Translations under genes and position numbers: made by a program | Source of the DNA: Mycolicibacterium smegmatis | Lineage (GTDB): Bacteria; Actinomycetota; Actinomycetes; Mycobacteriales; Mycobacteriaceae | Reading direction: 5' to 3' | Assembly (NCBI RefSeq): GCF_001457595.1 | Contig: NZ_LN831039.1 | Coordinates: forward strand, 330,001-362,000 | DNA: 32,000 nucleotides | Notes under the pieces: generated by a model | Database searches by the model: none | The model's input: the letters and a program-made list of their open reading frames with translations, nothing else | What the model was told of the DNA's origin: nothing | In this document: piece after piece, positions 1 through 32,000 of the stretch | Position numbering within the stretch: the first letter of the stretch is position 1 | Layout of the letters: every line of letters begins with the position of its first letter

Positions 1-674
1 GTCTCGAACGCCACGCGGTCACCGCGGTACAGGGCCCGCACCACCTCGATCGCGACGCCGTCGGTGTCGACCGAACACCGGTTGAGCAACAGCATCGGAA
101 GCGCCGTCGTGCATTCCAGCAGGGTGGCCTCCCGCGGCGTGGGCAGTGCGGTCTCGATGCGCTCGGTGGCCGACGCGAACTCGACGCCGGTGGCGCGGAT
201 GGCGGCGTACAGCGATGTCGCCGGGTCGAAGTCGTGCTCGAACCGGCCGAAGCGCGCTGCGGCCAGATAGGTGCTCTCCAGTCCGATGCGCTGATCGTCG
301 GCGAGCAGGACCCGCTCGAGGTGCAGTACCGGCGCGCCCGTCGCGATGTCGAGACCGGACGCGAGTTCGGTTGACGCCTCGATGATCTCGCGGGTGACCA
401 GCATGCGGCCGGGTGTGCGGCCGACGGTCTGCGCGCCTTCGGTGTAGGACTGCAGACTCAGTGCGTGCACCAGCTTGGGCCGTGCCACCACGGTGCCGCG
501 GCCGCGGCGTTCGATGCGGCCTGCGACCAGCAGTTCGTGCAAAGCCTGGCGCACGGTCTCGCGTGCCACCCCGAACCGCGCCGCGAGTTCGCGCTCCGCG
601 GGAACCGGATCGCCCTCCTGCAGGCCGGCCAGGGTGACATCGAGCGCGGTGCGGATGGTGTGCGCGAGTGTCAT
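1..674 (-). CDS. GntR/HutC-family (PhnF-like) transcriptional regulator; C-terminal end runs off the window
   Basis: Absent from the ORF track because it has no stop inside the window. Manual minus-strand translation from ATG 674 gives MTLAHTIRTALDVTLAGLQEGDPVPAERELAARFGVARETVRQALHELLVAGRIERRGRGTVVARPKL (GntR winged helix). A UTRA-like effector region follows (...LHLERVLLADDQRIGLESTYL...VVRALYRGDRVAFE). The frame is open to nt 1 (224 full codons). Its ATG overlaps the stop of the upstream HD gene (ATGA, 671-674). Confidence 0.85.
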   Translation of the reverse strand, partial: MTLAHTIRTALDVTLAGLQEGDPVPAERELAARFGVARETVRQALHELLVAGRIERRGRGTVVARPKLVHALSLQSYTEGAQTVGRTPGRMLVTREIIEASTELASGLDIATGAPVLHLERVLLADDQRIGLESTYLAAARFGRFEHDFDPATSLYAAIRATGVEFASATERIETALPTPREATLLECTTALPMLLLNRCSVDTDGVAIEVVRALYRGDRVAFE

Positions 675-1198
675 CTGTCGGTCCCGGTGACCCTCGCGGC
701 GACGCGTGAGGCGATGGCGAGCACCTGCTCGACCGTCAGCCCCTGTGCGCGTGGATCTTTCGCGGCGTCGTCGTAGCGGCGCAGACGCACTGCGTCGGGA
801 AACCAGGGGTGGGCGACGGTGTCGGCGTCGACGCCGGGGCCGCCCTGGTGGTGCAGCGAGGTCAGCGACGTCTCGGACAACCGGTACTCGCGATCCGTCG
901 CGGCGAGGTAGCGCTTGGCCGCGACATGCGCTCCCGCGAGCCAGCCGACGCGCTCCCCGAACCGCTCGGTGAGCCAGTCCCGGGCGATGCGCTCGTGGCC
1001 GGGCACATGGGGCCCGCCGAGCAGGGGGCTGTGGGCGACGTCGTGCAGCGCCGCGGCGAGGACGAGTTCGTCGTCGGCGCCGTCCTCCTGCGCGCGGGCC
1101 GCGGCCTGCAGCGCGTGTTCGAGTTCGTCGACGGCTTCCTCGTCCCAAATCCCTTGCAGTGAACGGAGTATCCGGTCGACTTCGTTGAGAGCATGCAT
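671..1198 (-). CDS. HD-domain protein, PhnZ-like (phosphonate-operon HD oxygenase family)
   Basis: The track ORF is 671-1216 (TTG start). The first ATG is at 1198 (MHALNEVD...). Motifs ELEHALQ, LHDVAH, GHERIA, GAHVAAKRYL and RRYDDAAK give the H/HD/H/H/D ligand pattern that I recall for PhnZ-type diiron HD oxygenases. The start (1198 vs 1216) is unresolved. Confidence 0.8.
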   Translation of the reverse strand: MHALNEVDRILRSLQGIWDEEAVDELEHALQAAARAQEDGADDELVLAAALHDVAHSPLLGGPHVPGHERIARDWLTERFGERVGWLAGAHVAAKRYLAATDREYRLSETSLTSLHHQGGPGVDADTVAHPWFPDAVRLRRYDDAAKDPRAQGLTVEQVLAIASRVAARVTGTDR

Positions 1199-1215
1199 GG
1201 GCAGAGCGTAGCCCA

Positions 1216-1233
1216 AATTGGTCTATACCAATT
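1216..1233. promoter_or_regulatory. Palindromic HutC/PhnF-type operator AATTGGT-CTAT-ACCAATT in a divergent promoter region
   Basis: There are perfect 7-bp inverted arms around a 4-bp centre. The core TGGTCTATACCA (reverse complement TGGTATAGACCA) resembles HutC-subfamily operators such as the DasR dre core TGGTCTAGACCA. It lies in the 90-110 bp gap between the HD/GntR operon and the FAD oxidoreductase gene. Confidence 0.6.
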
Positions 1234-1307
1234 CTTAACCTGTTGTTCGGGCCACCAACACCTGCGCGTGGGGATCCGGACGTCGAGAGGCCGCAGGGTC
1301 TGATGCC

Positions 1308-2423
1308 ATGCGGGTGACAATCATCGGTGGCGGCATCCTCGGGACCGCGCATGCGGTCGAAGCCGTACGGCGCGGACATCGCGTCGTGCACCTCGAGCGG
1401 GAAGCCGAGGCGCGGGGCGCGACCGTGCGCAACTTCGGGCTCGTCTGGATCTCCGGACGGTCCACGGCCGAACTCGACGCGACCCTGCGCTCACGCGAAC
1501 TGTGGGAGAAACTCGCCGTTGACGTTCCCGGGATCGGGTTCCGTCCCGCCGGATCCATCACGCTGGTGCGCACCCCGGCCGAGTTGGCCGTCGCACAGGA
1601 GGCGGCGACCCGGTCCGATGCGGGGCACCGCGGTTTCACGCTGCTCGAACCGGACGAGGTGCGCGAGCTCAACCCGGCGCTGCGCGGACGTTTCCTCGGC
1701 GGCCTGCACTGTGCGCTCGATGCGGCCGTGGAATCACGTCAGGCTCTGCCCGCGATCCGCGAACACCTCACTGCCAGTGGACGATACGAGTTCGTCGCGG
1801 GTGTCGAGGCCCGCGGTGTCGAGAACCGCACCGTTCGTGACGACCGCGGCAACCGCCACGAATCCGACATCGTCCTGGTGTGCGCCGGGGCCGCTCACGG
1901 CGGTCTGGTCCGCGACCTCGCCGGTGAACTGCCCGTGCGGCGCGTCCGGTTGCAGATGATGCAGACCGAACCGCTCGGTGAGCGGCTCACCACGGCCATC
2001 GCCGACGCCGACAGCTTCCGCTACTACCCGGGATTCGCCGGGCCCGCGCTGAACACGCTGCGCGACAATCAACCTCAGCATCGGGTCGCCGACGGGCAGC
2101 ACATGCAACTGCTGTGCGTGCAACGCCTGCACGGCGGGCTGACGATCGGTGACACCCACGAGTACACCGAACCGTTCGGCTTCGACGTCCACGAGGAGCC
2201 TTACACCTACCTCCTCGACGTGGTCGAGGAGTTCCTGGGACGCAAGCTGCCGCCGATCCGGCAGCGCTGGGCCGGCGTCTACAGCCAGTGCCTGGACCCC
2301 GAACAGCTCGTGTGCCGCACCGCGCCCGAGGACGATATCTGGGTGATCACCGGCCCGGGTGGGCGCGGTATGACGCTGGGACCGGCCATCGCCGAGCAGA
2401 CCGCCGACATGATCGGGCTGTAG
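1308..2423 (+). CDS. FAD-dependent oxidoreductase (DAO superfamily; TIGR03364-like, phosphonate-associated)
   Basis: 371-aa ORF. The N-terminus MRVTIIGGGILGTAHA carries a GxGxxG dinucleotide fold, and ITGPGGRGMTLGPA lies near the C-terminus. It is divergent from the HD/GntR pair. The subfamily assignment is from memory of TIGRFAM genome-context notes. Confidence 0.8.
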   Translation: MRVTIIGGGILGTAHAVEAVRRGHRVVHLEREAEARGATVRNFGLVWISGRSTAELDATLRSRELWEKLAVDVPGIGFRPAGSITLVRTPAELAVAQEAATRSDAGHRGFTLLEPDEVRELNPALRGRFLGGLHCALDAAVESRQALPAIREHLTASGRYEFVAGVEARGVENRTVRDDRGNRHESDIVLVCAGAAHGGLVRDLAGELPVRRVRLQMMQTEPLGERLTTAIADADSFRYYPGFAGPALNTLRDNQPQHRVADGQHMQLLCVQRLHGGLTIGDTHEYTEPFGFDVHEEPYTYLLDVVEEFLGRKLPPIRQRWAGVYSQCLDPEQLVCRTAPEDDIWVITGPGGRGMTLGPAIAEQTADMIGL

Positions 2424-2442
2424 GGACGAACCGGAACCCGGA

Positions 2443-2467
2443 GTGAACAACTTGGCGAAGTTGTCAC
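2443..2467 (+). terminator. Candidate stem-loop 20 nt after the FAD oxidoreductase stop
   Basis: GTGAACAACTT-GGCG-AAGTTGTCAC forms a 10-bp stem with one bulged A and a tetraloop. There is no U-tract, which is common in mycobacteria. It could equally be an operator. Confidence 0.3.
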
Positions 2468-2500
2468 CTCAGGGAGGTTACCGCGCGGTACGCTCGCGCC

Positions 2501-3715
2501 ATGACGGCACGACGGACCGAAGGTCCCAGCCTGGCAGCGCGCGCCAGATGGTTGCTGCGCGCCAAACCCGCAGACCACATGCTGGCACTGAGTGAATGTG
2601 CGGCTTCGCTACCGGTGATCGGCAAGCATTTCGAACCGCTCGGCTCCATGACCGCCATGAGCATATGGGGACTGCGGCACCTCCCCGACTTCGTCGCCGC
2701 ATCGGCGAAGAGCCGGCTGGCGCCCGGCGCGGCCGCGATGCGGCGTGAGGAACGCGAGCAGACCACGGCCGCGGCCGTCGCGGCACTGCGCAATGTCGTC
2801 CCACCCGCCGAGCTCGCGGCCGAATGGCCTGCGCCCCAGAACCTGCCCCCGCTGTGGAACGTGTTGGAGCACCGGCGCAGCGTCTACCGCACGTCGGTGC
2901 GGTACGGCGACGACCCGGCGCAGTTGCTCGACGTCTGGCGGCCCAAGGAACTGCCCGCGCAGCCGGCCCCGGTGCTGCTGTTCGTCCCCGGGGGCGCGTG
3001 GGTGCACGGCAGCCGGGTACTGCAGGGCTACGCGCTCATGTCGCACCTGGCGCAGCAGGGGTGGGTCTGCCTGTCGGTCGACTACCGGGTTTCCCCGCAC
3101 CACCGCTGGCCCCGCCACATCCACGACGTCAAGGCCGCGATCGCGTGGGCACGCGCCAACGTCGACAAGTTCGGCGGCGACCGGCACTTCATCGCGATCG
3201 CGGGCTGCTCGGCGGGCGGACACCTGGCCGCGCTCGCGGGCCTCACGCCCAATCACCCCGAACTGCAGGGCGACCTCCCCGACGGCGCCGATACGTCGGT
3301 CGACGCGGTCGTGGGCATCTACGGGCGCTACGACTGGGAGGACCGTTCGACGGTCGAACGTGAGCGGTTCGTCGATTTCCTCGAGCGCGTCGTCGTCAAA
3401 CGGTCCATCGAGCGGCATCCCGAGATCTTCCGCCTGGCTTCGCCGATCGCGCAGGTCCATGCCGACGCGCCGCCGTTTTTGGTCGTGCACGGCTCGGCCG
3501 ACACCGTCATCCCCGTCGCGCAGGCACGCAGCTTCGTCGACCGTCTCGGTGCGGCATCGCGCGCTCCCGTCAGCTATCTTGAGCTGCCCGGGGCCGGACA
3601 CGGCTTCGACATGACCGACGGCGCCAGAACCGGGGCCATGGCCACGGCGATTGGGCTCTTCCTCAAGGAGATTCACCGAAATCGAACGCGCAACACAGCA
3701 AAAGCGGTTATATAG
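2501..3715 (+). CDS. Alpha/beta-hydrolase esterase/lipase, HSL-like, LipC (Rv0220)-like
   Basis: 404 aa. It has PGGAW, the nucleophile elbow GCSAGG and HGSADTVIP. It has the same length and architecture as the paralogue at 16753-17964. The N-terminal start (2501 vs downstream ATGs) was not verified. Confidence 0.85.
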   Translation: MTARRTEGPSLAARARWLLRAKPADHMLALSECAASLPVIGKHFEPLGSMTAMSIWGLRHLPDFVAASAKSRLAPGAAAMRREEREQTTAAAVAALRNVVPPAELAAEWPAPQNLPPLWNVLEHRRSVYRTSVRYGDDPAQLLDVWRPKELPAQPAPVLLFVPGGAWVHGSRVLQGYALMSHLAQQGWVCLSVDYRVSPHHRWPRHIHDVKAAIAWARANVDKFGGDRHFIAIAGCSAGGHLAALAGLTPNHPELQGDLPDGADTSVDAVVGIYGRYDWEDRSTVERERFVDFLERVVVKRSIERHPEIFRLASPIAQVHADAPPFLVVHGSADTVIPVAQARSFVDRLGAASRAPVSYLELPGAGHGFDMTDGARTGAMATAIGLFLKEIHRNRTRNTAKAVI

Positions 3716-3736
3716 ACACCTCCGCGGGGGAGGTGT
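3716..3736 (+). promoter_or_regulatory. Perfect 8-bp hairpin ACACCTCC-GCGGG-GGAGGTGT sequestering the WS/DGAT Shine-Dalgarno
   Basis: The hairpin starts immediately after the esterase stop (TAG, 3713-3715). The 3' arm contains GGAGG (3729-3733), 6 nt before ATG 3740. Confidence 0.55.
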
Positions 3737-3739
3737 GGC

Positions 3740-5158
3740 ATGCAACGGTTGAGCGGGTGGGACGCGTTCCTGCTGTACAGCGAGACCCCCAACGTGCACA
3801 TGCACACGTTGAAGATCGCGATCATCGACCTCGAAGGCATCGGTGACCGCACGTTCGGTGTCGAGGATTTCCGCAAGGTGCTCCGCGGGCGGCTGCACAA
3901 GCTCGACCCGTTCCGGTTCCAGCTCGTCGACATTCCGTTCAAGTTCCACCACCCGATGTGGCGCGAGAACTGCGACGTCGACCTCGAATACCACGTGCGG
4001 CCCTGGCAGGTGCGCGCGCCGGGCGGGCGCCGCGAACTCGACGAGGCAATCGGGGAGATTGCCGGCACGCCGCTGGACCGCAGCAGGCCGCTGTGGGAGA
4101 TGTACTTCGTGGAGGGCCTCGCGGGCGGCCGCATCGCGGTGGTCAACAAGATCCACCACGCACTGGCAGACGGTATCGCGTCGGCCAACCTGCTGGCCCG
4201 TGGCATGGATCTGCGGGAAGGCCCGCAACGCGACCGCGACTCCTATGTCACCGACCCCGAACCCTCCAAGGGTGAGCTCGTGCGGACCGCGTTCGCCGAC
4301 CACATGCGCCAGATCGGGCGGATTCCCGCGACGATCCGTTACACCGCGCAGGGCGTGGCGCGCGTGCGCCGAAGCAGCCGCAAGCTCTCCCCGGAACTCA
4401 CGCGTCCGTTCACGCCGCCGCCGAGCTTCATCAACCACATGATCACGTCGAAGCGCAAATTCGCGACAGCGACCATCGCGCTCGCCGATGCGAAGGAGAC
4501 CAGCAAGAAGCTGGGGATCACGCTCAACGATCTGGTGCTGGCGATGTCCTCGGGTGCGTTGCGCACGCTGCAGCTCCGCTACGACGGCCGCGCCGATCAC
4601 CCGCTGCTGGCGTCGGTGCCGATGAGCTTCGATTTCTCACCGGATCGTATCTGGGGCAACAGGTTCAGCGGTGTGCTGGTGGCCCTGCCCGTCGACGTCG
4701 CCGACACCGGCGAACGGGTGCGCCGCACGCGCGAGGCCGCGAACCTCGCCAAGGAGAGCCATCAGCTCATCGGCCCCGAACTCGTCGCGCGCTGGGCCGC
4801 GTACATGCCGCCCGCGCCGGTCGAGGCGTTGTTCAAGCGCCTGTCCAGCAAGGACGGGCAGAACAAGGTGCTCAACCTCAACATCTCGAACGTCCCGGGC
4901 CCCCGTGAACGCGGCAAGGTGGGCGGCGCGACGGTGACCGAGCTGTACTCGGTGGGGCCGATCACCGCGGGCAGCGGTTTGAACATCACGGTGTGGAGTT
5001 ACGTCGATCAGCTCAACATCTCGGTGATCTCCGACGACGCCACCGTAGACGATCCGCACGAGGTGACCGACGCCATGCTTGACGAGTTCCGCGAGATCCG
5101 CAGGACCGCAGGGCTTTCCGAGAAGCTGACCGTGGTCGAGACCGCGATGCCGCAGTAG
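3740..5158 (+). CDS. Wax ester synthase/diacylglycerol acyltransferase (WS/DGAT, Tgs family)
   Basis: 472 aa. It has the catalytic HHALADG (HHxxxDG) motif and the typical N-terminus MQRLSGWDAFLLYSETPNVHMH. Confidence 0.92.
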   Translation: MQRLSGWDAFLLYSETPNVHMHTLKIAIIDLEGIGDRTFGVEDFRKVLRGRLHKLDPFRFQLVDIPFKFHHPMWRENCDVDLEYHVRPWQVRAPGGRRELDEAIGEIAGTPLDRSRPLWEMYFVEGLAGGRIAVVNKIHHALADGIASANLLARGMDLREGPQRDRDSYVTDPEPSKGELVRTAFADHMRQIGRIPATIRYTAQGVARVRRSSRKLSPELTRPFTPPPSFINHMITSKRKFATATIALADAKETSKKLGITLNDLVLAMSSGALRTLQLRYDGRADHPLLASVPMSFDFSPDRIWGNRFSGVLVALPVDVADTGERVRRTREAANLAKESHQLIGPELVARWAAYMPPAPVEALFKRLSSKDGQNKVLNLNISNVPGPRERGKVGGATVTELYSVGPITAGSGLNITVWSYVDQLNISVISDDATVDDPHEVTDAMLDEFREIRRTAGLSEKLTVVETAMPQ

Positions 5159-5160
5159 GT

Positions 5161-6006
5161 TCAGCGGATCGGTTCGTCGCCGAGCACGGTGGTGCGCAGC
5201 ATGTGCCGCGGCGAGTCGGGCTCGTACGGTGCGGCGCGGTGCAGCACGCCCTGGTTGTCCCAGATGACGGTGTCGCCGACGGACCATTTGTGGCTGTACA
5301 CCTTGTCGGGCGTGGTGGTGCGGGCCAGCAGTCCGTCGAGCAGGGCGCGGCCCTCGTCACGGTCCATGCCGACGATGTGATCCGCGGATGCGCCCAGCAC
5401 CAACGACTTCCGCCCGTTGCGGTGCGTCCACACCAGCGGGTTCTCGTGTGTCGGGCGCGCGGCCCACCGCCTGCGCTGCTCGGCTGTCGGGTCGGGATAG
5501 ACCCGTCGCTGCGAGGCCTCCAGCGAGTGGACGACGCGTAACCGGGCGTAGCGCTGCTTCTCGTCGGCGTCGAGGGACTCGTAGGCCGCGTAGGCGTTGG
5601 CGAACTCGGTCTCCCCGCCGCGCGCGGCGACCTCGATCGCGGACAGCACTGTGGCCTTCTGCGGGCACTCGTCGTTCAGTGGTGTGCAACCGTCGATGTG
5701 CCAGTCGAACGTGGCCTTGAGGTACTCGGCGGCCTTGTTCTTGGTCTGGTCGAGTGTGATCGGGTAGATGCCCGACACCGGGTGATGGCCGTCGGCGGAC
5801 CGGTCGACCTCACCGAGACGCTGCGAGAATGCCACCTGCGCTTCGGGTTCCAGGTACAAACCGCGGAACACCAGCACGCCGTTGTCCTCGAGCGCGTCGA
5901 GCACGGCCGCGGCGATACCGTCGTCGGTGGCCAGCCGTTCGGAATCGATGCCGACCACCTCGGCACCCACCGAGGCGGTCAGTTTGTTGATGGTCAGCAC
6001 GCTCAT
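5161..6006 (-). CDS. TauD/TfdA-family Fe(II)/2-oxoglutarate dioxygenase
   Basis: 281 aa. It has WHIDG (HxD facial-triad part) and a distal VLHRAAPY His/Arg region. AAAGGA sits 7 nt upstream of the ATG. Confidence 0.85.
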   Translation of the reverse strand: MSVLTINKLTASVGAEVVGIDSERLATDDGIAAAVLDALEDNGVLVFRGLYLEPEAQVAFSQRLGEVDRSADGHHPVSGIYPITLDQTKNKAAEYLKATFDWHIDGCTPLNDECPQKATVLSAIEVAARGGETEFANAYAAYESLDADEKQRYARLRVVHSLEASQRRVYPDPTAEQRRRWAARPTHENPLVWTHRNGRKSLVLGASADHIVGMDRDEGRALLDGLLARTTTPDKVYSHKWSVGDTVIWDNQGVLHRAAPYEPDSPRHMLRTTVLGDEPIR

Positions 6007-6034
6007 CGGCGCGTCCTTTCGGGTTCGGTACAGC

Positions 6035-6364
6035 TCAAGGCGTGGGCTCCCCGGTGCGCACCATGACGGCGTCGGCCGCGTCGACCGGCGCCGGTTGGTG
6101 CATGATCTCGACCGCCATCGCGACCATGATCAGCGAGTAGATCAGGTGCAGAAGATTGACGGCGTCGTCGGGCATGTCGTCGAGCGGGTACTTGTCGCAG
6201 TACTCGATCGCCTCTTCGAGGCGTGGAAAGAACGCGTCGTAGAAGTCGTGCAGTTGCGGCATGGAGCTGCTCACCCGCCGCTCCCACCGCGCGGTTTCGG
6301 TTGCCAGGCACCAGGTCTCGGCGTAGGGCTCGAGCTCGGCGAAGGCACTGGGGAGACGCGCCAC
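6035..6364 (-). CDS. Conserved hypothetical ~110-aa protein (S1), partner of the Rieske oxygenase
   Basis: 109 aa with a GTG start 1 nt after the stop of the upstream Rieske gene. It is a clear paralogue of 11288-11629. Shared residues: LP..FA.LEP...WCLA.E..R...FYDA..PR.EEAI.YCDK.PLDD.P.D..NLLHL.YS...EP.P. I recognise no known domain. Confidence 0.7.
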   Translation of the reverse strand: MARLPSAFAELEPYAETWCLATETARWERRVSSSMPQLHDFYDAFFPRLEEAIEYCDKYPLDDMPDDAVNLLHLIYSLIMVAMAVEIMHQPAPVDAADAVMVRTGEPTP

Positions 6365-6365
6365 G

Positions 6366-7631
6366 TCACACCCCCGCCGGTGCGGGCTCGCGCTGGTACG
6401 CCTCGACCCAGTCGACCGCGACCTTGTGCAGGTGACGCACCAGGATCTCCTGGTCGTTGAGCGGGTAGTCGTCGATGACGTCGTATTCGAGTGCGGCCTG
6501 GGTGCCGCCCAGCATCCCGGCGTCCTGCAGCGCGAACTCCTTGAGGACCACCGCGGCCACCTCGTGCTCGATGCGTTCGCGCACGGTGCGCGCCGGGTGG
6601 AAATAGGTGAACGCCTCGTAGCGGTGTGTGTTGTGCGACGTCGGCCAGTACCGGTAGAGCAGGTACCAGCCTCCGTAGATCAGGATCTCGATGTTCGGGA
6701 AAATCTGGAAGTTGCTGATGCCCCACGGTTCGATACCGCCCGGGTTGAGCCCGGTGGGCAGCTTCCCGATGTCCGGTGTGCGCCAGGGACCCACGAGACC
6801 GCTCTGGGTGGCCCGTTCGATCGGGTACATGTACTCAGGAGCGAGCAGCCAGCGACGGGTTCCCGCCGTGGACACCAGGCGGTGCGGTCCGTCGATCTGG
6901 AAATGTCCACAGGTGAAGCCCGCGTTGGGGTCCCGGACCTCGGGTGGCACCTGCTGGGTGTGCAGCGACGGGACGTGGTAATACTCCTGGAACGCGTCGG
7001 CGAAGATCTTCCAGTTGCTGTTGTTGTGCGCGACCCAGTCGTAGCGTTCGGTGAGTTTCTCGAAGGGGTAGTCGTCGAGTCCGGTCACCATGGGACCGAG
7101 GAACTCCCGAAGGCTCTGGCGCGGGGTGGTGTCGAAGTTCACGAACACGAACCCGGCCCACACGTCGCAGTGCACCTCTGCCAGACCGAGCTCGGTCGCG
7201 TCGAAGCCGGTGAACCGGTCGGCGTCGGGTGCGGCGATCAGCGACCCGTCGAGGCCGTAACGCCATCCACAGTGCCCGCACGCGAATTCGGTTCCGGTGT
7301 TGCGCAGTTCGGTCGCGCGGAAGTCGGGTGCGGCGACGGTGTGTCCGCGGCGCCTGCAGACGTTGTGGAACGCGCGGATCCGGCCGTCGGCGCCCTTGAC
7401 CAGCAGCAGCGACGCATCGGCGGCCTCGACCCGGCGCGTGATGTAGCTGCCCGCGTCGGGCGTCTCCTCGACGCGGCTGATGTTGAGCCAGGCGCGCTTG
7501 AAGATCGCCTCGCGCTCCAAGGCGTAGAACTCGCGGGAGGTGGAGTCGCGGAACGAGATCGGTCCGGTGCCCAGTTCTGGATAGTGCTCGGTCCAGGACC
7601 CTTCGGCCGGTTTGGGCCACTTGGTCGCCAT
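6366..7631 (-). CDS. Rieske-type oxygenase alpha subunit paralogue (R1) with non-canonical cluster-ligand motifs
   Basis: 421 aa with GGAGGT upstream of ATG 7631. It aligns end to end with R2 (11633-12898). The mononuclear-iron motif NWKIFADAFQEYYHVPSLH is present. The Rieske motifs read CRRRGH...CGHCGW instead of CxH...CxxH. Confidence 0.85.
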   Translation of the reverse strand: MATKWPKPAEGSWTEHYPELGTGPISFRDSTSREFYALEREAIFKRAWLNISRVEETPDAGSYITRRVEAADASLLLVKGADGRIRAFHNVCRRRGHTVAAPDFRATELRNTGTEFACGHCGWRYGLDGSLIAAPDADRFTGFDATELGLAEVHCDVWAGFVFVNFDTTPRQSLREFLGPMVTGLDDYPFEKLTERYDWVAHNNSNWKIFADAFQEYYHVPSLHTQQVPPEVRDPNAGFTCGHFQIDGPHRLVSTAGTRRWLLAPEYMYPIERATQSGLVGPWRTPDIGKLPTGLNPGGIEPWGISNFQIFPNIEILIYGGWYLLYRYWPTSHNTHRYEAFTYFHPARTVRERIEHEVAAVVLKEFALQDAGMLGGTQAALEYDVIDDYPLNDQEILVRHLHKVAVDWVEAYQREPAPAGV

Positions 7632-7670
7632 GTGAACCTCCGTGTGCGTGGGTGGATGGGATAGCGCGTG

Positions 7671-8414
7671 TCACATGACCGAGCCGCCGTTGACGCCGAG
7701 GGTCTGCCCCGTGATGAAGCCGGCCTCTTCCGAGCACAGGAATCCCACTGCCGCGGCGATGTCGGCCGGTGCGCCGAGCCTGCCGAGCGGGATGTTGGCG
7801 GCGATGGTTTCGTTGGGCGGAAGGTACCCCGCGGCCTGCGATGCGTGCTGCATGGGCGTCTCGATACCCGACGGTGGAATGTTGTTCACCGTGATGCCGT
7901 GCTTGGCGTATTCGCGCGCAAGGGATTTGGTCAACGTCAACAGCGCGCCCTTGGATGCCGCGTAGTGCGCGGCGAAGGGCGTTCCGCGCTGCGCGCTGGA
8001 CGACGAGATCAGCACGATGCGGCCCCAGCCGGCGTCCACCATGTCGGGCAGCGCGACCTGACAGCACCGGAACGTGCCGCTGAGGTTCACGTCGATCATC
8101 TGTGCCCACGACTGTTCGGTGATGTCGGCGAACGACGCGTAGCCGAACATGCCCGCGCTGGTGACCAGGATGCCGACGGCGCCCAGCTCGCTGCGCACCT
8201 TGGCGAATGCCTCCTCGACCGCGGCACGGTCGGTCACATCGGCGCCTACCGCGAACGCGGTCACGCCCTCGGATCGGAGATGGTCGGTGACGCGTTGTGC
8301 GGCATCGACATCGACGTCGAGCACCGCGACCTTGTGGCCGCGCCTGCCGAGTTCGTGGCAGGTCGCCTCACCCATGCCCGACGCGCCACCGGTCACCACC
8401 GCCACCCGGTTCAT
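7671..8414 (-). CDS. Short-chain dehydrogenase/reductase (FabG-like SDR)
   Basis: The start was moved to ATG 8414 (MNRVAVVTGGASGMG, i.e. TGxxxGxG), giving 247 aa. The catalytic YAASK motif is present. ATG 8414 overlaps the stop of the reductase gene (ATGA, 8411-8414). The track extension to 8558 is rejected. Confidence 0.88.
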   Translation of the reverse strand: MNRVAVVTGGASGMGEATCHELGRRGHKVAVLDVDVDAAQRVTDHLRSEGVTAFAVGADVTDRAAVEEAFAKVRSELGAVGILVTSAGMFGYASFADITEQSWAQMIDVNLSGTFRCCQVALPDMVDAGWGRIVLISSSSAQRGTPFAAHYAASKGALLTLTKSLAREYAKHGITVNNIPPSGIETPMQHASQAAGYLPPNETIAANIPLGRLGAPADIAAAVGFLCSEEAGFITGQTLGVNGGSVM

Positions 8415-9478
8415 TCGTACACCACCTTCACCGTGTGACTCGTGGGCAGTGCCTGACACGTCACCACCCAGCCCTCGGCGATCTCGTCGTCGTCGAGCGC
8501 GTCGTTGTTCAACAGCCGTGCACTGCCTTCCACCACCTGTCCGATGCACGTCCCGCACGTGCCGACCTCACATGAGGACGGGGCCTTGAGCCCGGCCAGT
8601 CGGGCGGTCTGCAGCAGCGTCGTACCGGCCCGGTAGGGCTGTGTGACGGTGGTGCGCCCCAGGACGATGGTGACCTCCTCGGTGGCAGCGGATTCCGCCT
8701 CGACCGCAGGATCGGCAGGGGTGACCGTGAAACGCTCCAGGTGCACACGCTGCGCCGGCACGCCCGCGTCGAGCAGGACGCGTTCGACGGTGTCCATGAA
8801 CGGGGCCGGTCCACAGATGTAGAAGTCGGCCTCCGCGGTGGAAACCGTGCTGGCGCCGAGGAATTCGGTGATGTGCCGCGCCGAAACCACGCCGTCGCGG
8901 GTATCGAGATGGTGGTGTACGTGCAGGCGGTCGCTGTGGGAGTCGGTGAGCCGGGTCAGCGCGTCGCGGAAGATCACCGAGTCGGCATCGCGGTTGGCGT
9001 AGAACATCCGGACCCGCCGGCCGGTGGTGGCGAGCGTCGTGTTCACCAGTGAGAACACCGGTGTCACACCGCTGCCGCCCGCGAACGTGACCACGTCGCG
9101 GTCGGCCGTGGTGAGCACGAAGCGCCCGTCGGGTGGGGCGGTGAGCAACCGGTCGCCCGCTGCGGCGGTGTCGTTGATCCAGTTCGACACCACGCCGTCG
9201 CGGTCACGTTTGACGGTGATCCGCAGGTCGGGGCCCACGTGTGGCGACGACGACATCGAATAGCAGCGGCGGTGTTCCTCGCCGCGGATCGTGGTCTTGA
9301 CGGTGACGAACTGCCCTGCCGTATAACGGAATCGGTCTTCGATCAGCTCGGGGACATCGAGGATCAGCGAAACCGCGTCGGTGGTCTCGCGGATGACGTC
9401 TTTGACCCGCAGCGGCGTGAAACCGTCGGCGTCGGTGAGACCGGCGGGTTCGTCGAGGGGTGCGGTCGATGTCTCCAT
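8411..9478 (-). CDS. Ferredoxin-NAD(P)H reductase with C-terminal plant-type [2Fe-2S] domain (Rieske oxygenase reductase, KshB/PaaE-like architecture)
   Basis: It has RCYSMSS (RxYS FAD motif), FAGGSGVTPVFS (NAD motif) and C-terminal CEVGTCGTC...VTCQA (Cx4Cx2C...C). The start is either ATG 9478 (METSTAPL) or GTG 9487. The ATG is preferred because a -10-like TACTGT sits 7 nt upstream, suggesting a possible leaderless mRNA. Confidence 0.88.
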   Translation of the reverse strand: METSTAPLDEPAGLTDADGFTPLRVKDVIRETTDAVSLILDVPELIEDRFRYTAGQFVTVKTTIRGEEHRRCYSMSSSPHVGPDLRITVKRDRDGVVSNWINDTAAAGDRLLTAPPDGRFVLTTADRDVVTFAGGSGVTPVFSLVNTTLATTGRRVRMFYANRDADSVIFRDALTRLTDSHSDRLHVHHHLDTRDGVVSARHITEFLGASTVSTAEADFYICGPAPFMDTVERVLLDAGVPAQRVHLERFTVTPADPAVEAESAATEEVTIVLGRTTVTQPYRAGTTLLQTARLAGLKAPSSCEVGTCGTCIGQVVEGSARLLNNDALDDDEIAEGWVVTCQALPTSHTVKVVYE

Positions 9479-9483
9479 CGCGG

Positions 9484-9504
9484 CCACAGTATCAAGTACT
9501 TGTC
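9484..9504 (-). promoter_or_regulatory. Operator-like motif GACAAGTACTTGATACTGTGG (site B) with perfect 10-bp palindrome CAAGTACTTG overlapping a -10-like TACTGT
   Basis: It matches 18/21 positions of 12995-13015 on the + strand. It lies between the MarR gene and the reductase gene, directly upstream of ATG 9478. Confidence 0.55.
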
Positions 9505-9545
9505 ATTCACCTCAAGGCTTGGCCGCACACCGAAAAACCGGGAAA

Positions 9546-10001
9546 CTACATCGGGTCGACGTGATCGGCCTGCACGGTGTGGCCCGTGCCCTGCTCGATC
9601 ACACGCCTCAGCAGGTCGCGCAGCTGCTCCTGCTCGTCACGTGAGAGCACCCCGAACACACGGTCGTGCGCGGCGATGGCGTCGGAAACCACCGAAGAGG
9701 CGACCGCGCGCCCCTCTTCGGTGAGGAACACCTGCAGGATGCGCGCGTGCTGCGGATCCTGCTTGCGCTCCACCAGCCCGCGCTTCTCCAGTGCGGTCAG
9801 GGCCAGTTGCACGCCCTGCGGCGTGATCAGCAGGCGCCGCGCCAGTTCGGCGCCGGACAACCCGGGCTCGTTGCTCAGCTGGCGCAGGACACCGATCTGG
9901 GCGGTGCTGACACCGTGGTCCTTGACGGCGTCGTTGACCGCGGTGAGCGAGAAGTAGAACGCTTGTTTGAGCCACCACAAGGTGTTGTCGGTGAGTTCCA
10001 T
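9546..10001 (-). CDS. MarR-family transcriptional regulator
   Basis: 151 aa with a winged-helix region GVSTAQIGVLRQLSNEPGLSGAELARRLLITPQGVQLALTALEKRGLVERK. GGAGA sits 5-6 nt upstream of the ATG. Confidence 0.9.
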   Translation of the reverse strand: MELTDNTLWWLKQAFYFSLTAVNDAVKDHGVSTAQIGVLRQLSNEPGLSGAELARRLLITPQGVQLALTALEKRGLVERKQDPQHARILQVFLTEEGRAVASSVVSDAIAAHDRVFGVLSRDEQEQLRDLLRRVIEQGTGHTVQADHVDPM

Positions 10002-10031
10002 GCCCGTCTCCTGCCGTGCGTCAACTCGACG

Positions 10032-11291
10032 CTAGCGCACCGCGGCGTCCGACGGCTCGCGGTGTTTGACAACCGCGCCGTCCTTCATCACGAACGAGAC
10101 GTCGAGTATCGCGGAGATGTCGGTGCTCGGGTCGCCGGGCACGGCGACGACGTCGGCGAGGTATCCGGGTGCCAGCCGGCCCAGCTCGTCGGAGGCATCC
10201 ACCAACTCCGCGGCGACCACGGTCGCGGCCTGCAGCGCCTGCATCGGGGTCATGCCGCGCTCGACCAGCGCGCACAGTTCTTTCGCGTTCTGCCCGTGCG
10301 GTATCGCAGGCGCGTCGGTACCGCACGCGATCCGCACACCGGCCGCAATGGCCTTGGGCAGCATGGCCTTCGCCCGCGGGAAGACGTCGAGTGCCTTCTT
10401 GCGCAGTTCGGGGGCGATGCGGTCGATCGCCATGGCATCGGTCAAGTACGTCGTCGACACCAGGAACGTGCCGTGGTCCACCATCATCTGTATGGTCTCG
10501 TCGGTCGCGAGGAACCCGTGCTCGATGCAGTCGATGCCCGCGCGGATACAGGCCTGGATCGCGGTGTCACCGACCGCGTGCGCGGCGACCTTCACGCCGG
10601 CACGGTGCGCCTCGTCGGCGATCGCGGCGAGTTCGGCGTCGCCGTACTGCTGGGCGCCGGGAGCGGTGCTGTGCGACATCACACCACCCGAGGCCGAAAC
10701 CTTGATCAGCTTGGCGCCGTGGCGGATCTGGTAGCGCACACACGCGATGACGTCGGGTACTCCGTTGGCGATGCCCTCGGCCACCGAGAGCGGCATGATG
10801 CCCGGCGCCATTCGCTGGAACACCGTGGGATCGAGGTGACCGCCGTACGGCGTGACGGCATGCCCGGCGGGGTGGATGCGTGGCCCCTGATGCCAGCCCT
10901 GATCTATTGCGCGCTGCAACGCCACGTCGAGCAGATAGCCGCCGGTCTTGACCATCAGACCCAGGTTGCGGACCGTGGTGAAACCGGCCTGCACCGTGGT
11001 GCGCGCGTTGACCGCGCCCCGCAGCGTCCGGTACGCCGGATCGTCCTGCACACCGTGCATCGGCGACGGCAGCCCTTCCGGGCCGCCGATGAGCAGGTTC
11101 AGTTCCATGTCCATCAGGCCCGGCAGCAGGGTGACGTCGCCGAGATCGATGACGGTCGCGGTATCCGGCAGCGGCGCAGCGGGATTCACCTCGGTGATCC
11201 GGTTGCCCTCGATGACCACGACGGCCGGTGCGCGGACCACGCCTGCGGCGACGTCGACCCAGCGCGCCGCGCGCAGTACGGTCTGCGTCAC
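10032..11291 (-). CDS. Amidohydrolase-superfamily protein (COG1228-like) lacking the N-terminal HxH motif
   Basis: It carries LIKVSASGG (Lys), VAAHAVG, CIEHGF and CGTDAP motifs. The expected PGLxDxHxH reads PGLMDMELN. The start is set to GTG 11291, which overlaps the S2 stop (GTGA). The track start 11360 would overlap S2 by 73 nt. Confidence 0.8.
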   Translation of the reverse strand: MTQTVLRAARWVDVAAGVVRAPAVVVIEGNRITEVNPAAPLPDTATVIDLGDVTLLPGLMDMELNLLIGGPEGLPSPMHGVQDDPAYRTLRGAVNARTTVQAGFTTVRNLGLMVKTGGYLLDVALQRAIDQGWHQGPRIHPAGHAVTPYGGHLDPTVFQRMAPGIMPLSVAEGIANGVPDVIACVRYQIRHGAKLIKVSASGGVMSHSTAPGAQQYGDAELAAIADEAHRAGVKVAAHAVGDTAIQACIRAGIDCIEHGFLATDETIQMMVDHGTFLVSTTYLTDAMAIDRIAPELRKKALDVFPRAKAMLPKAIAAGVRIACGTDAPAIPHGQNAKELCALVERGMTPMQALQAATVVAAELVDASDELGRLAPGYLADVVAVPGDPSTDISAILDVSFVMKDGAVVKHREPSDAAVR

Positions 11292-11629
11292 GGAACGGGC
11301 TCGGCGACGCAATCCAGCCAGGTCGCCCCCGAATCGGGCACGCGTGGCTGCTTCCAGCACTCCACCGGGAACGACACCGTCACCATCGAATACAGCAGGT
11401 GCAGCAGGTTCAGCACGTCCTCGGGCAGGTCATCGAGCGGGAACTTGTCGCAGTAGCTGATCGCCTCCTCGGCGCGTGGGGTGATCGCGTCGTAGAAGGC
11501 CTGGATCTCGGTCATGGTGCTCGCCAACCGTTTTGCGTAACGCAGCGGCTCACTGGCCAGACACCAGTCGGAAAACGGTTCCAGATCGGCGAATTCGGCC
11601 GGCAGCTTGTTCGGCACCTTGTCGGGCAC
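11288..11629 (-). CDS. Conserved hypothetical ~110-aa protein (S2), partner of the Rieske oxygenase
   Basis: 113 aa with a GTG start 3 nt after the R2 stop. It is a paralogue of S1 (6035-6364). Confidence 0.7.
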   Translation of the reverse strand: MPDKVPNKLPAEFADLEPFSDWCLASEPLRYAKRLASTMTEIQAFYDAITPRAEEAISYCDKFPLDDLPEDVLNLLHLLYSMVTVSFPVECWKQPRVPDSGATWLDCVAEPVP

Positions 11630-11632
11630 GGA

Positions 11633-12898
11633 TCACACTCCTGCGGTCTTGCGCTGGTAGTCCTCGATCCAGGCTGCGGTCTCGTAGTGCAGGTGCCGCA
11701 GCAGGATCTCCTGGTCGCACAGCAGGAACTCCTCGACCACGCGCGTCTCGATCATGCTCTGGGTGGCTTCGAGGGTGTTGGCGTCCTGCAGGCCGTACTC
11801 CTTGAACGACGCCGCCGCGAGTTCCTGCGCGAGCCGCTCACGCGGCGTGCGTGCCTGTGGGAAATACAACGTGCACTCGAAGGTGTGGGTGTTGTACGAC
11901 GTCGGCCAGTAGTGGTACGTCAGGTACCAGCCCTGCCCCCAGAACAGCATCACGAAGTTGGGGAACAGCTGGAAGCTGTCCAGACCCCACGGATCACACT
12001 TGGCGGGGTTGAGACCCACGGGCATCTCGCCGAGGTCGGGCTTGTCCCACGGGCCGAAAAGCCCGCTCTGGCAGATGTCCTCGATGGGTTTGCGCATCTC
12101 GTCTGGCATCTCCCACGCACGCACCCCCGAGGTGCTCACCAACCGGTGCGGTCCCTCGATGCGGTAGTGCGGTGCCTCGAAACCGGCCTCGGCCGCGGCC
12201 CTGCTGTAGGCGGTGGGCGACTGGTTCGCGTGCAGCACAGGTGCGTGGTAGAACTCCTGGAACGCGTCCATGTAGAGCTTCCAGTTCGCCTTGACCTCGG
12301 AGCGGTAGGTGAACCGCGAGGTCAGTTTGTCGAACGGATAACCCTCCAGGTTGGTGATCATCGGACCGAGGAAATCGCGCAGCGACTGTTCGGGTTCCTT
12401 CGCGAAGTTCACGAAGATGAAGCCCTCCCACACCTGGCAGTGCACCGGCACCAGGCCGTAGCGGCTCTTGTCGAGGTCGAAGAACTCCTCTTCCTGCTGC
12501 ACGAACGTCAGGTCGCCGTCCAGGTCGTACCGCCAGGCGTGGTACTTGCACGTGAACTGGCGGCACACGCCGCTGGTCTCCTGCTGTGGCAGGTCGTCCC
12601 ACACCAGCTTGTTGCCGCGGTGGCGGCAGACGTTGTGGAAGGCGTTGATCGTCCCGGACTTGTTGCGCACCACGATGATCGAGGTGTTGGCGGCCTTCAT
12701 CTCCTTGGTGAAGTAGCTGCCCTTGCGTGGAAGCAGTTCGACGCGACCGACGTTCAGCCATGCCCGTTTGAAGATCGCCTGCCGTTCCAGTTCGTAGATC
12801 TCCGGGCTGATCGAGTCCTCGTAGGACACCGGGCCGGTGCCCAGTTCGGGATAGTGCTGCGTCCAACTGCCTTCAGCCGGTTTGGGAAACCGCGCCAT
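11633..12898 (-). CDS. Rieske-type non-heme iron oxygenase alpha subunit (R2), canonical motifs
   Basis: The start was moved to ATG 12898 (MARFPKPAEGSWTQHYPELGTGP, matching the R1 N-terminus), with GGAGGAG upstream, giving 421 aa. It has CRHRG...CKYHAW Rieske motifs and the NWKLYMDAFQEFYHAPVLH iron motif. The track extension to 13114 is rejected. Confidence 0.9.
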   Translation of the reverse strand: MARFPKPAEGSWTQHYPELGTGPVSYEDSISPEIYELERQAIFKRAWLNVGRVELLPRKGSYFTKEMKAANTSIIVVRNKSGTINAFHNVCRHRGNKLVWDDLPQQETSGVCRQFTCKYHAWRYDLDGDLTFVQQEEEFFDLDKSRYGLVPVHCQVWEGFIFVNFAKEPEQSLRDFLGPMITNLEGYPFDKLTSRFTYRSEVKANWKLYMDAFQEFYHAPVLHANQSPTAYSRAAAEAGFEAPHYRIEGPHRLVSTSGVRAWEMPDEMRKPIEDICQSGLFGPWDKPDLGEMPVGLNPAKCDPWGLDSFQLFPNFVMLFWGQGWYLTYHYWPTSYNTHTFECTLYFPQARTPRERLAQELAAASFKEYGLQDANTLEATQSMIETRVVEEFLLCDQEILLRHLHYETAAWIEDYQRKTAGV

Positions 12899-12994
12899 AC
12901 CCGCTCCTCCGCGATGCGTTCGATGATGCCGGCGTGTGGCTGGGGCACGCCGGTGCGAGATTCGAAGTTGACGGTAGACCGCGGTTTCGTCAAT

Positions 12995-13015
12995 AACAAG
13001 TAGTTGATACTCTGG
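12995..13015 (+). promoter_or_regulatory. Operator-like motif AACAAGTAGTTGATACTCTGG (site A) with -10-like TACTCT
   Basis: It matches site B (9484-9504, minus strand) at 18/21 positions. It lies in the AT-richer 250-bp divergent region between R2 and the amidohydrolase_2 gene. Confidence 0.5.
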
Positions 13016-13148
13016 AACCGCGAAGGCGGGAGAATGCAGTGGACCAGCATCTCGGGAGTATCTCGGCGTCGAGGCCGGCTGTGCGCTCGCGTGTGGCCGC
13101 GGCCGCAGGTCCATCGCCGTCGCGGCTCACGGTGATCGAAAGGTTGAC

Positions 13149-14291
13149 ATGACGATCCACACCTCGCAGCGAACCCCGGCCGCCGAGCGCATCGCCGTGC
13201 GCTGCGTCGACTCCGACGTTCATCCGGTGCCGCGCCGCGGTGTGCTGGGGGAGTACATCCCCGAGCCGTGGCGCAGCGTGTACTTCGGCACGCACGACGT
13301 CGGCGAGCTGATCTACTACGACGCCCCCGATTACGCACACGCCTACGCGATGCGCGTCGACACGTTCCCCTCCGACGGCGAATTCGCGGGCAGCGATCCC
13401 GATCTCGCGTTCCGCCAGCTCATCATGGAAGCCGGCGCCGACATCGCGATCCTGGAACCCGCGGCGTACTCGGCGCACATCCCCGAGGCCAACCATGCGA
13501 TGAACTGCGCACTCAACGACTGGCAGGCCAACCACTGGCTCGACAGCCACAACAACTGGCACGAGCGCTGGCGCGGTTCCATCTGCCTGGCCGTCGAGGC
13601 ACCGGAACTCGCGGCGCAGGAGATCGAACGGTGGGCCGGGCACCCGTATTTCGCGCAGTGCCTCATCAAGGCCGAACCGCGCCCGTCCTGGGGCGACCCG
13701 AAGTACGACCAGCTGTGGGCCGCGGCCACCAAACACGACATCGTGGTGAGCTGCCACCTGTCACGCGGTGAATACGACGAACTGCCCACCCCACCGGTCG
13801 GATTGCCCAGCTACAACCACGATTTCATGGTCACGTACTCGTTGCTGGCGGCCAACCAGGTGATGAGCCTGATCTTCGACGGTGTGTTCGACCGGTTCCC
13901 GACGCTGCGCATCGTGTTCGTCGAGCACGCGTTCACCTGGATCCTGCCGCTCATGTGGCGAATGGACGCGATCTACGAGCGCCGCAAGTCGTGGATGGAC
14001 ATCAAGCGCAAACCCAGCGAGTACGTCAAGGACCACATCAAGTTCACGACGCAACCGCTGGATTACCCCGAGGACAAGACCGAACTGTCGCGGGCCTTCG
14101 AGTGGATGGAGTGCGAGGAGATCCTGCTGTTCTCCTCGGACTACCCGCACTGGACGTTCGACGATCCACGCTGGCTGGTCAAGCACCTGCCCGAACATGC
14201 GCGTGAGGCCGTGATGTTCCGCAACGGCATCGAGACCTACAAGCTGCCGGACACCGTGCCGGTGCTCGAAGGACAGGTCCGCGTCTTCTGA
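13149..14291 (+). CDS. Amidohydrolase_2 (PF04909-like) metal-dependent hydrolase/decarboxylase
   Basis: 380 aa. It has VDSDVHPV near the N-terminus and FSSDYPHWTFDD near the C-terminus. GAAAGG sits 6 nt upstream of the ATG. Confidence 0.85.
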   Translation: MTIHTSQRTPAAERIAVRCVDSDVHPVPRRGVLGEYIPEPWRSVYFGTHDVGELIYYDAPDYAHAYAMRVDTFPSDGEFAGSDPDLAFRQLIMEAGADIAILEPAAYSAHIPEANHAMNCALNDWQANHWLDSHNNWHERWRGSICLAVEAPELAAQEIERWAGHPYFAQCLIKAEPRPSWGDPKYDQLWAAATKHDIVVSCHLSRGEYDELPTPPVGLPSYNHDFMVTYSLLAANQVMSLIFDGVFDRFPTLRIVFVEHAFTWILPLMWRMDAIYERRKSWMDIKRKPSEYVKDHIKFTTQPLDYPEDKTELSRAFEWMECEEILLFSSDYPHWTFDDPRWLVKHLPEHAREAVMFRNGIETYKLPDTVPVLEGQVRVF

Positions 14292-14294
14292 GTC

Positions 14295-15683
14295 TCATGG
14301 GCGCAGGACAGCGCCCGGGTTGAGGATGCCGAGCGGGTCCAGGGCGTCCTTGACGCGGCGCGTCACCCACATCACGTCGTCGCCGAGTTGCTTTGGCAGC
14401 CAATCTCTCTTGAGCCTGCCGACGCCGTGCTCACCGGTGATGGTGCCGCCCATCGCGATCGCGAGGTCCATGACCTCGCTGAAGGCGCGTTCGGCCCTGG
14501 CCTGCGATTCGGCATCGTCGGGATCGAAAACCACGACGGGGTGGGTGTTTCCGTCGCCCGCATGCGCGACGACGCAGATCAGCACGTCGCACTCGGCGGA
14601 GATCCGGTTGATGCCTGCCAGCAGCGCGGGCAGCGTCGGGATGGGCACCGTGACGTCTTCGAGCAGCACCGTACCCAGTTGCATGAGTGCCGGCGCGACC
14701 AGGCGTCTCGCGGCCGTGAAACCGGCGCCTTCTGCTGGGTCATCGGTCGCGAAAACCTCGCTGGCACCTGATTTTTCGCACGCCTCGACGATGTGTGCCA
14801 CCTCGGACGCGGCATCACCCGGCGCGTCGGACTGGACCAGCAGCAGCGCCTGCGCCGACCGGTCCAGACCCATGCGGCCGTAGTCCTCGACGGCGTTGAT
14901 GGACGCGTGGTCCATCAGCTCGAGCATGGCCGGCCGCACCGATGCCGTGATGGCCACGACCGCGTTGGCCGCATCCTGCACCGTGTCGAACATCGCGACC
15001 ACGGTGGACGGCGACGCCTGGGCCGGAATCAGCCGCAGGGTGACCTCGGTGATCACCCCGAGAATGCCCTCCGAACCGACGAACAGTTTGGTCAGGGACA
15101 GGCCCGCAACGTCTTTGAGTCGCGGACCGCCGAGTGTCACGGCCGTGCCGTCGGCGAGCACCACCTGCAGGCCCAGGACGTAGTCGGTGGTGACGCCGTA
15201 CTTCACGCAGCACAGGCCGCCCGCGTTGGTGGCGGCGTTGCCGCCGATCGAGGAGATGTCGACCGAGGCCGGATCCGGCGGATACCACAAACCGTGCTCT
15301 GCCGCGGCCCGCTTGACCTCGGCATTCAGCGCGCCGGGTTGCACGACGGCCACGCGGGTCGCCGGGTCGATCCGGATCTCGCGCATGCGCTCGGTGCTCA
15401 GGACGACGCATCCGTCGACCGCGCTCGCACCGCCGGAGAGCCCCGACCCGGCGCCCCTGGGTACCACCGCGACGCGGTGACGGGTGGCCCACCGCAGGAC
15501 GCTCTGCACATCGGCGGTGCAGGTCGCCCGGACCACGGCCCGCGGACGGCCCGCGAGTGGATCGGCGGCGGCGTCACGGCGATATCCCTCGATCTGGTCG
15601 GCATCGGTGAGCAGCGCGTGGGCAGGCAGCTCAGCAGCCAGTTCGGTCAGGGCGGGGTCCACATCCGCCAGGGTTGCGTCCAC
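14295..15683 (-). CDS. FAD-linked oxidase (GlcD / D-lactate dehydrogenase-like)
   Basis: It has an FAD_binding_4-type region VVPRGAGSGLSGGA and C-terminal GTITGEHGVGRLK. There is no ATG near the conserved N-terminus, so GTG 15683 (VDATLADV...) is proposed. The track start 15824 would overlap the divergent gene. The start is uncertain. Confidence 0.8.
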   Translation of the reverse strand: MDATLADVDPALTELAAELPAHALLTDADQIEGYRRDAAADPLAGRPRAVVRATCTADVQSVLRWATRHRVAVVPRGAGSGLSGGASAVDGCVVLSTERMREIRIDPATRVAVVQPGALNAEVKRAAAEHGLWYPPDPASVDISSIGGNAATNAGGLCCVKYGVTTDYVLGLQVVLADGTAVTLGGPRLKDVAGLSLTKLFVGSEGILGVITEVTLRLIPAQASPSTVVAMFDTVQDAANAVVAITASVRPAMLELMDHASINAVEDYGRMGLDRSAQALLLVQSDAPGDAASEVAHIVEACEKSGASEVFATDDPAEGAGFTAARRLVAPALMQLGTVLLEDVTVPIPTLPALLAGINRISAECDVLICVVAHAGDGNTHPVVVFDPDDAESQARAERAFSEVMDLAIAMGGTITGEHGVGRLKRDWLPKQLGDDVMWVTRRVKDALDPLGILNPGAVLRP

Positions 15684-15748
15684 GCGGCCAGTGTAGGCGC
15701 GTGATGGGCGAACGGAATTTTTCCGACTTCCCTGGGTTGGACCGAGGG

Positions 15749-16756
15749 ATGAGACGTTGGGAAATGGACGGTATCGGGCGCGATCTGCTCCAGCTGCGGG
15801 AGGTCGCGATCCCCCAGCCGGCACACGGCGAGATCCTGGTGCGGGTCTCGGCCGTGGCCCTCAACCATCGCGACAAGATGGTGACCGAGAACGGCCGAGG
15901 GCTGCAGCTCGCCTATCCGTTCACACCGGGCTCCGATCTCGCCGGAACCGTGGCGGCGCTCGGCGACGGCGCACAGCGGTTCGCCGTCGGCGACCGGGTG
16001 ATCTCGAACTTCGTCCCCGAGTGGCTCGACGGTGTGCGACCGGGGGACGCCCGCACCTTGCCCTACCGGACCCTGGGCGGACACCATCCCGGCGTGCTCG
16101 CCGAATACGTGGCCTTCCCCGAGGACTGGTTCGTGCGCGCGCCCGCCACGCTCGGTGATGCCGAGGCGGCCACACTGCCCTGTTCGGGCCTCACGGCGTG
16201 GTTCGCGCTGGTCGAGCGCGGCCGTGTGCGCGCAGGAGAGACGGTTCTGGTCGAAGGCACCGGAGGCGTAGCGCTTTTCGCGCTCGCCATCGCCAAGATC
16301 CACGGCGCCGAGGTGATCGTCTCGGCCAGTGCGGGCAACCTCGCCCGCGCGCGGGAACTGGGCGCCGACCACGTCATCGACAGGCGGCGCGAGGACTGGG
16401 CCGACGCGGTCCTGACGCTCACGGCTGACCGAGGTGTGGACCACGTGCTCGAGATCGTCGGCGGCAGCCACCTGGCGCAGGCCGTACAGGTGAGCGCCAT
16501 CGGCGGGCAGATCCACCAGATCGGTGCGCTGGAAGGCTTCGAGATCTCGACCCCGGTGATGCCGTTGATGCTCAAGGGCATCACGGTCAACGGCATCGGG
16601 ACCGGGCACCGGCGCGCGCTCGAAGACTTGGTGCGTGCGGTCGACGCGGCGGGACTCAAGCCCGTGATCGACACGCGGTACCGCTTCGAGGATCTGCAGG
16701 GCGCACTCGACCATCTCGACCGCGGCCCGTTCGGCAAGCTCGTCCTGGAAACTTAG
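15749..16756 (+). CDS. MDR-family NAD(P)-dependent oxidoreductase (quinone oxidoreductase/zinc-type ADH-like)
   Basis: It reads ...GEILVRVSAVALNHRD..., then VLVEGTGGVALFALAIAK (Rossmann). The start is proposed at ATG 15749 (MRRWEMDG...); 15764 is also possible. Confidence 0.82.
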   Translation: MRRWEMDGIGRDLLQLREVAIPQPAHGEILVRVSAVALNHRDKMVTENGRGLQLAYPFTPGSDLAGTVAALGDGAQRFAVGDRVISNFVPEWLDGVRPGDARTLPYRTLGGHHPGVLAEYVAFPEDWFVRAPATLGDAEAATLPCSGLTAWFALVERGRVRAGETVLVEGTGGVALFALAIAKIHGAEVIVSASAGNLARARELGADHVIDRRREDWADAVLTLTADRGVDHVLEIVGGSHLAQAVQVSAIGGQIHQIGALEGFEISTPVMPLMLKGITVNGIGTGHRRALEDLVRAVDAAGLKPVIDTRYRFEDLQGALDHLDRGPFGKLVLET

Positions 16757-17964
16757 CGGTTCTGTGCCACACCGCGTTCGGCGAGCACCCAGTTGAGGAA
16801 CTTCTCGACCGCATCGGCAGTGAAATGCCCGTGCGGCGAGCCGAAGAAGTCGAAAGCGTGCTGGGCGTGCGGAATCTCGGCGTAGACCACGGGGGAGTTC
16901 GACACCTCCCGCAGCGCGGCGACGAAGTCGCGTCCCTCGACCACCGGGATCAACGAGTCGTTGGTGCCGTGCAGCACGAAGAACGGCGGCGCATCGGGGC
17001 GCACGAGCATGATCGGTGACGCGTCGCGGTACAACTCGGCATTGCCGTCGAGCGGGCGCTTGACGATGAGCCGCTCCAGGATCTCCATGAACTCGGTACG
17101 GCCGGGGCCGGTGGTGCTGTACCAGTCGTAGCGGCCGTACACCGGGACCGCGGCCACCACGGAGGTGTCGGCGTCCTCGAAACCCGGCTGCCACTTGGGG
17201 TCGTTCGGGGTCAGCGCGGCCAGCGCCGTGAGGTGCCCACCCGCCGAACCGCCGGTGATGCAGACGGATTCGGGATCGCCACCGAAGTCGGCGATGTTGG
17301 CCTTCACCCATGCCAGCGCCTGCTTGACGTCGACGATGTGATCGGGCCAGCTGTGCTTCGGGCTGATCCGGTAGCCGATCGACACACAGATCCAGCCCTG
17401 CTCGGCGAGATGGCTCATGAGCGGGTACGACTGAGGCCTGCGCATCCCGATCATCCACGCGCCACCGGGCACCTGCAGCAGCACCGGCGCCTTCCCGTCG
17501 CGGGGCAGGTCGGGCCGCATCCAGATGTCAGCCAGGTTGGCGCGGTGCGGGCCGTACCGCACGGTCGTGGTCGCGTAGCGGTGCCGGGTCCACGATGTGC
17601 GGATGACGCCGCCGGGGCGGCGGGCACGGCGGGCCACCGCGTAGTCGGCGCCCAGCGCCGAGCGCAGCGGTTCCTCGAAGAACCGGCGCGACGTGCGGTT
17701 GCGGCGGTGCACGATGTACAACAGGGCCCACGCGACGGCCTTGAGAAGCAACGAGATCCGCCCCGGCGTCGTACGGTAGTCACCGCGCACCGCGCGGCGG
17801 AGCGCGTCGAGCGCCGAAACGGTCGTTATCAGCGGTCCGTTCTCGGAGGTGGGCCAGCCGAACGCGAACGCCACCACCGTCGAATAGCCTTTGCGGCCGA
17901 ACGGTTTCACGGCGTTGACGGCGTTGAGCACCTCCGCCGACGCGGTGAGCAGCGGTTTAGCCAT
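16753..17964 (-). CDS. Alpha/beta-hydrolase esterase/lipase, second LipC-like paralogue
   Basis: 403 aa with PGGAW, GGSAGG and HGTNDSLIP. By eye, roughly half the core residues are identical to 2501-3715. Its start overlaps the fadD-like stop by 8 nt. Its stop overlaps the convergent MDR stop by 4 nt. Confidence 0.88.
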   Translation of the reverse strand: MAKPLLTASAEVLNAVNAVKPFGRKGYSTVVAFAFGWPTSENGPLITTVSALDALRRAVRGDYRTTPGRISLLLKAVAWALLYIVHRRNRTSRRFFEEPLRSALGADYAVARRARRPGGVIRTSWTRHRYATTTVRYGPHRANLADIWMRPDLPRDGKAPVLLQVPGGAWMIGMRRPQSYPLMSHLAEQGWICVSIGYRISPKHSWPDHIVDVKQALAWVKANIADFGGDPESVCITGGSAGGHLTALAALTPNDPKWQPGFEDADTSVVAAVPVYGRYDWYSTTGPGRTEFMEILERLIVKRPLDGNAELYRDASPIMLVRPDAPPFFVLHGTNDSLIPVVEGRDFVAALREVSNSPVVYAEIPHAQHAFDFFGSPHGHFTADAVEKFLNWVLAERGVAQNR

Positions 17965-19588
17965 TCACCTTCTCCTGCAGCTCCCGGCGCGCGATCTTTC
18001 CGGTGCTGTTGCGGGGAAGCTCGTCGAGGATCGTGATGTCGCGCGGCACTTTGTAATTCGCGAGGTTGTCGCGGACATGCGATTTCAGGTCGTCGACGGT
18101 CGCGTCGCCGGACAGCACCACGAACGCCGCGAGTCGCTGACCGAACTGCTCGTCGTCCACGCCGATCACGGCGGCCTCGGCGACCGCCGGGTGCGTGGTG
18201 AGCACCTTCTCGACTTCGATGGGGTAGACGTTCTCGCCACCGGAGACGATCATCTCGTCGTCGCGGCCGACGACGAACAACCGGCCCGCGTCGTCGAGGC
18301 GCCCCACGTCGCCGGAACGCATGAAGCCCTCGTGGAAATCCTTGGTGGTGCCCGAGGTGTAGCCGTCGAACTGCGTCGAGTTGCGCACGTAGATCGTGCC
18401 CACCTCACCCGTCGGGACGTCGCGCAGGTCGGCGTCGAGGATCCGGATCTCGGTGCCCTCGGCGGGTTTACCCGCGGTGTCGGGTGCGGCGCGCAGATCG
18501 GCCGGTGTGGCGGTGGCGATCATGCCGGCCTCGGTGGCGTTGTAGTTGTTGTAGATGACGTCGCCGAAGCGGTCCATGAACGCGATGACGACGTCGGGGC
18601 GCATCCGCGATCCAGATGCTGCCGCGAACCGCAGCGAACGTCCGTCGTAGCGGTTGAGCACGTCCTCGGGCAGTTCCATGATGCGGTCGAACATCACCGG
18701 CACCACACACAGCCCCGTGGCGCGGTGGCGGTCGACGAGTTCGAGCGTGGCTTCCGGGTCGAACTTGCGGCGCGTGATGATGGTGCACGCCATCGATGCC
18801 GCGAACGCCAGTTGCGAGAAGCCCCAGGCGTGGAACATCGGCGCGACGATCACCACCGGTTCCTCGGCACGCCACGGTGTGCGGTCCAGGATGGCCTTGA
18901 GGATCTCGGGTCCGCCGCCGGAATGCTTGGCGCCCTTGGGAGTTCCGGTGGTTCCCGACGTCAGCAGGATCACCTTGCTCTTCTGGCCGGCCCGTTGCGG
19001 TTGCCTGCCTGCGAACTTCTCGGTGAGCGCGGCGACCGTGACGTCGTGTGCTGCGGTGTCGGTCCACGCCACGATGCGGGTGGGCGCTTCGGGAGCCCCC
19101 GCGAGCGCGCGGTCGACGGTGTCGGTGAACTCCTCGTCGTAGATGACGGCATCGACCTTCTCGCGGCTCACCACCTCGGCCAGCGCCGGTCCGGCGAACG
19201 AGGTGTTGAGCAGTAGGACGTCGGCACCGATACGGTTGGCCGCGATCAGCGACAACACGAACCCGCGATGGTTGCGGGCCATGATGCCCAGCACCCTCGG
19301 CGCGCCGCCGGAAAGCGCCTGCAGACCTGCCGCGAGCGCGTCGGCCTGCTGGTCGATCTCGCGCCAGGTGAGCGTGCCGAGTTCGTCGACCAGGCCCGGG
19401 CGGTCGGGACAGCGCTGCGCGGCGCTCGCGAAACCCGATGTGACGCTCATGTTCTCGCGCGCCATCGCGGCGACGATGCGCAGGTACTTGTCGGGGCGCA
19501 GCGGCGCGATCAGCCCGGCGCGGCGCATGGTGGTGACCATTCCGACGGTGTTGAGCAACGGGTCGGTGACCCGGTCGAGAAGTCCCAT
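17957..19588 (-). CDS. Acyl-CoA synthetase / fatty-acid-CoA ligase (AMP-binding family)
   Basis: 543 aa with the AMP-binding signature LLTSGTTGTPKGA, plus YRSGDVG-like MRSGDVG and a C-terminal PRNSTGKI. Confidence 0.9.
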   Translation of the reverse strand: MGLLDRVTDPLLNTVGMVTTMRRAGLIAPLRPDKYLRIVAAMARENMSVTSGFASAAQRCPDRPGLVDELGTLTWREIDQQADALAAGLQALSGGAPRVLGIMARNHRGFVLSLIAANRIGADVLLLNTSFAGPALAEVVSREKVDAVIYDEEFTDTVDRALAGAPEAPTRIVAWTDTAAHDVTVAALTEKFAGRQPQRAGQKSKVILLTSGTTGTPKGAKHSGGGPEILKAILDRTPWRAEEPVVIVAPMFHAWGFSQLAFAASMACTIITRRKFDPEATLELVDRHRATGLCVVPVMFDRIMELPEDVLNRYDGRSLRFAAASGSRMRPDVVIAFMDRFGDVIYNNYNATEAGMIATATPADLRAAPDTAGKPAEGTEIRILDADLRDVPTGEVGTIYVRNSTQFDGYTSGTTKDFHEGFMRSGDVGRLDDAGRLFVVGRDDEMIVSGGENVYPIEVEKVLTTHPAVAEAAVIGVDDEQFGQRLAAFVVLSGDATVDDLKSHVRDNLANYKVPRDITILDELPRNSTGKIARRELQEKVNG

Positions 19589-19593
19589 GCCGA

Positions 19594-20403
19594 TCAGCCG
19601 ATCACCGGGAAGCGCCGCTGCTCGGCGAGTTCGTCGAGGGCCTGCTGCATGACGTGGCGTACGTGCGCGTCGACCTCGTCGATGTCGGGGTCCTCACCGA
19701 ACTCTGCGGTGATGTCGATGGGCGGCAGTGTCTTCATCACGATCTTCGACGGCAACGGCACGTTGAGCGGCAGCACGGCCGACAGCCCGAACGGGAATCC
19801 GAACGACACCGGCACGATCTTGGTACGCGCCAGCCGCGCGATCGGGCCCAGGGCCTTGGCCACCGCGGTGCCGCGCGACAGGAACAGCTGGGTCTCCTGG
19901 CCACCCACACCGACCATGGGGACGATCGGGACGCCGGCGTTGAGTGCGGCCCGCACATACCCGGTGCGTCCGCCGAAATCGATCTTGTTGGCCGCCAGCG
20001 TGGGGCGGTACACGTCGTAGTCGCCACCCGGGAACACGACGACGACGCCGCCGGAGCGCAGCGCCTCGTCGGCGTTCTCGTGGTTGGCCCGGATGAAGCC
20101 CGTCTTCTTGAAGAAGTCCGCGGTCGGGCCGGTCATGAGCATGTCGTGGCTCAGCGTGTACACGGGGCGGTCGTAGCCGAACTTCTCGTAGAAGCCTGTC
20201 GCGAACACCGGCACATCCATGGGGAACAGCCCGCCGGAGTGGTTCGAGACCACCAGGGCCCCGCCGTTGGGGAACGTGTCGAGGCCGTGCACCTCGGCCC
20301 GGTGATACCCCTTGATCAGCGGGCGCAGCCAGCCCATGACCTTCTCGGTGAGGCCGGGATCCCACTTGGTGATCTCACCTTGGTCGGTATCGGTAGCGGC
20401 CAC
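19594..20403 (-). CDS. PlsC/LPLAT-family acyltransferase
   Basis: 269 aa with a GTG start. It has the acyltransferase motif VVSNHSGG...D and VVFPGGD (motif III-like). It lies 5 nt upstream of the acyl-CoA synthetase gene. Confidence 0.8.
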   Translation of the reverse strand: MAATDTDQGEITKWDPGLTEKVMGWLRPLIKGYHRAEVHGLDTFPNGGALVVSNHSGGLFPMDVPVFATGFYEKFGYDRPVYTLSHDMLMTGPTADFFKKTGFIRANHENADEALRSGGVVVVFPGGDYDVYRPTLAANKIDFGGRTGYVRAALNAGVPIVPMVGVGGQETQLFLSRGTAVAKALGPIARLARTKIVPVSFGFPFGLSAVLPLNVPLPSKIVMKTLPPIDITAEFGEDPDIDEVDAHVRHVMQQALDELAEQRRFPVIG

Positions 20404-20424
20404 GGGGGTCCCCCTGACGTGAAT

Positions 20425-20438
20425 TGGAACGTGTTCTA
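20425..20438. promoter_or_regulatory. KstR-type (TetR) operator match TGGAACGTGTTCTA
   Basis: It fits every specified position of the 14-bp KstR palindrome TnnAACnnGTTnnA (recalled from the M. smegmatis/M. tuberculosis literature). It lies 22-35 nt upstream of the acyltransferase GTG and within the nat upstream region. Confidence 0.55.
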
Positions 20439-20490
20439 GTTCTCCATCCTACTTGACCTGAACTGCTGTCGAGGTTGGACGATGGCAGGC

Positions 20491-21318
20491 ATGGCGATGG
20501 ACCTCGGCGGATATCTCGCGCGGATCGGCCTCGACGGGCGGCCGCGTCCCGATCTCGGCACATTGCACGCGATCGTCGCGGCCCACAACCGCTCGATCCC
20601 GTTCGAGAACCTCGATCCGCTGCTCGGCATCCCGGTGGCCGACCTGAGTGCCGAGGCCCTGTCCGCCAAGCTCGTGGACCGCCGCCGCGGCGGGTACTGC
20701 TACGAACACAACGGCCTGCTCGGCTACGTACTGGAGGAACTGGGCTTCGACGTCGAGCGCCTGTCCGGGCGGGTGGTGTGGATGCGGGCCGACGACGCAC
20801 CACTGCCCGCCCAGACCCACAACGTGCTGTCGGTCGCGGTGCCGGGCGCCGATGGCCGGTACCTGGTCGACGTGGGCTTCGGCGGACAGACGCTGACCTC
20901 GCCGATCCGGCTTGAGGCCGGCCCGGTGCAGCAGACCCGCCACGAGCCCTACCGGCTCACCCGGCACGGTGACCACCACACGCTGGCGGCCCAGATCCGC
21001 GGTGAGTGGCAACCGCTGTACACGTTCACCACCGAGCCGCGGCCGCGCATCGACCTCGAGGTCGGAAGCTGGTACGTCTCAACACATCCGAGGTCACACT
21101 TCGTCACCGGGCTCACGGTCGCGGTGGTCACCGACGACGCGCGGTACAACCTGCGGGGACGCAACCTGGCGGTCCACCGGGCCGGTGCGACCGAGCGCAT
21201 CCGGTTCGACAGCGCGGCACAGGTGCTCGACGCCATCGTCGACCGGTTCGGCATCGACCTCGGCGATCTGGCCGGCCGTGACGTCCGTGCACGTGTCGCC
21301 GAGGTGCTCGACACCTGA
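20491..21318 (+). CDS. nat: Arylamine N-acetyltransferase
   Basis: MAMDLGGYLARIGLDGRPRPDLGTLHAIVAAHNRSIPFENLD... is near-identical to the M. smegmatis NAT sequence as I remember it. The catalytic triad context is present: GGYCYEHN (Cys), THNVLSV (His), YLVDVGFG (Asp). The track ORF starts 9 nt earlier (20482). Confidence 0.95.
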   Translation: MAMDLGGYLARIGLDGRPRPDLGTLHAIVAAHNRSIPFENLDPLLGIPVADLSAEALSAKLVDRRRGGYCYEHNGLLGYVLEELGFDVERLSGRVVWMRADDAPLPAQTHNVLSVAVPGADGRYLVDVGFGGQTLTSPIRLEAGPVQQTRHEPYRLTRHGDHHTLAAQIRGEWQPLYTFTTEPRPRIDLEVGSWYVSTHPRSHFVTGLTVAVVTDDARYNLRGRNLAVHRAGATERIRFDSAAQVLDAIVDRFGIDLGDLAGRDVRARVAEVLDT

Positions 21319-21376
21319 GCCGGGGGATCACAGCAAGAAAAGTCATGTCCTGACCCCAGCGCGCCGACCATACTCG

Positions 21377-22297
21377 GTGAACGTGAGTGTGGAACCGAAC
21401 GGGCGCGACCGGCTGCGTGAACTGCTCGACGCCGTCGTCGACTCCGAGAACGACGGTGTCGGCGACATGGCGCGCAACAGCTACGCCTCGGAGTTCCACT
21501 TCTCGCGCGAGGTGCGCAGGCTCACCGGCGAACCACCCGCCGCGCTGCGGCGGCGCATCATGCTCGAACGCGCGGCGTGGCGGCTGCGCCAGGGTGCGGG
21601 CGTCGCGGAAGTCGCTGCCGCAGAGGGATGGTCGTCACCGGAGGTGTTCTCCCGCGCATTCCGCCGCGCCTTCGGCGTGCCGCCGTCGCGCGCGGCGGAC
21701 GTCGGGTTCCGGTTGCCCGCTCCCAACGGTGTGCACTTCCATCCGCCGCAGTCGCTGTGGTGCGACGACGGAGCGGGCGCAGCTGGGCCCGACATCGCGC
21801 AGTTCATGCTCGTGCACGACATCGCCGATACGGCCTATCTCATCGAACAGGCGTCCGTGCTCACGGAAAGGCAGTGGCGCGAAGGGGTTTCACCGGGGCA
21901 GACGGTGCTCGACTGGGACGGTCCCGAACCGAGCGTCGCCGCGGTCCTCGCGGCGATCGTGTGGACCAAGCAGGTGTGGCTGGCGACCATCGAGGGCCGC
22001 GACTTCCCGTCGCGGGACACCACGTGCAACGCCTCGCCCCGGGAATTGGCGGTGCACCACGACACGGTCGGGAACCGTTGGACCACGGTGATATCGGAGT
22101 ACTCGACGGCCGGACGGCTCGGTGACACGGTGATCGACGCGCTGTGCGACCCGCCGGAGTCGTTTCAGCTGTACGGCATCGTCGCGCACGTGCTCACCTA
22201 CTCGGCGCACCGGCGCGGGCTGGCGCGTGCGATGCTCTCGCGTCACGGAATCGACACCCACCGTGGTGATCCGCTGGAATGGATGAGAAGGGACTGA
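21377..22297 (+). CDS. AraC-family regulator with N-terminal double-HTH DNA-binding domain and C-terminal DinB-like domain
   Basis: AraC signature: SEFHFSREVRRLTGEPPAALRRRIMLERAA...VAEVAAAEGWSSPEVFSRAFRRAFGVPPS. The C-terminal ~190 aa carry His motifs (LVHDIADT...VAHVLTYSAHRRG) reminiscent of DinB-fold proteins; this assignment is an inference. GTG start candidates are 21377, 21383 and 21389. The track extension back to 20912 overlaps nat and is rejected. Confidence 0.75.
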   Translation: MNVSVEPNGRDRLRELLDAVVDSENDGVGDMARNSYASEFHFSREVRRLTGEPPAALRRRIMLERAAWRLRQGAGVAEVAAAEGWSSPEVFSRAFRRAFGVPPSRAADVGFRLPAPNGVHFHPPQSLWCDDGAGAAGPDIAQFMLVHDIADTAYLIEQASVLTERQWREGVSPGQTVLDWDGPEPSVAAVLAAIVWTKQVWLATIEGRDFPSRDTTCNASPRELAVHHDTVGNRWTTVISEYSTAGRLGDTVIDALCDPPESFQLYGIVAHVLTYSAHRRGLARAMLSRHGIDTHRGDPLEWMRRD

Positions 22298-22300
22298 ATC

Positions 22301-22828
22301 GTGAAGACCGTCTACTACACCGCTTCGAGCCTCGACGGCTACATCGTCGACGAGAACCAGAGTCTCGACTGGCTCACGTCACGCGACATCACACCCGACG
22401 GACCGTTCGGCTACGAACAGTTCATCGAGACCATCGGTGTGCTCGTCATGGGTGCGAGCACCTACGAGTGGGTGGTCGAACACGGCGACTGGTCCTATGA
22501 CCAGCCCGCCTGGGTGCTCACCCACCGCCCCGAGATCGCCGCCGAGAGTCATCCCATGCAGGTGTTCTCCGGCGACGTCGCCGAACTGCACCCGAAACTC
22601 GTCGCGGCCGCGGGCGGTAAGGATGTGTGGGTGGTGGGCGGCGGCGACGTCGCCGCGCAGTTCGTCGCGGCCGACCTGATCGACGAGATCATCGTCAGCT
22701 ATGCACCGTGCACGCTCGGCGTGGGTTCGCGGGTGCTGCCGATGCGTTCGGAGTGGGTGCTCGACGACTGTGCCCGCAACGGCGACTTCGTGTGCGCGCG
22801 CTGGAAGCGCCCGGTCCTGCACACCTAG
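22301..22828 (+). CDS. Dihydrofolate reductase-like / RibD C-terminal domain family protein
   Basis: 175 aa with a GTG start 3 nt after the upstream stop. It reads MKTVYYTASSLDGYI...VMGASTYEW...VWVVGGGDVAAQF, typical of PF01872. Confidence 0.85.
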   Translation: MKTVYYTASSLDGYIVDENQSLDWLTSRDITPDGPFGYEQFIETIGVLVMGASTYEWVVEHGDWSYDQPAWVLTHRPEIAAESHPMQVFSGDVAELHPKLVAAAGGKDVWVVGGGDVAAQFVAADLIDEIIVSYAPCTLGVGSRVLPMRSEWVLDDCARNGDFVCARWKRPVLHT

Positions 22829-22837
22829 ATCCCCTCG

Positions 22838-22895
22838 CGAACAGACGCAAAACTGCCCAATTCCGTTGGGAATAGGGCAGTTTCGCGTCTGCTCG
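22838..22895. terminator. Long imperfect hairpin between convergent genes (probable bidirectional terminator)
   Basis: CGAACAGACGCAAAACTGCCCAATTCC-GTTG-GGAATAGGGCAGTTTCGCGTCTGCTCG forms a ~27-bp stem with 3 mismatches and a 4-nt loop. It fills most of the 73-bp gap between the stops at 22828 (+) and 22902 (-). Confidence 0.65.
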
Positions 22896-22901
22896 GCAGG
22901 A

Positions 22902-24404
22902 TTATTCGGGGGTGTACCCGAACGGCAGCAGCACGCTCTTGGACTCGCAGTAACCCGCGATGCCCTCGGGCCCGCACTCGCGGCCGATGCCGGAGTTCTT
23001 GTAGCCGCCGAACGGGGCGCCCGGATCGAATGCGTACATGTTGATGCCGTAGGTGCCCGTGCGGACCTTCGACGCGATCTCGACGCCCTTGGCGTGATCG
23101 GTGGTGTACACCGAACCGGCCAGGCCGTACACCGAGTCGTTGGCGATGCGCACGGCGTCGTCCTCGTCCTCGAAGGGGATCACCACGAGCACGGGCCCGA
23201 AGATCTCCTCCTGCGCGATGGTCATCGAGTTGTCGACGTCGGCGAACACCGTGGGCTGCACGAACCAGCCGGAATCCAGGCCCTCGGGACGACCGCCGCC
23301 GGTCACCAGACGCGCGCCCTCCTCGATGCCCTTCTTGATGTAGCCCTCGACGCGTTCGCGCTGCTTCTCGCTGATCAGCGGACCCACCATCGCCGCCGGG
23401 TCATCGGGCACGCCGACCTGCATCGCGGCGACACCCGCGGCGACCTTCTCCACGACCTCGTCGTAACGCGAGCGCGGTGCCAGGATGCGGGTCTGGCCGA
23501 CACATGCCTGCCCGGAGTTCATCAGACCCGAGAACAGCAGCATCGGCAGCGTCGAGTCCAGGTCGGCGTCCTCGAGGATGATCGCCGCGGATTTGCCGCC
23601 CAGTTCCAGCGTGCACGGCTTGAGCTTCTCGGCGGCGATCTTGCCGATCTCCTTGCCCACTGCGCTCGAGCCCGTGAACGTGAACTTGTCGAGCGCCGGG
23701 TTGTCGGTCAGCGCGCGGCCGGTCTCCGGGCCGCCGGGCACCACCGACAGCACACCCTCGGGCAGGCCGGCCTCGAGGAACTTCTGTGCCATGAGGTTGG
23801 TGGTCAGCGGTGTCTCGGCGGCCGGCTTGAGCACGATCGTGCAGCCCGCGAGCAGCGCCGGGCCCAGCTTGTTGGCCGCCAGGAAGAACGGCACGTTCCA
23901 GGCGACGACGGCGCCGACGACGCCGACGGGCTCCTTGAGCACCAGTGTCTGGCCGTAGATGCCGTCGCGGATGTCCTTCCACGCGAACTTGTCGGCCGCC
24001 GAGGCGTAGAACTGCAGCGTCGACATCGCCGCGCCGTACTGCATCATGTCGACGATGGTCTGCGGCTGGCCGGTCTCGAGCTTGAGCAGCGTCTTGAACT
24101 CGTCGGCGCTCTCCTCGATCAGCGCGGTCGCCTTGGCCAGCACGGCCTCGCGCTCCTGCGGCGTCATCCGCGGCCACGGCCCCTCGTCGAACGCCTTGCG
24201 CGCCGCGGCGCACGCGGCGTCGACGTCGGCCTTGGTCGCCAGCGGCGCCTGACCGACCTTCTCGCCGGTCGCGGGCGAGAAGACCTCGATGATCTCCGAC
24301 GACGAAGGCTCGACCCACTGGCCGCCGATGAACAGCTTGTCCCAGTTCGTCGTGGCCGCGGTCGCGGCCGATGCAGTCTGTGTCATGGCGGTCACACTAC
24401 TCAC
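22902..24404 (-). CDS. NAD(P)-dependent aldehyde dehydrogenase
   Basis: 500 aa with ELGGKSAAII (Glu motif), the GQACVGQTRI catalytic Cys and FTGSSAVGKEI. The start is GTG 24404 or ATG 24386. Confidence 0.93.
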   Translation of the reverse strand: MSSVTAMTQTASAATAATTNWDKLFIGGQWVEPSSSEIIEVFSPATGEKVGQAPLATKADVDAACAAARKAFDEGPWPRMTPQEREAVLAKATALIEESADEFKTLLKLETGQPQTIVDMMQYGAAMSTLQFYASAADKFAWKDIRDGIYGQTLVLKEPVGVVGAVVAWNVPFFLAANKLGPALLAGCTIVLKPAAETPLTTNLMAQKFLEAGLPEGVLSVVPGGPETGRALTDNPALDKFTFTGSSAVGKEIGKIAAEKLKPCTLELGGKSAAIILEDADLDSTLPMLLFSGLMNSGQACVGQTRILAPRSRYDEVVEKVAAGVAAMQVGVPDDPAAMVGPLISEKQRERVEGYIKKGIEEGARLVTGGGRPEGLDSGWFVQPTVFADVDNSMTIAQEEIFGPVLVVIPFEDEDDAVRIANDSVYGLAGSVYTTDHAKGVEIASKVRTGTYGINMYAFDPGAPFGGYKNSGIGRECGPEGIAGYCESKSVLLPFGYTPE

Positions 24405-24417
24405 TTCCCTGTGAAAC

Positions 24418-24431
24418 GAGAACCTGTTCCA
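24418..24431. promoter_or_regulatory. Second KstR-like site (minus strand TGGAACAGGTTCTC)
   Basis: It shares TGGAAC-nn-GTTCT with 20425-20438, and one outer position deviates from TnnAACnnGTTnnA. It lies 14-27 nt upstream of the aldehyde dehydrogenase GTG. Confidence 0.4.
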
Positions 24432-24441
24432 GTTGGGGAGG

Positions 24442-25206
24442 TTACCGGCGCGACAGAACCAGCACCAGGTTGCTCACCGCGAATTCGCGGAAACCCGGTA
24501 TCGAGGTCATCCACCAGGCCCATCGTGGGTGGTAGCGGGGGAATGCGGCCACCAGTGCGCCCGTGGAGCGCGCCCACTGCAAGCCGTCGGCCGCCGACAC
24601 CGCGAACAACGACGATCCGTAGTCATTCTTCGGCCGGTGACCGTGCCTGCGCGTGTAGCGTTCGGCGGCCCGTGCGCCGCCGAGATAGTGCGTCAGGCCC
24701 ATCTCGTGACCGCCGAACGGCCCCAGCCACACGGTGTACGACAGCACCGCGAGCCCGCCGGGACGGGTCACCCGCAGCATCTCGTTGCCCAGTCGCCACG
24801 GGTTGCGCACATGCTCGGCGACGTTCGACGACAGGCAGATGTCGACGCTGGAGTCGGCGAACGGCAACGCCATGCCGGACGCCCGGACGAACACCCCGGC
24901 GCCCGGTTCACCCGCCGGACCTGCGTGCATCTCGCGCGGATCGGGTTCGACGCCCACATAGCGCATACCGGCCTGCTCGAACGCCGACGCGAAGTAACCG
25001 GGTCCGCCGCCCACGTCGAGCACCGTGCGACCTGCGGGGGAATCACCCGTCACGCCGGTCCAGAGGTCGGCGACCATGGCGACCGTGTCGTCGGCCAGGG
25101 CGCCGTAGAACCGGGCCGGTTCGGACTGCTCGAAGCGGAACTGGGACAGCAGGCGCACCGACCGGCGGAGCGTCGCCCGGCCGGCGAAGCGGTCGGTGGG
25201 ATTCAC
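24442..25206 (-). CDS. Class I SAM-dependent methyltransferase (Rv0224c-like)
   Basis: 254 aa with a GTG start and SAM motif I VLDVGGGPGYF. Confidence 0.88.
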   Translation of the reverse strand: MNPTDRFAGRATLRRSVRLLSQFRFEQSEPARFYGALADDTVAMVADLWTGVTGDSPAGRTVLDVGGGPGYFASAFEQAGMRYVGVEPDPREMHAGPAGEPGAGVFVRASGMALPFADSSVDICLSSNVAEHVRNPWRLGNEMLRVTRPGGLAVLSYTVWLGPFGGHEMGLTHYLGGARAAERYTRRHGHRPKNDYGSSLFAVSAADGLQWARSTGALVAAFPRYHPRWAWWMTSIPGFREFAVSNLVLVLSRR

Positions 25207-25239
25207 CCGCTCAACCTACTCACCGGTACTCTCGATTCG

Positions 25240-26415
25240 ATGTCTGCCCGGCCCGAGTCTGCTCCGCACGTGCGGCGAGTGCTGCTGCTGTGCTGGCGCG
25301 ACACCGGCCACCCGCAGGGCGGCGGCAGCGAGGCGTACGTGCAGCGCATCGGCGCATACCTGGCAGGCCGCGGTGTCGACGTCACGCTGCGCACGGCGCG
25401 CTATCCCGGTTCGGCGCGCACCGAGGTGGTCGACGGCGTGCGCATCAGCCGTGGTGGCGGGCCCTACACCGTCTACATCTGGGCCGGTCTGGCGATGGTG
25501 CTCGCGCGCATAGGGCTGGGGCCGCTGCGCCGCGCGCGGCCCGACGTGGTGATCGACACCCAGAACGGGTTGCCGTTCCTCGCGCGGCTCGCGTTCGGCC
25601 GGCGCGTCGCGGTGCTCGTGCACCACTGCCACCGCGAGTTGTGGCCCGTCGCCGGTCCTGTCATGGGTCGTATCGGCTGGTTCGTGGAGTCGTGGCTGTC
25701 GCCGCGGCTGCACCGGCGCAACCAGTACGTCACGGTGTCACTGCCGTCGGCCCGTGACCTCAATGAACTCGGTGTCGATTCACAGCGGATCGCGGTGGTG
25801 CGCAACGGACTCGACGAGGCACCCGCGACCACCCTGAAGCTGCCCCGCTCGGAGACCCCGCGCCTGGTGGTGTTGTCACGGCTGGTGCCGCACAAACAGA
25901 TCGAGGATGCGCTGGAAGCCGTCGCGCAACTGCGCACCGAGATGCCTGATGTGCACCTGGACATCCTCGGCGACGGCTGGTGGCGGGAACGCCTGGTCGA
26001 ACACGCCGAACTGCTGGGCATCACCGACGCGGTGACCTTCCACGGTCACGTCGACGAGGACACCAAACATCGTGTACTGCAACGCAGTTGGGTGCACGTG
26101 CTGCCGTCGCGCAAGGAAGGCTGGGGCCTGGCGGTCACCGAGGCAGCGCAGCACGCCGTGCCCACCATCGGCTACCGCTCGTCGGGCGGACTGACGGACT
26201 CTGTCGTCGACGGGGTCACCGGCCTGCTCGTCGACGACCGCGACGGGCTGGTCGCGGGGTTGCGCCAGTTGGTGTCCGATCCCGTGCTGCGCACGCAACT
26301 GGGCACCAAGGCGCAGACCCGCAGCGACGAGTTCTCGTGGGCGCAGAGCGCCGACGCCATGTGCACGGTGCTGGAGTCGGTCCGCGCGGGTCGATACCTC
26401 AGCGGCCTGGTCTGA
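25240..26415 (+). CDS. GT4-family (GT-B) glycosyltransferase (Rv0225-like)
   Basis: The start is set to ATG 25240 (MSARPESAPHVRRVLLLCWRD...), giving 391 aa. It has EGWGLAVTEAAQHAVPTIG (the Ex7E region). The track extension back to 24433 is antisense to the methyltransferase and is rejected. Confidence 0.88.
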   Translation: MSARPESAPHVRRVLLLCWRDTGHPQGGGSEAYVQRIGAYLAGRGVDVTLRTARYPGSARTEVVDGVRISRGGGPYTVYIWAGLAMVLARIGLGPLRRARPDVVIDTQNGLPFLARLAFGRRVAVLVHHCHRELWPVAGPVMGRIGWFVESWLSPRLHRRNQYVTVSLPSARDLNELGVDSQRIAVVRNGLDEAPATTLKLPRSETPRLVVLSRLVPHKQIEDALEAVAQLRTEMPDVHLDILGDGWWRERLVEHAELLGITDAVTFHGHVDEDTKHRVLQRSWVHVLPSRKEGWGLAVTEAAQHAVPTIGYRSSGGLTDSVVDGVTGLLVDDRDGLVAGLRQLVSDPVLRTQLGTKAQTRSDEFSWAQSADAMCTVLESVRAGRYLSGLV

Positions 26416-26421
26416 CGCCGC

Positions 26422-27051
26422 TCAGGACGCCCCGGCGGCCGCCTTCGCGGTGCGGGCCAGCCGCGCCACCTCGGCCCAGTCCTTGCGCCCCACCACATCT
26501 GCGGGCGTCAACCAGCTGCCGCCCACGCAGCCGACGTTCGGGCTCGCCAGGTAGTCGCCCATGTTGGCGGGCGTGATCCCGCCGGTGGGGCAGAACCGTG
26601 CCGCGGGGACGGGCGAGTGGATGGCGCGCAGATACTTCGCGCCGCCGGCCTGCTCGGCCGGGAAGAACTTCAGCTCGGTGTAGCCCTCCTCGAGCAGGGT
26701 GAGCACCTCCGACACCGTGGACACCCCGGGCAGGTGCGGTAACCCGCTGTCGCGCATCGCCGCACGCAGCGACGGCGTGCTACCGGGTGACACCAGGAAC
26801 TGGGCCCCGTTGGCGGCGGCCTGTTTCGGTTGTGCGGAGTCGACGACGGTGCCCGCACCGACGAGGATCTCGGGCACCTCGTCGGCGATCCGCTTGATGG
26901 CGTCGAGCGCCGCGGGTGTGCGCAGCGTCAGCTCGATGACCGGTAACCCGCCCTCGACCAGTGCCTTGGCGATCGGCACCGCGTCGGCGGCGTCGTGCAC
27001 GACGACGACGGGGATGACGGGGACGAGGTCGAGCAGGGAATCGAGACTCAT
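26422..27051 (-). CDS. eda: KDPG/KHG aldolase
   Basis: The start is set to ATG 27051, which overlaps the edd stop (ATGA), giving 209 aa. It reads VIELTLRTP...GAGTV...ELKFFPAE (Schiff-base Lys context). Confidence 0.9.
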
Positions 27052-28877
27052 ACGGCACTCCTGAAGATCGTGGCGCCCTGGTCGGCCGGGCCGACGCTGG
27101 CACGCAAGGTGGCGAAGAGTTCCCGGCCGGTGCCGGTCCACTCGTCGTTGGTGGGGGCCTGCCCGGTGCTGGACCGGGCAGCGAGGTCCGCGGGCGCGAC
27201 GTCGACCGACAACGTACCGGCCGTGGCGTCGACGGTGATGACGTCGCCGTCGCGAACCCGCGACAGCGGCCCGCCCGCGGCGGCCTCCGGCGTGACGTGG
27301 ATGGCCGCGGGCACCTTGCCCGAAGCGCCCGACATGCGCCCGTCGGTCACCAGCGCGACCTTGAACCCGCGGTCCTGCAGCACCCCCAGCGCCGGGGTGA
27401 GCTTGTGCAGTTCGGGCATACCGAGCGCCTGCGGTCCCTGGTATCGCAAGACGCCGACGAAATCGCGGTCGAGTTCACCGGCCCCGAACGCCTCGAGGAA
27501 CGCCTCCTGGCTGTCGAACACGGCCGCGGGTGCGACGACCGTGCGATGTTCGGGGTCGACCGCCGAGGTCTTCATGACGCTCGTGCCGAGATTGCCCGAG
27601 AGTGTCTTGAGCCCGCCGTCGGGCGCGAACGGGTCGTCGACCCCGCGCAGCACGTCGGTGTCGAGGCTCGCGTGCACCCCGTCGCGCCAGCGCAGCACCC
27701 CGTCGTCGAGGTAGGGCTCGGTGGTGTAGCGGCGCAGGCCCGGTCCGGCCACGGTCGTGACGTTCTCGTGCAGCAGCCCGGCGTCGAGCAGCGACCGGAC
27801 CAGAAACGCCATGCCGCCTGCGGCCTGGAAGTGGTTGACGTCGGCCTTGCCGTTGGGATAGATCCGCGCGAGCAGCGGTACGACCGCCGACAGATCGGCA
27901 ATGTCGTTCCAGGTCAGGATGATTCCCGCGGCGCGGGCGATCGCGACCAGATGCATGGTGTGGTTGGTCGACCCACCTGTGGCCAGCAGCGCGACGGCCC
28001 CGTTGACCACGGCGCGCTCGTCGACCACGGCGCCGACCGGTGTGTAGGCGTCGCCCAGGGCGGTCACCTCGGCGGCCCGTGCACCTGCCGCTGCGGTCAG
28101 CGCCTCACGCAGCGGGGTGTCCGGCGTCACCAGGCTGGACCCGGGCAGATGCAGGCCCATCGCCTCCATGAGCAGCTGGTTGGAGTTCGCGGTGCCGTAG
28201 AACGTGCACGTGCCGCGCCCGTGGTACGACGCGGCCTCGGCGTCGAGCAGGGCCTCACGGTCGACCTTGCCCTCGGCGAACATCTGGCGGATGCGGGACT
28301 TCTCTCCGTTGGGCAGTCCCGAGGTCATCGGGCCGGCGGGCACGAAGATCGCGGGCAAGTGGCCGAAACTCAGCGCACCGATCAGCATGCCCGGCACGAT
28401 CTTGTCGCACACGCCGAGCAACAGCGCGGCGTCGAACATGTCGTGGGACAAGGCAATTGCCGTCGACATGGCGATCACGTCGCGCGAGAACAACGACAGC
28501 TGCATACCGGCGCGGCCCTGCGTGATGCCGTCGCACATCGCGGGCACGCCGCCTGCGACCTGGGCGATGGCGCCGGCGCCCAGTGCCGCGGCCTTCAGTT
28601 GGGCCGGGTAGTCCTCGAATGGCTTGTGCGCCGAGAGCATGTCGTTGTAGGACGACACGATCGCCAGGTTGGGTTTGACGATGCGGCGCAACGCCTCTTT
28701 GTCGGCTGGTTCGGTCGCGGCGAATCCGTGCGCCAGGTTGGCGCACGCCAGGCGGCCGCGGGCCGGGCCGCGGTGCGTCTGTTCGGCCATGCGCTCCAGG
28801 TACACGTCGCGGGTCGCGGCGCTGCGCTCGACGATGCGGCGCGTGACCTCCGCGACGGTCGGGTGGACGGTGCTCAT
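27048..28877 (-). CDS. edd: Phosphogluconate dehydratase
   Basis: 609 aa in the IlvD/Edd family. The N-terminus [20 protein letters not shown]...[12 protein letters not shown] is typical of Edd rather than IlvD. It sits between zwf and eda with 4-nt overlaps on both sides. Confidence 0.92.
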
Positions 28878-30361
28878 GCTGCTCCTCCATGCCAGCGCCG
28901 GCCATCGCGCTCGATGAGCGTGGCGGCGTCAACGGGTCCATCGGTGCCTGCCGGGTAGGTCCGGGGCACCCGGTCGGCGTCCTGCCAGTGGCGCAGGATC
29001 GGTTCGGCCCAGGCCCACGCGGCCTCGACCTCGTCGCGACGCATGAACAATGTGGGATCCCCACGCACGACGTCCATGAGCAGCCGTTCGTAGGCATCGG
29101 GGGAGCGCTCGGGGAAGGCCTCGGTGTAGTTGAGCGCCAACGAAACCGGCCGCAGACGGCCGCCGGAACCGGGTTCCTTCGCGGTCATCTCAAGCCGGAT
29201 GGCCTCGTCGGGCTGCAGCGAGATGATCAGCCGGTTCGGTTCCGAGGTGCCTTCGATGCCCGGGAACATCGGCAGCGGAACGGGTTTGAACTGCACGACG
29301 ATCTCGGAGAAGCGCTGCGACATCCTTTTCCCGGTGCGCAGGTAGAACGGCACGCCGGCCCAGCGCCAGTTCCTGATGTGCGCCTTGACCGCGACGAACG
29401 TCTCGGTGCGGCTGTGCGGGTCGGCGACCTCCTCGCGGTAACTTCCCACCACCTCGTCGCCGACGAGGCCGGGACCGTACTGCCCGGTGACGGTGTCGCG
29501 CTGGGTCTGTTCGGCCGTCAGCGGCTCGAGGGCTTCGAGCACCTTGCGCTTCTCGTCGCGCACGGATTCGCGGTTGACGTGGGTCGGCGGTTCCATCGCC
29601 ACGAGGCAGAGCACCTGCAGCAGGTGGTTCTGCAGCATGTCGCGCAGTGCACCCGACTGGTCGTAGTAGTCGCCGCGGGCACCCACACCGAGCGATTCGG
29701 CCGCGGTGATCTGTACGTGGTCGATGCGGCTGGAGTTCCACAGCGGCTCAAGCCAGGTGTTGCCGAAGCGTGTGACCAGCAGCTGCTGCACGCTCTCCTT
29801 GCCGAGGTAGTGGTCGATGCGGAAGATCTGGTGCTCGGCGAACACCGCGCCAACAGCCTCGTTGATCTGTTGCGCGGACGCCAGATCCCGCCCGATCGGC
29901 TTCTCCAGCACGACCCGCGAGGACTCGGTGACCAGTCCCTGCGCGCCGAGCGCGCCGCAGATCGGCCCGAACAGGGCGGGAGCGCAGGCCAGGTAGAACA
30001 CCCGGATGTCGTGTCCCGACCCTCCGTCGGGCGAGGTCAGGACGTCACCGACGGCCGCGTAGTCCGACGGTTCGGTGAGATCGACGCTGACGAACCGCAG
30101 GCGGCTCAGGAAACGGTCGACGACGTCGGAGTCCAGCAGGTCGGGTTCGACGTGCCGGGCGAGTCCGGCACGGACCGTGTTGCGGTATCCCGCGTCGTCC
30201 AGGCCGGCCTTGGCCACACCGATGATCCGGGTGGCGCCTGCGAGCTGGCCGTCTCGGTCCCGCAGGTACAGGGCGGGCAGGAGCTTACGCGCGGCGAGGT
30301 CGCCGGTGCCGCCGAAGATCACGAAATCGCACGGATCGACGGGGCTGGGGGTTCGGTTCAT
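28874..30361 (-). CDS. zwf: Glucose-6-phosphate 1-dehydrogenase
   Basis: 495 aa with [20 protein letters not shown] and RIDHYLGKE signatures. AGGAGG sits 5 nt upstream of ATG 30361. Confidence 0.93.
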
Positions 30362-30382
30362 CGAAGCCTCCTAGAGAGGAGC

Positions 30383-30412
30383 AGGAGCTGGATCGATAGG
30401 AGCTGGATCGAT
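30383..30412. repeat. Perfect tandem direct repeat 2 x 15 bp (AGGAGCTGGATCGAT), preceded by a partial third unit AGGAGC
   Basis: Read directly: ...gAGGAGC AGGAGCTGGATCGAT AGGAGCTGGATCGAT tcag. It lies 22-51 nt upstream of the zwf ATG, in the zwf/ROK divergent region. Confidence 0.95.
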
Positions 30413-30494
30413 TCAGCCTCAAACGCTAGACCCGCATTAGGACTTTGGCAAACGTACTTATGTACTTCAAAGACCTAAATAATGCGTTCTTTGT

Positions 30495-31709
30495 TTGCTC
30501 CATGCGCTCAGATGCGGTTCCATGGAGGCCATGCCGCCTCCTGCGACGCTGGTGTCGCCCACCCCCGGAGAGGTCTTCGCGCTGATCAGGGATCGCCGGG
30601 CCACCACGCGCGGTGAACTCGGGCGGCTCACGGGCCTGTCCCGCACCGCGGTCACGGCACGCGTTGCGGCCCTGGAGGCCGGCGGCCTGGTGATCGAGCG
30701 CGATCAGGCGTCGACGGGTGGGCGGCCGGCGGCGCAACTGATGTTCAACGTCGACGCGGGCGTGGTGTTCTCCGCGGCGATCGGACGCAGCCGCACGCAA
30801 CTCGCGGTCTGCAACCTCGACGGCACCATCCTGGCGTCCACCGACATCGACCAGGAGCCGGGTATCGCACCCGACGACCTCCTGCCCGACCTCGTCAAAC
30901 GGCTCGACATGCTGCTCGACGAGTCGGCCCGCCGCGACGCACACATCTTCGGCGTCGGGCTCAGCCTGCCCGGCACGGTCGATCAGCGCACCGGCGCCAG
31001 CCTGGATTCACCGAACATGAGCGGCTGGGACGGCGTGCCGCTCGCCCCGTATTTCACGAGCCTCACCGACGCCCCGGTCGTCATCGACAACGACGCCAAC
31101 GCCATCGCCGTGGCCGAAAGGCGCGGCGGCTACGGCGAATACGACGACATGCTGGTGGTCAAGGCGTCCACCGGCCTTGCCGCCGGGATCATCATGGGCG
31201 GACAACTCCAGCGGGGCGCCGTACAGGCCGCCGGGGAGTTCGGCCACAGCAAGACGGCCGCCGCGGCCGGCGTGCACTGCCGGTGCGGCGACACGGGCTG
31301 CCTCGAGGCGATCGCGGGTGGCTGGGCGCTGGTGCGTGCGCTGCAGCGTGACGGCCGTGCGGTGAACCACCTGCGTGACGTCGTGGCGCTCGCGCACACG
31401 GGCGACCCCGAGGCGCGCCGCATGATCCGGGAGAGCGGACGCCACATCGGCGAGGTGCTCGCCGCCGCGGTCAACCTGCTCAACCCGGCCGTGCTGGTGA
31501 TCGCGGGAGACATGGTCGGCGCGTACGACCTGTTTGTCGCGGGTCTACGGGAAACCTTGTACGGCAACGCCACCGCGTTGGCCACCCGCACCCTCCAGAT
31601 CGTGCCGTCCATCCATCGGGAGCGCTCCAGCATGGTCGGCTGCGCCACCAACGTGCTCGACCGGGTGCTCAGCCCGGACGCGGTCGATGCCGCCATGTAC
31701 GGCGACTGA
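30495..31709 (+). CDS. ROK-family transcriptional regulator (N-terminal HTH plus sugar-kinase-like domain)
   Basis: It has an HTH region RGELGRLTGLSRTAVTARVAALEAGGLV, the ROK zinc motif GHSKTAAAAGVHCRCGDTGCLE and DNDANA. The track start is TTG 30495; ATG 30522 or 30531 are alternatives. Confidence 0.88.
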   Translation: MLHALRCGSMEAMPPPATLVSPTPGEVFALIRDRRATTRGELGRLTGLSRTAVTARVAALEAGGLVIERDQASTGGRPAAQLMFNVDAGVVFSAAIGRSRTQLAVCNLDGTILASTDIDQEPGIAPDDLLPDLVKRLDMLLDESARRDAHIFGVGLSLPGTVDQRTGASLDSPNMSGWDGVPLAPYFTSLTDAPVVIDNDANAIAVAERRGGYGEYDDMLVVKASTGLAAGIIMGGQLQRGAVQAAGEFGHSKTAAAAGVHCRCGDTGCLEAIAGGWALVRALQRDGRAVNHLRDVVALAHTGDPEARRMIRESGRHIGEVLAAAVNLLNPAVLVIAGDMVGAYDLFVAGLRETLYGNATALATRTLQIVPSIHRERSSMVGCATNVLDRVLSPDAVDAAMYGD

Positions 31710-32000
31710 GCACGCGCCCGACGCGTCCCGCGACGAGCCCGAGGGCGCCGCCGGCCAGCGCCGCCAGCCACACCAGGTGCGCTGCGATCAGCAGACCGCG
31801 ATGCGGCGACGACGGGGCTTCGCCGCCGATGCGTTGCGCCGTGATCCCGCTGTCGGTTTCACGGACCAGCCAGCCCACGCCCGCTTCGGCGAGTTGTTGC
31901 GGCGACGCGCCATCGCGCAGCAGGCCCTGCACCGCACGGGCCCGCGCACCCTCACCCGGCACGGTCCGGCCCCCGATGAGCAGATCGCCCGTGGTCAGCA
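31669..32000 (-). CDS. C-terminal part of a hypothetical membrane-anchored protein (enters from beyond the window)
   Basis: The frame is open from nt 32000 to the stop at 31669 with high third-position GC. A hydrophobic segment GLLIAAHLVWLAALAGGALGLVAG is followed by a basic tail. The 3' end overlaps the convergent ROK gene by 41 nt. No family was recognised. Confidence 0.45.
   Translation of the reverse strand, partial: LTTGDLLIGGRTVPGEGARARAVQGLLRDGASPQQLAEAGVGWLVRETDSGITAQRIGGEAPSSPHRGLLIAAHLVWLAALAGGALGLVAGRVGRVLSRRTWRHRPRPG

Follow-up and report, generated by a model that had tools for sequence, protein, structure and literature searches.

The DNA analysed here, a window of 32,000 nucleotides from Mycolicibacterium smegmatis (NZ_LN831039.1, positions 330,001 to 362,000; coordinates below count from its first letter), contains a single minus-strand operon in the order R2-S2-amidohydrolase-MarR-reductase-SDR-R1-S1-TauD. 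The proteins of M. smegmatis mc2155 match those of the window exactly. The first gene, R2 (11633..12898, 421 aa), encodes a Rieske non-heme iron oxygenase alpha subunit (Pfam Rieske, 8e-14; Ring_hydroxyl_A, 5e-35), with a start position fixed by orthologue alignment. It is followed by S2 (11288..11629, 113 aa, GTG start), which encodes an acidic, predicted four-helix protein cognate to R2. Then come an amidohydrolase gene (10032..11291; Amidohydro_1, Xaa-Pro-dipeptidase-like, Pfam 2e-37), a MarR-family regulator gene inside the operon (9546..10001; MarR_2, 3.5e-15), the gene for an FNR-type reductase (8411..9487) with Pfam FAD_binding_6 and NAD_binding_1 domains and a C-terminal plant-type [2Fe-2S] domain (Fer2), and an SDR-family oxidoreductase gene (7671..8414; adh_short, 1.5e-57). 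A second pair comprises R1 (6366..7631, 421 aa), a paralogous Rieske oxygenase alpha subunit identical to mc2155 ABK71342.1 (Ring_hydroxyl_A, 1e-49; weak Rieske, 2e-07), and S1 (6035..6364, 109 aa), its cognate acidic, predicted four-helix protein. The last gene encodes a TauD/TfdA-family Fe(II)/2-oxoglutarate dioxygenase (5161..6006; TauD, 2e-58). All reading frames and coordinates given in the initial annotation are present on the minus strand, and Pfam agrees with the identities it had proposed for the five neighbours (TauD, SDR, reductase, MarR and amidohydrolase).

The stop codon of R2 lies 3 nt from the start of S2, where a GGAG precedes the S2 GTG by 8 nt, and the stop codon of R1 lies 1 nt from the start of S1. 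In addition, the stop codon of S2 overlaps the GTG start of the amidohydrolase gene (GTGA), indicative of translational coupling of the amidohydrolase to S2, and the ORF coordinates place the reductase stop codon over the SDR ATG (ATGA). The reductase, an exact match to mc2155 ABK74307.1, is common to R1 and R2, while S is not shared between them. It resembles PaaE and GbcB of NCBIfam with scores under their cut-offs, and the amidohydrolase scores 366 bits against NCBIfam NF051886, under the 500-bit cut-off. M. avium and Acidimicrobiia MAGs share the order S2-amidohydrolase, and a TauD gene lies 3' of S1 in about 25 Mycobacterium loci besides those of M. avium and M. goodii. There is a weak hint that the substrate of the operon may be nitrogen-containing.

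Both R1 and R2 contain Rieske and Ring_hydroxyl_A domains according to Pfam, and PF00848 covers model positions 1-207 of 208 in each. The end-to-end alignment of R1 with R2 noted initially extends over 417 aa at 52% identity (E = 1e-166), and the sequence shared by S1 and S2 over 107 aa at 49% identity (E = 9e-39); judged by these alignments, both similarities are far beyond chance. The motif DAFQE(F/Y)YH(A/V)P(V/S)LH, which holds the H-x4-H ligands and the bridging carboxylate, occurs in R1, R2 and every clade member. R2 reads E-x2-H-x4-H at the iron and bridging position, and E-x2-H is found in 98 of 98 aligned R sequences. The N-terminal Rieske domain of R2 carries the CxH...CxxH ligands in a canonical motif (CRHRGNKL...CKYHAWRY). 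R1 lacks them: its motif is non-canonical (CRRRGH...CGHCGW), with both His ligands replaced and the catalytic domain intact. This odd motif had gone unremarked in the initial annotation. It is retained in M. goodii, and the other 27 R1-clade orthologues in the alignment all have the canonical form. A compensated frameshift was considered as its origin and rejected, given that the other frames hold no orthologue-like peptide and that the variant is kept in M. goodii.

The best PDB relatives of R2 are CntA and Stc2, which match its N-terminal half only; PDB matches of R span only residues ~30-225. The GbcA equivalog NF058607, whose cut-off is 670 bits, scores 92 and 137 bits against R, and its match is confined to positions 40-223. 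Neither the GbcA model nor full-length similarity to CntA or Stc2 places R1 or R2 in group V. Separately, some residues are specific to the R clade (the ELGTGP insertion, W157/G159/F160 and D395/R401); as a putative S-binding site they are suggestive only, and we gave them no weight.

The S family comprises 1187 clusters at 50% identity, and for 625 of these E is 1e-10 or lower. S2 has 4862 homologues, all unnamed, and S1 has 1249; where a source names an S match, the label is 'hypothetical protein' or inconsistent with its size, for example Xaa-Pro dipeptidase. Members are 104-125 aa long and acidic family-wide, with a median pI of 4.4. An AF2 model of S2 shows four helices (pLDDT 81), and a second, independent model, from a clade about 40% identical, shows the same four (pLDDT 89). 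In both models the last ~20 residues are predicted to be disordered, so this C-terminal tail appears flexible, and it is conserved. S matched nothing in Pfam, NCBIfam or the PDB. A search for a weak known DUF among 33 diverse members gave no recurrent Pfam match at E <= 1, and Foldseek returned no PDB neighbour for either model (best E-values, 3.9 and 4.4). A full-text literature search found nothing on the S family or the operon; its locus-tag part was weak, as the MSMEG tags were guessed.

Across the family, the invariant residues comprise P, L, W, R, R, L and E; none of the positions conserved throughout is a Cys or His. The initial annotation had credited S with only two conserved Cys. That description holds within the actinobacterial clades and fails for the whole family, since distant members have Ala/Ser and Leu at these positions (WAL, YL). 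With no conserved metal-binding residues, S itself cannot carry iron or an iron-sulfur cluster. We considered and rejected the assignment of S as a ferredoxin or iron-sulfur carrier because of these replacements and the lack of any invariant Cys or His, and its assignment as an NTF2-like beta subunit because of the all-helical models, the small size and the absence of a Pfam Ring_hydroxyl_B or SnoaL match. The original judgement that S is neither of the two is thus borne out by predicted fold, size, Pfam absence and the non-conserved Cys.

The proposal that S belongs to the oxygenase was made together with a way to refute it, namely a lack of synteny between S homologues and Rieske genes in other genomes. 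We scanned genomes for S loci with the narrower alignment A4; the diverse alignment A3 held no conserved stretch. The scan yielded 85 loci with 115 S genes, among which 108 lie directly after an R gene and 4 directly before one. Two of the remaining three are at contig ends, and the third is separated from its downstream R, within one cluster, by 3.4 kb. S is therefore syntenic with R elsewhere: 112 of 113 evaluable S genes in the 85 loci adjoin an R-type Rieske gene, across about ten phyla. The loci come from Actinomycetota, Acidobacteriota, Binatia, Alpha-, Beta-, Gamma- and Deltaproteobacteria, Myxococcota, Methylomirabilota, Spirochaetales and Thermodesulfobacteriota. S1 and S2 both adjoin an R-clade Rieske alpha gene on the same strand, and the S1 clade is always 3' of the R1 clade. 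The spacing between R and S is 10 nt or less in 80 of 94 full-length pairs, 30 of which overlap. Seen from the R side, each of the 17 plasmid hits examined within the R clade (59.7-29.4% identity) is accompanied by S; around five plasmid-borne R homologues inspected just beyond the clade, at 30.5% identity or below, S was not found within 2 kb, which marks the clade boundary.

The other genes around R-S pairs vary between loci. An SDR gene is their commonest other neighbour (58 of 85 loci), the MarR gene is kept in 23 of the loci, and minimal operons read S-R-reductase in Cupriavidus and R-S-reductase in Rhodococcus. S is found with FNR-Fer2 reductases, with PDR/VanB reductases, or with a Rieske ferredoxin plus FAD reductase. 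In one MAG locus (L044), R and S are joined in frame as a single ORF of 536 aa, a fusion that may be a long-read indel error. Other apparent R-S fusions among the representatives were set aside, those read closely being mostly frameshifted metagenome fragments and only L044 clean. Orphan S genes, beside an EthD-domain gene and without R, occur in IS6100-bounded fragments on lin plasmids of HCH-degrading sphingomonads. These copies are one such fragment on seven plasmids, in which S is followed by an IS6100 after about 100 nt.

R and S have also diverged together, as had been suggested from the two pairs in the window. Their distance matrices correlate with r = 0.93, a value reached by none of 999 Mantel permutations, and the slope of S divergence on R divergence is 0.96, meaning that S evolves as slowly as R. 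In genomes with two pairs, matching orthologues by R and matching them by S agree in 118 of 119 comparisons, and no partner swaps were seen in these 118. Since S is encoded beside R and co-evolves with it across many phyla, enzymes of the R clade probably have a previously undescribed partner protein, namely S. Synteny from both sides, coupling, co-divergence and the modelled fold all agree with the initial view of S as a dedicated partner of this oxygenase clade, as far as sequence and structure prediction can tell.

As to what this partner does, we lean slightly towards S being a stoichiometric, non-catalytic subunit of the R clade. The S family would then consist of obligate, cognate partners of about 110 aa and pI ~4.4 for one distinct Rieske alpha clade, and translational coupling would supply each S in equimolar amount with its own R. 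S would bind stably to R without taking part in catalysis and would stabilise or shape the oxygenase oligomer, presumably as alpha3S3, taking the part played in alpha3beta3 enzymes by the NTF2-fold beta subunit, to which it is unrelated. It would be free of cofactors, and the operon's one FNR/[2Fe-2S] reductase would deliver electrons to both R-S oxygenases. The two R-S pairs, the amidohydrolase, the SDR and the TauD protein would together constitute a MarR-controlled catabolic operon in M. smegmatis. We see even chances for the full version of this proposal, in which S is obligate and cofactor-free, with a fold unrelated to NTF2 beta subunits or to the PDB, alpha3S3 is a further Rieske quaternary architecture, and all members of this phylogenetically broad clade, including the two in M. 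smegmatis, would be inactive or unstable if expressed without S.

The main rival makes S a factor dedicated to the maturation or assembly of its oxygenase. It would act transiently on nascent R, helping it to fold, to form trimers or to take up its Rieske cluster or mononuclear iron, and would leave afterwards. Synteny, coupling and co-evolution are equally compatible with such a factor, and because dedicated chaperones can likewise be cognate and translationally coupled, the present data do not separate it from a subunit. Two observations speak for the factor: S is a small, acidic protein with a flexible conserved tail, and the nearest solved relatives of R, CntA and Stc2, function as alpha3 without a partner, which implies that a permanent extra subunit is structurally dispensable. 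Counted against the subunit were these partner-free relatives, the predicted disorder of the tail of S, the R-less orphan S by the EthD-domain gene and the doubtful status of the L044 fusion. On the other hand, S has no conserved metal-binding residues, its divergence is as slow as that of the catalytic subunit, paralogous R proteins within a genome never have an S in common (118 of 119 comparisons), and S may be naturally fused to R; these features suit a lasting interface more than a passing one. We consider an assembly factor unlikely, though the most serious competitor of the subunit.

S could instead be an effector or regulator of catalysis, gating the substrate channel, tuning how O2 activation is coupled to substrate or offering a docking surface for the acidic or basic redox partner, with a functional parallel in the small effectors known from diiron monooxygenases. 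Its strong acidity, its conserved charged residues (E, R, R, E) and its strict specificity for one oxygenase clade would suit such a role. The three kinds of electron-transfer chain found alongside S argue against an adaptor for one reductase type, S has no Pfam similarity to MmoB/DmpM-type effectors, and Rieske oxygenases have no known effector (2025 review); we regard this role as improbable. Finally, a co-transcribed pathway protein (for example a small protein that binds or carries a ligand, or a cryptic enzyme) acting on the oxygenase substrate or product, for which the orphan S by the EthD-domain gene might speak, appears very improbable, since only R and S stay together while the remaining pathway context changes completely between phyla, the S family has no conserved catalytic-type residues, S divergence mirrors R divergence, and the orphan copies on the seven plasmids all represent one IS6100-bounded fragment.

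Both catabolism and biosynthesis rely on Rieske oxygenases as major catalysts, and these enzymes are also targets for biocatalysis. If the proposed subunit is real, a conserved, clade-defining partner would represent a new component class for these enzymes, could explain failed heterologous expression of such 'alpha-only' oxygenases, and would make S an annotation marker for a distinct oxygenase clade. M. smegmatis mc2155, with two paralogous pairs, one reductase and a single MarR-controlled operon, is well suited to direct testing.

Small, cofactor-free proteins that are encoded next to a catalytic subunit and required for its assembly or activity are familiar from other systems, such as DmpK and MmoD of diiron monooxygenases, the nitrile hydratase activators, and EthD of the eth P450 cluster. 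DmpK, MmoD and the nitrile hydratase activators are the parallels for S as an assembly factor. S has no detectable sequence similarity to any of these proteins, and we know of none that acts on a Rieske oxygenase. Among Rieske oxygenases, a 2025 review lists only alpha3, alpha3beta3, alpha3alpha'3 and alpha3alpha3 architectures, with CntA and Stc2 as alpha3 enzymes having no additional subunit, and assigns the beta subunits of alpha3beta3 enzymes a structural, stabilising role. In the PDB and NCBIfam, R is matched best by group V (CntA, GbcA/BmoA, Stc2), two-component alpha3 enzymes of quaternary-amine oxidation. R resembles CntA in having Glu at the bridging-carboxylate position (E-x2-H-x4-H; E205 in CntA, PMC7948474) and group V in its flavin/[2Fe-2S] reductase partner, whereas the similarity to group V is partial (~residues 30-225) and CntA and Stc2 have no extra subunit. 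The NTF2-fold beta subunits (Ring_hydroxyl_B; NDO, BPDO, HcaF) are, like S, small, non-catalytic and cofactor-free, and their genes adjoin that of alpha. S differs from them in size (~110 versus 160-190 aa) and in its predicted four-helix, all-alpha fold, as opposed to an alpha+beta cone, and it accompanies the alpha clade that is closest to the alpha3-only enzymes.

All nine genes of the operon lie tightly packed on the minus strand of this high-GC region. By Pfam and NCBIfam domain calls, the Rieske oxygenase alpha subunit R2 (11633-12898; Rieske and Ring_hydroxyl_A domains) is followed by the small protein S2 (11288-11629; GTG start, no match in either collection), an amidohydrolase (10032-11291), a MarR gene (9546-10001), an FNR/[2Fe-2S] reductase (8411-9487), an SDR (7671-8414), the paralogous alpha subunit R1 (6366-7631; the same two domains), its small companion S1 (6035-6364; again GTG-started and unmatched) and a TauD-family dioxygenase (5161-6006). 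The S2 GTG stands 3 nt from the R2 stop, with GGAG 8 nt 5' of it, and the S1 GTG 1 nt past the R1 stop; stop and start also overlap between S2 (TGA) and the amidohydrolase (GTG) and, by ORF coordinates, between the reductase (TGA) and the SDR (ATG), junctions that point to putative translational coupling. With 52% identity between R1 and R2 (E = 1e-166) and 49% between S1 and S2 (E = 9e-39), the duplicated R-S pair described in the initial annotation was borne out in every detail. R1, S1 and the reductase exactly match M. smegmatis mc2155 proteins (ABK71342.1, ABK74227.1 and ABK74307.1, respectively). Divergent from the operon's upstream region lies an Amidohydro_2-family gene (13149-14291, plus strand, 380 aa, no NCBIfam match), which may belong to the operon's pathway; such a gene is also found close to an R-S pair of a Binatia genome (L005).

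We examined the R-S linkage from the S side in 85 loci, comprising one from M. avium, four of distant members (Acidobacteriota, a Deltaproteobacteria MAG and two further assemblies) and 80 from a one-genome-per-species scan. These cover Pyrinomonadaceae, Bryobacterales, Binatia, Alpha-, Gamma- and Deltaproteobacteria, Methylomirabilota, Myxococcota, Spirochaetales, Thermodesulfobacteriota, Acidimicrobiia, Solirubrobacteraceae and many Mycobacterium species. S homologues proved syntenic with Rieske genes: R adjoins 112 of the 115 S genes, immediately upstream on the same strand in 108 and immediately downstream in four (L036, L048 and the tandem S-R-S-R of L040, 3775-7559). Two further S genes sit at contig ends, and one (L021) has R 3.4 kb downstream within the same gene cluster. 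Spacing from R to S is at most 10 nt in 80 of 94 full-length pairs, 30 of which overlap. Adjacency is kept whichever the gene order, S preceding R in some proteobacterial loci (L036, L048, L099 of Cupriavidus pinatubonensis and a Burkholderia arboris plasmid, H12/H49). Beside the conserved two-pair operon, Mycobacterium sp. RTGN5 carries a third, more divergent pair (L053:8219-9822; R 43% identical to R2, S 54% to S2), and the R-S module has therefore been duplicated repeatedly. In a MAG labelled 'uncultured Actinomycetes' (L044:4717-6327), R and S form one clean in-frame ORF of 536 aa, joined as DYTRETRRGEV-MTDELLPAQF, a junction at which its near relatives show the ordinary ATGA overlap. The ORF is a natural fusion or else the product of an indel error in long reads, and the chance of the latter leads us to give it little weight.

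Independently, we counted from the R side by tblastn of R2 against 72,556 plasmids, which yielded 16 near-full-length matches (59.7-31.2% identity) and one split gene (29.4%). Each of the 17 is accompanied by an S-family ORF, 13 of these ORFs found by tblastn with S2 and four by the S profile HMM (E ~1e-15 to 1e-30); two pairs, from Burkholderia arboris and Cupriavidus pinatubonensis, run S to R. None of five inspected homologues at or below 30.5% identity (R-HMM score at most 256 bits) has S within 2 kb, and unrelated genes follow them. The association therefore marks a sharply bounded oxygenase clade. On Sphingobium indicum B90A pSRL1 (L097:3282-4330) we noticed an orphan S of 120 aa with R absent nearby. 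It lies downstream of linC, within an IS6100-bounded segment with one IS6100 copy ~100 nt past S, and runs over the stop of an EthD-domain gene. The fragment, also present on six other sphingomonad plasmids, is probably the remnant of an S-to-R locus.

Around the pair, all other neighbours vary. Around 25 Mycobacterium loci retain all nine genes of the operon; Acidimicrobiia retain R2-S2-amidohydrolase together with an SDR, Binatia R-S-SDR, and other taxa R-S alone. Minimal operons join the pair to a PDR/VanB reductase (S-R-reductase in Cupriavidus, R-S-reductase in Rhodococcus qingshengii), while an Azospirillum cluster has an FAD reductase and a Rieske ferredoxin in its place; S therefore goes with the oxygenase whatever the type of electron-transfer chain. 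In acidobacterial and proteobacterial loci, SnoaL/NTF2-like genes, often with cupin genes, turn up repeatedly at a distance of a few genes downstream of the pair (L002:6074-6580, L088:5345-5920, L098:6442-6885) and are absent from the mycobacterial operon; they could be further components of the system, and are of possible interest because the NTF2 fold is also that of the classical beta subunit.

As to substrates, amidohydrolase, amidase and SDR genes are recurrent neighbours. On plasmid 2 of Variovorax sp. WDL1 (L098:4706-9791), the genes after R-S encode a SnoaL-like cyclase, a [2Fe-2S] ferredoxin, an alpha/beta hydrolase, a 2,5-dihydroxypyridine 5,6-dioxygenase and a protein of the isochorismatase family. 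This set, with its maleamate-pathway-like genes, resembles a lower pathway for pyridine-ring catabolism and hints that some R-clade members hydroxylate N-heteroaromatics; together with the recurrent neighbours it hints, weakly, at N-containing or heteroaromatic substrates for R. A Pyrinomonadaceae MAG (L002:1-3665) has glycine/sarcosine/betaine-reductase-type genes (GRDA, GRDB, Gly_reductase) directly upstream of R-S and an octopine-dehydrogenase-like gene downstream.

The S family itself is large, with 4862 (S2) and 1249 (S1) homologues in a 90%-clustered database and 1187 clusters at E <= 1e-3 (625 at E <= 1e-10) in a 50%-clustered library; every named match is called 'hypothetical protein' or bears a plainly transferred label, e.g. 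'Xaa-Pro dipeptidase'. The profile and structure-prediction searches suggested in the initial annotation returned no match for S1 or S2 in Pfam or NCBIfam, nothing under E = 0.75 among PDB sequences against a profile of 66 members, and no Foldseek neighbour in the PDB for two AlphaFold2 models (best E-values 3.9 and 4.4; TM-scores at most 0.40). The models, of S2 with actinobacterial homologues (pLDDT 81, pTM 0.68) and of a Deltaproteobacteria-MAG member that shares ~40% identity with S2, modelled with relatives of its own (pLDDT 89, pTM 0.77), share one predicted topology of four helices (~11-22, 27-36, 39-60 and 70-93 in S2 numbering) and a low-confidence C-terminal tail of ~20 residues. S proteins are acidic throughout (median pI 4.4). 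The two Cys earlier noted as conserved are so within actinobacterial clades, but are replaced in distant members and absent from the family-wide invariant residues (P, L, W, R, R, L, E); S is therefore neither a ferredoxin nor a metal carrier. Given the four-helix models, an NTF2-fold beta subunit was likewise rejected, and the earlier view that S is neither beta subunit nor ferredoxin held up.

Distance matrices of 98 R-S pairs correlate at r = 0.93, a value reached by none of 999 Mantel permutations, and S diverges as slowly as R (slope 0.96). Many genomes hold two pairs and one holds three; in such multi-pair genomes, matching orthologues by R or by S agreed in 118 of 119 comparisons, and every Mycobacterium locus has S1-type after R1-type and S2-type after R2-type. 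In the window operon, both oxygenases have one reductase in common and each has its own S. Such co-divergence, with a separate S per R, is the pattern to be expected of a specific, stable interface and not of a transient generic helper. Linkage from both sides and co-evolution thus firmly support the proposal that S is a dedicated partner of this clade, which, across the subunit, assembly-factor and effector readings jointly, we hold to be very probable from these sequence comparisons. Among these we lean modestly towards S as a stoichiometric, cofactor-free subunit that would bind its cognate R and, once bound, would lend the oxygenase oligomer stability or shape. A dedicated assembly or maturation factor would share the pairing, and seems a rather doubtful alternative; an effector gating catalysis or partner docking, equally a dedicated partner, appears improbable. 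That S is an unrelated pathway protein is hardly credible beside the linkage and co-evolution.

R1 departs from its relatives at the Rieske site. At 7269-7358 (residues 92-121) it reads CRRRGH...CGHCGW, with both canonical His ligands lost, where the other R1-clade orthologues in the alignment have CRHRGNKL...CKYHGWRY (27/27). Divergence spans ~60 residues around the cluster site, and the catalytic domain is conserved. A frameshift artefact was rejected, and since two M. goodii genomes retain the motif, the variant looks selected, not decayed. R1 may have a remodelled cluster site (Cys3His?) or be a cluster-less pseudo-oxygenase.

Our full-text literature searches returned no account of either S or the operon. 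The finding is of a Rieske oxygenase system in which a probable partner-protein family, so far undescribed, defines the clade. Among solved structures, CntA and Stc2 come closest to R, closer than classical dioxygenase alpha subunits, with similarity limited to residues 30-225; the top NCBIfam model, GbcA, scores far under its cut-off. In all 98 aligned R-clade members the bridging carboxylate is Glu (E-x2-H-x4-H), a feature reported of CntA (E205) and of group V oxygenases (PMC7948474). R is thus a clade apart, outside the alpha3-only group V though closest to it. A 2025 review lists only alpha3, alpha3beta3, alpha3alpha'3 and alpha3alpha3 architectures (PMC12445004). In the role we propose, S would be functionally analogous to the beta subunit but with an unrelated predicted fold.
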